Below, piece after piece: positions 1 through 59,513 of a stretch of 59,513 bases of DNA. A model generated the notes under the pieces. The model had not been told where the DNA came from, did no database searches, and worked only from the letters and a program-made list of their open reading frames with translations. The stretch lies in assembly GCA_964388035.1 (NCBI GenBank), contig CAYLZE010000020.1:1-59513 (forward strand), read 5' to 3'. Both the position numbers and the translations under genes were made by a program. Numbering within the stretch: position 1 is the stretch's first letter; each line of letters begins with the position of its first letter. The stretch is from an uncultured archaeon. Its GTDB lineage: Archaea; Asgardarchaeota; Lokiarchaeia; Sigyniarchaeales; SOKP01.

Positions 1-1877
1 ATAGCTTTTAAAATCCTTCTCATTATTTTTCCACTTCGTGTTTTTGGCAGCTCATCTGCAAATTGTACCACATCTGGTTGAAAAACGGGACCAATTTCTG
101 ATCTAACGTGAAGGATGATCTCTTTTCGGAGAGCTTCAGACTTCTCCACTCCTTGAATCAATGTTACGAAGGCCCAAATGGCATTTCCCTTGATTGGATG
201 AGGAAATGGTGCAACGGCGGCTTCAGCAACCTTTGGATGACTTACTATAGCAGATTCCACTTCCATTGTTCCGATTCTATGCCCCGAAACTTTTATCACA
301 TCATCAAGACGTCCAAGAATCCAGAAATAACCATCCTTATCTTTTCGGGCCCCATCTCCAGTATAATAATGATTTGGATATTTGGCTAAATATGTCGACT
401 TAAATCGCTCGGTATCCCCCCATACATCTCTTAACATGCCGGGCCAAGGCTGTGCCATGCAGAAATATCCCCCCTCATCTGGTTCCGTAACTACTTGTCC
501 CTCCATGTCAAAAATGACAGGCTTTATTCCTAAGAAGGGTAAGCAGCAAGAACCTGGTTTAGTTGGGGTTGCAGTAGCAATTGGGGTCATAATAAACCCT
601 CCAGTTTCTGTTTGCCAGTATGTATCCACAATAGGACATTTTTCTTTTCCAACCACTCTATGATACCACGTCCATGCTTCGGGATTTATGGGCTCTCCCA
701 CGGTTCCTAATACTTTAAGGCTAGATAGATCGTGCTTCTTTACCGGTTCCTCTCCATATCTCATTAAAGCCCGAATTGCGGTAGGGGCCGTATAAAAATG
801 AGTTACTTTATGACGCTCCACGATATCCCAAAATCGATCTACATCGGGATAAGTCGGAACTCCTTCGAACATTAAAGTAGTTGCACCATTGGCTAATGGC
901 CCATATACGATATAAGAATGCCCCGTAATCCATCCAATATCTGCGGTACAATACCAGATATCACCTTCTTTATAATTAAAAACTACTTCATGGGTATATG
1001 AAGTATATAAAATATATCCCGCGGTAGTGTGTTTTACTCCTTTTGGCTTTCCGGTAGTTCCCGATGTATATAAGATAAATAAGGTATCTTCTGAATCCAT
1101 TTCTTCACATTCACATTCTTCGCTCATTCCATCAATAAGGTCATTATACCAAATATCTTTGCTGGTATGAGGGATATCTCTTCCTGAGCGCTTAACAACG
1201 ATAACATGCTCGATAGTTGGAACTTCATCGATAATTTCAACCGCATCAGACATTTTAGGATAAAATTTCCCCGCACGCACGGTTTCATCGCTTGTAAATA
1301 ATAATCTAGAATCAGAATCATAAATTCTATCTTTAACAGCTTCTTTTGAAAATCCCCCGAAAACGATCGAATGAATTACTCCGATTCTTGCACATGCCAA
1401 CATTATAATTGCCAACTCAGGAATCATCGGTAGCCATATAGTCACACGATCTCCCTTTTTGAGCCCCAAGCTTTTCATTCCATTAGAGACTTTAGATACT
1501 TCTTTCTTTAATTCATTAAAGGAAAATTTTCTAATTTCACCGGGTGCATCCGCTTCCCATATGATGGCTGTCTTTTCTCCTTTTCCCGCTTCTACGTGTC
1601 TATCAACGCAATTGTAGCAAGCATTTAGTTTTCCTCCAACGAACCATTTCCCCGGAAAAAGGTCGGTCTTTTCCCATACTTTTTTAAATGGCTTAAACCA
1701 GCTAATGGATTGGGCCTGTTCTTTCCAGAATCCCTGCATATCGTCGATGCTTTTCTTATAGAGCTCTTTATATTGTTTAAAAGACATCCCCGTTTTGGCA
1801 TATTGAGGATTTAATTTTTGGGGTTCAAAAATCCGATCCTCTGTCAATATGGATTCCATTCTTTCTTCTTTTGACAT
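1..1877 (-). CDS. acs: AMP-forming acetyl-CoA synthetase (3' end runs off the window; not in the ORF track)
   Basis: Manual translation from ATG at 1877: MSKEERMESILTEDRIFEP...; contains YTSGTTGKPKG, DTYWQTETGG and the C-terminal LPKTRSGKIMRRILKA with the acetylatable Lys at nt 27-29. Confidence 0.95.
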   Translation of the reverse strand, partial: MSKEERMESILTEDRIFEPQKLNPQYAKTGMSFKQYKELYKKSIDDMQGFWKEQAQSISWFKPFKKVWEKTDLFPGKWFVGGKLNACYNCVDRHVEAGKGEKTAIIWEADAPGEIRKFSFNELKKEVSKVSNGMKSLGLKKGDRVTIWLPMIPELAIIMLACARIGVIHSIVFGGFSKEAVKDRIYDSDSRLLFTSDETVRAGKFYPKMSDAVEIIDEVPTIEHVIVVKRSGRDIPHTSKDIWYNDLIDGMSEECECEEMDSEDTLFILYTSGTTGKPKGVKHTTAGYILYTSYTHEVVFNYKEGDIWYCTADIGWITGHSYIVYGPLANGATTLMFEGVPTYPDVDRFWDIVERHKVTHFYTAPTAIRALMRYGEEPVKKHDLSSLKVLGTVGEPINPEAWTWYHRVVGKEKCPIVDTYWQTETGGFIMTPIATATPTKPGSCCLPFLGIKPVIFDMEGQVVTEPDEGGYFCMAQPWPGMLRDVWGDTERFKSTYLAKYPNHYYTGDGARKDKDGYFWILGRLDDVIKVSGHRIGTMEVESAIVSHPKVAEAAVAPFPHPIKGNAIWAFVTLIQGVEKSEALRKEIILHVRSEIGPVFQPDVVQFADELPKTRSGKIMRRILKA

Positions 1878-2144
1878 TATCTTTCACACTTTTGTTGAAT
1901 ATTGTTAGATATTTTAGTGTAATTCACAATTTGTTAAATAGAATCAAATCATTAAAGATTTTGTATTTTTCTCATCAAATAAAAATTTTTTGCTTTTTTA
2001 AAAAGCAAGATTTTCCGTTTAAAATAAATAAAATCATTAAAGATTTTAAAGCTAATATTTTTAAATTATTACCAACATTTAAATTGATATTGAACAAATT
2101 AAGACATTAAGGCACAATTTTCACCAAATTAAAAATTTAAAATT

Positions 2145-4073
2145 ATGAGCCCAAAAATGGAACGCATGGATCTATTAGATGAGGACTGGAGAAATAAATG
2201 GAAAGATAAGGAGATTACCGCAGAAGAAGCTATCAAGAAAATTATTCCCGGAAATCGCGTTTTTATTCACACGGGATGTTCTGAGCCACAAGCGTTGACA
2301 AATGAGTTAATTCGACAAGCGCCTTATCTATATGATATAGAAATAATTCATTTTTTAACAATATGGCCAACAAAATATTTTAAAAAGAATAAATCTGAAG
2401 ACCTCTTTCGACATAATGCATTATTCATTGGAGACACCTTGCGAGAAGCCATCAATAGGGGTCAAGCAGATTATACGCCCATCCATGCAAGTGAGATACC
2501 TCAGTTATTCATTTCTGGGCGTAGATATATCGATATTGCTTTGATTCAGGTCACTCCTCCCGATAGATATGGATTCTGTTCTTTCGGAATTAATGTGGAT
2601 GTAGCCAAGCCCATTGCCCAATCTGCATATCTAACTATCGCAGAGATTAACCCTCACATGCCAAGGACTTTAGGCAATAGTTTTATTCACATGAAAGAAA
2701 TTGATTATTTCGTTTATAATGACACCCCTTTATTGGAATATACTTTTAAAAATGAAGAGCCTGAAGATGTTATCGAAAGAATCGGAATGAATGTCGCTAA
2801 TTTGATTCCAAATAAATCAACAATCCACATTGGCTTTGGAAATTTACCCAATGCTTGTTTAAATTATTTAACCAACAAAAAAGATTTAGGAATGCATAGT
2901 CATTTTATTACAGAAAATATCATCCCGTTAATTGAAAAAACAGTATTGACTTGCCGAAAAAAGAATTTCCATCCCGAGAAAATCATAACAAGTTTTTGTT
3001 TAGGAACGAAGAAATTGTATGATTTTATCGATAATAACCCGTATATCGAATTTTACCCTTCAGATTACGTGTGCAATCCCAGATATATTGGGATGAATAA
3101 GAACATGATTTCAATGGTTCAAGGAATTCAGGTGGATCTTACGGGGCAAGTTAATGCATCAAGTAGGGGATATAACTTTTATTCTGGTATTGGAGATAGC
3201 GTTGATTTTATTAGAGGAGCGTCTTACTCAAAAGGAGGAAAACCCATAATTCTTCTCCCTTCTACTAGAAAAAACGGGACAGAATCTTCCATAGTTTCGC
3301 ATTTAGACGAGGGAGCCGGGGTAGTTTTTACCCGGGCAGATATACATTATGTTGTGACTGAATGGGGTGTCGCATACTTGCACGGTCGAACCATTCGGGA
3401 TCGCGTGATCGAGTTAATTTGCATTGCCCATCCTAAATTTCGTACCCAATTGTTGGAAGAAGCAAAAGAATTAAATTACATCTATAGGGATCAGATGCTT
3501 GCAAGTGATGAAGAAGGTGCGATTTGTGTCTACCCAAGACAATATGAAACCGTCTATAAGACAAAAGATAATACAAAAGTCATAATAAGACCCGTGAAAA
3601 CAACGGATGAGCCACTTTTAAGAGAATTATATTATTCTTTAGACGAAAAAGATCGGTATTTACGATTTTTCGAAGTGAAAAAAGAGTTCCGACACGCTAA
3701 AACCCAAAAAGAAGTGAATATAGATTATGAACAAATCTTTTCTTTAGGGGCATTTGTTGGGGATGTTTCTGATCCAGAAATGATTGGAAATGCTTCTTAT
3801 CATTATAATCCCAATAATAACATGGCAGAATTTGATTTTATTGTAAAAAGAGATTGGAGAGGGAAGGGAATTGGCGCCTATTTATATCATGCCTTAATAA
3901 TAATCGCTAAAGAGAAGGGAATAAAGGGTTTTTATGGAAATATTCATATTCAAAATAGAAAAACTGTGAGAATTATCAAAACAGGTGGTTATACCAAAAT
4001 CACACCACCAGAGTTAGGAGATAAAGAGTTATTTTATCAAGTTGTGTTTGATAAAGAAAATTCCTTTGACTAG
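2145..4073 (+). CDS. Acetyl-CoA hydrolase/CoA-transferase-like domain fused to a C-terminal Pat-type GNAT acetyltransferase
   Basis: N-term family I CoA-transferase motifs (PPDRYGFCSFG, EINPHMPRTLG, VDLTGQVN, VVTEWGVAYLHG); C-term GNAT (VIIRPV...D...YLRFF, AEF, WRGKGIG). Confidence 0.9.
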   Translation: MSPKMERMDLLDEDWRNKWKDKEITAEEAIKKIIPGNRVFIHTGCSEPQALTNELIRQAPYLYDIEIIHFLTIWPTKYFKKNKSEDLFRHNALFIGDTLREAINRGQADYTPIHASEIPQLFISGRRYIDIALIQVTPPDRYGFCSFGINVDVAKPIAQSAYLTIAEINPHMPRTLGNSFIHMKEIDYFVYNDTPLLEYTFKNEEPEDVIERIGMNVANLIPNKSTIHIGFGNLPNACLNYLTNKKDLGMHSHFITENIIPLIEKTVLTCRKKNFHPEKIITSFCLGTKKLYDFIDNNPYIEFYPSDYVCNPRYIGMNKNMISMVQGIQVDLTGQVNASSRGYNFYSGIGDSVDFIRGASYSKGGKPIILLPSTRKNGTESSIVSHLDEGAGVVFTRADIHYVVTEWGVAYLHGRTIRDRVIELICIAHPKFRTQLLEEAKELNYIYRDQMLASDEEGAICVYPRQYETVYKTKDNTKVIIRPVKTTDEPLLRELYYSLDEKDRYLRFFEVKKEFRHAKTQKEVNIDYEQIFSLGAFVGDVSDPEMIGNASYHYNPNNNMAEFDFIVKRDWRGKGIGAYLYHALIIIAKEKGIKGFYGNIHIQNRKTVRIIKTGGYTKITPPELGDKELFYQVVFDKENSFD

Positions 4074-4184
4074 AGTGTCAATGTCATGAGATCTTTAATT
4101 TAAAATGATTAAAAATTAATTCTTTTTAATATTTCAAGTGATATCAAGCTTTAGTTGATATAGCATGAGAGTCATGAATTTCAC

Positions 4185-4985
4185 ATGAAATATATATATA
4201 CCGATTACCACGTGCATACCAAATGGAGCCATGATATTAAAGAAAACGGCCCAATATTTGAGGAATATGCATTAGCTTCCCAAGAAAATGCAATAAACAT
4301 CTGTTTTCTTGATCATTATGAAGTCTTTTATGTTAAAAATGATAAAACCTATCCATTTTATGGGGGAAAAGACAAGGTAATCGAATATCTTGCCGAATTA
4401 GATAAGGTTAAAGAAAATCACGATCATTTATTGAGCGGACTCGAAGTCGATTATTATGAAGAGATGGAAGAAGAGATTGCAGAGTTTCTTGATGATTTTG
4501 AAAAAGAATTTGATTTTATCGCAGGGACTGTCCATGAAACAGAGTATGGCTATCCCTTTACAACAAGAGAAAAGCTTATTCAGCTTCTTAATGAAAAGAA
4601 CCAAGAAGAGATAATCGAAAAATTTTTTAGATTATCAAGGAAAATGATTGATTCTGGTCTATTTAAAAATATTTGCCACATTGATACTATTTTTCGTTAT
4701 ATTAATGAAAATGATATCAAGCCTTTCAAGAACATTGAAGAATATGATGATGATATTTTAGAATTGGGAAGAGCGTGTATAGGCAATAACATTCAAATAG
4801 AATATAATATTTCCGGGATTCGACATCCTATTAAGAGACCTTTTCCCTCTAAGTCCATGGCATTAAGATTGAAGGGAGAAGGGGCCAAGTTTTTTATCGG
4901 TTCAGATTCTCATTCCATTGAAGTATTTCAAGCTAGTGTTCCTTTAGTAATAGAAGCCTTTAATACATTTAACCATGATAAATAA
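4185..4985 (+). CDS. PHP-family phosphoesterase (histidinol-phosphatase-like)
   Basis: DYHVHT, DH, GLEVD, CHID, GSDSH metal-binding motifs. Confidence 0.85.
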   Translation: MKYIYTDYHVHTKWSHDIKENGPIFEEYALASQENAINICFLDHYEVFYVKNDKTYPFYGGKDKVIEYLAELDKVKENHDHLLSGLEVDYYEEMEEEIAEFLDDFEKEFDFIAGTVHETEYGYPFTTREKLIQLLNEKNQEEIIEKFFRLSRKMIDSGLFKNICHIDTIFRYINENDIKPFKNIEEYDDDILELGRACIGNNIQIEYNISGIRHPIKRPFPSKSMALRLKGEGAKFFIGSDSHSIEVFQASVPLVIEAFNTFNHDK

Positions 4986-4999
4986 TTAAGAAAGGTTTT

Positions 5000-5710
5000 T
5001 TGCGCATCATGAGATTCATAGATAGAGTGAAAGACTGGGATAAAAAAGAAGCTATTAAATATAACGGATTTGGAGGGAAGATAGGAACGGGATTGTTTAA
5101 ATTCTTTTCTTTTTTTGGAAGAGAAACACTCTGGTTTTTATTAATTGCTTATTTTATTTTAATTTGGTATGATTCTGCCTTTTTAATATATATAGGGACT
5201 ACATTCATGAATGGTTTATTCTTAATCTTGCCCATCAAACAGCATTTTAATAGAGCACGTCCTTTTGAAGAAATTGAAGAAATTAGGGTATTAGAACGTC
5301 GCCCGACCTCGAAAAGCTTCCCTTCGTGGCATTCATATAATGTCGTTTCTCAAGCGTTAATTCTTGGAACATTATTGCATTCTATCTGGTTAGGATTCCT
5401 TCTCATGGTTTTTGCCACGATTGTAGCTTTTTCAAGAGTTCAATTAGGTGTCCATTATCCCAGCGATGTTATTGTCGGGGGTTTATTGGGAATTGTTGGT
5501 TTTATTCTAACCATTTATATCATGAATCCCATCTTTTCATGGCTTATTGGTTTATTAGAAAAAGCGATTTCTCTCGAAATCTTTAAACAACAATTTGATC
5601 CTTTATTATTTACGAATCCTTATTATACGATTTTATGCATCGCAGTCTTCACAATTATTATTCTCTCTTATTTTAACAAAAGAATAATGAAGTGGATCTT
5701 TAAAAAATAG
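5000..5710 (+). CDS. PAP2-family membrane phosphatase (alternative ATG start at 5009)
   Basis: K..F.RARP, SFPSWH, SRVQLGVHYPSDV motifs with TM helices. Confidence 0.9.
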   Translation: MRIMRFIDRVKDWDKKEAIKYNGFGGKIGTGLFKFFSFFGRETLWFLLIAYFILIWYDSAFLIYIGTTFMNGLFLILPIKQHFNRARPFEEIEEIRVLERRPTSKSFPSWHSYNVVSQALILGTLLHSIWLGFLLMVFATIVAFSRVQLGVHYPSDVIVGGLLGIVGFILTIYIMNPIFSWLIGLLEKAISLEIFKQQFDPLLFTNPYYTILCIAVFTIIILSYFNKRIMKWIFKK

Positions 5711-5737
5711 TTGTTCAAATTTAGAAAATATTTATTC

Positions 5738-6979
5738 CTATAGATTTAATCTTCTCTTTTTATCGAATAAATCTTTTAATTCATCCAAAACCTGAGCTCT
5801 GACATTTTCTTCCTTTTTTTCTGGTAAAAAGCGAGGTTGTTCAATCTCTAAGGGCATCCCTCCCGATGCTAAGGAAGAAATAGCCCCGCTTTCTATTGCT
5901 TTAAGTCTATGTTCAATTAATTCCAATTGCTTTGTAAGGCTTTCTGATAATCTTATTACCATGTTAATTGTTTGCTCCATGATTTTTCCAAGTCCATCAA
6001 TCTTTTTTATGGTGGGATCGGTCAAGGAATAGTGAGAATTTATCACTTCTTTTAATAATTTTGAAAATGATGGTTCTTTTGTAAGAACAGTGAAGATGGA
6101 AGTGGGATAAATCTCATAATCAAAGTTATATACTTTTTTATTAAAAACTTCCAATAAATTATCCTTTAAAAATTCGATATTGAGTTGTATTTTCGGGTCA
6201 GATTTAAGCTCAGGATCCACTTTATGAGCAAATATAAGAAAATACGGATTTTCTTCTAATATGATCAAGAGATCTAGGATCTTATCAAAATAATCCAGAG
6301 ATTCATCAAATCTCTCAGAATCCTGCACATCAATAACGTAAATAAATAGATCAATATCAATAAAATAACTTTCAGGAGCATCAAGATATCCCTCTCTATA
6401 CTTCTTTTGTCCTCCCAAATCCCAGATTATTAATTCAAGATTTCCCGGTCGCGCGCTCTCGACATCTTGATTGCGTGTTTTTATGGTTCTACGCACGACT
6501 CCCTTCGTTGGCTTTAATGAAGCTAAATCATCAATTCCTAATTTTCCTCCAAAACTAGAGATAACTGCGGTCTTTCCAGCATTATCTAATCCTGCTACAA
6601 CCACCTTCTGGTTTTTATCCTCAAATTCTGAGGGCTCATTTTTAATTGATGCGATGAGGGAGCTAATGGTGATTGCTTTTTTAACATTAAATTCTAAATC
6701 AGGAAAATTCTGCTTTAATGTTGTGATTTTCTCTCTTAAGTTTTCATCACTTTTAAAAATTTCATTGAAGGGATCGTTTTTATTCAATTTAGATGCATCA
6801 GAAATCGTAGTAGCTTTTAAAATATCTTTAATTATTTTAAGTTCCGAAGTACCCATGAATTTAAAAGAATCAATCGGCAGTTCTAATATATCGGTAACGG
6901 ATTTTGGTTCCTTTTTAAGTTGTTGATAATCTATATATTTTGAAATAATTTTAACTAAGTATTGGAGTTCCGAACTCAT
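5738..6979 (-). CDS. Arf/Rag-like small GTPase with N-terminal extension and C-terminal coiled coil
   Basis: G1 GLDNAGKT, G2 PTKG, G3 WDLGGQ, G4 HKVD, G5 TSIF. Confidence 0.85.
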   Translation of the reverse strand: MSSELQYLVKIISKYIDYQQLKKEPKSVTDILELPIDSFKFMGTSELKIIKDILKATTISDASKLNKNDPFNEIFKSDENLREKITTLKQNFPDLEFNVKKAITISSLIASIKNEPSEFEDKNQKVVVAGLDNAGKTAVISSFGGKLGIDDLASLKPTKGVVRRTIKTRNQDVESARPGNLELIIWDLGGQKKYREGYLDAPESYFIDIDLFIYVIDVQDSERFDESLDYFDKILDLLIILEENPYFLIFAHKVDPELKSDPKIQLNIEFLKDNLLEVFNKKVYNFDYEIYPTSIFTVLTKEPSFSKLLKEVINSHYSLTDPTIKKIDGLGKIMEQTINMVIRLSESLTKQLELIEHRLKAIESGAISSLASGGMPLEIEQPRFLPEKKEENVRAQVLDELKDLFDKKRRLNL

Positions 6980-7231
6980 GATTTATATTAACCTATGATC
7001 GTTTAAATCGTTATATAATTTTTTTCATTGGGTTGTTGGATTTATAAAAAACCCTTTTTCTTTCGAGGAAATTTTAGTGAATAAGAAAGAAAAATCTAAT
7101 TGTAACTTACTGCTCGTTATTAATTTTTAATTTGCTAGTTATAAATATATAATTATCCATGATTGAATATAAACCGAATTCAATAAACCCATAATCTCCT
7201 TTTAATCATGTTATCTGAAATCTGGGGAACA

Positions 7232-7239
7232 TTTATATA
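7232..7239 (+). promoter_or_regulatory. Candidate TATA box of tfb (TTTATATA) preceded by purine-rich BRE-like GGGGAAC
   Basis: Archaeal consensus match about 70 nt upstream of the ATG; AT-rich background weakens it. Confidence 0.3.
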
Positions 7240-7304
7240 GGTATACAGCTATTATTAAACAGAGAAAAAAAACTTCCAATAACAATATTTTTCTATTAGG
7301 GTAC

Positions 7305-8222
7305 ATGCCATCTTCTAAAACTTATAAGGATGATGAATTCCTCGACCTTAAAAATCAACCTTGTTGTGATGCTCCCAAAATCAGTAAAGAAGATGGATTT
7401 TATACTTGTTTAAATTGTGGATTTGTTTATTCTAGAATTTTAGATAATAGTCCTTCGAGAGCCTTTACTCAAGAAGAAATTCAGAAAAGAAAAAGTAATG
7501 AACGGGTATATAGCCCTATAGGTCCAAGAACCATTATTAGAGGTTCTCGAGATGCCCGAGGAACTCTTTTAAGTCCGAAATATAAGTCAAAATTTAATCG
7601 GTTAGCAAAAATTCATCGATCTTTGACCACGAGTTATGAAAGAAATTTATGGATTGCACTTCCTAATCTACAAAGATTACAAAAGAAATTAGGTATTCCG
7701 GAGACAGTTGCGGAAGATGCTTTAAGGATTTACACCCAAACAGTCAAGAAAAAATTGACAATGGGAAGAAGTATCGATACATTATTAGCAGCTTCTATTT
7801 TTTGCGCGCTAAGAGTACATGGAATACCACGTACCATAGAAGAAATTACCAACGCAGCACAAATTCCTAAAAAAAAAGTGATCAAAAGCTATAGATTAAT
7901 TCTTTATGATGTTCTGCCCAATTTGAATTTAAAGGTTCAACATTTCAGTGCAAAACGATATGTTGACAAATTTAATGATGATTTAAAGCTCTCCATGAAA
8001 TGTAGAAATATAGCTGTAAAACTTATTGAATGTGCTCAAGTTTGCGGTTTTAATTCCGCCGGTAAGGATCCAAAGGGTATTGCGGCGGCCGCCATCTATA
8101 TTGGATGTAAAATGTGTGATGAAACAAGAACCCAAAAAGAAATTTCTTCGCTCGCTAACGTCACGGAAGTGACTTTGAGGATGAGGGTAAAAGATCTTCA
8201 AAAATATGTAGTTAAATTATGA
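7305..8222 (+). CDS. tfb: Transcription initiation factor IIB (TFB paralog)
   Basis: Zn ribbon (CC...CLNCG), ERNL, two cyclin repeats (GRSIDTLLAASIF; GKDPKGIAAAAIY; RTQKEISSLANVTEVTLRMR). Confidence 0.92.
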   Translation: MPSSKTYKDDEFLDLKNQPCCDAPKISKEDGFYTCLNCGFVYSRILDNSPSRAFTQEEIQKRKSNERVYSPIGPRTIIRGSRDARGTLLSPKYKSKFNRLAKIHRSLTTSYERNLWIALPNLQRLQKKLGIPETVAEDALRIYTQTVKKKLTMGRSIDTLLAASIFCALRVHGIPRTIEEITNAAQIPKKKVIKSYRLILYDVLPNLNLKVQHFSAKRYVDKFNDDLKLSMKCRNIAVKLIECAQVCGFNSAGKDPKGIAAAAIYIGCKMCDETRTQKEISSLANVTEVTLRMRVKDLQKYVVKL

Positions 8223-8263
8223 GTAAATTATAGTAAATAGATTATAATAGGATATTTTCCCTA

Positions 8264-11200
8264 TTACTCATCCAAAAACTCCTTTAGCAAAATTTCTTCT
8301 TCTTTTAAAAGAGGAAGAGCTTTTAAAAATTGAGAAATTTTTAAATCAAATGTACTCAGATCATTAATTCTTAGCTCTAATATGAACAAAATTAATTTTA
8401 CAAAGAAAGTATCTTCAACAATTTGTCTAATTGCACCTAAATTGAGAAGTAGATCTTCAATATTCTTTTTTATTTGAACGTAAGATGAGTTCATTTTGAA
8501 TAAGGTTAACCCGTATAAAGCAATTAGAAGTGAGCCTTGCGTGAAGTCTTTCCTTTTTAAAAAGATTCCTGCGAGCTCTCGATATTCATCCGCGACTTTC
8601 TCATAAGATCCCCCCAATAAATTTAAAATTATTTTTTCATAAAACCGTTTCTTCATTATATTTCTTTTTTTATTCAAATCACTTAAATCTTCTTTTAACG
8701 AGCTCATTTTCAGATCAAGTTTTGCTAACATCTGATCTAATTTTATTTTTAATTCGGGAAGGATCAGGGGTTTAATTTTATTTCCTTCAGCACCTTCCTC
8801 TCTAATTTTATTTGATAAGAGTTCAGATAACACCTTTTTTTCCGGGTCAAAAAGGTAAAAGTTACTCAACCAAGTTTCTAATGTGGATTTTATGATAGAA
8901 AATTCGTCTTCTTTTAGAGCTAATAAAAAATATTTTAATAATTTATATTCGGGTAGACTTTCGATCTTATTAGAGTAAGATTTCCCAATTTTTTCCAAGG
9001 TAGCTTCTGCCGTTTTGACTTTTTTCCCTTGAGCGAGGAGAATGATGCCCAAGCTTAATGCAATAGATGCTTGCCGGTCCAATTTTCTTTCAAACAACTC
9101 GGGAATTAAATTAATATAAGATGAGGAAGCTTTATCCAAATTATTTTCTTCCAATGCGTTCAATGCCTCATCCCAGTATTTCTTTTTCATTAATTTTCTT
9201 TTTGCTGCTTCGGATTTATCCATTTCCATTTTACAGGATAATTCTTGGATTTCATTTATTATACTTGAGAAATCAATAACATTTTCTTCTTTTTTACCCT
9301 CAATTTCGGTTCTTTGGTCCCATCCCATTAAATCATAATAAAAATTTATTTCTTCAGGAAATAACGGCAAGTTATTTATTAATGGCAAGACATCTCTTCT
9401 CAAGTTTTCATCCTTTAATTCGAAGGATTGGCTGATCAGATTCACAATTTTAACAGGAAAGGTTTGAGATAAAAGTTTTTGATCTTGAATTGCATCATCC
9501 AATGACAATTTAATTAATTCTGGTTGATTTTCCTTGAGATATAATAAAGCAATAATTGCAAGGGAAACTCCCGCTAAGTTATATTTTTGAATTCCATTCA
9601 GTTTTGCAATGCTTTCTTTATACAAGTGTAATGCTTCTTCGAATTTCTTATCTTTCACCAAGTGTAAAGCTTGTTGAAAATAGACTCTTTTATAAGCCAT
9701 TCTCTGCTTTAGTTCGATTTCTTTATTTTTTAGTATATCAGAGGCTTCTTGTCGTAATGTAACACTTTTTTCTTTTAATAATTGCACTTTCAATGAAGCC
9801 TCCATTTCTTTTGAGCTTTCAGCTTCAACTTCCTGTAATTTCTTATAAAGTTCCTTTTGTTTTTCCTTTTGATCAATTTTATCGATATACTCTTGAGCGG
9901 AAGATAATTCTCCCTTAGAAATGTAAGTTGAGGCAATCCTTTCATACATTTTATTGAAATCAAACATTAATGGATCCAAGTTGTTATTAACAATATAATT
10001 AGCTTTTTTTAATAAAGGAAGAAGGTTTTCAATCAAATTAATCTCATCTTCTTTAGTTAAAATGGATAGCATGCGATTCTCCAAGAAGTTGACAAAAAAA
10101 ATATTTAACTCCATTGATTCTTCATATAAAGATTGATCTCGGAGAATATTATTAAATTCTTCATATAGATTCTCTATTCTAAAATATGTGGCACTTTCAG
10201 CTTGAGCTTTTAACGTATTAATTATAACGGGAAAATATTGAATTAAAAGATCTTTTTTAAGCTCTACATTTAGTTTATCATAAAATTCCAAATAAAATTT
10301 AAAAAAGGTTGATAATAAATTTCCTTCAATTAATATTGAAAGCAGTTTTTGAACTAGAACATTTGTGACTTCGGCTTTGTCAAGCTTTAAAAGATAATCA
10401 ATATGAGCTTTAATATGATGATATGCATTCGTAAAATCCTTTTCTTTCAAGTATCTCTCCGCTTCTTTCATTACTCCTTTGTTTAAATTTTGAATTAAAT
10501 TGTTTTCATATTCTACTGACTCTTCAATAATTTCCACCGCTTTTTTAAATTTAGCTTCCATTACGGTTTTTTTTACTTCTTCCTGTTCCTCTTCAATTTT
10601 GGAACTATAATCGGAAAGAGAACGCTTTAATTCTAAGGAATCCACTTTATTGATTATTACTGAAGCTAATTTGAAATCCTTTTGGCGAATGGCAAGGTTA
10701 ACAAACTGTTCCAATAAAACGTCTAAGTTTACTTTTTCTGTTTTAAAGCTTGACCAATAGTGCTCCAACTCATCTAAAATAGCTTTTGACGAATATCTAT
10801 TTTCGTCTTCAATTTCCTTTTTTAAAACTTTTAGTAATAATTCTACATATAAAGCTACAAGCTCTTGTAGGTTTTCAAATAATCCTTCTTGTTGATAAAT
10901 TTTCAAGGCAACTTCCAATTGTTCTTTAGCTAAATAGAATTCATTCGATGAGATCAATGAATTAATAGTGCTAATAATAAGCCCATCTACTTCTCGTAAT
11001 ATTTTTATTCCTACTATGTGAGGAAGTCTTTCTAATAATGAAAATGCTTGTTCGAATTCATTAGCTAATAACCAAGATTTCATGGCAGATTTAAAACAAC
11101 GATGAATAATTTCTTTTTCCATTAATTCAAGGGCAGCTAATTGTCCGATATTGACATATTGATTTGCAACCTCACTATATTTTTTTTGATTAAATAGTTC

Positions 11201-11971
11201 ATCAGCTTTTTCTATTTGGGAACTTATATGTTTTTTTTTATAATCATCCGCTTTTCTTTTTTCAAATCCTTCAATAATTTTACTTGCTTCCATATACATG
11301 TCAGAAAGAGAAAATAAGTAAGCACTTTTTTCGCAAGTAATATATAATTCATCCATATTATATATTTCAGCAATTGTGGCAACCATTTTCAATGCATTTG
11401 CCGCTTCGTGATACTTTTTTTCTTGAAAATAATGATTAGCCATCTTTATAAAAAAAGGGTATCTTAACCAAGCATTTTCAATATTTAAAGGTGTCTCTCC
11501 GTTTATCATTGCTAAACATAAACATTGAAGAGCTTGATGAAATTGAAAAGGTGATAAGTTTACAAAAGCTTCCATCTCGGGATAATTGGTCCAGATACTT
11601 TCAAGCAGATCGATGCTATTGAGCGGAATAAATCCTTCTTCATCATAAAAAATAATAACCGTTGGGACCCTTCTTTCAATTGACCTGATCACAGGAATAT
11701 TGATTAAAAAAAGTTCTAATTCATCTTCATTGGTCGGATTCAAAAAATAGAGGATACCATCAGATATGGTGAGAAGGGAATCATAATCCACGTTAATTGG
11801 ATCTGTTATGACATCCAAATCTAAATCACATGTATCGTCTAAAACCTTAAATTCTTGAGAATATTCAGTATAGGTTTCCTTAACCTCTCCGCTTTCTCCA
11901 AAATGAGTCGTGATATAATTCAAAATACTTTCAGGATTTCCAAAAATCAAAATTTTAAAAATATATCTCAC
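8264..11971 (-). CDS. 1235-aa protein: degenerate Ras/Rab-like domain, TPR/alpha-solenoid, three C-terminal repeats
   Basis: Long ORF; N-term YIFKILIFG...DGILYFLNPTN...VPTVII follows the small-GTPase strand order; TPR-like A..Y..A..Y patterns. Confidence 0.7.
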   Translation of the reverse strand: MRYIFKILIFGNPESILNYITTHFGESGEVKETYTEYSQEFKVLDDTCDLDLDVITDPINVDYDSLLTISDGILYFLNPTNEDELELFLINIPVIRSIERRVPTVIIFYDEEGFIPLNSIDLLESIWTNYPEMEAFVNLSPFQFHQALQCLCLAMINGETPLNIENAWLRYPFFIKMANHYFQEKKYHEAANALKMVATIAEIYNMDELYITCEKSAYLFSLSDMYMEASKIIEGFEKRKADDYKKKHISSQIEKADELFNQKKYSEVANQYVNIGQLAALELMEKEIIHRCFKSAMKSWLLANEFEQAFSLLERLPHIVGIKILREVDGLIISTINSLISSNEFYLAKEQLEVALKIYQQEGLFENLQELVALYVELLLKVLKKEIEDENRYSSKAILDELEHYWSSFKTEKVNLDVLLEQFVNLAIRQKDFKLASVIINKVDSLELKRSLSDYSSKIEEEQEEVKKTVMEAKFKKAVEIIEESVEYENNLIQNLNKGVMKEAERYLKEKDFTNAYHHIKAHIDYLLKLDKAEVTNVLVQKLLSILIEGNLLSTFFKFYLEFYDKLNVELKKDLLIQYFPVIINTLKAQAESATYFRIENLYEEFNNILRDQSLYEESMELNIFFVNFLENRMLSILTKEDEINLIENLLPLLKKANYIVNNNLDPLMFDFNKMYERIASTYISKGELSSAQEYIDKIDQKEKQKELYKKLQEVEAESSKEMEASLKVQLLKEKSVTLRQEASDILKNKEIELKQRMAYKRVYFQQALHLVKDKKFEEALHLYKESIAKLNGIQKYNLAGVSLAIIALLYLKENQPELIKLSLDDAIQDQKLLSQTFPVKIVNLISQSFELKDENLRRDVLPLINNLPLFPEEINFYYDLMGWDQRTEIEGKKEENVIDFSSIINEIQELSCKMEMDKSEAAKRKLMKKKYWDEALNALEENNLDKASSSYINLIPELFERKLDRQASIALSLGIILLAQGKKVKTAEATLEKIGKSYSNKIESLPEYKLLKYFLLALKEDEFSIIKSTLETWLSNFYLFDPEKKVLSELLSNKIREEGAEGNKIKPLILPELKIKLDQMLAKLDLKMSSLKEDLSDLNKKRNIMKKRFYEKIILNLLGGSYEKVADEYRELAGIFLKRKDFTQGSLLIALYGLTLFKMNSSYVQIKKNIEDLLLNLGAIRQIVEDTFFVKLILFILELRINDLSTFDLKISQFLKALPLLKEEEILLKEFLDE

Positions 11972-12129
11972 GAAAAAACACCCTTACTTTTCTTCATGAA
12001 TATTTTCTTAAAAAAGTTCATGTCTATTAAATTCTTATTTCACATACTCTTTAAAAGAACTTAATTTTTAAAATTTAAAACATTTTAATATTTTAACGAT
12101 GTTAAAAAGATGGAGTTGCACAGAATAAT

Positions 12130-12795
12130 ATGGATCATGTAGAAAGAAATGCTCAATTGATAGAGGCGAGAATGCGAGAACAAATGGAACATTCACTTGC
12201 TGCTGGAAAGAAACTGATTGATTCTGAATTAAATGCTGGTCTTCTCGATTTTATTGTTAAACCCATCGTAAAGACGTTCTACACTTCTTGGGCAGATAAC
12301 GATGCAAGAGAAGGTACTTTAAAACAAATCAAAGTAACTTTAGATTGCGGCAAAATTTTATTAAATGGATGTTCGGCGGAAGAGAAATTTGATGAAGTGA
12401 TTGAAAAAAATTTCCCTCAATATCTCGCTGGAGATCAAACGTCTCGTCAATGCAAGAAAAATCATAAAAATTACAATAAATTAAAAGAAATCACAAAAAA
12501 GGCATTTATTACACAAATACAAGAAGTAATTCTACTTTTAAAAGTCGATCAAGAAAATGGAATTAAATCTTATGATGATTTATGTCGAGTTGCGTATAAA
12601 ACAAAAGAAAATGCTCGTCTAAAGCTCATGCAACAATTGGATTATACAGAAGAGGCAATTCGAATAGTTGAGAAAGATCCTTCTATTTTAAAAATGCCTA
12701 CCGGAAAAAGGATTATAGTAAATTCTTTGAGGAAGGGTTTTGAAGAGACTAAGAAAGAACTTTCTAATGATGTAAACACTATTTTCAATGAATAA
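12130..12795 (+). CDS. Hypothetical helical protein
   Basis: 221-aa ORF with ATG, upstream GGAG and genome-like composition; no motif recognised. Confidence 0.75.
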   Translation: MDHVERNAQLIEARMREQMEHSLAAGKKLIDSELNAGLLDFIVKPIVKTFYTSWADNDAREGTLKQIKVTLDCGKILLNGCSAEEKFDEVIEKNFPQYLAGDQTSRQCKKNHKNYNKLKEITKKAFITQIQEVILLLKVDQENGIKSYDDLCRVAYKTKENARLKLMQQLDYTEEAIRIVEKDPSILKMPTGKRIIVNSLRKGFEETKKELSNDVNTIFNE

Positions 12796-12849
12796 CCTTT
12801 TTGAAATATCTAATTGATCCAAATTATTTGAAAATGAATTAAATATAAT

Positions 12850-13896
12850 ATGAAGAGACAAAGGAATTATTTAAGAAGTTTTTTTTCAACTCTCTTAACA
12901 ATAGCGTTTATGATAATGGTTTATGTCTCCCTTTCAAATTTTTTTGGATCCCCGTCTAAACTTTATCTAACAAATTCCGAGCCGTCTTTCCTAATTGGAA
13001 TTTCATTAATTTTATATACTTTTTTTTCTGTTCTTGCTGGTCCATATAAAAGTTTCTTAGCTGGTTTTTTTGCAGAATTATTATATCAATTAACCTCATT
13101 TAAAGCTATATATATTGAATGGTGCTTATTTATAGGGATATTTGGATTAGCGTGTGGATTCTTTAACTATAAACCTTTAAAAATTTTAAAATTTAAAAGT
13201 ATTTTTTTATTAATCGGATTTTTTTTCATTGCTTCTCTTGTTGGAGTATTCATCCTATTTTTCTTTCAAGTATTCTTATATAAAAGCATGGCATTTAGCG
13301 CGATAGAACTGGGGGGTTTAATCATAAATTTCATTCTGGATGGTTTTTTTGTGTCGACTTTAATTTCTATTCCCTTATTAATTCTATATGATTACATCTT
13401 ATCTAATAAAGAACGGGTCATCTATCAAGAGATTTTGACTCACCATTTACCCACGCAGAGTGATCATGCTTTTTATTTACAATTTGGAAGAACTTACATT
13501 TTTTTTTGCTCCCGATGTTCGGGAGTAATAATAGGAGGATTAATTTCCATTTTCACGACGACCTATTTAGCAGATGGATTTAATATCAAGATTACTTCAG
13601 AAATTGCAATTTTTTTATGCATTATATTACCCATTCCCGGCATGCTTGATTGGGGGACACAGAGATTATTATATAGAAAAAGTAATACCAAGATTCGATT
13701 ACTTACGGGATTCATTTTAGGGATAGCCTTACACATGATGTCTTTTACTTCAAAATATGCACTTTTCATGCTTTTTTTGCTCATCCTATATTTTGGGGCG
13801 CTAGGAATATTAATGTATGTTGGTCATAAGAAAGAAATGAAAGAATTAGAAGAGGAAGTAAATCGCATCCCGAAAGAGGAAAGCATTGAAGAATGA
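12850..13896 (+). CDS. Membrane protein: ECF S-component-like N-terminus plus DUF2085-like C-terminus
   Basis: LAGPYKSFLAGFFAE pattern; HH...H.F...FCSRCSG and P...DWGTQ...SNTKIRLLTGF typical of DUF2085. Confidence 0.7.
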   Translation: MKRQRNYLRSFFSTLLTIAFMIMVYVSLSNFFGSPSKLYLTNSEPSFLIGISLILYTFFSVLAGPYKSFLAGFFAELLYQLTSFKAIYIEWCLFIGIFGLACGFFNYKPLKILKFKSIFLLIGFFFIASLVGVFILFFFQVFLYKSMAFSAIELGGLIINFILDGFFVSTLISIPLLILYDYILSNKERVIYQEILTHHLPTQSDHAFYLQFGRTYIFFCSRCSGVIIGGLISIFTTTYLADGFNIKITSEIAIFLCIILPIPGMLDWGTQRLLYRKSNTKIRLLTGFILGIALHMMSFTSKYALFMLFLLILYFGALGILMYVGHKKEMKELEEEVNRIPKEESIEE

Positions 13897-14372
13897 ACAT
13901 GATTTTCATCCATGGCTTGGAGAGCTCAAGCCAAGGTTTTAAAGGAAGGTTTTTTCAAAAGGAATTACCCGGGATTCTGACTCCCACCTTCACGGGTTCT
14001 TTAAACCAGAGAATGGAACAATTATACCCGCTTTTAGATTCAAAAGATTCTTGGACCATTATTGGATCCAGCTTTGGTGGTTTAATGGGGACCTTATATG
14101 CTTGCCAATTTCCCGATAAAGTGGCTAAACTAATATTACTCGCACCATTACTTGCGGTTCCAGAATTAAAAACAGAAAATTTCCCTCCAATAGATGTATC
14201 TGTTGTTGTTTTTCACGGGAAAGAAGATAAGGTTGTTCCCTATGAAAGATCAATGTCGCGAGCAAATAAACTCTTCAATAGTTTAACTTATAATCTCGTT
14301 GACGATGACCATTTCCTCCATCCTACCGTAGAACAGATAGATTGGAAGAAAGTGATAAAACTTGATCCATAA
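13893..14372 (+). CDS. YqiA/YcfP-like alpha/beta hydrolase (esterase)
   Basis: FIHGLESS, GSSFGG nucleophile elbow, HGKEDKVVP, DDDH; ATGA overlap with the upstream gene. Confidence 0.88.
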   Translation: MNMIFIHGLESSSQGFKGRFFQKELPGILTPTFTGSLNQRMEQLYPLLDSKDSWTIIGSSFGGLMGTLYACQFPDKVAKLILLAPLLAVPELKTENFPPIDVSVVVFHGKEDKVVPYERSMSRANKLFNSLTYNLVDDDHFLHPTVEQIDWKKVIKLDP

Positions 14373-14636
14373 ATGATTTAATTCTACATAAAATTGTACT
14401 ATTTAACAATAAATATTGGACTCCTTTTAATTAAAATTGCCTAATTAATATCTTTCCATTAAGAAATAAGAGTTAGTAATTAACATTAATCAATTATGAA
14501 AAAAGCGAACCATGCCATGTATTATTCATAATTTCGAATGAAGTGTTAATTTTATAAATTTAGTAATCAATAAAGATTGAAAATTAAAGAAGAAAATTAA
14601 TATATAGCATCATTAAATATATAAAAGTGAGAATAA

Positions 14637-16250
14637 ATGGGAAACGAACGTCCTAAAATTTATATCTGTTCCGAATGCGGGTTTGTCTTTAATTCTGAAT
14701 TGTCAGAATTAATAGAAAACAATATCCGTGTTTATTGTGAGCAATGCGGGGCACCGTTCAATCTTGAGGGAAGAAACTTTCAAGAAGTGCCTTATCAAAA
14801 AGGAGCGGAAACAAGATATGATAAAAAAGCTCATCCTAAAGAGACGGGCGGACTAGACAAAGCCATCCAAGTTTTCAATATTTTATCGTTTTTACCCTTA
14901 TTGATCTATGCCATTATCACGTTAATGACTCTCACTGAGGTAATTGGAATTCCTCCTGAGAATTTAATTTCCTTTATTTTTTCCCGGTTAACCTTAGGGC
15001 TCGCGGCTTTATTGATAGTAGTCTATGACATTCGCTATATATATCCTCGGGTGAAAGAAAGGATTTATACGGGTATAATTGCAGACGCATTCATCATGGG
15101 AATTTTGGGATGTATAATATATGGGACGGGTACAATTCTATTAATAAAGGGTATTTTAATAATTATTAAAATATTAACCGATAGAGAAGTGAGGCAAAGG
15201 GGAATTTATGATTTTGGGGTAAAATTAAAAAATTCCTTCAATAATCTTTCCACGAGAGCAGGATTTGTTATCTTATTAATAGGTTGGGCAGATATTTTTG
15301 TATTTAATCAGATCTACACTCTTTTAGGAGGGATTAAAGCACTTCGCTTGCCCTTTTTGATCGCGAACGTGGTCTTTACAATAATAACCATTGTCGTGTT
15401 AATCATCGATTGGAGTATTATTAAAAAAATTAAGAAAAAACAACATTTTGAAATACATGAATTTATTGGACTTTTTATCTTAGGATTTTTGGGTTCTTTA
15501 TTCTATGCTGCAGGAATCATAATTATTTTCAAAGCCATTATCATCTTATTTTTATCTTTTGGAACACCCCCTGTTAAGAAAAAGCTAGAACCAAGGGCAA
15601 CTGTTATCACGAGAGAAGAATCCAAACTGCAGCCTGTAATTGCGAGAGAAGAAGCTAAACCGCTACCCCCGTCGGAAATGACTCAAGAACCCGTTAAAGT
15701 TATCCCCGAAGCAAGGGGACCGGTTAAGCCAATTCAAGCTGTTTCCCAACCTTCCAAAGAAGGAACAATTAATGAAGTGAAAGAAGAGATTTCGAAACCA
15801 GAAGAACCGGAAAAAATAGAGAAACCAGAAAAATCTGAATCAAAACAAGAAAAGGTCCATGAAAGAGAACTAGAACAAAAGTTAAGATTACATGAATCTT
15901 TATTACCAGTAAAAAATGATAAGGATAGAGATTTAGTTAAAAAGTATTTTACCAAGATCTTTATTGTATTATCTAAGGATATTCGAAAAAGAATACATGA
16001 ATTAAACCTTCCAAAAGATGAGAAAAAAGAGCTTGTTAAAGAAATGGCGTTTTTAACCAAAGAAAAGCAAATAGAATATTTGGATGCGATTAATGATTTG
16101 TATAGAGAGATTCCGGAAAAAGTAATCAATAGAATTAAAAGCCTACCCAATTTAAAACCAAACCATTATGAACAAATAATAAATCAATTAAAATACATGG
16201 ATGATGAGGAGCAACTTTCCTTTGTCACTTTTTTAGAAAAAAAAGCTTAA
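14637..16250 (+). CDS. Zn-ribbon, multi-pass membrane, Pro/Glu linker and helical-repeat protein
   Basis: CSECG...CEQCG; about 6-8 hydrophobic segments; duplicated C-terminal helical unit. Confidence 0.75.
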   Translation: MGNERPKIYICSECGFVFNSELSELIENNIRVYCEQCGAPFNLEGRNFQEVPYQKGAETRYDKKAHPKETGGLDKAIQVFNILSFLPLLIYAIITLMTLTEVIGIPPENLISFIFSRLTLGLAALLIVVYDIRYIYPRVKERIYTGIIADAFIMGILGCIIYGTGTILLIKGILIIIKILTDREVRQRGIYDFGVKLKNSFNNLSTRAGFVILLIGWADIFVFNQIYTLLGGIKALRLPFLIANVVFTIITIVVLIIDWSIIKKIKKKQHFEIHEFIGLFILGFLGSLFYAAGIIIIFKAIIILFLSFGTPPVKKKLEPRATVITREESKLQPVIAREEAKPLPPSEMTQEPVKVIPEARGPVKPIQAVSQPSKEGTINEVKEEISKPEEPEKIEKPEKSESKQEKVHERELEQKLRLHESLLPVKNDKDRDLVKKYFTKIFIVLSKDIRKRIHELNLPKDEKKELVKEMAFLTKEKQIEYLDAINDLYREIPEKVINRIKSLPNLKPNHYEQIINQLKYMDDEEQLSFVTFLEKKA

Positions 16251-16268
16251 TTAAAAGTAAGAAAAGTT

Positions 16269-17192
16269 TTGATAAGCATGTCCCTTGAAAAAAGAAGAGA
16301 GTCTAAAACCGAGAAGCGAGAACAAAAATTAGAGGATTCCAAATTTAGATACGAAGATTTTAAGCCGCTTGTCCAGAAAGGCCAAGAAAAAGAAAAAAAG
16401 GAAGAGCCCGTCGAAATTGAGAAATTACACGAAGAACTGGTGGATGAATTAACTGAGATTGAAATGGATATTCTTGATATAGCTAAGGATATTCTGAAAC
16501 TAAAGAGATATGATGCTGAATTTAATGAAATTGAATCTGAGACACAGATTCAAAGATTTCCAATTATTGAAAAATTATACGCCACTTGTATTTCAAAATT
16601 ATCTTATAATAAGGGATATGGCAAGGAGGATATTTTTTTAGCAATCCGAAGTTTAGAAGAAAAAAATTGGATTGTTACCAATGAAAGAAGGACAAAACTT
16701 GAGGTGTTAGAAAACGAAAAGCTCATGAGCATTTTAAAATTCATAATAGAAAACCCCGGAATCCATGCTCGTGATGAAAAGATTGAGCAAGAATTAAGTA
16801 TTACTCGAACCCCATTTCTAAAACACATCATGACATTGGAAAATTTCAAATTAATACGTTCCAAAAAGGTAGGTAAAACGCTCCATTATTTCCCCGAAGA
16901 TTTAGCAGAGGATTTGGACGAATTTAGAGTAATCTTCATCAACCCTCTCATTCCACAAATAGTTGAAGAGTTATTTAAAAAGGAGGAAAATTCTATCTCG
17001 AATATCGCAGAGAATTTAGACATGTACTCAGGAACCATTCAATATCATTTAAAAAAGTTAAAGCAGCTGAATATAATTCGGACTGTGAAAAAGGAACAAG
17101 GAAAAATCTATTTGGTAAATATTGATTTATTAAAAAAGTATAACGAAATCTTTGAAGAACCTGATTTTTCAAAACTACTTAAAGGCTTTTAA
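16269..17192 (+). CDS. Multi winged-helix transcriptional regulator (ATG at 16278 likely)
   Basis: ILKFIIENPGIH...HIMTLE.FKLIRSKKVGK.LHYF and ISNIAENLDMYSGTIQYHLKKL wHTH signatures. Confidence 0.8.
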   Translation: MISMSLEKRRESKTEKREQKLEDSKFRYEDFKPLVQKGQEKEKKEEPVEIEKLHEELVDELTEIEMDILDIAKDILKLKRYDAEFNEIESETQIQRFPIIEKLYATCISKLSYNKGYGKEDIFLAIRSLEEKNWIVTNERRTKLEVLENEKLMSILKFIIENPGIHARDEKIEQELSITRTPFLKHIMTLENFKLIRSKKVGKTLHYFPEDLAEDLDEFRVIFINPLIPQIVEELFKKEENSISNIAENLDMYSGTIQYHLKKLKQLNIIRTVKKEQGKIYLVNIDLLKKYNEIFEEPDFSKLLKGF

Positions 17193-17228
17193 ATTTTTCA
17201 TGTTTATTGGATTGTATTAGAATCTATT

Positions 17229-18110
17229 CTATTTCATATCATTCCTTATTTTAGGAAGGGATTGCATCAATATTTCTAATGTCCTATTAATTCCATTTTC
17301 CAATTCAGGGTGAATTTCGTTAGATTTAAATAGATCATATCTCGAATTCCCAGGCAAATCGGAAACGGATAAAATTGAGACTGTTTTTAAGTTAAAAAAT
17401 TTACCTAATAAAAATAGGATGGATGATTCCATATCAATGGCTTGGACATTGATTGATGCTAACGAGGCAAGAAAATCGGGTGTTTCGGAAAATAGAGCAT
17501 CTGTGGTCCAGAGATTTACAAGTTTCGTTTTTTGAGGATTAATAGAGCATCCCGTATCGAAAAGTATATCTTTTAAGCGGTTATTTGCCTCAGCAAAAAA
17601 AGTTTTTGCCGTTCCTTGCCCAACCTCTCCAAGCTGATGGAAGGGATTAGAGATGGAGGAAAGATCGTGTATTTGGTTGCGATATAAATTAATGTAATGG
17701 GGGCTAGTACCATCTCCGCAATATGCTGTTTTTGGGATTAAGGTTTCACCAATATCAATCTCTTCATTGGTATTAATCCCGCCACAAAAATCCACCCGCA
17801 AGAGAATATTCGCTTTTGTTCTTTTCAAACACTCCATGGTGATGGCCATGTTTGGACACCCTACAAAAGAACGAATAATGCTGACTGGGACGTTATTTAA
17901 TAAACCATTGTAAATTCTACCATGAACACTCTTATTACGGAGCTTGCTAAGTAACCTCTTCATGATAATTTTTACCGCCGGCAAGATGACAATATTATTA
18001 ACATGGGAAGAAGCTGATTCGAAGAATATTCTTACGATTTTATCATCCACGGAATAATTCATGAGTTTTAACCCCGCATTAAGAAATTCCGATTTTATTC
18101 GATTAAACAT
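17229..18110 (-). CDS. Nucleoside phosphorylase family protein (PNP/UDP type)
   Basis: VGCPN, RVDFCGG, GDGTS..Y, WTTDALFSET, AIDMESS, VSD; ATG at 18110 (track start 18119 is GTG). Confidence 0.85.
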   Translation of the reverse strand: MFNRIKSEFLNAGLKLMNYSVDDKIVRIFFESASSHVNNIVILPAVKIIMKRLLSKLRNKSVHGRIYNGLLNNVPVSIIRSFVGCPNMAITMECLKRTKANILLRVDFCGGINTNEEIDIGETLIPKTAYCGDGTSPHYINLYRNQIHDLSSISNPFHQLGEVGQGTAKTFFAEANNRLKDILFDTGCSINPQKTKLVNLWTTDALFSETPDFLASLASINVQAIDMESSILFLLGKFFNLKTVSILSVSDLPGNSRYDLFKSNEIHPELENGINRTLEILMQSLPKIRNDMK

Positions 18111-18117
18111 TATAAGC

Positions 18118-18174
18118 ACTTATAATTATAAAATATAAGTTAAAGTATAATTAAAGAATGACTTATAATTATAA
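18118..18174. promoter_or_regulatory. Two identical ACTTATAATTATAA elements (12-bp perfect palindrome core) in a divergent intergenic region
   Basis: Copies at 18118-18131 and 18161-18174. Confidence 0.4.
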
Positions 18175-18232
18175 TGCATAGTATTTAATACTTTGCCGAA
18201 ATTTAGTTATATAAATTATTGCAAGAGAACAG

Positions 18233-19552
18233 ATGATTAAAGAATTTGAAGTACCGATGTTCATGAAGAATCTTTATATCAGAAACAACAAGATTACCAA
18301 TGAATTTGTTGAAGCCTATACAAAATCTACCTATAGAATTGTAGGTCCGAATAAACATAGTTCAATAAAACCTTGTCATTGGCTAGAACAGAGATTAATG
18401 ACCGGGAGAGCGAATCGCAATTGTTATAAAGGTGTATTTGGAATTGAAAGTCATAGGTGCCTTCAAAACACTCCTGCTTTACCTTTTTGTAATCATCAAT
18501 GTGTCTTTTGCTGGAGAGATATCGAACAAGGAAATTTAGCAAGTGAATTTTTAGTTGAACCGGATGAGCCAAAACTAATCATCGATGAAATGTTGCGACA
18601 TCAGAGGGACATCATTAATAATCATTTACACTTACGAAAGTACTTGGAAAACTATGAAATAATGATCGATATCCTTGATTACATGAGATTAAATAGTTCT
18701 CATTACTATAATATTAATTCATTGTCAAATGCTATTCATATTTCTAAAAATAAGATAGAACGAGCACTTAATTTATTGAAAAATCAGAAATTTGTAGTGC
18801 CTATTGACGACATCAATAATAATTTTAAAGTAGATAAAGAGGTCAAGAAATGCATTGATTCTCGAGAAGATTTAGAATTATTAATTAATAGAGTATTGAC
18901 TACTCCCGATGAAATCATGCAAGCTAATGCGGAAGCATTATTTCCCAATCATGCTGCAATTTCTCTGGATGGAGAGCCCCTGTTATATCCCAAAATTTCA
19001 CAATATGTTGAGGAATTTAAGAATCGTAATTTTACTACGTTCATTGTTACGAATGGTACTCTTCCTGAGACCCTAGAAAAGTTAAATCCGCTTCCCAGTC
19101 AATTATACATAACGCTTCCCGCTCCGAATGAGGAAATTTATAAAAAAACTTGTCGACCCATGATTAAGGATGGATGGAATAAAATTAATGAATCATTAAA
19201 TTTAATCCCCAGTTTATCGTGTCGAACGCTGGTGAGATTAACAGCCGTGAAGAATTTAAATTTAAAGAAAGAGTTTCTCGAAGAATATGTCTCTATCGTT
19301 AAAAAGGCGAATCCTAATTTCTTTGAAATTAAAGGGTTTACTCTACAAGCTAAAGCATTGAATATAAATAATAGGTTAAAAAGTAGTCAATCTCTTCATT
19401 ATTACTTTCCAGAGTATCAATTCCTTGAAACTTTTGCTCAAGAATTTCAAAAAATGAGCGGATTTCCTTTAATATATACGAATAAAGTAAGCAGGGATTT
19501 TCTTTTTGCCGTAAATTGGGATGAGAATAAAGATCCTAGCTTAAAAGCTTGA
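18233..19552 (+). CDS. taw1: 4-demethylwyosine synthase Taw1/TYW1 (radical SAM) with an internal insertion
   Basis: KPCHW, NCYK, FGIESHRC, CNHQCVFCWR, HAAISLDGEPLLYP, TFIVTNGT, PSQLY, EIKGF. Confidence 0.9.
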   Translation: MIKEFEVPMFMKNLYIRNNKITNEFVEAYTKSTYRIVGPNKHSSIKPCHWLEQRLMTGRANRNCYKGVFGIESHRCLQNTPALPFCNHQCVFCWRDIEQGNLASEFLVEPDEPKLIIDEMLRHQRDIINNHLHLRKYLENYEIMIDILDYMRLNSSHYYNINSLSNAIHISKNKIERALNLLKNQKFVVPIDDINNNFKVDKEVKKCIDSREDLELLINRVLTTPDEIMQANAEALFPNHAAISLDGEPLLYPKISQYVEEFKNRNFTTFIVTNGTLPETLEKLNPLPSQLYITLPAPNEEIYKKTCRPMIKDGWNKINESLNLIPSLSCRTLVRLTAVKNLNLKKEFLEEYVSIVKKANPNFFEIKGFTLQAKALNINNRLKSSQSLHYYFPEYQFLETFAQEFQKMSGFPLIYTNKVSRDFLFAVNWDENKDPSLKA

Positions 19553-19790
19553 TTAAGATATTCAAATTTGATATATTTGCATTTTTCACTCTTATTCTTA
19601 TCATTTAATTAGTTCAAGCGATTAAATCTAAAAGGAGGTAATTCCTAAACGGAAAAATTTTTATTGAGTTATTATAAATTTGTCCCTCTAAAATGACCTA
19701 ACAGCGCTGCAAGAATGGAATAATGTGATTAAAGAAGTAAATTGAGAAAAAGGGATAATTAGGATGATAAAAACTCTTAGATTTACGTCC

Positions 19791-21425
19791 TCATGGTAGA
19801 GAAGGAGAGATAGTAATTTCTTTCTTATATTCAATGAAATATTTGTATTTAAGCACTTTCTCATCGATTCCCTTCATGTTGAATTTCCATTTCAATATTC
19901 CTAATTTTCTTTTATGGGGCTCGGGGATTATTTCTTCGATTTCGACTTTTATATTTTCTGAGTTCGAGTGTGGGATCATGTCATAAATGATAAGTTCCTC
20001 TTCCACTTCATTTAAATTTTTAATGAGGATTTGATACTCATAATTATTTTTCAACTTTCCCTTAATTGCTTTTTTATCTTTACTTCTATCGATAATCTTT
20101 TTATCTACTTTTAAATCATAAGTAATTCGAGTGCCTAAATTAAATTCCTCTTTTGGAGCAACTAAAGGAATGGAAGTTTCCCCTAAAAATTCCTCCTGAT
20201 AATATATCTTAATGTTCCCAGGAAGAAGCAAAATATCTCCATTTATCACTTTATCTCTTATAAGCACGTTTTCAGGAGAGGCATTACTCCAGAAATAACG
20301 TTTTTCGTTGTTCAATTCCAAAACGGTTAAATTTACAGGATGGGGATTTTTATCAGATAAAATGGTTAATTTATTAGGAATCTTAAAAGATTGTACTCCG
20401 ATATTTTCAGTCTTCTCTGCATAAGTTATAGTTGTTTCTGGCATTGGTTCCGCTTCTTCCTTCTTTTCCCGTTCATCCATTTCCTCGCTTAAGAAAAGAC
20501 CATCCCTTTCCCCTGCCCCTGCTGTTACCAATCTTGGTCTTGCAGCTTTCTTTAACAAGGGTTTATCATTCATGAATCCTCCCATACTTGTTGATCTAGG
20601 AGGAATATATTCGCTCAAGATGAGGGGGGTTGGCTTTATTAAGTTCACAGGTTTTAAAGAAGCAGTGGAAATCTCAACATCTACCTCTTGCCAATCCAAC
20701 CCCGTCCTATTGTAAACATTAGCCATCATTGTAAGAGAGGCATTCTTCTCGTGTAAAGATACATCATAAAAAGGCGTCCACCACGCTTGATTAAGAGTGT
20801 AACGTAATTCAATAGTAATTTTTGTGTTTTCTTTAACCTCCAAATTGATATTTACTTCATAATAATTATGAATTTCTTCAATAGGACCGAGGTTTGAAAT
20901 TTTATTCAGAATAGAAGTTAATTCATTCTTTAGATCTTCAATATTATAGCTTAATTCTTCCATTTCAATTGTCCTTTTGGAGATAATTTTATCCAATTCT
21001 TCATTAAATTCAAGGAACTTTGACATCTCTGATTCACCGAACGCAAATGATTTGGGAAAATCTTGATAAAATATGTCTTCAGCGGATTTGTATTTTGAAA
21101 TTTGCTCTTCAATTCTTAGTTTCTCAGTTTCCAGCCTCTGGATTTTCTTTTTCAAGGCTTTTTTTTGATTTTCTAATTGTTCATGTTGTTCTTTCTTATA
21201 TTCCTTTTTAGAATTAAATTCAATTTGGATATTAACAATCCGAGCATTACCCTTTCCCTTAACCCGCAAACTTTCTTTATCGAGAGATGCAGATAAATTT
21301 GAAATGGTAAGTATTTGAGCGCCTTTATTTAATTCAATAGTTCCAGTCTGGGTTATTTGTACCCCAGTTTGATATACAATAATACTGCTTATTTTTGATT
21401 CTAATTCTGATTTAGCTTCACTCAT
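19791..21425 (-). CDS. Mucoidy inhibitor MuiA-like (DUF4140/DUF4139) protein
   Basis: I..VYQTGVQIT, LDKESLRVKG, coiled coil, AWWTPFYD, NRTGLDWQEV..ST; ATG at 21425 (track start 21434). Confidence 0.85.
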   Translation of the reverse strand: MSEAKSELESKISSIIVYQTGVQITQTGTIELNKGAQILTISNLSASLDKESLRVKGKGNARIVNIQIEFNSKKEYKKEQHEQLENQKKALKKKIQRLETEKLRIEEQISKYKSAEDIFYQDFPKSFAFGESEMSKFLEFNEELDKIISKRTIEMEELSYNIEDLKNELTSILNKISNLGPIEEIHNYYEVNINLEVKENTKITIELRYTLNQAWWTPFYDVSLHEKNASLTMMANVYNRTGLDWQEVDVEISTASLKPVNLIKPTPLILSEYIPPRSTSMGGFMNDKPLLKKAARPRLVTAGAGERDGLFLSEEMDEREKKEEAEPMPETTITYAEKTENIGVQSFKIPNKLTILSDKNPHPVNLTVLELNNEKRYFWSNASPENVLIRDKVINGDILLLPGNIKIYYQEEFLGETSIPLVAPKEEFNLGTRITYDLKVDKKIIDRSKDKKAIKGKLKNNYEYQILIKNLNEVEEELIIYDMIPHSNSENIKVEIEEIIPEPHKRKLGILKWKFNMKGIDEKVLKYKYFIEYKKEITISPSLP

Positions 21426-21840
21426 TAATTGCACTGTCCATATCTTTTCTATTAAATTCGAAATTTAAGATTAATAAGATAATGTTTGTATATCTATATA
21501 AATTTCATAGAATTTAGAATTAGTTTTGAAAGGATTTAACTACGTGGGATCTTGATTCTATAAAAATAAAAACTCATCTTTTCAATGACAAGATTAATTT
21601 CTTTTAGGTCTTGATAGAGACATTCTTTTTAAGAATTTTTCCTAATAAGAAAAGGATGTTAAGCGTCCAACCAACTAAATATCTCCTAATCTACTTATTT
21701 CCAATCTAATGAGTTAGGTAAAAGAATAGAATAAAATGCTTTGAGATTCTTTCAAGTTATTTCAGTTTAACAGTAATTAGCAAGTTTAAAATGTGATAAA
21801 ATATTTAATTACTCGATAAAATTAATTTCTTTGAACGATC

Positions 21841-22449
21841 ATGTTTATTACATGCTTAGATTTAGAGGGAGTGTTTACTCCCGAGATTTGGGTTTCAGTC
21901 GCTTTGAAAACTAAAATAGACGAACTTAAATTAACGACGAGAGATGAACCCGATTACGATAAACTCATGAAGAGAAGATTAAAAATCTTGAAAGATCATG
22001 GAATTACATTAAAAGAGATACAAGATATCATTTCTGAAATGGAATTATTGCCGGGTTCAAAAGAGTTCTTGAATTGGTTAAAAACCAAAGCTCAAGTAAT
22101 GATTATAACCGATAGTTTCCTGGAATTTGCCACACCTTTCATGAAGAAGTTAGGGTATCCCATGGTCATGTGTCATAATCTTGAAACTAATGGCAATGGT
22201 ATGATCTCAAATTATAAATTGCGCATTAATGACATGAAAACCAAGACTATCAAAGCCTTGAAAGAATTGAACTTTGAAGTGATCGCAATTGGAGATTCTT
22301 ATAATGATATGGGAATGATAAAAAATGCTGATCACGGCATTCTATTTAACCCACCTGCTAACGTTATCAAAGATTTTCCTCAGTTTCCCATAACAAGGAA
22401 TTATTTAGAGTTAAAAGAATTAATTTCTAATCATCTTCACATAAAATAA
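21841..22449 (+). CDS. thrH: Phosphoserine phosphatase/homoserine phosphotransferase (HAD)
   Basis: CLDLEGVFTPEIW, TTRDEPDYDKLM..RL, AIGDSYND. Confidence 0.92.
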   Translation: MFITCLDLEGVFTPEIWVSVALKTKIDELKLTTRDEPDYDKLMKRRLKILKDHGITLKEIQDIISEMELLPGSKEFLNWLKTKAQVMIITDSFLEFATPFMKKLGYPMVMCHNLETNGNGMISNYKLRINDMKTKTIKALKELNFEVIAIGDSYNDMGMIKNADHGILFNPPANVIKDFPQFPITRNYLELKELISNHLHIK

Positions 22450-22503
22450 AGTAATTTATTTCCTGTTTTTAAAACTTATTTTTTTTAACAAATTTCAGAG
22501 GTT

Positions 22504-23403
22504 TCAATCTTCTGAAATTTGTATTTCCTCTAATCTTACTTGACTGGTAGCCAATAAGAATGAACTGACAATAATTAGCACTAATCCTATTATGAGAAAT
22601 AGAACGTTTAAAGAACTGGCAGGTACCAAATTATATATCAGAAAGAAAATTAATACGGGAATAATTTGGCCGGGCACCCCGATTAAGGGGGACAGAATAT
22701 TTACTTGACCATTTTGGAATGCTTTTTGTGCAAATATGATTCCATAAGCAGTACAAATGAGTATAATTACCAATGCAGGAAAAAATAATAGTAGCTCTTC
22801 CATGTTGAAATTACTTGAAAATATACGTGTAAGAACGGCTACAAGGGGTCCAATCCAGACGGAATTTAGAGAGTAGACTAATCCTGATTTAAGCGCAAAA
22901 AAAATACCTTTTGATTTCTTGATATATTTAGACGTAAAATGGATAATGATGTATGCTAGGAATATTGCACCCGTGAAAATCGATAATCGAATAATAAATA
23001 CTTGCTCCAAAATATTAATCACTGCCAAGTTTATGGAAAGCTGACTTAAACTCAGACTGAAAATCCCAAGTATCATTAATAAAATTCCGCTTATCTCCGT
23101 TTTGCGCAATTTTTCTTTGAGAATCATGGTCGAACCTAATGCTAAAACGATTAAACCCCCACTCATCAATCCGGGTACAAGGCTTGGGCCTATTAGCGCT
23201 TGCGCAATCATATATAAGATTGCCCCCCCAATTAAGATTTGTAATATAAGCCCAAATACCCATAATGGACTTTTAATTAAGCTTCTTAAAAATTCTGGCT
23301 CCTCTCTATGATCATTAATTACTTTTTTCTGAAAGAGCACGCCTAAATTGTTGACACAGCCACTAGAAATTGCAATTATTACGCCCAACACGTATAAGTT
23401 CAT
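22504..23403 (-). CDS. DMT-superfamily, NIPA-like membrane transporter
   Basis: GVIIAISS...GVLFQKK, LW.FG, P.LV.GL, LKEKL, QKAFQ pattern; about 9 TM; ATG at 23403 (track start 23448). Confidence 0.75.
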   Translation of the reverse strand: MNLYVLGVIIAISSGCVNNLGVLFQKKVINDHREEPEFLRSLIKSPLWVFGLILQILIGGAILYMIAQALIGPSLVPGLMSGGLIVLALGSTMILKEKLRKTEISGILLMILGIFSLSLSQLSINLAVINILEQVFIIRLSIFTGAIFLAYIIIHFTSKYIKKSKGIFFALKSGLVYSLNSVWIGPLVAVLTRIFSSNFNMEELLLFFPALVIILICTAYGIIFAQKAFQNGQVNILSPLIGVPGQIIPVLIFFLIYNLVPASSLNVLFLIIGLVLIIVSSFLLATSQVRLEEIQISED

Positions 23404-23564
23404 TTTAATTAATCTCCTTCTAAGAAGAAGAATCTGTTTTTGTTTCAATAAAAAAAATCATATTTGTGAATTTAACCAATTTTATTTTTTTTTCCTTTAA
23501 TTATAAAAATATAATTAAATTAAGTTCGTTCCAATGAATTCTAGATAATTTTGTGAATTTTATT

Positions 23565-23810
23565 TCAAAAAATGAAGATTCTCAATATAAAATAGAATAA
23601 ATAAACAGCTCCGAGTAATGCAAATACGAATTTCAGAATTGGATACCTAAATTTTGTCGGTTTTTTACCATTTGAACCTTCTTTAAAGATTTCAGTTGAG
23701 ATAATGGCATTACAAGAATTGCACTTATAATTTACATTAATCTCATCATAGGATATCTTACCACCGCACATCAGGCATTTCATTTGTTTTTTGGGCAGAA
23801 TTTTCACCAT
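23565..23810 (-). CDS. Small Zn-ribbon protein with C-terminal TM anchor
   Basis: CLMCGG...CNSC and a hydrophobic C-terminus. Confidence 0.7.
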   Translation of the reverse strand: MVKILPKKQMKCLMCGGKISYDEINVNYKCNSCNAIISTEIFKEGSNGKKPTKFRYPILKFVFALLGAVYLFYFILRIFIF

Positions 23811-23937
23811 TCGAAATTATACTCTATTATAATAATTGATGATATAAGTAGATAATCGTCCTCGTGTTCATTTATACAAAGATTAAATTTTAATCAAAAA
23901 AATAATAATCTATCTGAAAAACTATATTCAGAAATAG

Positions 23938-24594
23938 TTATTTGTCTAATCCTCTTCTTTTTATTATTTTCTTAATATTTTCTTCAAAATTAATGTCTTT
24001 AACCATTTCTTGAAATTTTTGTAGCCATTGTATTTCAGCATTATTATGGAGTTCAAAGTGTTGAAGTGGTAAAATTGTAAAAGGATTCAAATCATAAAAT
24101 TCGTGTGATTGAACGTATTTTTTGCCATCATCGAGATGTTGATAAAATTTTTCTCTCTTTTCTACTTGTTTAGTCAAATTATTTATGATGTGTTCTTTAG
24201 TCTTAGAAAAACCATATAGAAGAATGAAGGGAGTAATCACATCAAGATCAAAATAGAACTCTTCTACTTTATTGAGATAATATTCCATTTGTTTCTCAAA
24301 TTCTTTTCTCCCTTTGGGCTTTAATTTATAAGTGGTTTGCTCGGGACGGTTTCCCTCTTTTATTGTTTCTTTTTCTTCAATAAAGCCCTCGCGTTCTAAT
24401 TTCTTGAGCGAATAATAAAATGAAGCGTTGGTTGCGTTAATATAATGATCATAGTGCCATTCCTCAGCAATTTTAATTAATTCATAACCACTCATCTCTT
24501 TATTAAAAGTAGTAAAAACACCTAATATGAATGTTTTAAGCGGAGTATATCTCTTTTTAGGCATAATTCGTTTTTTTTTTGCTTTTTCTAACAT
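23938..24594 (-). CDS. PadR-family transcriptional regulator
   Basis: MSGYEL, SFYYSLKKLEREGFI, GNRPEQTTYKL..KGR, C-terminal AEIQWL. Confidence 0.9.
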   Translation of the reverse strand: MLEKAKKKRIMPKKRYTPLKTFILGVFTTFNKEMSGYELIKIAEEWHYDHYINATNASFYYSLKKLEREGFIEEKETIKEGNRPEQTTYKLKPKGRKEFEKQMEYYLNKVEEFYFDLDVITPFILLYGFSKTKEHIINNLTKQVEKREKFYQHLDDGKKYVQSHEFYDLNPFTILPLQHFELHNNAEIQWLQKFQEMVKDINFEENIKKIIKRRGLDK

Positions 24595-24613
24595 TTATTA
24601 ATATTACTAGTCA

Positions 24614-24655
24614 TATTAATTTGAATATTTAACTTTGAATAGTTAAGTTTAAATA
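24614..24655. promoter_or_regulatory. Three tandem 14-bp units containing the inverted repeat TTAACT-N6-AGTTAA; candidate PadR operator
   Basis: tattaatttgaata / tttaactttgaata / gttaagtttaaata between padR and the divergent methyltransferase pair. Confidence 0.4.
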
Positions 24656-24755
24656 TATACTTGACTTTTTTAAACTATAATAATATGATTTAAAATTATA
24701 GGAATACATTTAAAGGGAATAAAAAAGTCAATACAAGACAGAATATTGATATTAA

Positions 24756-25299
24756 ATGCAATTGGAAAAACGAAAATGTTCGCAATTATTCACTTAGAGA
24801 TTGGATCTATTCAGGAATATATGGACCCTTATTACTCATTCAACTAATTTTGGTCTTTTTCTTCTATAATTATTATCGAATAAATTTACTTCTATGGTTC
24901 GGGTGGGGATTCATAATTTCATTTTTGGTTATCGGTTCATTGCCAAGAAGAGAATTTGAAAAATATGGAGGTGTTAAAAAAGGACAAAACTTCTTAAATA
25001 CAACTAAACTCGTGGATACTGGAATTTATGCCATTATTAGACATCATTTTTGGTTAACCTGGATCTTGCTTAGTGTAGCATTTGCTCTTCTCTCTCAATT
25101 TATAATCATGATCTTACTATCATTATTAGTCTCAGGATTAGTTTATATAGAAACCTTTCATTTAGATAAGAGATTGATTATCAAGTTCGGGGAGGACTAT
25201 AATGTATGTAAAAAAAAAGTACCACGAATGAATATTGTGTTAGGTCTTATTAAATATTATAAAAAACAAATAAAAAAAAGGGAAGAGGTCGTCAAATAA
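24756..25299 (+). CDS. ICMT/PEMT-family membrane methyltransferase, copy 1 (5' frameshift; possible pseudogene)
   Basis: LVDTGIYAIIRH, LIIKFGEDY...KKVPR; frame open from 24694 but the only nearby ATG (24756) is one base out of frame. Confidence 0.65.
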
Positions 25300-25860
25300 A
25301 TGTCTCAAGAGAATAAAGAAAGAAAGTTTTCAATAAGCAATATCATTTTTACAGCAATCTTTACTATTGCGTTCATTACTCAATATATATTGATGATTTT
25401 ATCTTATAATGCCTTGGGATGGATTTTTTCATTATATATGGGATGGATTATTTGGCCATTTAGTCTTTACTTTGGCTTCATCACTTTTAGAGTATTTAAA
25501 AAAAAAGGAGGGGTGGAGAAGGGAACAAGTTATACCCAAACGACGACTTTAGTTGAGAGGGGGCCTTATGCATTGGTTAGACACCCCCAATATTTAGCAT
25601 TCGTTTTATTTTCAATCAGCATAACATTATGGGCCCAAACTTTAGTGAGTTTATTTTTAACAGGCACTATCATAATTCTAACCTATCGATGGACTTATCG
25701 GGAAGAAAGCCATCTCATTATTAAATTTGGAACATCTTATATAAATTATCAAAAGAGAGTTACGAGACTAAATCCCATAATTGGATTAATTAAATATGCC
25801 TTAAGAAAGGAAAAAAAGCCAAATTCTGTTTCTTCCAACGAAAATTATGATACACCCTAA
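25300..25860 (+). CDS. ICMT/PEMT-family membrane methyltransferase, copy 2
   Basis: LVERGPYALVRHPQY, EESHLIIKFGTSY..Y.KRV. Confidence 0.88.
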   Translation: MSQENKERKFSISNIIFTAIFTIAFITQYILMILSYNALGWIFSLYMGWIIWPFSLYFGFITFRVFKKKGGVEKGTSYTQTTTLVERGPYALVRHPQYLAFVLFSISITLWAQTLVSLFLTGTIIILTYRWTYREESHLIIKFGTSYINYQKRVTRLNPIIGLIKYALRKEKKPNSVSSNENYDTP

Positions 25861-26170
25861 CGATCAACGTTGAATCTATCTATAAATATGAAGAAAAAAA
25901 CATTTAAAATCATAAAAAAGTATTTTTTCCATTAATTAAAACTAAGAAAGAGCAACTATACTTGAACCTATAGAAACAAGAATTTATATGAGATTAGTAC
26001 CAAACCTACTTATTATTGTATCAAGTATTGACGGTAATATAATACCACCTTCTATTAAGTTACTTTAAAAGTAAACATGTACTAGTTTATAGTTAATTAG
26101 AAAATACTTATCTATTGCGTAATTAATTTTTAAATTGAATATAGAATTATGTAGTGAGAATTAGGGGACT

Positions 26171-28207
26171 ATGAATTTAACTCAGAGCAACAGAAAGAGA
26201 TTGAATTTTTATAAAGTAATCAGTATTTCCTCCATAATCGTGAGCATCATGAGTTTATCCATTATTGGGGCTATTGGAGGGTTTCCAAGTTTACTTCCCC
26301 GATGTACCACTTGCTTTTACCACTTTAATATTGATTATCGTTTGGGATTAAAAGATGTAGAAGATAGAATCATTAGAGAACCTTACCATGAATTGCTGAA
26401 AGTGTATGATAAACATCCCAATTGGGCGTTTACTGTTGAATGTCAAGCGGAAATGATGTTAAAAATTTATACGAATCCGGAATATAAGGAGATCGAGGAA
26501 CTCACAAATAAATTGCTTGATCGTAAGCAAATGGAACTCATGTGTGTCCTACAATTCAGTCAACTTTATTATGCGTACCCTAACGATGTATTTGAAATAA
26601 ATTTAAAACAAGCCAATGAGACTTTAGCTGCTTTAAATATCCTTGATAAAAGAAGCGACTGTATATTATTTCAAGAAGGGCAATACGCGCCGGGTTTAGT
26701 TACCGCATTAAATTCCCCTTATTGTGCAAACGTGAATACCGTGTTAGCATCTGCCCAACAAGTAAGGGGGTATCGTAATCCTGATAAAATATATAATGAT
26801 TATCCCGTTTATCTCGTGCAAGATGCAAAAACCCATAAATCGATTAAAATTTTACCGTATGACTACTTTCCTCGGCAAGAAGCTGGTTTTTTCCATACTT
26901 GGAATTACTTATATGATGCAGAATTAGCTTTTGAGGATGAAAATGCCCAAGAGGAATTTACGGTCTCGCCTGAGAAAGTAAGGGTTTTTGAAGAAGAAAT
27001 GCTGTCACTGGAAAATCAAGGAAATTTATTTTTAACTTGTTCAGATTGGGTAGATCATTGTTTGGAATTGGGAGCTTTTGGTATTCTTGATTACTACATT
27101 CCCGAATCCAATTGGAACACCGCGGATTATAATTCCAGTTATATTTGGATGGCAAATAACCAAGGGTCTAGTGATGATGGAGAAGTATTGGCAAATAATT
27201 ATCGTTGTAGACAAGATATCAGTGCTACAAGAATAGTTTGTGATAAGTATAAAAATTCAATACCTTTAGGAACCCAAAAAAAAATAGAAGAGGCATTATT
27301 TGAAGCCGAGAGATTATGGCTGCAAGCGACGTGTACCGATTCCACGGGATTAACCCCGAGATATTACGAGCGGATTACAGCCGAGCAAAATGTTTTAACT
27401 GCCCAAAAATTATGTGCTCAATCCTTGCAACGACTTGCAAACAATGTCAAGACCCTAAATGTATCTCGCATCCAAGTAGATTTAAAAACCAAGCAGCTTT
27501 TTCTTTCCGATGAGGATTTTATCTCTCTATTTCAGTATCAGCAAGGTGGACTTTCTCCATCCGACCTCCCTTTAAATATAAATACATCCATGCTAGTAAA
27601 TGAAAATTATGATACTTCAAAAATACAATTTTCTGCATCCCTTCTAAAATATCAATCAATGGATGAATTATCCTTGATTGACACGTTTTTAGTTTATAGA
27701 ATCGATGTATCATTTAGGGGAACTCATGATTGGGCAGATGATTCTATTGAGAAGATTTCCATTAAATTTACTTTTAAAAATAGCGATCGTGATTTTAATA
27801 CCATTTCTTATTCCCCTTCTTTGAGGGAAAATGAAATTGAAACAATCATACGCGAGGATTATGATTCTAATCCATTATACATTTACTTGCCATTAAGTAA
27901 TGGATTAATATTCATACCTTATTCAGAGAATAGTGAAAATGGAATTGCTATCGTCAAGGATATTACCACCAGGCACACTGCTTATTTATGGGAACAAGAT
28001 GACATGGAGATTTTAGAGACAAACGGGCTCCATTTAGATGCTCATCATAGAGTGTATATTCTTGAAAATGTTTCGATTCTGACAGCCCAAAAATTTGCTA
28101 ATCGAATAAATGTTTATCCTCCTTGGATCATCAGTCAATACACCTCTCTTATTCAAGGGAATCAAGTATATCTCCAGTACGATCAAATGAAAAATAAGAA
28201 CGTATAA
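26171..28207 (+). CDS. N-terminally anchored GH57-like glycoside hydrolase/deacetylase-fold protein
   Basis: N-term TM; FYHFN, PY..LL.....HP.W.FT.E.Q, LFQE, late LQATCTD resemble GH57 conserved regions. Confidence 0.55.
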   Translation: MNLTQSNRKRLNFYKVISISSIIVSIMSLSIIGAIGGFPSLLPRCTTCFYHFNIDYRLGLKDVEDRIIREPYHELLKVYDKHPNWAFTVECQAEMMLKIYTNPEYKEIEELTNKLLDRKQMELMCVLQFSQLYYAYPNDVFEINLKQANETLAALNILDKRSDCILFQEGQYAPGLVTALNSPYCANVNTVLASAQQVRGYRNPDKIYNDYPVYLVQDAKTHKSIKILPYDYFPRQEAGFFHTWNYLYDAELAFEDENAQEEFTVSPEKVRVFEEEMLSLENQGNLFLTCSDWVDHCLELGAFGILDYYIPESNWNTADYNSSYIWMANNQGSSDDGEVLANNYRCRQDISATRIVCDKYKNSIPLGTQKKIEEALFEAERLWLQATCTDSTGLTPRYYERITAEQNVLTAQKLCAQSLQRLANNVKTLNVSRIQVDLKTKQLFLSDEDFISLFQYQQGGLSPSDLPLNINTSMLVNENYDTSKIQFSASLLKYQSMDELSLIDTFLVYRIDVSFRGTHDWADDSIEKISIKFTFKNSDRDFNTISYSPSLRENEIETIIREDYDSNPLYIYLPLSNGLIFIPYSENSENGIAIVKDITTRHTAYLWEQDDMEILETNGLHLDAHHRVYILENVSILTAQKFANRINVYPPWIISQYTSLIQGNQVYLQYDQMKNKNV

Positions 28208-28281
28208 TTGAACTGAATAAAAACCAAAAATATCGGAAAGATAAAATGAATAAAATACAATTAATTTGTTGAGGGAGGAAA

Positions 28282-29091
28282 GTGAGCAATTTTTTCAAAA
28301 AATTAAGAATATTCAATGAACAGACCAGTGCATTGATCTATTTTGCACCTGCATTTTATCATCTTTCCCTTGCTTTCCTAATTAATCAAGCAACCAAAAT
28401 TTTGGGCAGTTTATCTGTAATAGCCTTATATCCTTATATCACTCCCTCTCTATTATATGGTTTAGAATATTTCAGTTATTTTTTAATGCTCATAGGAACG
28501 TTAATTTTCTTATTTCCTTTCATAAAATTATTTTTTAAGCAAGATTCTCTTTTCTTCAAAACGTGGACTGTCATTTCAAAAGTACTCGCTACGATAACCA
28601 TTATTTTAGTCCCTATTGGCACTTTTTTAGGAATGGGAATGCTAAGGGATTTGAAAGCTTCAATTTCTATTAAAAAGCCCGGAACAAAATCTACAATATC
28701 CTCTGAATATCTTTCATTTTTTCTATTTCAATTAACATTTGGTATTGTATTTCTATTAACGGGAGGATTCATCTTTATTCTTGTATATCAAGTTCTTTTA
28801 GAAGAGCTCGCGTTTCTTTATCCCTATATTACCTACCATACCTTACTTTTTCTTTTAATATTCGGATGGATAAATTTAATTGGTGGCATGGGGACCCTAT
28901 TTTTTTCTTTGAGATGGAAATTTAAGAAAATTTCCTTAACCACGGAAGCAAATACTATATTTTCAATTCATATAAATTTATATTTGGTTCTATTATTTGT
29001 CCTTCTATTTATGTTCCCCTTTGGTACTTTTTTTTCATCTTCAATACTCTTATATCTATTCTCTCAAAGGAATATTGTAAGAAATTCTTAA
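28282..29091 (+). CDS. Hypothetical membrane protein with internal duplication
   Basis: Hydrophobic; ILVPIGTFLG and FMFPFGTFFS halves; GGGAGG SD before GTG. Confidence 0.7.
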   Translation: MSNFFKKLRIFNEQTSALIYFAPAFYHLSLAFLINQATKILGSLSVIALYPYITPSLLYGLEYFSYFLMLIGTLIFLFPFIKLFFKQDSLFFKTWTVISKVLATITIILVPIGTFLGMGMLRDLKASISIKKPGTKSTISSEYLSFFLFQLTFGIVFLLTGGFIFILVYQVLLEELAFLYPYITYHTLLFLLIFGWINLIGGMGTLFFSLRWKFKKISLTTEANTIFSIHINLYLVLLFVLLFMFPFGTFFSSSILLYLFSQRNIVRNS

Positions 29092-29221
29092 TAGAACGGA
29101 ATAAATAACTCCTTAAAAATCAGCAATATTTATAAATTGCATCAAGAGATTGCTTTTAAATTATCTTCTCTATAAAAAAAAAATAATTTTATTTTTAATT
29201 TTATAGGTTAGATCTGAACCG

Positions 29222-30379
29222 TTAAACTACTCGTTTGTTTATTTGTTCAATCCAATTAAGAATCACGGTAAGAGCTAAATTAAAGTTATCCATTTGACAA
29301 TGGCTCGAAGCATTTTCATGTTCCGTGAATAGTCTAGCGGTAAGAGACTTTACATTTTTTAATGCTTCGATCTGCTTATAAAACATTCCTAGCGGAATGA
29401 AATGATCCTTGGTTCCCATTAATAACAATACATCTTGGGTTATTTTATCAGAAATCTCTGCTGTAGAATAGAGACGAGCTTTTTCAATGTATTCATAAGG
29501 GGAAGATACCCCGAACACGTGCATGCCATGATTCACGCCCCAATTGACTAATAAATCTGATTTCATCCTTTCTTGCATGATTTTATTAAAAAGATCAACC
29601 TTTTTCTTCTCTAACAGATTTTCCACTAATTCTTGTATTTTAGGACCACCAGCATGTAAGAGCACTTGAAAAAAGTCATAAATGATGCCAAATGCCACAA
29701 CTCTTGATATGCGAGGGTCAAATGCAGCCGCCCGTAAGCTTAGATATCCACCTAACGAAATGCCTATCAAGGTAATATCCTTGAGAGCAAAATGATTAAG
29801 AATTGCTCTAACAGGTTTTTCCCATTCATGCGTCATGGATACCTTATTCTTATTTAACACCCATCCTTGGCCGGGTCCTTCGAATGCAATCACTTCATAT
29901 CCGGCATCATGAATATACGCATAAAAATCATAAAATTCTTCAATGAAAGAATCATATCCTCCAAAAATTACCACCGTTCCCTTACGGGATCCATTTTTGA
30001 AATGATATGCGGGAAGGAAAGAATTTTCATAGGGAACTTCTACTCGAATGTCTGTTAAATTAGGATGAACTTCATGTATTAATTGAATGAATTTATCATA
30101 AAGAAGGGACTTATCTGGGTCTTGAGGTGAAACGAAAAATTCCGCGGCTCTATAATACATAGCGGCATTTAAAGTACGATTTTTCGATTGTGCTTTTTCT
30201 GCTAGATTTGTCAGCTCTCTTTTCCAATCATCAAAATCCTTAATTTTTAACGCAACTTCCTTAACTTCTTGAAAATTTCCTCCAGTAGTAATTAATCTAT
30301 TAAGCTGATAATTCATGTTGGGATGCTCATGAAAAACATGATACCCTATTGGAAAATTAATTCTTTCTTTAGAATTCAT
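29222..30379 (-). CDS. Alpha/beta hydrolase (FrsA / 2,6-dihydropseudooxynicotine hydrolase-like)
   Basis: GGYDS..EE, FEGPGQG, GISLGGY, KDHF, HCQ. Confidence 0.88.
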   Translation of the reverse strand: MNSKERINFPIGYHVFHEHPNMNYQLNRLITTGGNFQEVKEVALKIKDFDDWKRELTNLAEKAQSKNRTLNAAMYYRAAEFFVSPQDPDKSLLYDKFIQLIHEVHPNLTDIRVEVPYENSFLPAYHFKNGSRKGTVVIFGGYDSFIEEFYDFYAYIHDAGYEVIAFEGPGQGWVLNKNKVSMTHEWEKPVRAILNHFALKDITLIGISLGGYLSLRAAAFDPRISRVVAFGIIYDFFQVLLHAGGPKIQELVENLLEKKKVDLFNKIMQERMKSDLLVNWGVNHGMHVFGVSSPYEYIEKARLYSTAEISDKITQDVLLLMGTKDHFIPLGMFYKQIEALKNVKSLTARLFTEHENASSHCQMDNFNLALTVILNWIEQINKRVV

Positions 30380-30466
30380 ATTTATTTCCCTCTTTTAAAT
30401 AAACTATTTTTTATTTAATTACGGAGTAATGCAGGGTTTAAAAAGTTGCTTGAGTAACATGTAGCA

Positions 30467-31105
30467 TTATCTTTCATTTAAACCCCAGAATTTTTCAATA
30501 CTCGTTTTAAGGGTTCCCAAATTCAATTTTTTTAGCGCAGAAAATTCTAAATAGGGTATACTTTCAGGATCTTTCAGGATATATTTCTCCAAAGGAATTA
30601 ATTTATATCCATTTTCTTCCGCTTTTTTTAAAAAGACAGAAATTATTCTCGTCTTATCTAAAGTGGATACCTTATCGATTTTGTTTAGGATAATAATTTT
30701 AGGCATTTTAAATTCCGAAAGAAAATCTATGAGTTCAAAACTAAGAGGGATGGTAGTTTGATTTCTTGTAAAATACTTTGTTAACTCATCCTCAATTCTA
30801 AGGATGTTAATAATTATAAGGGCGAGAAAGTATTTTTCATGATGATGTTCCACATGCGATACAATTTGATTTTTTATGTGTTCTTCCCGTCTCTTACTGG
30901 AAGATTTCATGTAACCAAAACCGGGTAAATCCACAATTTGATATTTAAGACCCGGTTGACTTATAGGTCTAATTAATAAGGTGCTTCCGGGTGTTTTCCC
31001 TGATTTGCCCTTGAATAATTTAGGATTGGGAAGCAATAACCTCGTTATTGAACTTTTCCCCGTGTTCGAGTTCCCAATTATCATCAAAGTGGGTTTTTCA
31101 AGCAT
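30467..31105 (-). CDS. engB: EngB/YsxC-family GTPase
   Basis: GNSNTGKSS, PGST, DLPGFGYM, NKIDK, FSALK. Confidence 0.82.
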   Translation of the reverse strand: MLEKPTLMIIGNSNTGKSSITRLLLPNPKLFKGKSGKTPGSTLLIRPISQPGLKYQIVDLPGFGYMKSSSKRREEHIKNQIVSHVEHHHEKYFLALIIINILRIEDELTKYFTRNQTTIPLSFELIDFLSEFKMPKIIILNKIDKVSTLDKTRIISVFLKKAEENGYKLIPLEKYILKDPESIPYLEFSALKKLNLGTLKTSIEKFWGLNER

Positions 31106-31164
31106 GGTGTTCTGATCTCTATAAAGATAAATTTTATAAAGAAATTAAGTATTAATCTCTAAAG

Positions 31165-31388
31165 TTGATTGTTTTGAATGAGAGAGAACCCTTCCTCATA
31201 GAAATTTGTCAATTTTTATTAGAGGAATTAATGCAAGTCTTAGGAAATCTGATAACTAATGGATAAAATTCTCTTCACCTAATTCGAAAGTCATCATTAA
31301 TGCTAAAAAAGAATTCAATGTTGCTATTACTGATGTAATGGAACGAAATCTAAATGATATTCAGAAGCAGATAAAAAGAACCTATTAA
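31165..31388 (+). pseudogene. Frameshifted relic of a histidine-kinase HATPase_c domain
   Basis: ELMQVLGNLITNG* continues after a 1-nt shift as IKFSSPNSKVIINAKKE...ITD, matching the N-box L.QV..NL..NAIKFS. Confidence 0.45.
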
Positions 31389-32254
31389 TCTAATAATTCA
31401 GAAAAATCATCTTCCAAGAAATCGCGAAACATTTTTTTTTTCTCGTCCTCAGCAATTACTGGTCTTGTACTAATGGGTTCTCCCACTTTACTTAAAATCT
31501 CTTCCAATAACGCGGCATCAGCATTGATCTTAAACTTGCCACCTAGCATGTACCGCACGACGGGAACCCCATTAATTTGCAATTTTAAAAGATATCCTAA
31601 TCCAAAATAAAATTGATGTTCTTGTATGGGATCAATGGCGCTTTTACTTACCTTTTCCTTTAACACGTCATAAAGTAATTCCTTGCTGGCAACATGGTCA
31701 TTTACATTAAAGATTAAGAAATAAAGAGCATGATAATAAATCTTATTTCTCTTGTCTTGTAAATAAGTGAGAAATTTTTCAGGAGTCCACTTTTCTTCCT
31801 CAACTTCTTCCTTTCTTTTCTGCAACTCTGCTTGTATTTTTTTTTCTAATGGCGAAGTGGTGGTTTGTTTTGGTGGGATCTTTTCATCTTTTTTTCCCAA
31901 TTCAGCGAGTTCTTCTTGTTTGACGGACTCTATGGCCTCTTTCATGTCTATTAGTTCGTTTAAATCAATTTTGTTTAAATCCGAAAAATCGGACGAAAGG
32001 TCTCTTTGATATCCCGTCTCACTAGACTCTATTTTGGCTTCTAATGTAGAACTTTCTTGATTGTTCGATTCAGACTTTTCTTTTACTTGTGCAATTGCTT
32101 CTTGCATTTCTTGGATCTCTTCCAAATCCAGATCTTTAAGATCGGAAAAATCCGTCTTAAGGGATTCCATTTCCTTTAAATACCGTTCAAAATCACTATC
32201 CTCATCACTTTCTTCATTATTATCATCTTCAATAATATCATCTTCATTATTCAT
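31385..32254 (-). CDS. Hypothetical protein with acidic N-terminus, two DFSDL repeats and a globular C-terminal domain
   Basis: 289-aa ORF with GGTGA SD; repeats visible in the translation. Confidence 0.75.
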   Translation of the reverse strand: MNNEDDIIEDDNNEESDEDSDFERYLKEMESLKTDFSDLKDLDLEEIQEMQEAIAQVKEKSESNNQESSTLEAKIESSETGYQRDLSSDFSDLNKIDLNELIDMKEAIESVKQEELAELGKKDEKIPPKQTTTSPLEKKIQAELQKRKEEVEEEKWTPEKFLTYLQDKRNKIYYHALYFLIFNVNDHVASKELLYDVLKEKVSKSAIDPIQEHQFYFGLGYLLKLQINGVPVVRYMLGGKFKINADAALLEEILSKVGEPISTRPVIAEDEKKKMFRDFLEDDFSELLD

Positions 32255-32441
32255 GGTTTAAGATTCACCGTTTTGGATGAGCTTTGACTAATATATTGTA
32301 TTTAATATAGGAAGAAAGGGTGTCTTACTATATAATTATTATGAAGAAAAAGATAATTAAATTAAGCTCTTCCTTAAAAAAAGCGAAAGAAACAAAAGAT
32401 ATAACAGAAAAATAGACATAAAAATAAATTTCTTAAAAAGA

Positions 32442-34694
32442 TTAGGTTCTTCTGTAGATAAAACGCTCCCAGCTGGAAGTGTTGGGCATTTCCTCTTTCA
32501 TGCCTTTTCTTTTGCGAATTTCAAAAATGAGGTCTTTTTCAATTGTGGCGGGAACTTTCTCAAACCCTTTGAATTCATAGCCGAAGAAGGCTCGTCCCTG
32601 AGTAGCACCTCTTAATTCATCAGCAATACCAATAATCTCCGAAGCAGGAATCTCACCTTTAACTCGCACGTATTCTCCTTCAGGAACCACATCACTGATT
32701 TGTCCTCGACGCTTATTAATGGTAGCGATGACTCCACCCTCCAACCCGCTAGGAGATTTAACATCGATCTTTTGAATGGGCTCAAATATATGAGGGTCAG
32801 CATCCAGCATAGCTAATGAAAGAACAGCGAATGCCATGCTTGCTGTTTGCGCGAATTGGGTGTGGCGTGGATCCTCGTGAATTGTAAGGTCAGTAAATAT
32901 AGCTCTTATTCCCAATGCTGGTTCTCGAGCAATGATACATTCTTCAAGCCAATTTCGAAAAGCACTAATAAGATCATTTTTAATTCTATCAAATCTTTGC
33001 AATCCAGAAGCCCCATTTACCAGAACGTTTCCCTTATAAACATCTACAATTCTACGGGCTTCTTTAGTGTCCCAACCAGCTTGCTCTCTCAAGATTTCAG
33101 CTCTTTCCTTTTCATTCATGAGATCAGTTACTTTTCCCGTTTCAATTAATCGTTCCGTGGTGTAATCCAGAGGTTCCATGTATAATAATATTCTATTGTG
33201 TCCATTGGAAGATTTAGTATAGAATTCTCTGCTTTTTTTAGTTACTTTTTCACGATAGACGATGATGGGCTCGCCGACATCGATGTTCACTTGATTATTG
33301 ATTCTCTTGGTAAGAATTTCAATTTGTAATGGATCAATACCACTCAATATATATTCTTTAGATTCTTTATTCATTCTAAATTCTGCCGTGGGATCTGCTT
33401 GGAGCCATTTACTGACCACATCTCCGAGTTTAGCAAGGTCTTGGGGATCCTTGGGTTTAATGCTTCTAGATACTACCGCCTCGCAAGCATACTGAATTTT
33501 TTCAAAGGAAGGAATTTGAGCGGCTTGCTGTTTATCTTTAGGAACAGTATCTGCTGCTATAAATGTTTCTCCAGATGGGCAGATAAAACCATATAATGCA
33601 AATAAATTTCCGGCGGGAATTTGTGGGACATCTAATATATCCGTAATTTCCATGACTCCTAATCGCTTTATTCTACTCGTGCTCTTATGATTGACCAGAT
33701 AAAGGGTTTCAGAAAGGTCTAACGTACCAGAAAATACTCTTCCAATTAACGTGGGGCGATATCCTTGTTTAGGATCTAAAAAGATCTTGGTAATCATTCC
33801 ATAAAGAGGTCCTTTTGGATCACTTTTCATGAGAGATTGTCCTAATTCAGAGGTTTTATCTCCCCCCCATATTTTTGGTATTCTATACGAGGCTGCTGAG
33901 ACAGGATCGGGCAAATGGTCAACTACCATTCTTAATAAGGGCTCATCGAGGGGTAAATTTTCTCTTAACCATAGAATTTCTCCTTTATTATATTTTTCAA
34001 AAACAGTGAGAGGGGTAAATCCTTTTTGTTTTAAGATTTCATAGGTAAATCCCCATCCATGTTTTGCAGAACCAACTGCCACGCTATTTTGAGCAAAATC
34101 AATCGTCCAATTAGAACCTTCGGGGCGAATTTTTTTAATTAAATCGTTTACTTGTCGTGTAATTTTATCGATTCTTTTATAAGTATCTTCCGGACTTAAT
34201 TTCAATTCACTTATTAGTCTATCTACCTTATTGATGAAAAGCACGGGTTTGCATAATTCTTCTCCGACAGAAAGCCTTATATTAGTTTCAGTTTGGGTCA
34301 TTACTCCTTCTAACGCATCCACTAAAATAATTGCTCCATCACTACCACGTAAGGCACGGGATACTTCTCCCGTAAACGAGATGTGCCCGGGGGTATCGTT
34401 AATTTGTAAAATATAGGGTTCCTTATCTTCCGGGTGTCGTGAATCAGTAAAAGAGAGCAATACAACAGAAGTAAAAATGGTAATGCCTCGCTCCTGCTCT
34501 TCCTCATCTGAGTCCGTCATCTGAAGTTGTCCGGCATCCTCTTCTCGCATTAATCCCGCTCTTCTTAACAGATAATCAGAAGCCGTGGTTTTGCCGTGAT
34601 CAATGTGTGCGGTGATTGAAAATATCCTTTTCTTTTTATAGCTACCTTGAGTCACAAGACGGGCTATTTCTTCCGCGTTTTTAACTTTAACCAT
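32442..34694 (-). CDS. fusA: Translation elongation factor 2 (aEF-2 or its Asgard paralog)
   Basis: AHIDHGKTT, EQERGITI, DTPGH, NKVDR, SSNGHNR, EPIQK, ELRGATQGRA. Confidence 0.92.
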   Translation of the reverse strand: MVKVKNAEEIARLVTQGSYKKKRIFSITAHIDHGKTTASDYLLRRAGLMREEDAGQLQMTDSDEEEQERGITIFTSVVLLSFTDSRHPEDKEPYILQINDTPGHISFTGEVSRALRGSDGAIILVDALEGVMTQTETNIRLSVGEELCKPVLFINKVDRLISELKLSPEDTYKRIDKITRQVNDLIKKIRPEGSNWTIDFAQNSVAVGSAKHGWGFTYEILKQKGFTPLTVFEKYNKGEILWLRENLPLDEPLLRMVVDHLPDPVSAASYRIPKIWGGDKTSELGQSLMKSDPKGPLYGMITKIFLDPKQGYRPTLIGRVFSGTLDLSETLYLVNHKSTSRIKRLGVMEITDILDVPQIPAGNLFALYGFICPSGETFIAADTVPKDKQQAAQIPSFEKIQYACEAVVSRSIKPKDPQDLAKLGDVVSKWLQADPTAEFRMNKESKEYILSGIDPLQIEILTKRINNQVNIDVGEPIIVYREKVTKKSREFYTKSSNGHNRILLYMEPLDYTTERLIETGKVTDLMNEKERAEILREQAGWDTKEARRIVDVYKGNVLVNGASGLQRFDRIKNDLISAFRNWLEECIIAREPALGIRAIFTDLTIHEDPRHTQFAQTASMAFAVLSLAMLDADPHIFEPIQKIDVKSPSGLEGGVIATINKRRGQISDVVPEGEYVRVKGEIPASEIIGIADELRGATQGRAFFGYEFKGFEKVPATIEKDLIFEIRKRKGMKEEMPNTSSWERFIYRRT

Positions 34695-35105
34695 AGTTGT
34701 CGTTCACTTAATTAAATTTCTGATATTCTTTATTCAATATTTAAAAGTTATAGTTAAGAGATGAAATGTGGAAAAAAATAAAAATTTTATGAATATAAGC
34801 CATAAAACTACAAATTTTTGCATTTTACAAATCTAATCATTAATTTTAAGTAGATGAATTTCATTTCTTTAAAATTCTCAAATTTTAAAAGTGCTTGTGA
34901 AGAATAATTGTTTACATTTTGAAAATACCTTTCTAAATCGAATAAATAGAGGAAAAAGCAGGAACAATGGGAATTTGAATTTTAATTATAAAGGAAGAAA
35001 AGGATAAGTAATGATTTATTTTTTCTTGACTTATCTTAAAAAATATAAAATAACTTGATTTTTAGATCATTCGTTTGGTCAAAAAATAATTAACTGAGAA
35101 AAAGA

Positions 35106-35735
35106 TCATGCCAACAGATCTCTGATATGTCTTACTCCATCAACCGCATCAGCAGAAAAGTCATCCGCTCCTAATTTTTTAGCGAGTTCCATGTTTAAAG
35201 GAGCACCTCCCACAATTAACTTTACTTTATCCCTCAAACCTTCTTCCTTGAGAGCTTTATCTACTTCTGTAATTTGGTTCACGGTCATGGTTAAGAGCGA
35301 GCTTAGTCCAATAACCTTGGCGCCCGTTTCTTTAGCTTTTGCCACAAAATCCTTAGCATCGATGTCCATCCCTAAATCAATGACATCGAAGCCAGAACTC
35401 ATCAACAAGGTGCCCAACAAATTTTTGCCGATGTCATGATTATCTCCTTTTACTGTTCCGATGATAATTTTATCTTTCTTTTTTGAACTATCTTTGGCGG
35501 CCATTGCGGGCCTTAATACATTAAATGCTTCTTTCATCGTTTCTCCAGCAAGGACTAGTTCTGCTAAATAATAGATGTCCTCCTCATATCGCCTGCCAAC
35601 CTCATCCATTCCTTTAGTAAGTGCGTTAAGAACATCAAAAGGATCCTTTCCTTCGTCCAAAGCATCTCTAATAGCGTCCGCAATATCATCGATCTCCAAT
35701 TCAATGATTAATTCGGTTATTTTTTCAAAATCCAA
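35106..35735 (-). CDS. Corrinoid (B12-binding) methyltransferase protein, MtbC/MttC-like
   Basis: Cap domain GMDEVGRRYE, DxHxxG motif GDNHDIGKN, SSLLT, VGGAP; TTG start. Confidence 0.92.
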   Translation of the reverse strand: MDFEKITELIIELEIDDIADAIRDALDEGKDPFDVLNALTKGMDEVGRRYEEDIYYLAELVLAGETMKEAFNVLRPAMAAKDSSKKKDKIIIGTVKGDNHDIGKNLLGTLLMSSGFDVIDLGMDIDAKDFVAKAKETGAKVIGLSSLLTMTVNQITEVDKALKEEGLRDKVKLIVGGAPLNMELAKKLGADDFSADAVDGVRHIRDLLA

Positions 35736-35845
35736 CCTCTATCTACCTTTTTTTTTAATTGTTATTTAAAATTAGATTTTAAAATATTTAATAATTAATA
35801 TTTTTGATTGATAATTTGGGGATTTAAATTCTTCTTGATATTAGC

Positions 35846-37300
35846 TCAAGTAGAAAAAGGTAAGATCATGTGCTTTAATACATAAAGAGATTGTTTGCCC
35901 GTTTTAGTCTCTACCTTTCTCGCTTCTGAGAGATTTATCATGAGGAGATAATCGGAGAGGTTCTTCTTAACATGATCTCTCAGAAAATCAATAAATTGAG
36001 AATGAGCTCTTTCAGTTTCGACCCATAAGAATCCATCTTTAATTAAAAAATTAGGATTTTTTTTTTTAAACTGATTAACATTTTTAGTATTTTGTAGAGG
36101 GGGCCCCTTTCTAAGGTAAGTTTTCGAGATTTTAGGGCTCTCGCAATAAAGAGCTAAAGAATATTCATTTAACAACTCATTAAAGACGACTTCAAAAACT
36201 ATTTTTCCAAACTTTTTGTCATGGGAATATTCCATTTCCCCATGAACTCGAATATTATCACCAAGGGAGTATAATTTATCTCTCAATATGGTATAATGAG
36301 TGGTTTCAAGAGCACTCTTACATTCAAGAATAAAGAGTGAAGATAATGATTCTTGTTCTTTAACTAAATCAATTTCTTCAAGGTCATTAATTTTGAAATA
36401 ATTTTTATCAGGATTTAATAAGAATTTTTTTACCATGTGATTACAATATTTATAGGCTTTTTCAGAGATTGCCGAAGCTACATTTCGATTTTTATCAATA
36501 GGATCGATGATAATGAGATAATCATTTTGAAAATGTGAGATTTCAAGGAGTTCTTCTTTTTTTCTTTTGTAATAGTCCAAAGGAAAGATTTTTAAATATT
36601 CAAAATTCTCGAATAAATTAGAAAGAGTACCATAAAAGTAAATGAGCAATTCTGCACTATATCCTATAAATCCAATTTTACCCACCGGGCTTTTATCTCC
36701 ATAACAATGACAAGCTTTAAAAAACTGCTTTAGTAATCTAACATCATTTTTCTGTTGAGGTGTTAAATTTTCTTGTATGAACCGTCCATGCCAAGGAGAA
36801 CGATCTACAGCAGTTATTGGCCCATTTTGCTGTATATACTCTAGGGACAGATCAAAGTATAGGACGATGTCAATAACAACTTTTATGCCTTCAGAATAAT
36901 AATCTACGGTCACATAAGGATGTTCTGCATAAAGTAAGCCAGGATTTTTGAAATGTTCTGGATTTAAAGCGGCTATTATCCATTGTTTGCATAATCTTCG
37001 AAATTCTTGTTTTATTTCTTTTTTTTGTTTATTTTTACTTAATTTATCATATCTTTCTTTATAATCATTATAATTTAAACCAATAAAGAAATCAATATCA
37101 AAATCGTTTCTTAATTGTGTTTGTTTGATGCCGGTGGATCCTTGAGCCTCCATGGTTGTAAAATCAATATTCAACATCTCAGCTTTATCATTTAAAAGCT
37201 TGGTTAATAGAGATTTAGTTTTTGAAATGAATTGGAGTTCTTGGGAGGTAGGAACAATATCCTCTAACACTTTAATGAAAATATCTTTGATTTGGCTCAT
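35846..37300 (-). CDS. cca: Archaeal class I CCA-adding enzyme
   Basis: QGS...TQL..DFDIDFF, YAEHPYV, TAVDRSPWH, VRLLKQF, GF.GYSAELL, IIDPID.NRNVASA. Confidence 0.9.
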   Translation of the reverse strand: MSQIKDIFIKVLEDIVPTSQELQFISKTKSLLTKLLNDKAEMLNIDFTTMEAQGSTGIKQTQLRNDFDIDFFIGLNYNDYKERYDKLSKNKQKKEIKQEFRRLCKQWIIAALNPEHFKNPGLLYAEHPYVTVDYYSEGIKVVIDIVLYFDLSLEYIQQNGPITAVDRSPWHGRFIQENLTPQQKNDVRLLKQFFKACHCYGDKSPVGKIGFIGYSAELLIYFYGTLSNLFENFEYLKIFPLDYYKRKKEELLEISHFQNDYLIIIDPIDKNRNVASAISEKAYKYCNHMVKKFLLNPDKNYFKINDLEEIDLVKEQESLSSLFILECKSALETTHYTILRDKLYSLGDNIRVHGEMEYSHDKKFGKIVFEVVFNELLNEYSLALYCESPKISKTYLRKGPPLQNTKNVNQFKKKNPNFLIKDGFLWVETERAHSQFIDFLRDHVKKNLSDYLLMINLSEARKVETKTGKQSLYVLKHMILPFST

Positions 37301-37440
37301 TTTTGTTAGTCAAATATTATAATAAATCTTGATATGAGTCACTTTAACTCACTTAAATTTTTTAAAAAGAATTTCTCAATGCATCGTTTTTTTTGGTATT
37401 AGTATTAAATTTACAAATTAATTTTATCAAATTTTGGTGA

Positions 37441-39246
37441 TTACATTCCCCACCATGGATTTTGGGTCGCTCTCATGAGTTCTATGTATTCTCGAAGGGC
37501 ATCCTTCTGATCAGAGGTTAACTCATTTAGAAATTTTGCAATTAATTGTCTTACATGGGATTCAGGAACGCTTACAAATAAGGTTTCATCTCTCTCGATA
37601 TCTCTTCCTATTTCAATTCCTCGAATAGAAATAGCTACTTCTGAATTGGCATCAGCCTTATCTAAACTTTTTCCTTTGTCTTGAATTTGATGAACTCTAC
37701 CCACTTTTTTGCCCTTGCCCGTGATTAGATTAACCTTTGGTTTTAAGGTGCCCGCCTCTACGTTTATGCCAAAAACAGCGGGATTAGAATTACGGAAAAT
37801 AAATTCTGGAAGCATTTTTAATTTTGCGGGTAAAATAAGTTCTCCCAATTCCTTAGCAGTATCTTGAGCTTTTCTGGTTTCTCGATATTCAATATATTCT
37901 TCGAGTAAGCGATAAATCACGTCATTTGTGAAAATACGTATATTATCCGTGATGGCTTGTTCTTGCGCTTCAGGCAAGATATCCACGTTAAATCCTAAGA
38001 CCGCAGCAGAGTAAGGATCGAAAATTTTTACGAGGTTCGCATTAATCACATCCTCCTTTTTTATGGAGCCCACGTCGGCGATACTGATTTTAACACCATT
38101 AGTTGAAAAATGGTTTTCCAACGCCTCTAAAGAGCCCAATGTATCTGCTTTTAGAACAACTCCCGCTTTTTCTGTTCTAATCCTGATACTTTGAATTTCC
38201 GAGTTAATTTCATTAAAGATTTTTTCCTCTTGTGAACTATTTGCGACAACTTTAAAAGGAGAACCTGCTACCACATCTTCGATATTTGGGGCTAGAATCT
38301 TTACTCCCGCAGCAGCTGAAATCATATCCATGGAATCAAATTTTTGACGGGGATCTCGAATTTCATCGAGCGGTTTGGGGACCAAGAGAGCTCTCACCTT
38401 AGACTTGATTGGTCCCTCCAATCCCCCCACCATGAACTCATCCCCTTTCTCTATTATTCCATCGTAAATCAATACATCAATTGTTTTTCCATATCCTTTC
38501 TCTTTTTTCACCTCTAAAACAACTCCTTTCGCGGGACCTTCAGAAAATTTCAAATTTTCTTGTAAATATTGTTGGGTCAACCCTAAAAGAATCATGAGTA
38601 AGGTAGAGATTCCCTCTCCCGTAATCGCACTGGTGGGAATGATGGCAACCTTTTTCGTGAAATCTGTTATTTTATCATACCTATCGCACCCTTTAAAACC
38701 TTCTTCTAAAAAGTCACCAATCAATTGATAAATTTTTTCATCCAGATATTCCCGTACATGGGGCTTTTGTTTATTGTAGGAATCCAAAAAATCAGCATCT
38801 TTGATCGATTTCCATCCCGTAATTCTGTCAATTTTATTAGCTGCGATAACAAAAGGTGTTTTTTTTTCTCTTAAAATTCTGACTGATTCCCAGGTTATGG
38901 GTTGGGTACCAGCTGTTATATCAATTACCAAGATTGCAATATCAGCGACAGCTCCTCCCCGTTTTCTCAAGTTTAAGAAGGCGGCATGGCCTGGAGTATC
39001 AACAATAAGAATACCCGGAAGAATAAATTCTTTTTGGGCAAATTCGGCTTTTGATTTTTTTAGAAAGGCAATTATGGCTTCTGTGGGAAAATAAGAAGCC
39101 CCTATGTGTTGAGTAATCCCCGCGGCTTCTCTTTTTTGTACAATGGTACCTCGAATATAATCTAAAAGGGAAGTTTTCCCGTGATCTATATGACCAAGAA
39201 TGCATGCGATCGGTGCTCTTATGATTTTATCTCGATTTTCAGTCAA
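37441..39246 (-). CDS. infB: Translation initiation factor aIF5B (IF-2)
   Basis: RAPI..ILGHIDHGKTSLLD, EAAGITQHIGAS, DTPGHAAF, KADTLGSLEAL; TTG start with SD. Confidence 0.96.
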   Translation of the reverse strand: MTENRDKIIRAPIACILGHIDHGKTSLLDYIRGTIVQKREAAGITQHIGASYFPTEAIIAFLKKSKAEFAQKEFILPGILIVDTPGHAAFLNLRKRGGAVADIAILVIDITAGTQPITWESVRILREKKTPFVIAANKIDRITGWKSIKDADFLDSYNKQKPHVREYLDEKIYQLIGDFLEEGFKGCDRYDKITDFTKKVAIIPTSAITGEGISTLLMILLGLTQQYLQENLKFSEGPAKGVVLEVKKEKGYGKTIDVLIYDGIIEKGDEFMVGGLEGPIKSKVRALLVPKPLDEIRDPRQKFDSMDMISAAAGVKILAPNIEDVVAGSPFKVVANSSQEEKIFNEINSEIQSIRIRTEKAGVVLKADTLGSLEALENHFSTNGVKISIADVGSIKKEDVINANLVKIFDPYSAAVLGFNVDILPEAQEQAITDNIRIFTNDVIYRLLEEYIEYRETRKAQDTAKELGELILPAKLKMLPEFIFRNSNPAVFGINVEAGTLKPKVNLITGKGKKVGRVHQIQDKGKSLDKADANSEVAISIRGIEIGRDIERDETLFVSVPESHVRQLIAKFLNELTSDQKDALREYIELMRATQNPWWGM

Positions 39247-39252
39247 TCTTTT

Positions 39253-39258
39253 TCACCC
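39253..39258 (-). promoter_or_regulatory. Shine-Dalgarno GGGTGA upstream of the TTG start of infB
   Basis: 6 nt upstream of TTG at 39246. Confidence 0.6.
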
Positions 39259-39429
39259 GCTTGTCGAAAATGATTCCAATTCTTAATATTTTTAAATAGT
39301 ATAGTTGGTGATTAGATTAGAATTTTTCTCTCATGATAACAAAGACAACAGTTTCTTCCAAGAAAAAAGATATTCAGAACCTTAATTTATTATTGACAAA
39401 AAAAAGAAAAATAGAAAATATAGATAAAT

Positions 39430-40149
39430 TTATTTTTTAAATAATTCTTGCATCCATCGGGGTAATAAGAACCCGCAATAGAATTCGATAGAACTGGTAA
39501 TCAAAATGATGCGAGCAATGATTAAAAGAAGAATATTCTCCGTGCTGAAAATGTCTAAGACAGAACCGATGAAAAAGGAATAGAACGCAAGAAGGAGGAA
39601 CCTCCCTTTTAAATTAAGTAGGTGATCTTCGCTCTTAAGAGATTGTCTGGCGAAAATCGTGCCAGTTATGATTATTATTACGAGTAGTATGAGCTGATAT
39701 AATGTAATTATTAACCCATATTTTACATCAACTGGGCCTGTTACTTGGCCGATTACCGTGATATCCGTGAATAAAAAATAGAAAAAGAACACTTCATAGA
39801 TAATTCCGAAAATAATAAAAAGTCCTACGATTACCTTTTGATATTTTTTGTATTTTAAATCGGTAAATGCGGTCATCCAGCAAATACTAATTATAGGCAA
39901 CAAAACATTACCCAATGCTAAATATAATTCATCGGGAATGGGCGTACCGAATAAAAGATTGGCAATGGTTGAGACAGTACTCGGATACCAGGGAGATACA
40001 ATGCCCATCCATACTATTCCTATTAGGATATAAGCTCTTTGCTTGAATTTAGGGTATTTCGATGCAATGATTAAACCGATGATGATTGAAATTGCAACAA
40101 AAATTATGGAAAAAATTCCATTAAGCGTTTCAAATGTTGTTAATGTCAT
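39430..40149 (-). CDS. Stand-alone ~7-TM membrane protein
   Basis: About seven hydrophobic helices with short loops; no soluble domain. Confidence 0.75.
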   Translation of the reverse strand: MTLTTFETLNGIFSIIFVAISIIIGLIIASKYPKFKQRAYILIGIVWMGIVSPWYPSTVSTIANLLFGTPIPDELYLALGNVLLPIISICWMTAFTDLKYKKYQKVIVGLFIIFGIIYEVFFFYFLFTDITVIGQVTGPVDVKYGLIITLYQLILLVIIIITGTIFARQSLKSEDHLLNLKGRFLLLAFYSFFIGSVLDIFSTENILLLIIARIILITSSIEFYCGFLLPRWMQELFKK

Positions 40150-40454
40150 TTTAAGTTCATATTTGATTTATGTATAATGGAGATTCGTAAATTTTCTATT
40201 TAAATATTTCTCTTAGTGACTTTAATACTAATTTCCTAGTATTATTTATAGAAAAAGTGATTATTCACGCTTCATTTTTAGATGTTTATTTGATCCTGTT
40301 TTTATCTTTATAAAATTAAAAGAATTTTATTTGATATTAATAATTTTTTATTAAATCTCCAACATGTTCATTAAAATTATTTAAATTCAATAAAAAATGA
40401 GAATTAATTAATTTAAATATAATTTTAATCAATAAGAAAAAAAATAGTAGACTC

Positions 40455-41534
40455 ATGCCGACTTTTGGTCATATCGTATATGGTTTTTGTTTATTATTAC
40501 CCATACTTTATTATTCTAGGAATAAATTCAGCTATAAAGTGTCTTTCATTTTTCTTGCGAATAATTTATTTGGACCCGACATTGTAAATTTCTTCTTTGT
40601 AATACCGACTCATAGTATCATTGGATTTTCAATTCTTGCAATCCCTTATTCATTGATTTTCACCTATGGGTCAAGATTTTCGCTTATTCGTTCTGAAGGA
40701 AAATTTCCTTTAAAGCTTGAGGACAGTGGTATCAGAGAGGTTAATTGGAAGAATGCTTATTGTGCAACGGCGAGTGGGGGTATTTCTCACTTCTTTATTG
40801 ATCAATTTTATCATTTCCATCAAAAAATGGAAATTTTCGAGGGAATAAGCATTTCTCATGATGAAATGCTCGCGTGGGGGGGAGAAGCGTATCACGTGCT
40901 TAGTCCATTAATGGTAATAGGATTTTTAATAGTAGTATTTACAATCTTATTATCTCTTTACTTTTTTAAGGAAGGATATAAGGAAACATTTAAATTATTT
41001 CTCATCTCAACGGTTTTATCATTCATTTTCTTTGCTATTTCCACTGAAGTTTATGGCGGGGAAAGAGAATGGGGCGTGCTGGTTCATTCTATTGTTTATG
41101 TATTAATTCCCCTTTTTCTATTGATGTATGCAGCCCGAGATGTTGAAGAAAATCCCAGAATAACCCCAGATGAGCCCAAGATCAATAGAAGAACTCTTTT
41201 AAATATTGTAGCAGTTATTTCTATTGTTGTTGCTATATTTTTCCTATTATATGCTTCTTTGGCAATTTTTCTATCAGATACAGTCGCAAAAATTTACGGA
41301 AATACGAGCCCAGAAACCGTTTTTGCCATTGAAATGTTCGGTGTTTTTTTTGGTACGATAGCGACATTTTTACTTATTGGTGGTATTGGACTTTTTTTCA
41401 AAATTAATATTTGCAGGTACTTTGCAATTGCTGCTGCTTCACTCTTCCTCATATTTGGATTTCCATTGGCCATAGCTTTCTTCCTATGTGAACGAGATGT
41501 CAAAGCCTTGTTTAAGAAGGAAGTAAAAGAATAA
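40455..41534 (+). CDS. Membrane-bound metal-dependent hydrolase (YdjM/LexA-binding-like) with extra TM region
   Basis: N-terminal GH, GPD, THS, SHFFID motif series. Confidence 0.65.
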   Translation: MPTFGHIVYGFCLLLPILYYSRNKFSYKVSFIFLANNLFGPDIVNFFFVIPTHSIIGFSILAIPYSLIFTYGSRFSLIRSEGKFPLKLEDSGIREVNWKNAYCATASGGISHFFIDQFYHFHQKMEIFEGISISHDEMLAWGGEAYHVLSPLMVIGFLIVVFTILLSLYFFKEGYKETFKLFLISTVLSFIFFAISTEVYGGEREWGVLVHSIVYVLIPLFLLMYAARDVEENPRITPDEPKINRRTLLNIVAVISIVVAIFFLLYASLAIFLSDTVAKIYGNTSPETVFAIEMFGVFFGTIATFLLIGGIGLFFKINICRYFAIAAASLFLIFGFPLAIAFFLCERDVKALFKKEVKE

Positions 41535-41811
41535 TTTTTAGGTCATCTAAAAAATGAATTTAATAAATAAAAGGATGGTTGAGAAATATCTTGAATGCCA
41601 ATCGAAGGTAAATACGATATCAAAAAAGGAATAGCTAGTTATTGTTAAACGAAATTTTTATTTTTTTTCTTAAATATTTTCAAATTAAGGATCGATTAAA
41701 AAAAATCTAAGGATAACCTTAATAAATTCGGGAGTGAAATTTTGTATCTTTTCATCAATTTTACCGAATTAGTTACGCAATATTTCCGCGATATGAATAC
41801 CAACATTAAAA

Positions 41812-44712
41812 TTAGTTGTATTTGCGCTCAAGACATTTTTTTAGAAATTTTCCAGTATAGGAATTCTCTCGTGTAATAATTTCTTCAGGTGTACCCTCTG
41901 CGATAATTTCTCCTCCTTTTTCTCCTCCTTCAGGTCCAATATCTATGATGTAATCAGCAGATTTTATTATCTCCATGTTATGCTCAATAATAATGACTGT
42001 ATTTCCTTTGTCAACAAGGCGTTGTAATACCTTTAATAAAATCTCGATATCATAAACGCTTAACCCCGTCGTGGGTTCGTCGAGGATGTATAAAGTATTA
42101 CCCGTGCTTTGTTTACGCAGTTCTCTTGCTATCTTGAGGCGTTGAGATTCTCCTCCACTTAGAGTAGTAGAGGATTGTCCGAGCTCTAAGTATCCCAATC
42201 CTACATCTACTACCGTTTTCAAGGTTCTCTTCAAATTCGGAAAACTATCAAAGAAAGTTAATGCACTATCAAACGTCATTCGCAATACATCGGAAATAGT
42301 ATTATCTTTGTATTTGATTTCAAGCGTTTCTCGATTGTAGCGAAGCCCATTACATAAATCGCATTTTATATAAACGTCCGGCAAGAAATACATTTCCTTT
42401 AAAATGTACCCTGTTCCATTGCATTTTTTACAATGTCCTGACTTATTATTAAATGAAAAACGCCCTTTTTTATATCCCCTTTCTCTCGCTTCCTGTAAAG
42501 AAGAAAATATTTCTCTAATATAATCTAAGGCTTTCGTATAAGTTGCGGGTACCGATCTAGGGGTTCTCCCAATAGGAGATTGATCAATATTAATTACCTT
42601 ATCTATTTTTTTTGTCCCGGTAATTTCATCATACAGGCCTGCTTGAAGGGGCTTGCTTCTTACATTTACAACATTATGCAATCCTTTGTAGAGGCAATCG
42701 ATAATCAAGCTGGTCTTACCTGCTCCCGAAACTCCTGTAATGCAAGTCAATACACCCAACGGGATTTTCACATTTACACTTTTTAAATTGTTTTCTCTTG
42801 CTCCTTTAATCTGTACGTAATTAGATTCCTTTCCATTATAAAACGAGACTGGTCTTCTGCTTTTCGGAACTTCAATTTTTTTTTTGCCCGATAAGTATTG
42901 AGCGGTTAAAGAATCTGCTTTTAAAATTTCTCCTAACGATCCTTCCGCAACAACTTTCCCCCCATTTTCTCCAGCATATGGTCCCAAATCTATGATATGA
43001 TCCGCATTTCTAATGATATCTTCATCATGTTCCACTACAACTACGGTATTACCCAAATCCCTTAATTTTTTTAACATTTTAATGAGCCTATCTATATCTC
43101 GAGCGTGAAGACCCACGCTAGGTTCATCGAGAACGTAGAGTACGCCCACTAAGCTTGATCCTAATTGGGTGGCAAGGCGAATTCTTTCTGCTTCTCCCAC
43201 CGATAAGGTATAAGCACTCCTGCTCAAGGAGATGTAATCTAATCCCACGTTATTTAAAAAAGATAATCGTGCATTTATTTCTTTTAAAACCTCTTTCACA
43301 ATGATCCCTTCTGTCTCATCCAACTTCAAGTTTTTGAAAAATCGAATTGATTCTCTCACGGATAAATCGGTTAATTGAGCAATATTCAAATCATTAATCG
43401 TGACCGCCCTACTTTCCGGCCTAATGCGGCTACCCCCACATTCGGGGCAGGGAACTTGATTCATTAATGTTTCATAAATAGTTCTTGCTCGTTCTGAAGA
43501 AGTTTCAATATATCGCCGATGAAGCATGGGAAGGACACCTTCAAACGGTTTTTTAAATTTATAAGAAGATTGAAAATCTCTTGTTTTATACCGCGAGTTG
43601 GTATCATCATTACTTTTAAGATTAAATTCAATGGCCTCGTCATCAGAACCAAATAATATTTTCTTTAACTTATCTTCATCCAATTCATTAATAGGAGTAC
43701 TTTTTAAATCAATATCATAATAATCAGCTACCTGCTTGATCATCTGCCAATAATATCCGCTTAAGGAGCCGAATCCCGGTATATTTCTTAATCCACTTTC
43801 TTGAAGGGGCATGTTGAGATCTGGTCCAAGAATCAGATTATAATCAAATTCCATGACGGTTCCTAACCCATTGCAATATCGGCAGCTTCCGTGAGGAATA
43901 TTAAACGAAAACATCTTGTGATCCAAAGGTGGGATGGAAATTTGACATTTTACGCATGCCAGATGCTCTGAATATAAAAACTCTCCCACTTCAAGGATTT
44001 CAACAATGATGATTCCATTGCTCAAACTTAATGCGGTTTCAATTGAATCTGCTAAACGTGTTTTTATACCTTCTTTCATGACTAAGCGATCCACGATTAC
44101 ATTAATATTATGCTTGACATGCTTATCCATCGGGATTTCTTCATCCAGAGTATATTGAATCCCATCCACTTCCACTCGCAAGTATCCTTTTTTTTTAAGA
44201 TCTTGTAACAAATCCTTGTATTCTCCTTTCCGATCGCGGATGACCGGAGCTTTAATTATAAATTTGGCATTTTCTTTTACGCTAGATAAGACTTGTTCAA
44301 TAATCTGCTGAGGAGTTTGGGGTTTTATTTCTCTCCCACAGTTTGGACAGTGCGGAATTCCAACATTGGCATAGAGAAGGCGATAATAGTCATATATTTC
44401 TGTAACTGTTCCAACCGTGCTTCTTGGATTCTTGGATAAGGGTTTTTGCTCGATGGCTATGGCAGGAGATAATCCTTCAATGCTATCTACATCTGGCTTG
44501 TCCATTTCACCTAAGAATTGCCGTGCATAACTGGATAAGGATTCGAGAAAGCGTCTCTGCCCCTCCGCATACAAGGTATCCATGGCGAGCGAACTCTTCC
44601 CGCTGCCAGAGATCCCTGTGATGATTATAAGTTTATTTCTCGGTATAATCACGTCAATATTTTTCAGATTATTCTGGCGTGCTCCTTTGATAATTATGGG
44701 ATGGTCTTTCAT
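41812..44712 (-). CDS. uvrA: Excinuclease ABC subunit A
   Basis: GARQNNLKN, GISGSGKSS, AEGQRR, Zn fingers, two ABC domains (LSGGESQRLK). Confidence 0.97.
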   Translation of the reverse strand: MKDHPIIIKGARQNNLKNIDVIIPRNKLIIITGISGSGKSSLAMDTLYAEGQRRFLESLSSYARQFLGEMDKPDVDSIEGLSPAIAIEQKPLSKNPRSTVGTVTEIYDYYRLLYANVGIPHCPNCGREIKPQTPQQIIEQVLSSVKENAKFIIKAPVIRDRKGEYKDLLQDLKKKGYLRVEVDGIQYTLDEEIPMDKHVKHNINVIVDRLVMKEGIKTRLADSIETALSLSNGIIIVEILEVGEFLYSEHLACVKCQISIPPLDHKMFSFNIPHGSCRYCNGLGTVMEFDYNLILGPDLNMPLQESGLRNIPGFGSLSGYYWQMIKQVADYYDIDLKSTPINELDEDKLKKILFGSDDEAIEFNLKSNDDTNSRYKTRDFQSSYKFKKPFEGVLPMLHRRYIETSSERARTIYETLMNQVPCPECGGSRIRPESRAVTINDLNIAQLTDLSVRESIRFFKNLKLDETEGIIVKEVLKEINARLSFLNNVGLDYISLSRSAYTLSVGEAERIRLATQLGSSLVGVLYVLDEPSVGLHARDIDRLIKMLKKLRDLGNTVVVVEHDEDIIRNADHIIDLGPYAGENGGKVVAEGSLGEILKADSLTAQYLSGKKKIEVPKSRRPVSFYNGKESNYVQIKGARENNLKSVNVKIPLGVLTCITGVSGAGKTSLIIDCLYKGLHNVVNVRSKPLQAGLYDEITGTKKIDKVINIDQSPIGRTPRSVPATYTKALDYIREIFSSLQEARERGYKKGRFSFNNKSGHCKKCNGTGYILKEMYFLPDVYIKCDLCNGLRYNRETLEIKYKDNTISDVLRMTFDSALTFFDSFPNLKRTLKTVVDVGLGYLELGQSSTTLSGGESQRLKIARELRKQSTGNTLYILDEPTTGLSVYDIEILLKVLQRLVDKGNTVIIIEHNMEIIKSADYIIDIGPEGGEKGGEIIAEGTPEEIITRENSYTGKFLKKCLERKYN

Positions 44713-44752
44713 GAGTAAGTAAAATTTTATTTATCTTTTTGAAATAATAAGG

Positions 44753-46750
44753 TCATGCTTTAACCTTTTGGGATACTTGCAATTCCTTTATTTTATCCCG
44801 TAAAAAAGCGGCATCTTCAAAGCGCAATTCTTTGGCTGCTAATAACATTTTGTTTTCCAAATATTGGATTACTACATCATTATCTTCAAGTTGTTCTATT
44901 TTTTCTTCTATTGATTTCTTCATGCGCTTTGATTCTCTTTCTCTATATTCTTTTTCTTCCGATAAAGATCTCAAAATGTTCTTTTGAATTGTTTTTGGGG
45001 TGATATAATATTTTTGATTGAACATCAACTGTTTTTGTCTTCTCCTATTGGTTTCATCAATTGCTCCTTTCATTGCGGGCGTCATTTTATTAGCATACAA
45101 GATGGCTCTTCCTTTGACATTTCTAGAAGCTCTTCCTATCGTTTGAATTAAAGAACGGGTGTCCCTCAAAAAGCCTAATTTATCTGCATCTAAAATGGCA
45201 ACTAACTGCACTTCGGGAAGGTCTAATCCTTCTCTTAAGAGATTAATGCCCACAATAGCATCAAAAGTTCCATCCCGCAATTTTCTTAATACATCGAATC
45301 TCTCTACGGTATCTATTTCTGAATGCAAATATGCAATTTTAATCCCTAATTCGGAATAATATTCGGCAATATCTTCCGCCATTCGTTTTGTTAAAGTAGT
45401 AATTAATATTCTCCCGTTATCCTTAATAACTGTTCTTAATTCATGAAGCAAATTGTCAATTTGATCATCAGCAGATCGAACCTCTACTTGCGGATCTACC
45501 AACCCCGTAGGTCTAATTATTTGTTCTGCAGAGATACCCCCACTCTTTTTCAACTCATATTCTCCGGGAGTAGCAGACATGAAAATGATGTACTTAATTT
45601 TGCTTTCCCATTCCTTGAATTTTAAGGGACGATTATCGAATGCACTTGGTAAGCGCCATCCATAATTAACCAAGTTCGTTTTACGAGAACGATCTCCTCC
45701 AATCATGCCATGGATCTGCGGAATTGTAACGTGAGATTCATCCACTACAATCAAAAAATCTTGGGGGAAATAATCAATCAAGCACATTGGGGGTGTTCCT
45801 GGAGGACGTCTGTCTAAATGCCGCGAATAATTTTCAATTCCTTTACAATAACCCATTTCACGCATCATTTCTAAATCAAATTTAACTCGCTTTTCGATTC
45901 TCTGAGCTTCAGCATATTTCTTTTTTTCCTTAAATTTGGCGATCTGAATTTTAAGTTCTTCTTCGATCGATTCTAATGCTTTAATTTTATTTTCTTCCGG
46001 AATGATGAAATGGGTGGCAGGAAAAATGCGACAATTGGGCACGTGCTTAATGACTTCATTACTCACGGGATGGATTTCTTGTATGTCTTCAATTTCCTCT
46101 CCAAAAAGTGATATTCTTATTCCCGTGTCTAAATAAGCCGGGTAAATATCTACAATGTCCCCTTTTACTCTCACTTGCCCTCGTTTGAACTCGATGGCAC
46201 TTCGTTCATAATTCATCTTGATTAGTTTCTCTATAATTTCTGAGCGCTTGATTTCCTGGCCAATTTCCAAACTTAAAGCCACGTTCGTCCAAATTTCGGG
46301 ATTCCCAATCCCATAAATGCAAGAAACCGTCGCTACAATTATGACATCATGTCGAGTCCTTATGGCATGGGTTGCAGCGAGACGTAATTTCTCAATTTCT
46401 TCATTTACACTAAAATCTTTTTCAATATACAATCCCGTGACTGGAAGATAAGCTTCTGGTTGGTAATAATCATAATATGAGACAAAATAATGTACAGCAT
46501 TCTCGGGAAAGAGTTCATTAAGTTCATTATATAATTGTGCGGCTAAAGTTTTATTTGGAGCCATCAATAAGGTTGGTTTTTGAATCTCTTGAATAATATT
46601 CGCGATTGAAAAAGTTTTACCCGTGCCCGTTGCACCCAATAACGTTTGAAATTTCTGCCCATTTTTAATATTTTCTGCTAGAGCATGAATCGCTTGAGGT
46701 TGATCTCCTGCAGGTGTATAATCAGTAGTGATTTTAAATTCTGAGGACAT
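44753..46750 (-). CDS. uvrB: Excinuclease ABC subunit B
   Basis: PAGDQPQAI, GATGTGKT, YFVSYYDYYQPEAY, DESH, GINLLREGLDLPEV, C-terminal UVR domain. Confidence 0.97.
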   Translation of the reverse strand: MSSEFKITTDYTPAGDQPQAIHALAENIKNGQKFQTLLGATGTGKTFSIANIIQEIQKPTLLMAPNKTLAAQLYNELNELFPENAVHYFVSYYDYYQPEAYLPVTGLYIEKDFSVNEEIEKLRLAATHAIRTRHDVIIVATVSCIYGIGNPEIWTNVALSLEIGQEIKRSEIIEKLIKMNYERSAIEFKRGQVRVKGDIVDIYPAYLDTGIRISLFGEEIEDIQEIHPVSNEVIKHVPNCRIFPATHFIIPEENKIKALESIEEELKIQIAKFKEKKKYAEAQRIEKRVKFDLEMMREMGYCKGIENYSRHLDRRPPGTPPMCLIDYFPQDFLIVVDESHVTIPQIHGMIGGDRSRKTNLVNYGWRLPSAFDNRPLKFKEWESKIKYIIFMSATPGEYELKKSGGISAEQIIRPTGLVDPQVEVRSADDQIDNLLHELRTVIKDNGRILITTLTKRMAEDIAEYYSELGIKIAYLHSEIDTVERFDVLRKLRDGTFDAIVGINLLREGLDLPEVQLVAILDADKLGFLRDTRSLIQTIGRASRNVKGRAILYANKMTPAMKGAIDETNRRRQKQLMFNQKYYITPKTIQKNILRSLSEEKEYRERESKRMKKSIEEKIEQLEDNDVVIQYLENKMLLAAKELRFEDAAFLRDKIKELQVSQKVKA

Positions 46751-46944
46751 TGACCAATTTATGAGTTTTATTAATTCTTTTTTATATAGTTTCTTAGTAA
46801 GAAGTTCTTATATAAAGAGAACTCTATTCAGTATTAGTGATTTTTGCTTAATGTTTTTTATTCTTATTTTTTAAAAAACGTAAACCAAAGATTTATAGAA
46901 AAAATAAAAAAAATAGAGGAAAAGCGATATAATTTCGCACGGTT

Positions 46945-49900
46945 TTAGATCACAACTTCGATATGCTTATCTTCTATTCCTTCTTTTGTCCGTACCAGGA
47001 TTTCAATTTTATTACCTTGCACAAACGAGCCAGCATGTGACAAGGAGGTGGTTAACGTGGTTGTTCCTCCCGAACCTTCGATTGACTTTCCATTACTAAA
47101 GCTAAACAAATTTAAGGAAATCTGAGTTCCATTGATAAAAATCGAATCAATGGTTACTTCTAAAAGTCCGGAATTATCCACCCTGATTTTCAAATCTCCA
47201 CCTTGTTCTGCGGAAGTTTCAGAATCAACTATTTGAATATCATAATATCTCGTATCTACACTAGCTTTCATAGTGGTAGTATATGATGCCAAGGAGGAAA
47301 TAATACGAACATTAACATTATTAGATTCATTAATTTGTAATCCAGGAATCGCAAAATTGACAACAGCACATTCTTGAGGGTTTAAAGTTTCATCTCCATA
47401 ACTAAATTTGACATCTTTTGGAATTGATATCACTTGAGTATTGTTGAGAATAATTTGGTTTAATGTAATCGGTCTGTCTCCTGTATTTTTAATGACCAAG
47501 CTTCCCGTCTCATTAGCTCTAATGTGGGAGATAGTGATATTATTATATGCTTCTATAATCCTTACATTAGCTTGTTTTTTAATAACTTGAACATAGCCAA
47601 CATCTGAAGCAGTAGTATTTCCATCAAAACTTCCTGTTACTGTGACTTTTATTTTATCATTGATTTTAAAAACATTGCTCTCCGTAGACTCCATGATGAT
47701 GGTATTGGATTGTCCTGGCGTGAGTATGAAATCACCGTATATTTTAGTCCAAGCATCAGGATTTGTTAATATTATGGAATCGATACCAAATACGGTTTCA
47801 CCTGTATTACGCACTTTAATTTCAAGCTTTGTTTTCCCATTACCTTGCAGATAAGCACAGGTTGCGCTTTCATTGACTTGAATGGTGTCCCTTAAAGTAC
47901 TGTTCCCAATTGCAACGGCTTCGGGGGCAGTTATTCTCTCTTCATTCAAAATATTTAAATCATAGTTATGATAATCTGAAGATAATAATAATTCATCATT
48001 AATACCATTTAAAGTGGTAACTCCCAAGATATTTGATGTGCCTAAAGGAAAAAAGGATGCTGAAGCATTTGGCAAGTATACTAATGCCGCTTCACCCGAA
48101 GATAACACTTGAGATCCTTCCAAATACTCTATGTTACTAGAATTGAATCGATTATTTGCATCATTAGTATTCACGTAGAAGTCATTGAGGACTTCTATGG
48201 TACTTCCCGTATTTTCCACTTCAAGGTATGCATTAGCTAAATTTTCATTAACTTGCTCAATTCTACTATTTTGTTTATTAATATTTATTGATCCTGATTC
48301 GATATTTTCTACAAAAAAATCATCTGTCTGATTGGTAAAAGTATATTTCGTATTATCCAATGCATCCGCTTCAGCCGTCACGTTATAATAAACCGTATCT
48401 TCTAAATAAAATTCATTTGCCTCCGTTTGAACAAATATGGTAGCCTTTTTTCCAGGGGAAATTACTGTATTATTGTCTAGCTTGCTGGTTGTAAAATTAT
48501 GCATTTTACCATTAATTGAGACTTGGTTTATATCAATTTCACGGGTCCCCGTATTGTGCAAAACAAAGGTTCCATATCCGCTATTAAAGATCTTTGGATC
48601 TTCGATCGAGAAGCTGGAATCTAAAGCGGTATAGTCTATCTTATATATTTTAATCAACCCATTTCGCGAGAAATAAGCTGGCTTGAATACTTTAAAGTCA
48701 TATAAGCCATAACTTGGAATGTGAGAAGCATAAGTATTTCCATTATCATCCTTTTGAGTGTTAATGTAATTTGCATAGTATCCTGGTAAGGTATTTGTAC
48801 CACCAGTGACACTAGTATCGGTAGGTTCGCTATAAACCATCAATTTAAATAGCATGGAATCAAACCAACTATTTTCATATTTTCCCGAAGTACTATTAAT
48901 ATATTGACTCTCATCGAAAACGGAATTTTCCGCCCAATTAGGCTCTTCCCAACCTTTCTCTTTATAAAAATTATAATTATCATTGCAAATTTTTATCATC
49001 CATTGCCATTTTCCCTCATCTCCGGCAAATCCCGTGATGAAAAATCCAAAATAGACTAATACATAATCTGCATGCAATCTCTGGAACGCTTTTGCACTAT
49101 ATATCTCATTAGTTTGCATGAGTGCCATTCCAGTAAGACCTATTCTGGTTGCATTAAAAGTAGCATTGTCATTTACCGTGGTGACATTCCCAATCGGCGT
49201 GATCCAATATCCATAATCCCACCAACTATCCACAACATCCGTCGGAGCGAGATTATTTTCCATCCAAGTCAAACTTTCTTCCCAATCGTTGAATTGCCCA
49301 TTCACGACCATTTGGTTGTAGGATAACTGATTTATAGATAGATTTGTACCGTGAAGTACTTGGGCAAAAACTAAAAATCCAACAATTAGATACACGGTAA
49401 AGATTTCAGAATCGCCTAAAGATCGTTTTATTTGCCTTTTTCTTTTTCTACTAATGCCTAATTTTCTTTCTCCAAAAAGACTTCCATATATTCTTAATAC
49501 ATTAACTAAACCATAAGCACCCATAAGGGAAGCAGCTGGAGCGAACAAAAGAATGATTCTTATCATGCTCCCCGTTAAATAAAAGATGGTCAAGAGAAAA
49601 ATAATTAAAAATACATCCGAAGCTGTCCCTCGTTTAAAACAGAAAAAAATCCCTAAAGGTAAAATGATCATAGGGATTAATGTATTATAATAAAACACGC
49701 TCCATGCACTGGGAGCATGTTCCGCAACCGAAGCAACTAAACTTAATTGATCCCTAAGTAAAGGACTCAAGATGCTTTCCAATCGTGGCCCAAATCCTAA
49801 AGGAATTAACTCGGGTTTCACCCATACAATTATCGCAAAAGTCAAAACTACCGGTATTAATCCCCATTTTATGGCATTTAAAAATCCGTTATAAAACCGG

Positions 49901-50796
49901 GGATATTGATTTTTATAAAGATACAAGAAATGGTAAAAAATTAAAATGATCGTAAAAAAAAATACTCCTAAGAGTTTGATGTCATCAAATAATGTACCGT
50001 AATTATATAAGATAAAGAAAGAATTGACCAAGAATCCCATGCCCTCGACACCCGCATAGGCAATTAATACTTTTTCATTATATTTTTTAATTAATATGAT
50101 AATGAAGGTAATTAATGGAACAAGCAAATAAACGTAAGAATACCCCCCCCAACTTAATCCTAAATAGCCCAAGAATAGCCCTCCAATCATCGAATATGTT
50201 ATTCTTCCCGTATTGATAGCTTTTAAAAAGAAAAGAAAAGTCATTATGGTAGCAAATACACCTATTGTTTCATTATCAAAGAACCCCGCCATCGTCCTTT
50301 GCATGTGTCCGACATTAAAAGCTAGAAAAAAGGCAGCAAATAATCCACAACCTCGATTTAAGACCTCCTTACCTAAGAAATACATGGCTATGACAGTAAT
50401 GCCTCCCATTATGGCAGGGAAAAAATAGCATACGTCATAAATACTCACAGAAACCCCTAATAACTGTATGATCTTGTATATAGCAACCACGGTAAAAGTC
50501 AATCCCGGACGTAAATCACCCCTATCAACACCTTCGGGATACCAGCTCTTATAATCATGCCAATGAAAATATTCGAAGAGAGTATGCTCGGATAGGTATT
50601 TTACATTGTAATATTGAATCCACGGATCAAAAGCTTTTATCAAAAGGGGCCCCCTAAGAATCGGGGTAAGCCGGATCATTACCGCGAGAAAAAAGATTAG
50701 AAAAAGTGCCAAGAAGAGCAAAATATTTTGTTTTTTGACGTTCAATTTTGCTCTTATTATGTCGCTTAAATTTCTTAGGCTCTCGGTAATCGTCAT
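46945..50796 (-). CDS. aglB: Oligosaccharyltransferase AglB/STT3 with long C-terminal Ig-like repeat extension
   Basis: FDPW, GFFDNE, SVAEH, WWDYG, DNAT, DEGKWQWM motifs. Confidence 0.93.
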   Translation of the reverse strand: MTITESLRNLSDIIRAKLNVKKQNILLFLALFLIFFLAVMIRLTPILRGPLLIKAFDPWIQYYNVKYLSEHTLFEYFHWHDYKSWYPEGVDRGDLRPGLTFTVVAIYKIIQLLGVSVSIYDVCYFFPAIMGGITVIAMYFLGKEVLNRGCGLFAAFFLAFNVGHMQRTMAGFFDNETIGVFATIMTFLFFLKAINTGRITYSMIGGLFLGYLGLSWGGYSYVYLLVPLITFIIILIKKYNEKVLIAYAGVEGMGFLVNSFFILYNYGTLFDDIKLLGVFFFTIILIFYHFLYLYKNQYPRFYNGFLNAIKWGLIPVVLTFAIIVWVKPELIPLGFGPRLESILSPLLRDQLSLVASVAEHAPSAWSVFYYNTLIPMIILPLGIFFCFKRGTASDVFLIIFLLTIFYLTGSMIRIILLFAPAASLMGAYGLVNVLRIYGSLFGERKLGISRKRKRQIKRSLGDSEIFTVYLIVGFLVFAQVLHGTNLSINQLSYNQMVVNGQFNDWEESLTWMENNLAPTDVVDSWWDYGYWITPIGNVTTVNDNATFNATRIGLTGMALMQTNEIYSAKAFQRLHADYVLVYFGFFITGFAGDEGKWQWMIKICNDNYNFYKEKGWEEPNWAENSVFDESQYINSTSGKYENSWFDSMLFKLMVYSEPTDTSVTGGTNTLPGYYANYINTQKDDNGNTYASHIPSYGLYDFKVFKPAYFSRNGLIKIYKIDYTALDSSFSIEDPKIFNSGYGTFVLHNTGTREIDINQVSINGKMHNFTTSKLDNNTVISPGKKATIFVQTEANEFYLEDTVYYNVTAEADALDNTKYTFTNQTDDFFVENIESGSININKQNSRIEQVNENLANAYLEVENTGSTIEVLNDFYVNTNDANNRFNSSNIEYLEGSQVLSSGEAALVYLPNASASFFPLGTSNILGVTTLNGINDELLLSSDYHNYDLNILNEERITAPEAVAIGNSTLRDTIQVNESATCAYLQGNGKTKLEIKVRNTGETVFGIDSIILTNPDAWTKIYGDFILTPGQSNTIIMESTESNVFKINDKIKVTVTGSFDGNTTASDVGYVQVIKKQANVRIIEAYNNITISHIRANETGSLVIKNTGDRPITLNQIILNNTQVISIPKDVKFSYGDETLNPQECAVVNFAIPGLQINESNNVNVRIISSLASYTTTMKASVDTRYYDIQIVDSETSAEQGGDLKIRVDNSGLLEVTIDSIFINGTQISLNLFSFSNGKSIEGSGGTTTLTTSLSHAGSFVQGNKIEILVRTKEGIEDKHIEVVI

Positions 50797-50992
50797 AGTT
50801 TAAAAAATAATTAAACAAGAAGTAAATTAATCTGCGTTGATAACCTATTAAAAATTACTTTTCTTTAAAATCTTTTGATAGAATCTCGATTCTTTGTAAG
50901 AAAGAGTTCTAAATATACTATTGAGATTAAAAACCATTGAGTGAGTCACTTTCCATAATTCACATATAGAATGAATTGTTAACCTAATAAGA

Positions 50993-51838
50993 GTGATGGA
51001 AAATAAGAAATATTTAATAAAATATTATTATATTGGAGAAGAACAATTTTTTGGTTCTCAACGGCAAAAGAGCTTATTGACTATCGATGATTGTATTATT
51101 AATGCTTTGATAGAGAAAAAGTACCTCATTAACGTGAAGCAATCTAATTTTGAAATTGCAAGTAGAACCGATAAACATGTTTCAGCACGGGGCTCTTGCC
51201 TTTCGTTCATTACTAATAAGAAGCCAATTCTGATGGAGATTAATACTGCTTTACCCCCAAGTATTGGCATGTATGGATTAACAGAAGTCCCATTAAACTT
51301 TTCGGCTCGGTTTAGTGCTCTCTCACGCCATTATAAATACATTCTTCCGATTCCAATTATTAATCAAGGCGAAAAAGGAAGCTTGGATCTTGCAATTATG
51401 AACAAAGCTTGTAAGGAATTGGAAGGGCAACATGATTTTTCCAATTTTTCAAAAAAGGGGAAAAAGGAAGTAAAAACCGTTCGAGATTTAGATTTCAGCC
51501 AAACTAATATAGTGGATGAGTTTTTAATTTTTGATTTTAAGAGCAAATCATTCTTGAGACAACAAGTCAGGCGCATGGTAAAAAAGATTTTAGAATTGGG
51601 ACAAGGGAAAATTAACCATGATGAATTTCTGAAATTATTCGATACTAAATTAGCTATTTCATATCAACCAGCAGATGCACATGGATTAATTTTATGGGAT
51701 ATAAAATACGATGATAATGTAAAATTAGAATGGGATGTTAAATCAATAGAGAGAAGAAATAATTTTTTTCAAGAAAAATATAGTTTCTATAAACATCAAG
51801 CGTTAATTTTCCGCTTCTTGCAGCAAAACGATCCGTGA
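50993..51838 (+). CDS. truA: tRNA pseudouridine(38-40) synthase
   Basis: FGSQRQ, ASRTDKHVSA, FSARF, GQHDFSNF, FLRQQVRRMV. Confidence 0.92.
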   Translation: MMENKKYLIKYYYIGEEQFFGSQRQKSLLTIDDCIINALIEKKYLINVKQSNFEIASRTDKHVSARGSCLSFITNKKPILMEINTALPPSIGMYGLTEVPLNFSARFSALSRHYKYILPIPIINQGEKGSLDLAIMNKACKELEGQHDFSNFSKKGKKEVKTVRDLDFSQTNIVDEFLIFDFKSKSFLRQQVRRMVKKILELGQGKINHDEFLKLFDTKLAISYQPADAHGLILWDIKYDDNVKLEWDVKSIERRNNFFQEKYSFYKHQALIFRFLQQNDP

Positions 51839-52777
51839 TAATAATGCTTGCAGTTGGATCTCTTCTGTAGCCCCTTGACTTAATCTATATTCAAATTCCG
51901 CCAATATTTTTAACAATTCTAATTTCTGTTTTTCAGGGATTTCCAAATCATAAATTTCTCTATGCAGATTCTTGATAATGCTTTGTCCGGAAAGACCATA
52001 CTCCTTTATTAAATCTTCAAGCAGTTTAATGGAAAAAGAAAGTTGCCCTTGTAAGGTAGTCTCCAATATTTCTTTAATTTTATCCGGAGGTACTTCTCCT
52101 GCTACCCTAAACACGATTTCAGGATCTATTTTTTTCGAAGTAGAAACGGTTGCACAAGATTGTAAATAATTAATAGCCCGTCTACAATCTCCGCCCGACA
52201 CGTTTACTAACGCATTTAATCCCTCATCAGAAATTGGAACTTTTTCCTGGTGCGCTACGAATTTAATTCTCTCCTTAATATCCTCTTTATTTAGAAAAGA
52301 AAACCTAAACACCACGCATCTTGATTGAATAGGAGGGATGATCTTATTGGAGTAATTGCATATTAAAATCATTCTACAGTTTTTGGTGTATTTTTCCATC
52401 GTTCTTCTTAAGGCTTGTTGAGCGGGAGCTGTCATATTATCAGCTTCATCCAGAATTAAGATCTTAAAGGGAATTTCGTAAGGTGGCTTGGATTTGGCAA
52501 AATCTTTGATAATAGTTCTTATTACATCAATTCCACGGGCGTCACTCGCATTTAATTCAATGTAGGTGTTATTGGGGCTCAAGTTTTTCCCATATAATTC
52601 TCTTACCATTGCTAATGCAGAAGTGGTTTTTCCAGTTCCTGCGGGCCCGCTAAAAATTAAGTGAGGCATCGAGTGATCTTTAATAAATTGCTTTAATCTC
52701 TTTATAATTCCTCGCTGATTTACTACGTCATCCAATACGCGCGGACGGTACTTTTCTACCCATGGATTTGCTGACAC
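51803..52777 (-). CDS. rfcS: Replication factor C small subunit
   Basis: PWVEKYRP, GPAGTGKT, ELNASDARG, LDEAD, IQSRC; 36-nt convergent overlap with truA. Confidence 0.96.
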   Translation of the reverse strand: MSANPWVEKYRPRVLDDVVNQRGIIKRLKQFIKDHSMPHLIFSGPAGTGKTTSALAMVRELYGKNLSPNNTYIELNASDARGIDVIRTIIKDFAKSKPPYEIPFKILILDEADNMTAPAQQALRRTMEKYTKNCRMILICNYSNKIIPPIQSRCVVFRFSFLNKEDIKERIKFVAHQEKVPISDEGLNALVNVSGGDCRRAINYLQSCATVSTSKKIDPEIVFRVAGEVPPDKIKEILETTLQGQLSFSIKLLEDLIKEYGLSGQSIIKNLHREIYDLEIPEKQKLELLKILAEFEYRLSQGATEEIQLQALLSRIVLLQEAEN

Positions 52778-52959
52778 AGAATGACACCTTTTATATATTA
52801 TTTAAATAAGCCTTGCTATATAACTTTTTATGACCATTAAAATAAGAGTCATTTTAAAATTTATTTTTTCTAGAGCTTGATAATAAAGATTAAAGAAAAC
52901 AATTAAGAATTATGAAAGGATTTTTATGCATATTAAGAAGTATTAAAATAAGTTTAAAA

Positions 52960-52965
52960 AGGTGA
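52960..52965 (+). promoter_or_regulatory. Shine-Dalgarno AGGTGA of eno
   Basis: 10 nt upstream of ATG at 52976. Confidence 0.55.
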
Positions 52966-52975
52966 AATTTATCAA

Positions 52976-54277
52976 ATGGAATTTCAAATAACCAAAGTTA
53001 AATCGCGATGGATCTTAGATTCACGAGGAAATCCGACGGTAGAAACGGATGTGTATTCGAACCAGATAATGGGCAGGGCAGCGGTTCCCTCGGGAGCTTC
53101 TACAGGAGAATTGGAAGCATTGGAGTTGAGGGACGGAGGAAATGCCTTCATGGGCAAACACGTTACTAAAGCGGTTGCAAATGTTAATGATGTTATTTCT
53201 AAAGCAGTAGTAGGATTAGATCCTAGAAATCAAAAAGAAGTAGATGAGAAGATGATTATACTTGATGGAACAGAAAATAAGAGCAAGTTAGGCGCAAATG
53301 CTATTTTATCTGTTTCTTTAGCGGTAGCAAAGCTTGCTGCAAAATTATCAGAGCAACCCTTATTTCAATATCTTTATGAATTGGTCTATCAAAAGTCCCG
53401 TAAGGATTATCTATTACCCCTTACTTGTTCCAATATTCTTAATGGAGGAGAACATGCGGGCAATAGTCTTGCGATACAGGAATTCCTGATTCTCCCCGTG
53501 GGAGCAAAAAACTATTCAGAAGCACTTACGATGGTTGTAGAAGTGTATCAAACTCTCAAGCAATTATTAATAAAAAAATATGGAAAGCCGTCTGTAAATG
53601 TGGGAGATGAGGGAGGGTTTGCTCCTAATTTGGCACATACTAGGGATGCATTAGATGTTATCTTAGAAGCAATTGAAGCAAGAGGTTTTCTGGAAGGAAC
53701 AGATTTTGTACTTGGCATGGATGCGGCTGCAAGCGAATTCTACAAGGGTGAATTATACCAGATAGATGGCAGAGAGTTGAGTGAAGAAGATTTATTACAA
53801 TACTACCTCGATTTAATCCATGATTATCCCCTGAAATCAATTGAAGATCCTTTTGATGAGGAATCATTTCGAGGTTATTCTAATTTGACATCTAAATTAG
53901 ATAAAACTTTTCAAATCGTGTGCGATGATATAACAGTGACCAACATTAAATTGTTAAAAAAAGTAATTGAGCAAAAAGCGGGAAATACCTTATTATTAAA
54001 GGTAAACCAAATTGGTTCTTTGACGGAAGCGATCGATGCCGCTAAAATGGCATTTAAAAATGGATTTAATGTCATGGTATCCCATCGCTCAGGAGAAACG
54101 GAAGATACGTTTATCGCAGATTTAGCAGTTGGATTGTGTACGGGACAAATTAAAACGGGAGCACCTGCTAGAAGTGATAGGACAAGTAAGTATAATCAAC
54201 TCCTTAGAATTCAAGAAATACTAGGAGATCACGCGCAATATCCTGATAATTTTGCGTCATGGAGGAATTATCAATAA
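52976..54277 (+). CDS. eno: Enolase
   Basis: DSRGNPTVE, PSGASTG, GDEGGFAP, LKVNQIG, SHRSGETED. Confidence 0.97.
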   Translation: MEFQITKVKSRWILDSRGNPTVETDVYSNQIMGRAAVPSGASTGELEALELRDGGNAFMGKHVTKAVANVNDVISKAVVGLDPRNQKEVDEKMIILDGTENKSKLGANAILSVSLAVAKLAAKLSEQPLFQYLYELVYQKSRKDYLLPLTCSNILNGGEHAGNSLAIQEFLILPVGAKNYSEALTMVVEVYQTLKQLLIKKYGKPSVNVGDEGGFAPNLAHTRDALDVILEAIEARGFLEGTDFVLGMDAAASEFYKGELYQIDGRELSEEDLLQYYLDLIHDYPLKSIEDPFDEESFRGYSNLTSKLDKTFQIVCDDITVTNIKLLKKVIEQKAGNTLLLKVNQIGSLTEAIDAAKMAFKNGFNVMVSHRSGETEDTFIADLAVGLCTGQIKTGAPARSDRTSKYNQLLRIQEILGDHAQYPDNFASWRNYQ

Positions 54278-54303
54278 ATAATCAATTTTCTCCTTTCATC
54301 AAT

Positions 54304-54942
54304 TTATTGTCTTATAAAACGATAGACATCAACCATTACTTTTTTGGATTTTAATTGGTGAAATTCATATAAATGTTCAATTAGTAGGACATAAGGAAAA
54401 GAATAGTCTATTTTCCATCCAAATTTTGAAACAAAGTGCTTGATAAATTTTTGATTTTCGTTACCCGAAAGATGTAAGGAATAAACTACATTTGAAAATG
54501 AAAAAGCACGCTCCAGAAAAACTCTGTCTGCTCGTCGAGTTTGAACTCCAAATGGAGGATTCATGATTGTCGTGATAGGAAAGAGATCACGTTTTTCTTG
54601 AAACCAAATCGGCAGATATTCCAAATCCGCACATATGGGATGGATGGGTGAGGTAAGGTCTAGCTTTTTGACGTTTTTAATTAGGATTCGTAGAGCTGCT
54701 TTATCTATATCCACGCTAATAATACATTTTGGGTTTAAAAAGGCACTAGCCAAAGTTAATCTTCCGGTACCCGCTCCAAAATCAACTAAAATTTTATCTT
54801 CTATATCATCAAATTCTACTCCTGCAAAGTATGCTATGTCTACTGCACTAACTGCATCCGTGCAATATTGCTCCAATGCTACATCAGGATCTATAAAACA
54901 ATCGGTATCTTGTATGAGTGTAATTAAGTCTTTTTTTTTCAT
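54304..54942 (-). CDS. METTL5-like rRNA N6-adenine methyltransferase
   Basis: LEQY.T, DFGAGTG, MNPPFG, YSLH. Confidence 0.88.
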   Translation of the reverse strand: MKKKDLITLIQDTDCFIDPDVALEQYCTDAVSAVDIAYFAGVEFDDIEDKILVDFGAGTGRLTLASAFLNPKCIISVDIDKAALRILIKNVKKLDLTSPIHPICADLEYLPIWFQEKRDLFPITTIMNPPFGVQTRRADRVFLERAFSFSNVVYSLHLSGNENQKFIKHFVSKFGWKIDYSFPYVLLIEHLYEFHQLKSKKVMVDVYRFIRQ

Positions 54943-55022
54943 CTTTCATCCAAAAATTTATTTACCTTGAAGGATATACCTTCAATAAGATAGCGAGAGA
55001 ATAAAAACTTGTGTGCGTTCAA

Positions 55023-55622
55023 GTGGCAGAAAAAGAAAAAGCTAAAAGCGATATAGTTATTACTGGAGATAAACTGGGAGTGGTAGAAGAATTCCTCCCG
55101 GATAAGTATTCTACCTATATTAAAAATGGAGAAATCCATGCTTCTAAAGCAGGATTAGTCCATTTAGATAAGCAAAAATGTGAAATCGAAGTAAGAACCC
55201 ATCAAGAAGAACAAAGAAAGACTGTAAGAGAAGGAGATACCGTTTTTGGAACGGTAGCATTTCTGAGAAAATATTCTATCGGCGTGCTGTTTTACAGTAT
55301 CAATGGGAAATTACTTCTTAATTCTACTTATATGGGAAATATCCACGTATCTCAAATCTCCAGAAAGTATGTTGAGAATATTATAGAAGCATTTCAACTA
55401 ACCGACATTATTCGAGCAAAAGTAATTTCCCAAGACGGTACCGAATATTCCTTGAGTACGGTGGGAAAAGAGTTAGGAGTTGTCCATGCGGATTGCACTA
55501 TCTGTGGGCACCCATTAGATAAAATCGATTATGATAAGTTAAGATGCTCACGATGCGGTCATGTAGAAACACGAAAACTTGCTGACGATTATCGAAATGT
55601 CGGTCATGCATTACGTTTTTAA
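55023..55622 (+). CDS. csl4: Exosome RNA-binding subunit Csl4
   Basis: GDKLGVVEEF, IHVSQIS, DIIRAKV, LGVV.A.C..C...C..CG..E.RK; GTG at 55023 preferred over 55011. Confidence 0.92.
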   Translation: MAEKEKAKSDIVITGDKLGVVEEFLPDKYSTYIKNGEIHASKAGLVHLDKQKCEIEVRTHQEEQRKTVREGDTVFGTVAFLRKYSIGVLFYSINGKLLLNSTYMGNIHVSQISRKYVENIIEAFQLTDIIRAKVISQDGTEYSLSTVGKELGVVHADCTICGHPLDKIDYDKLRCSRCGHVETRKLADDYRNVGHALRF

Positions 55623-55680
55623 TTTAATTCTATTTTTTCTTTTTAGATCAAAGGAAAGGTTAGGAAAGGAAGTAAATTAA

Positions 55681-55914
55681 ATGAAAAAGTCAACGGGGAA
55701 AAAAAAGATAACCTTTTACAATTATAGTCGTTCTTTAGATAATGTTATTCAATTTTTAGAGGCTATTCAAAAAAAAATTAATTTCCTCGACCTTTATGTT
55801 ATTGTTGAAGGACCCGAAATTAAAATCACAATACGAGGGTCTCGAGATTTGCAATATTTAGCAACCCAAAAATTAAAAGAACTAGCAGAACAATTCTTAA
55901 AAGAATCTCTCTAA
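55681..55914 (+). CDS. Small hypothetical protein (position and pattern suggest DUF2067 N-terminal-like)
   Basis: 77-aa ORF between csl4 and rpoL with purine-rich upstream sequence. Confidence 0.6.
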   Translation: MKKSTGKKKITFYNYSRSLDNVIQFLEAIQKKINFLDLYVIVEGPEIKITIRGSRDLQYLATQKLKELAEQFLKESL

Positions 55915-55995
55915 CCTTATATTACTAACCATACCAAAAAAATTTTATTCTACACTTAATTATTATACTTAATTCCAAAATTATGCTAATGTACC

Positions 55996-56493
55996 ATGGC
56001 AAAAAAAAAGAAAGAAGAAGAGGAAGAAGAAGAGGAAGAAGAAGAAGCTTTTGAAAGCGATCCCATTGAAAGCGTGTATCCTAGTATAAAAAAAGCTGAT
56101 TCTGTAGATCAAGAAGAAAGTGTTTCTGCAAAAGATAAATCAACGGAAGAGTTTGAGGAAGAAGTTGGAGAAGAGTTTGAAGAAGAAGAGGAAGAGATTA
56201 AAAAACCTACTTATAAATACTTGGATCTTAGCATTATAAGGTACCCGGGTGAAAATAACTACGAATTAACAATTGAAGGACAATCTCATGGATTCTGTAA
56301 TCTTTTAGTCAAACATCTTTTAACCATTGAAGGAGTCAAATCCGCAGCTTATAAAACTACTGGGATAGAGCCCTCCAAGGTTTTCATACAACTTGACGGA
56401 GACCACGACGTGAAGTCAATTCTCCAAAAGAGTATCGAAGCTCTGCGAGAAGAGCTCGTCGAAGTCGAGGAACTTTTTCAAGAAATAATGTAA
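55996..56493 (+). CDS. rpoL: RNA polymerase subunit Rpo11/L with long acidic N-terminal extension
   Basis: LTIEGQSHGFCNLL...L....GV..AAY; context downstream of csl4. Confidence 0.82.
   Translation: MAKKKKEEEEEEEEEEEAFESDPIESVYPSIKKADSVDQEESVSAKDKSTEEFEEEVGEEFEEEEEEIKKPTYKYLDLSIIRYPGENNYELTIEGQSHGFCNLLVKHLLTIEGVKSAAYKTTGIEPSKVFIQLDGDHDVKSILQKSIEALREELVEVEELFQEIM
56014..56046 (+). repeat. GAA/GAG trinucleotide tract encoding poly-Glu(11)
   Basis: Read directly from the sequence. Confidence 0.85.
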
Positions 56494-56548
56494 CCTATAT
56501 TATTCTATTTTTAATTACTTATAGTAAAATTCTTCCCACACTTTCCCA

Positions 56549-56995
56549 ATGCCTTTTAAAATTTTACTAAGAGATGTTAAGGAGTCCCAAAAATCAATCG
56601 GAACGGATAAGGGGCTGGCGAAGATAGGAGATCCTGTTGTAAATCTCGCCTATTCCATCGCAAAATCCCTTAAATTATCCCAAGACAGTTCAAATAATCG
56701 TGTTTACCGTACTGGAAACAAGGTCAGCAAGGAAGTATTATCAAGCGCCTTAAAATTGGCATTGATGAGAAATTTTGCCAAGACTCGTGCTGATTCGCAT
56801 GACATGGCGGATAGCGTGGAAGCTATTATTGCGTATGCTTGGTTAAAAGATATAATAACCATCGATCAAATGATTTCATTTCTGGCAGAGAATTTACAAG
56901 GAAATTTAAAGGACAGAAAAGAAGAAATCAATGCAGCAATTATCGCTTTCAAGAATTTATTATTACATGTTAAAAAAAGTCTACCAATAAATTAA
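56549..56995 (+). CDS. Archaeal ribonuclease III-like (Mini-III type) protein
   Basis: DKGLAKIGDPVVNLAYS and ADSVEAIIAYAWL signature. Confidence 0.85.
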   Translation: MPFKILLRDVKESQKSIGTDKGLAKIGDPVVNLAYSIAKSLKLSQDSSNNRVYRTGNKVSKEVLSSALKLALMRNFAKTRADSHDMADSVEAIIAYAWLKDIITIDQMISFLAENLQGNLKDRKEEINAAIIAFKNLLLHVKKSLPIN

Positions 56996-57007
56996 AAAGG
57001 GTTTTTA

Positions 57008-57568
57008 ATGAAAGATAATCCCATTACCGTGGGCTTGGATGATGCAAGATTCCGATTTGAGGATCCTTCAAAAAAAACCACATTAATTGCAGTCGTTTGT
57101 CAAGGCACCAGAATGGTGCGCGTTTTAAAAGAAAAGATTACTATTGATGGAAATGACTCTACTCAAATAATTGTCCGATTAGTGAAACAGGTAGAAAAAC
57201 ATGTTCAATATATCTTAATGGATACTATCACGTTCGGCGGATTTAACATCAGCGATCTTGATGTCATATATCAGGAAACGGGAAAACCTATCATTACTGT
57301 CAGTGAAAAGGAAGTTGATTTAGATGCTGTTAAAAGAGCATTACTCTTGAAATTTCCCGATACCTTTGCGAAAAAATTACGATTGATACAAAATGCGGGA
57401 AATCTCTATGATATAGCTGTTAAGACGGCTGGCGGGTGGTCTACAGTCCACGTGCATCTAAAAGGAGTGGATATAGAAGAAGCAAGAGAACTTTTACAGA
57501 AAATTTCTGTCGATGCAAAACTTCCTGAATGCATTAGAATGGCTCATATTATAGGAAAAGCATTTTAA
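57008..57568 (+). CDS. DUF99 / endonuclease V-like (endonuclease dU) protein
   Basis: GLDD, IDGNDST, DTITFGGFN, KLPECIRMAHII. Confidence 0.88.
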   Translation: MKDNPITVGLDDARFRFEDPSKKTTLIAVVCQGTRMVRVLKEKITIDGNDSTQIIVRLVKQVEKHVQYILMDTITFGGFNISDLDVIYQETGKPIITVSEKEVDLDAVKRALLLKFPDTFAKKLRLIQNAGNLYDIAVKTAGGWSTVHVHLKGVDIEEARELLQKISVDAKLPECIRMAHIIGKAF

Positions 57569-57621
57569 GTATAAGGATTAGAAATGTGGTTAAATTTCAT
57601 ATAAAGTTAAATCCAGCATAT

Positions 57622-58092
57622 TTAGCAAGCAATCTCGCTCTCTAGGATCTCTTTCATTTTTTCGCGTAATTCTTTTTTGATTGCAGACATTTCATAAGTT
57701 TTAATTCCCAATTTTGCTTGTATTTGCTCAGCACTTAAAGCATCATTGAGGTCTTGTTTATTAGCAATAGCAATGACCTTGGATCCTAAGTTGCGAGAAA
57801 ATCTATTGTAAATCTCTTTTGTTTTTTGAAGATTTGCTTCGGTAGAGTCGCAAACTAATACAGTTAAGCCCGCCCCTTTTAAAAAATCTTCCCACATGAA
57901 TTTAAAGTGCTCTTGCCCGCCACAATCCCATATAGCGCACTTTTTTCCATTTAACACCGAGCCCTCAATTTCTAATCCAATAGTCGGAGAACTATTGCTA
58001 TCTTTTCCCAAAAGGAGTGAAACCAAGGAAGTTTTGCCTACTCCCGAATTTCCAATAAAAACAATTTTATTTTTTGACAGTTCTACATTCAT
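57622..58092 (-). CDS. Minimal Arf-like small GTPase
   Basis: GNSGVGKT, PTIG, WDCGGQ, ANKQDL, MSA; ATG at 58092 preferred over 58140. Confidence 0.9.
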   Translation of the reverse strand: MNVELSKNKIVFIGNSGVGKTSLVSLLLGKDSNSSPTIGLEIEGSVLNGKKCAIWDCGGQEHFKFMWEDFLKGAGLTVLVCDSTEANLQKTKEIYNRFSRNLGSKVIAIANKQDLNDALSAEQIQAKLGIKTYEMSAIKKELREKMKEILESEIAC

Positions 58093-58252
58093 GATTATTC
58101 CTAATAGTGAATTAATTATCGTTAAGATAACACAGATCATGAAGAATCAAAAAATACAATATTACATGGATGATATGTCGATCACCAATGGGATAAATAA
58201 AACTAATAGAAAGTCTTTAAAAAGCTCAAGTACTCTATTAAAATTGAACTAT

Positions 58253-58561
58253 ATGGTTGTTAAAGAAACTTGAAAATTGGAGATGAAGAACCCATTTAAC
58301 ACTCAAGAGGCTACCCTGTATCTCTCGCATGCAGGTGATATGGTCACGGGTAAAATGGAATCTCGTAATGATATTAGTGAGATTAAAGATGTAAAGCTTG
58401 AGGATGACATTTTGACGTGGAAAGCTTCAAGAAAAATCCTGACTTTTGAATTCAATGCTAAAATTGATGGTGACACCATGTCAAGTACAGTAAAGAGCCG
58501 TCTTGGCAAAGCGACTCTTAAAGGCACGAGAATTGCACGTAATAGTGTTGAATCATCCTAG
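58253..58561 (+). pseudogene. Small beta-barrel-type protein gene interrupted by an in-frame TGA at the position of an expected Trp
   Basis: MVVKET*KLEMKNPFNTQEATL...GDMVTGKM...LTWKA...FEFNAKIDGDTMS...KGTR resembles a bacterial family starting GTW.L...TPMG. Confidence 0.55.
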
Positions 58562-58636
58562 GATTCTTACCCATAATTAAAAATGAAAAATACCGATTTT
58601 TGACCGAATTGATTCAATTAGCGATAGATCCCACTT

Positions 58637-58715
58637 AATTTTTATATTACCTATTAAAATATCCCGGACAGCAAATCTTCCCATTTCTGGAATTCTTATA
58701 TTACCTATCAAAATA
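58637..58715. repeat. Two 25-nt direct repeats (23/25 identical) enclosing a segment copied from tuf
   Basis: 58637-58661 vs 58691-58715; 58659-58694 matches 58902-58937 at 34/36. Confidence 0.9.
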
Positions 58716-58849
58716 AAATGGTATGATTATAATTATTAAGTATCCAATAATTGAAAATTAAAAAAGTAATGGGAAACAAAAAAAAGCATAAAAAATGGAT
58801 AAGAAAAATATATTTTCTAGAATTAAAAAAATTAGATGTATGAATTGAA

Positions 58850-59513
58850 TTATTCTCCGGGAACCAAATCCCTTACAATTCCCACTGCAACAGTACGCCC
58901 CATATCTCGAACAGCAAATCTTCCCATTTCTGGAATTTCGGCATACTTTTCAATGCAAAGCTTCTTTATGGGTTTTAATTTAACAATTGCCGAATCATTT
59001 CTTTTTAGGAATTTGGGATTGTCCTCAATCACGGCATTTGATTTTTGGTCAATTTTCTTGCTTAATTCTATGAACTTAGCCGCAACTTGTGCTGTATGAG
59101 TGTGAACTACGGGGGTATAACCCTGTGCAATTGCAGTTGGATGCCAAATTACAATAATTTGCCCCGTCCATTCACCAGTTGGATTAACCACCGTTGGTGG
59201 GTTGTCAATGTGACCTAAGCAATCACCACGGCCTACATCTTTAATTTGCAAACCACGAATACTAATTCCCACATTATCTCCTGGAAGTGCTTGAAGAATT
59301 TCTTCATGGTGCATTTCAATGCTTCTTATTTCACCTTGAAAATCAGTTGGTTTAATGATAATTTTATCGCCTTTCTTTAAAATTCCCGTTTCTACTCTAC
59401 CAACAGGGACTACTCCTGTACCCTTGATCTTGTAAGCATCTTGAATGGGAAGGCGTAAAGGCTTGTCTGTAGGTTTCTCAGGGATTACTAATTGATCTAG
59501 AGCTTCTATTAAG
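58850..59513 (-). CDS. tuf: Translation elongation factor 1-alpha (5' part runs off the window)
   Basis: Frame open to the edge: DKPLRLPIQDAY...PVGRVETG...EMHHE...PGDNVG...GYTPV...GRFAVRDMGRTVAVG. Confidence 0.97.
   Translation of the reverse strand, partial: LIEALDQLVIPEKPTDKPLRLPIQDAYKIKGTGVVPVGRVETGILKKGDKIIIKPTDFQGEIRSIEMHHEEILQALPGDNVGISIRGLQIKDVGRGDCLGHIDNPPTVVNPTGEWTGQIIVIWHPTAIAQGYTPVVHTHTAQVAAKFIELSKKIDQKSNAVIEDNPKFLKRNDSAIVKLKPIKKLCIEKYAEIPEMGRFAVRDMGRTVAVGIVRDLVPGE

Follow-up and report, generated by a model that had tools for sequence, protein, structure and literature searches.

The gene that lies head-to-head with the acetyl-CoA synthetase gene (acs) of an uncultured Asgard archaeon encodes a class I CoA-transferase fold joined to a GNAT domain. 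On balance, its sequence favours a Pat-like acetyltransferase of Acs in which a non-catalytic CoA-transferase serves as the regulatory domain. The CoA-transferase-fold N-terminal domain probably represents a type of regulatory module, for shutting off acetate activation, that has not been described before. In bacteria, Acs is a textbook case of a metabolic switch operated by reversible lysine acetylation; to our knowledge, little has been learned about such control in archaea.

The acs and fusion locus

The window, that is, the whole stretch of 59,513 nucleotides that was analysed, starts at the contig start, where acs runs off its edge. The features of the locus are as follows.

3..1877, minus strand: acs, AMP-forming acetyl-CoA synthetase; 625 residues visible, about 35 C-terminal residues beyond the contig start
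27..47, minus strand: Acs motif PKTRSGK, residues 611-617 (Lys617 codon at 27-29)
1878..2144, no strand: AT-rich divergent acs/fusion intergenic region, 267 bp
2145..4073, plus strand: gene of the CoA-transferase fold-Pat-type GNAT fusion, 642 residues (Pfam, AF2)
2184..3482, plus strand: CoA-transferase-fold domain, residues about 14-446, predicted to be non-catalytic
2901..2903, plus strand: His253, at the position of the catalytic Glu nucleophile
3072..3074, plus strand: Cys310, at the position of the internal oxyanion-hole Asn
3195..3200, plus strand: Asp351-Ser352, replacing Gly-Gln of GGQxDF
3519..4004, plus strand: Pat-type GNAT domain with its N-terminal extension, residues about 459-620
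3828..3830, plus strand: Glu562, counterpart of the PatZ catalytic Glu809
3858..3875, plus strand: RGKGIG, residues 572-577, acetyl-CoA pyrophosphate-binding P-loop, aligning with PatZ P-loop G822-G824

The two open reading frames (2145-4073, plus; 3-1877, minus), 267 bp apart, confirm the head-to-head pair that an earlier note on this DNA had described. The acs product scored above the cut-offs of both NF001208 (946.9 bits; cut-off 657) and TIGR02188 (920.3; cut-off 725), and it is the sole true Acs of the genome, the next best match being 31% identical. All 18 Acs orthologues examined share the PKTRSGK motif without change, and the A10-motif lysine to which the earlier note had pointed is retained as Lys617, the counterpart of Lys609, which is acetylated by Pat (PMC12184503).

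Two direct copies of a 29-nt repeat, 86% identical, lie in the acs/fusion spacer at 1934-1962 and 2019-2047; the palindromic core is AAATC-N6-GATTT. The repeat was not found in the two orthologous spacers examined (L019 and L020), and the repeats were dropped as a candidate regulator site for this reason. Neither a deacetylase gene nor an AcuB-like gene was found in the acs/fusion locus of the window.

A Pat-type acetyltransferase domain

The C-terminal half of the fusion has the features that the earlier note had read from the letters, namely the Pat-like RP...Y.RFF start, the AEF glutamate and the RGKGIG loop; they are located at 481 (IRPV), 504 (RYLRFF), 561-563 (AEF) and 572-577 (RGKGIG). 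It aligns without gaps to residues 706-863 of PatZ (9it0; phmmer, E 2.8e-14), and weaker matches were obtained with SlPatA (4nxy, E 1.4e-9), SsoPat (3f8k, E 4e-7) and MtPat (4orf, E 1.5e-5). All PDB matches of this half below E 1e-3 are protein lysine acetyltransferases. The PatZ residues R754, F756 and E809 and its P-loop have counterparts in R507, F509, E562 and G575/G577 of the fusion, and Glu562 is invariant in the 43 fusion and GNAT-only homologues examined. The assignment of the GNAT half as Pat-type is thus supported at the level of sequence.

A CoA-transferase fold with a rebuilt catalytic centre

The Pfam matches of the fusion comprise PF02550 (residues 25-193, E 1.8e-29), PF13336 (287-440, E 3.9e-60) and GNAT (479-616), with no match to the CoA_binding, ATP-grasp or ligase_CoA domains and, therefore, no module resembling an NDP-forming acyl-CoA synthetase. 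The N-terminal domain is homologous in sequence and fold to the 4-hydroxybutyrate/butyryl-CoA:acetate class I CoA-transferases: it matches the solved 4-hydroxybutyrate CoA-transferases 9vag, 3eh7 and 2oas with E values from 2.5e-111 (9vag, phmmer) to 7e-97 in HMMER searches, and the AF2 model of the fusion (pLDDT 91.7, pTM 0.89) superimposes on CoA-bound 2oas_A with a TMt of 0.95 and an rmsd of 1.6 A (Foldseek). The domain is as constrained as its partner, with a mean pairwise identity across orthologues of 0.79 versus 0.77 for the GNAT half. At 62 of its 76 family-conserved positions, at least 90% of orthologue clusters retain the conserved residue; only four positions are fully replaced, and all four lie in the catalytic centre.

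HMMER alignments to 9vag, 3eh7 and 2oas place DLGMHSHFI opposite DLG[VI]HTEM and GIGDSVDF (348-355) opposite G[FTV]GGQ[LVM]D[FY]. The motif LGMHSHFI begins at residue 248, so that His253 (nt 2901-2903) stands where the catalytic Glu of the H-[ST]-E motif is missing, at the position of Glu294 in AarC and of Glu249 in RipA. The GxGGQxDF loop with the external oxyanion-hole Gly is also missing and reads G-I-G-D-S-V-D-F. Both substitutions had been proposed in the earlier note, and the alignments bear them out and add a third, the replacement of the oxyanion Asn by Cys310. In AarC, Asn347 forms the internal oxyanion hole and is the counterpart of Cys310, while Gly388, in the GGQ loop, forms the external one (PMC4876117); the offset of 37 between the two numberings derives from the HMMER alignment and the same paper, with Phe392 in register with Phe355. 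Because Glu, Asn and GGQ are replaced by His, Cys and Asp-Ser, the conclusion that the N-terminal domain cannot act as a class I CoA-transferase is supported, as far as residues can tell.

The replacements are not scattered. Among 121 orthologue clusters, the nucleophile position is His in 117 and Tyr or Phe in four, the Asn position is Cys in 120 (Asn in 91% of active-type relatives), and the GGQ loop has Asp or Glu followed by Thr or Ser in all 121. By this pattern, the description of the domain in the earlier note as a dead CoA-transferase holds in that all three catalytic elements are gone, but conserved His, Cys and Asp/Glu residues have taken their place, so that the centre is rebuilt rather than plainly dead.

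The earlier note had named Glu257, four residues past His253, as a possible active-site Glu. With the fold intact, such a residue could make the N-terminal domain an active CoA-transferase with a different nucleophile, and the protein a true bifunctional enzyme. Position 257 is, however, Asp in 112 of 121 orthologues (Asn in eight) and also in 82 of 96 active-type relatives, which rules out Glu257 as a relocated nucleophile. Since the Asn and Gly oxyanion elements are gone as well and the TIGR03948 equivalog score is far under its cut-off (272.8 bits against 674.8), an active transferase is highly improbable.

A rebuilt centre may also have acquired a chemistry of its own. In a reading that we regard as possible though doubtful, Cys310, His253 and Asp/Glu351 would constitute a new site, based on a thiol, whose chemistry either controls the GNAT domain or feeds it: at the position of the acyl-CoA thioester, the site would sense covalently or carry out thiol chemistry and thereby gate the acetyltransferase. 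The candidates may include a sensor based on an S-acyl-cysteine or CoA disulfide, a thioesterase or acyl-transfer triad, and a His/Cys/carboxylate metal site. The conservation of the replacements and of the remaining pocket is consistent with such a site, and the original Glu, Asn and Gly elements of AarC contact each other and the thioester within about 3 A (PMC4876117); the placement of the three residues around the thioester is by homology to AarC. Against it, His253 is Tyr or Phe in four clusters, and the nearest 50%-identity representative, P0123, has Phe at this position together with Ser in place of Cys310, so that an obligatory triad or metal ligand is disfavoured; in other fusion lineages, moreover, the centre was lost to unrelated residues. 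For a regulatory domain that acts by binding alone, the conserved His, Cys and Asp/Glu remain an awkward observation, since they hint at new chemistry.

Linkage to acs across Asgard families

The 26 genomes of f1, the family of the window, were compared for the presence of the orthologue and of acs. The orthologue and acs are jointly present or absent in 25 of them: acs was found in 20 of the 21 genomes with the orthologue, and the five genomes that lack the orthologue also lack acs. The exception is G083, which has the fusion, about 1 kb from a contig end, and in which acs was not found; like the lack of a deacetylase gene in the window locus, this fits the Acs acetyltransferase reading poorly. 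The link to acs is conserved: thirteen other f1 genomes carry the orthologue on the same contig as an acs that is complete or nearly so, and in all of them the two genes are divergent neighbours. The layout in G057 is alike, except that the end of the contig cuts acs short. The genes are 180-283 bp apart in six of the 13 genomes and 1.5-2.4 kb apart in the other seven. The genes in the longer gaps (TPR, DUF4386, ferredoxin, radical SAM and CAAX protease) vary in a manner that indicates insertions, and they were rejected as partners.

Fusions linked to acs also occur in two other Asgard families. In f7 they are found in 18 genomes, separated from acs by the gene of an MFS transporter or of a GPR1/FUN34/YaaH acetate channel, and in f16 in three genomes, in a convergent arrangement. 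The f16 acs nests within the f1 acs clade, which suggests that the adjacency between acs and the fusion was formed twice. Because the acs-linked fusions of both families retain Glu, Asn and GGQ, the catalytic Glu was probably lost after the link to acs had arisen, and this loss does not track acs synteny, as the earlier note had considered it might. For the same reason, the apparently active centres of f7 and f16 speak against the regulatory pseudoenzyme, given that an acs-linked fusion need not rely on a sensor domain that is dead.

In the sister genus g4, the gene divergent from acs encodes a GNAT domain alone and nests in the orthologue clade (99*). The N-terminal domain is therefore dispensable in one lineage, an observation that also weighs against a regulatory role for it. 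A further GNAT-only match, in G113, was rejected as a stand-alone gene since it results from truncation at a contig end, and a GNAT fragment in G040 (L065:3886-4116) was discarded because the genes around it are unrelated and not syntenic with the G147 locus.

That the GNAT domain can stand alone beside acs in g4 would be expected if the N-terminal domain were a structural or oligomerisation scaffold without ligand sensing, the acetylation of Acs were constitutive and control were exerted on expression through the shared promoter region. Such a role would also fit the oligomeric state of both class I CoA-transferases and Pat enzymes (PMC8556138). We consider this unlikely, because it leaves without explanation both the 62 of 76 positions that are kept and the conserved residues proper to this lineage at the four catalytic positions.

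The GNAT domain could also have a target other than Acs, such as another acyl-CoA synthetase, another protein or a small molecule, and the adjacency would then reflect co-regulation in acetate/acetyl-CoA metabolism. The genome has 11 other AMP-binding acyl-CoA ligase homologues besides acs and two further fusion paralogues, with intact centres, that do not adjoin acs, and Pat enzymes have many substrates (PMC12184503). The concordance in 25 of 26 f1 genomes and the adjacency that appears to have been re-formed in f16 make a different target somewhat more unlikely still than a mere scaffold.

The wider fusion family

CoA-transferase-GNAT fusions extend well beyond this family, with at least 81 clusters at 50% identity among the best 150 matches, in archaea and bacteria. 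Catalytic residues are missing from 33 of 81 fusion representatives, as against 15 of 65 stand-alone enzymes, and loss of the catalytic centre is a recurrent event in the family. Some relatives are triple fusions of a dead CoA-transferase, a GNAT and an HDAC domain, that is, a writer and an eraser in one protein. The genome of the window encodes four sirtuins and four HDACs.

A model for the fusion and its relation to known systems

From the conserved divergent neighbourhood, the co-occurrence with acs, the retained Lys617 and the analogy with known systems, we infer that Acs is the substrate, and from the 62 of 76 kept positions and the predicted fold match to CoA-bound 2oas, that the N-terminal domain binds acyl-CoA and controls the GNAT domain allosterically. 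In the favoured reading, the fusion would be a Pat-type protein lysine acetyltransferase, most likely directed at the Acs of the head-to-head gene. Once Lys617 was acetylated, ATP-consuming acetate activation would stop, until one of the sirtuins or HDACs of the genome reversed the modification. The N-terminal domain most likely still binds CoA or acyl-CoA, since the other family-conserved positions are kept, and its occupancy, or oligomerisation, would be coupled to GNAT activity.

The closest parallels are the type I/II protein acetyltransferases S. enterica Pat, E. coli PatZ (9it0, 9isq) and S. lividans PatA (4nxy, 4u5y). The fusion shares with them a homologous GNAT domain, including the Pat-specific N-terminal extension, the catalytic Glu, the R..F pair and the P-loop; the fusion of this domain with a large second domain that derives from an enzyme but no longer has its catalytic residue; and, by analogy, the Acs active-site lysine as the likely substrate. 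The enzyme-derived domain of Pat binds acetyl-CoA and is required for activity. In contrast to Pat, the fusion is archaeal and its gene is divergently paired with acs, its additional domain is a class I CoA-transferase fold of about 430 residues instead of an NDP-forming acyl-CoA synthetase/ATP-grasp module of about 700, and three catalytic elements are replaced by conserved residues where Pat has lost one His. The type III enzymes (MtPat/MsPat with cNMP, Micromonospora ACT-GNAT) likewise have an N-terminal ligand-binding regulatory domain before a Pat-type GNAT, although the regulatory fold and the presumed ligand differ.

In the acsA/acuABC system of B. subtilis (AcuA, a GNAT; AcuC, an HDAC-type deacetylase), an acetyltransferase gene is also divergent from acs, and the feedback inactivation of Acs via lysine acetylation is what is proposed, by analogy, for the fusion. 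The HDAC-type eraser AcuC is echoed by the triple fusions, whereas AcuA is a stand-alone GNAT of a different subfamily. The N-terminal half of the fusion resembles AbfT/Cat2 and RipA (3gk7, 2oas, 3eh7, 9vag, 3qli) in fold, in sequence (30-41% identity) and in most family-conserved positions. With Glu, Asn and GGQ replaced and a GNAT domain fused to the C-terminus, it is not a functional member of that family.

The classification of Pat enzymes includes NDP-forming ligase, cNMP, ACT, NADP-binding and tandem-GNAT types, with no CoA-transferase module (PMC8556138), and a limited literature search found no published CoA-transferase-GNAT Pat. The Asgard archaea provide a series on the same acs-linked gene, in which the centre looks active, has been rebuilt or has gone together with its domain, so that the origin of a pseudoenzyme regulator becomes directly testable. 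If the site formed by Cys, His and Asp/Glu is real, the active centres of f7 and f16, the rebuilt centre of f1 and the lost domain of g4 would represent evolutionary stages of an enzyme-derived regulator. The finding bears on how the closest archaeal relatives of eukaryotes may couple the supply of acetyl-CoA to protein acetylation.

The acs locus and its divergent partner

The first 4.1 kb of the window consist of two divergent genes with an AT-rich spacer of 267 bp between them:

3-1877, minus strand: acs, AMP-forming acetyl-CoA synthetase, above the NCBIfam cut-offs for NF001208 (946.9 bits) and TIGR02188 (920.3 bits)
2145-4073, plus strand: CoA-transferase-GNAT fusion of 642 aa, with Pfam domains AcetylCoA_hydro (25-193), AcetylCoA_hyd_C (287-440) and GNAT (479-616)

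Since acs runs off the start of the contig, about 35 C-terminal residues of Acs are missing; the A10 motif PKTRSGK, including Lys617, is kept. This is the sole true Acs of the 5.47-Mb assembly, the next best match being only 31% identical, and the genome encodes 11 further AMP-binding ligase homologues. The nearest homologues of the fusion (70-86% identity) are proteins from MAGs named as Promethearchaeota, Lokiarchaeota, Hodarchaeota, Hermodarchaeota or Thorarchaeota, which supports an Asgard origin. The spacer carries a 29-nt direct repeat (1934-1962 and 2019-2047, copies 86% identical) with the palindromic core AAATC-N6-GATTT, and a GCTTTTT/AAAAAGC inverted repeat lies between the two copies; the direct repeat was not seen in the two orthologous spacers examined. 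Downstream of the fusion, positions 4185-8222 encode a PHP-domain protein, a PAP2 phosphatase, an Arf/Rag-like small GTPase (5738-6979, minus strand) with about 120 additional N-terminal residues, and TFIIB, none of which is kept beside the fusion in relatives.

A survey of 151 genomes of the phylum showed that the arrangement is conserved. In the window's family, f1, 13 other genomes carry the orthologue and a complete or near-complete acs on one contig, and the two genes are divergent neighbours in all 13. The gap measures 180-283 bp in six of them and 1.5-2.4 kb in the other seven, where it holds unrelated inserted genes; one more divergent pair, in G057, is interrupted by the contig end. 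The orthologue is present in 21 f1 genomes and acs was detected in 20 of these; in G083, where acs was not found, the contig ends 1 kb away from the fusion. In the five f1 genomes that have no orthologue acs was likewise not found, the best matches being paralogues of 30-31% identity or none. These counts span at least three separate genera and are not independent events, because the genomes are kin.

Two further observations were made on the genes of this family. Genome G040 (genus g4), in which acs is absent, has a 76-aa open frame (L065:3886-4116) that matches the beginning of the Pat-type GNAT (fusion residues 472-538) at 44% identity; it adjoins a restriction-modification methylase and may be a remnant. 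In genus g7, the acs orthologues of G138 and G144 (L016:825-2837, minus strand, and L020:2804-4846, plus strand) contain 30-nt in-frame insertions, each of 10 codons with TAG at codon 7, within strictly conserved motifs: DTYWQ|TETGG is split in both genomes and GEPI|NPEAW in G144 only. Outside the insertions, which fold into short hairpins, the reading frame is uninterrupted and shares 77-80% identity with the window's Acs. The insertions may be mini-introns that are excised from the RNA; alternatively, these acs copies may be pseudogenes.

Replacement of the CoA-transferase centre

The motifs quoted in the earlier note were each found in place, and HMMER alignment with solved 4-hydroxybutyrate CoA-transferases (E 2.5e-111 to 7e-97) set DLGMHSHFI against DLG[VI]HTEM and GIGDSVDF against GxGGQxD[FY]. 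The fusion was compared, as 121 orthologue clusters, with 96 active-type relatives that keep the Glu and GGQ. At least 85% conservation in the active-type set defined 76 family-conserved positions. Of these, 62 persist in 90% or more of the orthologue clusters and another ten in the majority of them; full replacement is confined to four:

Fully replaced family-conserved positions in the 121 orthologue clusters
E253H: His in 117, Tyr in 2, Phe in 2
N310C: Cys in 120, Ser in 1
G351D/E: Asp or Glu in 121 of 121
Q352T/S: Thr or Ser in 121 of 121

When transferred to AarC numbering (by the alignment of 307-437 to 344-467 and the Gly388...Phe392 spacing; PMC4876117), the replaced positions map to Glu294, Asn347 and Gly388. 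In AarC, Glu294 is the nucleophile, Asn347 forms the internal oxyanion hole and buttresses the Glu, and Gly388 forms the external oxyanion hole (PMC4876117). Therefore all three catalytic elements are gone, and each has been swapped for a conserved new residue; residual CoA-transferase activity of the N domain is scarcely credible. Position 257, where a Glu had been put forward as an alternative nucleophile, provides no new one, because it is Asp in 112 of the 121 orthologues and in 82 of the 96 active-type relatives.

The N domain is not decaying: orthologues compared in pairs have a mean identity of 0.79 across it and of 0.77 across the GNAT half. The AF2 model of the fusion (pLDDT 91.7, pTM 0.89) superposes on CoA-bound 2oas with a TMt of 0.95 and an rmsd of 1.6 A. 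The conservation of the Cys, His and Asp/Glu replacements would suit a novel thiol-based chemistry or a metal-binding site, but the Tyr and Phe variants at 253, together with a representative that has Phe and Ser (P0123), weaken an obligatory triad, and this explanation is considered unlikely.

A Pat-like acetyltransferase half and a candidate mechanism

Residues 459-616 of the fusion align with residues 706-863 of E. coli PatZ without a gap (E 2.8e-14). Apart from PatZ, the PDB entries matched at E below 1e-3 are those of S. lividans PatA, Sulfolobus Pat and mycobacterial Pat, so that every match within this threshold is a protein lysine acetyltransferase. The PatZ residues R754, F756 and E809 and the P-loop G822-G824, which are important by mutagenesis (PMC12184503), have their counterparts in R507, F509, E562 and RGKGIG, and the Pat-like character assigned to this half is thereby upheld.

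The reading that we favour, by a little over even chances, is that the fusion is a Pat-like inactivator of Acs. Its GNAT would acetylate Acs at Lys617 and render it inactive, and the modification would be reversed by a deacetylase of the genome, which encodes four sirtuins and four HDACs. Whereas Pat contains a dead NDP-forming ligase domain, the fusion has a CoA-transferase fold in its place, and this non-catalytic fold would act as the stand-in. The N domain would bind CoA or acyl-CoA and control the GNAT allosterically; such acyl-CoA sensing, suggested by conservation and by analogy (PMC8556138), is advanced tentatively, at somewhat less than even odds. That the conserved N domain is a pure scaffold is rather improbable. 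Databases already have a name for the architecture ('acyl-CoA hydrolase/GNAT superfamily N-acetyltransferase'), and no study of it was found in the literature searched, Pat reviews and papers included.

Loss of catalytic elements in the wider family

CoA-transferase-GNAT fusions account for 81 of the 150 top-ranking representatives at 50% identity. The Glu is absent from 33 of these and all three elements from 22, and only 29 keep all three; the corresponding numbers for the 65 stand-alone enzymes are 15, 2 and 46. Two representatives (P0153 and P0176), both with a dead centre, carry a C-terminal histone-deacetylase domain in addition, so that writer and eraser are united in a single polypeptide. 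A 1012-aa triple fusion of this kind (dead CoA-transferase, GNAT and HDAC; 88% identity) is encoded in a Deltaproteobacteria MAG (JAFGIB010000173.1, L053:1197-4235), 1.6 kb from a CODH/ACS (Wood-Ljungdahl) gene cluster. Two other representatives of about 960 aa (P0126 and P0133) begin with a 4Fe-4S ferredoxin-like region, followed by a dead CoA-transferase and the GNAT, and a Myxococcales protein (RJO65015.1) belongs to one of the two clusters. That fusions have repeatedly lost the transferase chemistry, and that some are joined to a deacetylase, is consistent with a transferase fold that regulates protein acetylation. Separately, among the stand-alone enzymes, thirteen clusters about 425 aa in length (P0204, P0224, P0226, P0230 and others) have H-S-G, so that a Gly occupies the place of the nucleophile, yet they keep GGQ; they may form a subfamily of their own whose nucleophile has shifted or differs.

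History of the acs-fusion association

The window's genome encodes two further fusions in tandem on contig 14, which are 48-49% identical to the window's protein and not near acs:

L012:7930-9834: fusion paralogue, Glu, Asn and GGQ intact
L012:9974-11944: fusion paralogue, Glu, Asn and GGQ intact

A GHKL/HATPase_c protein gene lies upstream of the pair and an HhH-GPD glycosylase-like gene downstream. In the domain tree, the clade with the replaced centre, the intact f1 paralogues and the sequences of family f2 form one well-supported group (support 100), indicating that the replaced form arose after a duplication within the order; to judge from the sequences, the copy that lost its chemistry is the one beside acs. 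In genus g4 the place divergent from acs is taken by a gene for a GNAT alone (175-193 aa), which falls within the replaced clade of the GNAT tree (support 99) and most likely represents a later loss of the N domain.

Loss of the Glu does not track with acs synteny, a correlation that the earlier note had raised, since the fusions of families f7 and f16 are intact yet linked to acs. The f7 fusions share 42-45% identity with the window's protein and retain H-T-E, Asn and GGQ. In 18 genomes they stand divergent to acs, and the two are separated by a gene for an MFS transporter or a GPR1/FUN34/YaaH acetate channel. The f16 fusions, also with intact centres, are convergent with acs in three genomes. 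Linkage of acs to intact centres is thus probably the older state. The f16 Acs (L023, L024), 79-80% identical to the window's Acs, is nested inside the f1 Acs clade (support 97), ahead of genus g4, while the fusion next to it falls in another clade. The two placements suggest that acs was transferred horizontally between Asgard families and that the adjacency of acs and fusion formed more than once. Action of the GNAT on a substrate other than Acs is improbable. The apparently repeated formation of the adjacency points to a functional link of Acs with the fusion family, irrespective of whether the transferase centre is intact.

Follow-up and report, generated by a model that had tools for sequence, protein, structure and literature searches.

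A 36-nt fragment of the EF-1alpha gene set between direct repeats behind tuf in a Lokiarchaeia genome: probable debris of templated insertion at a recombination hot spot

The window, by which we mean the whole 59,513-nt stretch of DNA that was analysed, is contig C20 in a Lokiarchaeia-type metagenome bin, which has a size of 5.47 Mb, a GC content of 33% and a completeness of 96.7%. Its end is occupied by the 3′ half of tuf (58850–59513, minus strand), the only EF-1alpha match in the genome, which is without an intron-like insert and which runs past the window over a 10-N scaffold gap (C20 59514–59523) situated inside the gene directly past the window end. Following the tuf stop codon is a T-rich tract (58720–58849, minus strand), from its sequence a presumed terminator, and just beyond it the repeat unit with which this analysis is concerned. 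Next come a small gene of unassigned family on the plus strand (58253–58561), convergent to tuf and without a Pfam match, and an Arf/Ras-like small GTPase gene on the minus strand (57622–58092). The small gene has a premature TGA at 58271–58273, which is TGG in a strain seen in sequencing run X7, and its homologues in other Lokiarchaeia lie downstream of an aminotransferase gene. Because the GTPase gene is found directly 3′ of tuf in the closest relatives and the small gene is elsewhere located by the aminotransferase gene, the tuf–GTPase interval must have gained extra DNA; the small gene is probably cargo of a hot spot. GC skew gives no firm sign of a replication origin adjoining tuf, as its minimum near 50–52 kb tracks gene orientation.

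The unit has the layout X-T-X. X is a 25-nt AT-rich target that is present twice (58637–58661 and 58691–58715, neither copy assigned a strand), and T is a 36-nt copy of tuf in tuf orientation (58659–58694, minus strand) corresponding to the codons at −87 to −52 from the stop. The template segment (58902–58937, minus strand) lies in EF-1alpha domain 3 and its end is 6 nt before the Arg codon that bears an intron of bulge-helix-bulge (BHB)-like type in two relatives, L171 and L217. The first-pass annotation of this DNA had reported direct repeats at a 54-nt period, and on re-measurement the two copies of X match at 23 of 25 positions with that period. The match to tuf that it described was likewise reproduced: T and its template agree at 34 of 36 positions at a spacing of 243, with 27 contiguous identities, and the two mismatches (58664/58907 and 58667/58910) are both synonymous and in third codon positions. 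T has 3 nt in common with the left copy of X and 4 nt with the right copy, confirming the junction microhomologies that had been pointed out; read in the direction of tuf, the entry joint from X to tuf has the 4-nt microhomology (58691–58694, minus strand) and the exit joint from tuf to X has the 3-nt one (58659–58661, minus strand). Both parts are beyond chance, with E 2.2e-8 for the match of T to tuf in a genome-wide search, while 500 shufflings of the intergenic sequence never produced a 25-nt direct repeat better than 21/25. The unit is positioned 156–191 nt 3′ of the tuf stop. X, which has no structure, was found nowhere else in the genome at up to three mismatches, and a genome search showed this to be the sole X-T-X of such type.

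A trivial explanation would be that the unit is an assembly artefact, given that the source is a metagenome bin with a scaffold gap within tuf. Single contigs, however, run across the unit in three sequencing runs and in an assembly from JGI: Logan contigs from run X1 cross it with one difference, a Logan contig from run X2 covers the unit and the tuf target with no differences, and the JGI contig L084 matches at 100% identity along 1933 nt. X1, X2 and L084 are possibly from the source campaign and so not independent, whereas X7, from 2023 sediment, belongs to a separate study and contains a diverged strain with the unit, having 19 differences in 362 nt and an alignment with a single 1-nt gap and no joint that skips the unit. 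These contigs, the diverged strain among them, together with the fact that T is not identical to tuf, make an artefact exceedingly improbable. As the unit is present in the approximately 5%-diverged X7 strain, it predates the split of the two strains. Over the duplicated positions (X against X and T against tuf) 4 of 61 differ, which is close to the strain divergence in the spacer (19/362) and fits what neutral decay would give, without proving it.

An early comparison with 29 relatives had led to the reading that the unit was a pure one-off insertion, and this was overturned when recurrence was found later. We collected 220 tuf loci, of which 205 had enough downstream DNA, and these fell into 183 lineages at 97% identity. 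Pieces of tuf of 22–77 nt are found downstream of tuf in 11 of the 182 other Lokiarchaeia lineages (about 6%), mostly just past the terminator, with most fragments 67–228 nt 3′ of the tuf stop. Internal pieces of 22–46 nt occur in eight lineages (L097, L107/L278, L112/L279, L133, where there are two, L135, L152, L171 and L274), and displaced tuf 3′ ends are seen in L154 (twice), L171, L188, which is a closed 6.04-Mb genome, and L283. The fragments occur in both orientations, their flanks are unrelated, and their sources range from −671 to −18. No fragments were found of 741 neighbouring genes, upstream of tuf or in reversed controls. Control loci (thermosome, enolase, FbaB and EF-2) gave 0 of 112 (Fisher p 0.0045 with the pooled query and 0.02 with the own-gene query), the control sets being small, with fewer pooled queries than tuf. 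Several further matches were discarded: that upstream of tuf in L010 is its own first exon, and those in L009, L219, L167, L268 and L258 are of low complexity or marginal.

The internal copies are mostly 30–36 nt long (three are exactly 36), they cluster at three tuf sites, and those of L097 and L107 have nearly identical ends. A flanking direct repeat above background accompanies just two of nine internal copies. Mismatches in the internal copies are at third positions in 42 of 61 cases (p 0.002 against 0.5), and all six in the L097 insert are synonymous. Within the genome under study, non-coding copies of one kind or another lie close to about 25 of 4282 genes; they are mostly paralogue remnants or displaced ends, and two or three are tuf-like cases. 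We conclude that the process that leaves such fragments is general but enriched at tuf.

Some observations made alongside touch on the same subject. In the genome under study, 33- and 34-nt own-gene copies lie past the terminators of fbaB and of an acyl-CoA dehydrogenase-like gene (G000 C16:10560–10592, L286, and C19:53378–53410, L287), with the tuf-like pattern and without flanking repeats. In L182 the rps10-like gene that follows tuf has its 3′ end duplicated in a codon-divergent copy of 118 nt, situated 387–504 nt after the tuf stop, in the displaced-end pattern. Among 29 loci of another Asgard family, L440 has a weak 37-nt tuf-like piece (81%, 36.5 bits) at +106 to +142 from the tuf stop. 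A further Asgard order gave no match at the threshold used, a result that is uninformative on absence there.

Three of the relatives offer clues to mechanism. L112/L279 has a 75-nt insertion relative to L121 and L126, in which a target duplication of about 29 nt accompanies a tuf piece of about 46 nt. This makes it a second X-T-X, with 4-nt microhomology at the right joint, and the outgroups L121 and L126, which carry one X, represent the pre-insertion alleles. For the unit in the window no such single-X allele was found, the nearest relatives being only about 75% identical. The L112 insert differs from the host tuf by eight mismatches, all synonymous, and since the outgroups have the host's codons at these sites the template was the tuf of another species. 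The same insertion is found in decayed form in the sister species L103. In L283, tuf is nearly identical to that of relatives until about −150 and then only about 75% identical: a foreign 150-nt tuf end is followed by 970 nt of cargo and then by the displaced resident end from −43, after which the DNA is again 92% identical to relatives. L171 has a patchwork of an inverted piece, a direct piece, a fold-back hairpin and a displaced end, which is typical of iterative template switching. Separately, L121, L126, L147, L155, L202 and L270 have an in-frame, codon-divergent duplication of 21–24 nt at the tuf C-terminus, probably a recombination joint that is still translatable.

The repeat-spacer-repeat appearance had led to the proposal of a mini CRISPR-like array or guide RNA. 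The genome contains an orphan CRISPR array at a contig end (C29:48768–49350, L035) with a 37-nt repeat, a duplicated spacer pair and spacers of 38–41 nt between 36-nt repeat cores; these spacers match nothing else in the genome. Comparison of X with the genome's CRISPR repeats, as had been suggested, shows X to be unrelated to the C29 repeat, with a local score of only 6. It had also been noted that the window holds no cas or integrase gene. Across the whole 96.7% complete genome there is no match to Cas1, Cas6_C or RAMP (cas1, cas6 and RAMP searches only), and the sole tyrosine recombinase match is on C48. X-like multi-hit arrays are absent from 161 genomes of the class and do not rise above the control in 400 genomes of the phylum. 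The exact T site has a second copy in this genome only among the 161, barring contig-end duplicates, in a search whose patterns diverged copies escape. No X+T junction was seen in the metagenome contigs searched, a set from which close kin of this genome are possibly missing. Viral contigs yielded only unrelated tandem repeats for X-gap-X, and neither a tuf relative nor a tuf 3′ end. There is no Rfam match over the unit, neither X nor the unit shows more structure than shuffles when either strand is folded, and the flanks of the recurring copies share no repeat or PAM (the best pairwise flank score, 10, is within background). The mini-CRISPR proposal accordingly falls on the unlikeness of X to any array repeat found, on the cas genes not found and on the lack of a flank or PAM common to the copies.

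Several candidates from these searches were set aside. Matches to X in the 400 Asgard genomes are at the level of reversed controls, single copies and mostly coding or chance; X-gap-X matches in the class are leucine-rich-repeat and enolase coding sequence; and the one match to the tuf site in viral contigs is a chance match in a GC-rich phage capsid gene. A TATA-like box in X was dismissed as promoter of a full guide because the start would fall inside T, and a sigma-70 promoter scan is unsuited to archaea.

A related possibility is that T acts as a functional antisense or homing guide, its plus-strand RNA pairing with tuf mRNA or DNA, or that it is the leftover homing spacer of an element; transcription may come by read-through of the convergent small gene or from a promoter of its own. 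In keeping with this are the 36-nt length of T, the third-position bias of 42/61, which is compatible with a spacer from an earlier host, the retention of the unit in two strains, and the use by three lineages of the same tuf site ending 52–60 nt before the stop. In CAST systems that spacing would suit insertion just 3′ of the gene. Yet the copies are without a common repeat, PAM or structure, some match sites as far as 671 nt inside tuf, the homologous copy decays between L112 and L103, and, as above, cas genes, a viral tuf site or X-like unit and an Rfam match were not found. We therefore regard a guide function as unlikely.

Off-target spacer integration by Cas1-Cas2 (neo-CRISPR), in which a spacer-sized tuf piece enters an ectopic site and the target is duplicated, would explain the X-T-X layout, and T is near the spacer length of the genome's own array. 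The presence of an orphan array on C29 and the length of the L112 insertion, whose 75 nt equals the local CRISPR period, can be added to this. The target duplication is nonetheless 18–25 nt here and about 29 nt in L112 as against a 37-nt repeat to which X scores just 6, joint microhomologies are unexpected, repeated landing beside the donor gene would have no reason, and cas1 was not found in the 96.7% complete genome. This origin is very unlikely.

The tuf genes themselves contain inserts of 24–33 nt in 23 of 217 cases, at about six positions, and these are mostly hairpins in conserved motifs. That of L171 (SDBV01084065.1), 30 nt long and 78–48 nt before the annotated tuf end, splits the Arg codon of Met-Gly-Arg-Thr, and L217 has an insert at the same site. 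By inspection the L171 insert would form a canonical bulge-helix-bulge in which cuts at two sites restore the frame, and the computed fold gives the stem. The older of the two displaced tuf ends of L154, 137–228 nt after the stop, includes one half of the L217 intron although the two lineages are unrelated (86% over 66 nt), which suggests that intron-bearing tuf ends move laterally between lineages. Matches to EF-2 with in-frame stops were also noted in G004, G229, G013, G006, G024, G275, G023, G193, G180 and G005, possibly short introns like those of tuf.

The insert site of L171 and L217 is 6 nt from the end of the segment copied into T. In principle the unit could record a past site-specific integration, or cleavage by a homing endonuclease, near the Met-Gly-Arg-Thr codons, brought about by elements that carry a replacement tuf 3′ end in the manner of icd/e14, with T as break-repair debris. 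Displaced ends start at or just past the site, copies of the T type end 6–15 nt before it, BHB-like introns occupy it in L171 and L217, and cargo lies between new and old ends. Against this, the starts of displaced ends in relatives (−43, −47, −52, about −61/−68 and −85) spread over 40 nt, unlike a fixed att core, and the exchange in L283 is from about −150. Integrases are absent near tuf in the loci read, the genome has no LAGLIDADG_3 match and only the recombinase match on C48, the viral contigs searched contained no integrase or element with the site, and no viral contig carries a tuf 3′ end. T also stops 52 nt short of the gene end, unlike an att duplicate. The att-site scar proposed in the first-pass annotation is half borne out: a fixed core is lacking and T is internal, yet in relatives foreign tuf alleles and cargo do enter the tuf 3′ end. 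An integration or endonuclease scar is for these reasons a doubtful explanation.

Equally doubtful is a dedicated system, of Asgard archaea or a mobile element, for the capture of spacer-sized (30–46 nt) tuf fragments, in many cases those of another species. It would place them past the terminator either as guides against tuf or as by-products of the insertion and spread of BHB introns in tuf, which are themselves roughly 30 nt.

Templating by RNA must also be weighed: the abundant mRNA of tuf, or cDNA made from it, would be copied into breaks that arise where the tuf transcription unit ends. The donor is always tuf and never the equally close GTPase gene or other neighbours, the copies lie just past the terminator, L171 uses sites 400 nt apart, and short inserts are frequent in tuf (23/217 genes). 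Such templating leaves the foreign alleles unexplained (L112 with 8/8 and L097 with 6/6 synonymous mismatches, and L283), the presumably abundant mRNAs of thermosome, EF-2 and enolase leave no copies, and the genome has no reverse transcriptase above cut-off. We hold it to be quite unlikely.

The reading that we prefer, with a probability of roughly 60%, is that the unit was left behind by recombination or repair that was anchored in tuf and mediated by microhomology, at a hot spot of exchange between species, and that it is a templated insertion without function. A DNA end, nascent or broken and proceeding in the tuf direction, would first copy X, then switch at the 4-nt microhomology to tuf as its template (either the host's own gene, which lies 243 nt back, or the paired strand of a close relative), copy 36 nt of tuf, and return at the 3-nt microhomology to the start of X, so that X is duplicated. 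This template could have come from the host itself or from a close relative, with two mismatches either way, T having two mismatches to its own tuf, two to that of L193 and three to that of L094. The conserved 3′ region of tuf would anchor DNA of other Lokiarchaeia by homology-facilitated illegitimate recombination (HFIR); completed events would leave tuf with a foreign 3′ end, followed by cargo genes and the resident end in its displaced position, and aborted events would give the 22–46-nt patches just beyond the terminator, where they would be tolerated. Products within tuf would be lethal unless in frame or spliced, and survivors would therefore pile up just past the terminator. Template switching had been among the suggestions of the first-pass annotation and is the best-supported mechanism for the junctions, with microhomology at both joints here and 4 nt in the second X-T-X of L112; its premise that a repeat unique to one locus marks a one-off event misses the recurrence across Lokiarchaeia. 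We infer the template-switch path, the DNA uptake, the enzymes and the absence of function; Ku was not found in the genome and no competence or repair enzyme was identified. Some features sit less easily with templated debris. The narrow length range, the reuse of three tuf sites and the shared ends of L097 and L107 look targeted, which is partly, perhaps not wholly, an effect of detection, as short or poorly conserved fragments fall below it, and inverted copies require an extra switch.

If the unit is indeed such debris it has no function itself, but the pattern to which it belongs is sequence evidence of DNA exchange between Lokiarchaeia species at EF-1alpha. The 3′ end of this gene, which is in use as a marker in the phylogeny of Asgard archaea and of eukaryotic origins, can therefore be mosaic. 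The same exchange would be a candidate route by which introns of the tRNA type spread laterally among tuf genes; for tRNA genes, the way in which Asgard archaea acquire BHB introns has been described as an open question (bioRxiv 10.64898/2026.10.13.758758). A limited search of the literature found no description of tuf fragments behind tuf in archaea.

Several known systems resemble the unit in part. Mini-CRISPR arrays, CAST homing spacers and CreA/CreR-type RNAs, taken by their generally known features, share with it the repeat-spacer-repeat form, a spacer-like length and a match to a conserved host gene, but the X of the window is unrelated to the host array, too short and without a 3′ handle, no cas was found, and the flanks differ among copies. 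Att scars of the icd/e14 type are similar in having a foreign synonymous allele and, in relatives, displaced 3′ ends, and differ in that there is here no fixed core, no integrase was found and T falls short of the stop codon. Casposons have been reported at the 3′ ends of aEF-2 genes. Serial replication slippage, FoSTeS and synthesis-dependent MMEJ are known mainly from eukaryotes. The templated insertions that they give (named in PMC3597517 and PMC2943611) share a nearby template, microhomology at the joints, a duplication flanking the insert and fold-back synthesis as in L171, but foreign alleles are not explained by these processes alone. In SPDIR (10.1101/2023.11.22.568220), single strands of intra- or extragenomic origin likewise yield patches, 3 to about 100 nt long, with microhomology joints; existing sequence is replaced in the process, and no tie to the neighbourhood of the donor is described for it, whereas here there is a 25–29-nt target duplication and recurrence by the donor gene. 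HFIR is invoked in PMC5361080, which cites de Vries and Wackernagel 2002 and Prudhomme 2002, to account for orphan Rhs 3′ ends and for T6SS effector genes that have been displaced. In both situations a conserved upstream anchor takes foreign DNA and the resident 3′ part is pushed downstream, as in L283 and L154 at tuf, and L283 has the full HFIR layout of a homologous joint in the anchor, a foreign tract with cargo and an illegitimate joint back to resident DNA. HFIR has been shown experimentally in transformable bacteria, while the present case concerns an essential translation gene in Asgard archaea, and the unit in the window is a short internal patch with target duplication and no displaced end. 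We conclude that, on the features tested, the unit stands outside the CRISPR mini-array and att-site families and behaves like a templated insertion made through microhomology, at a hot spot that resembles those of HFIR.
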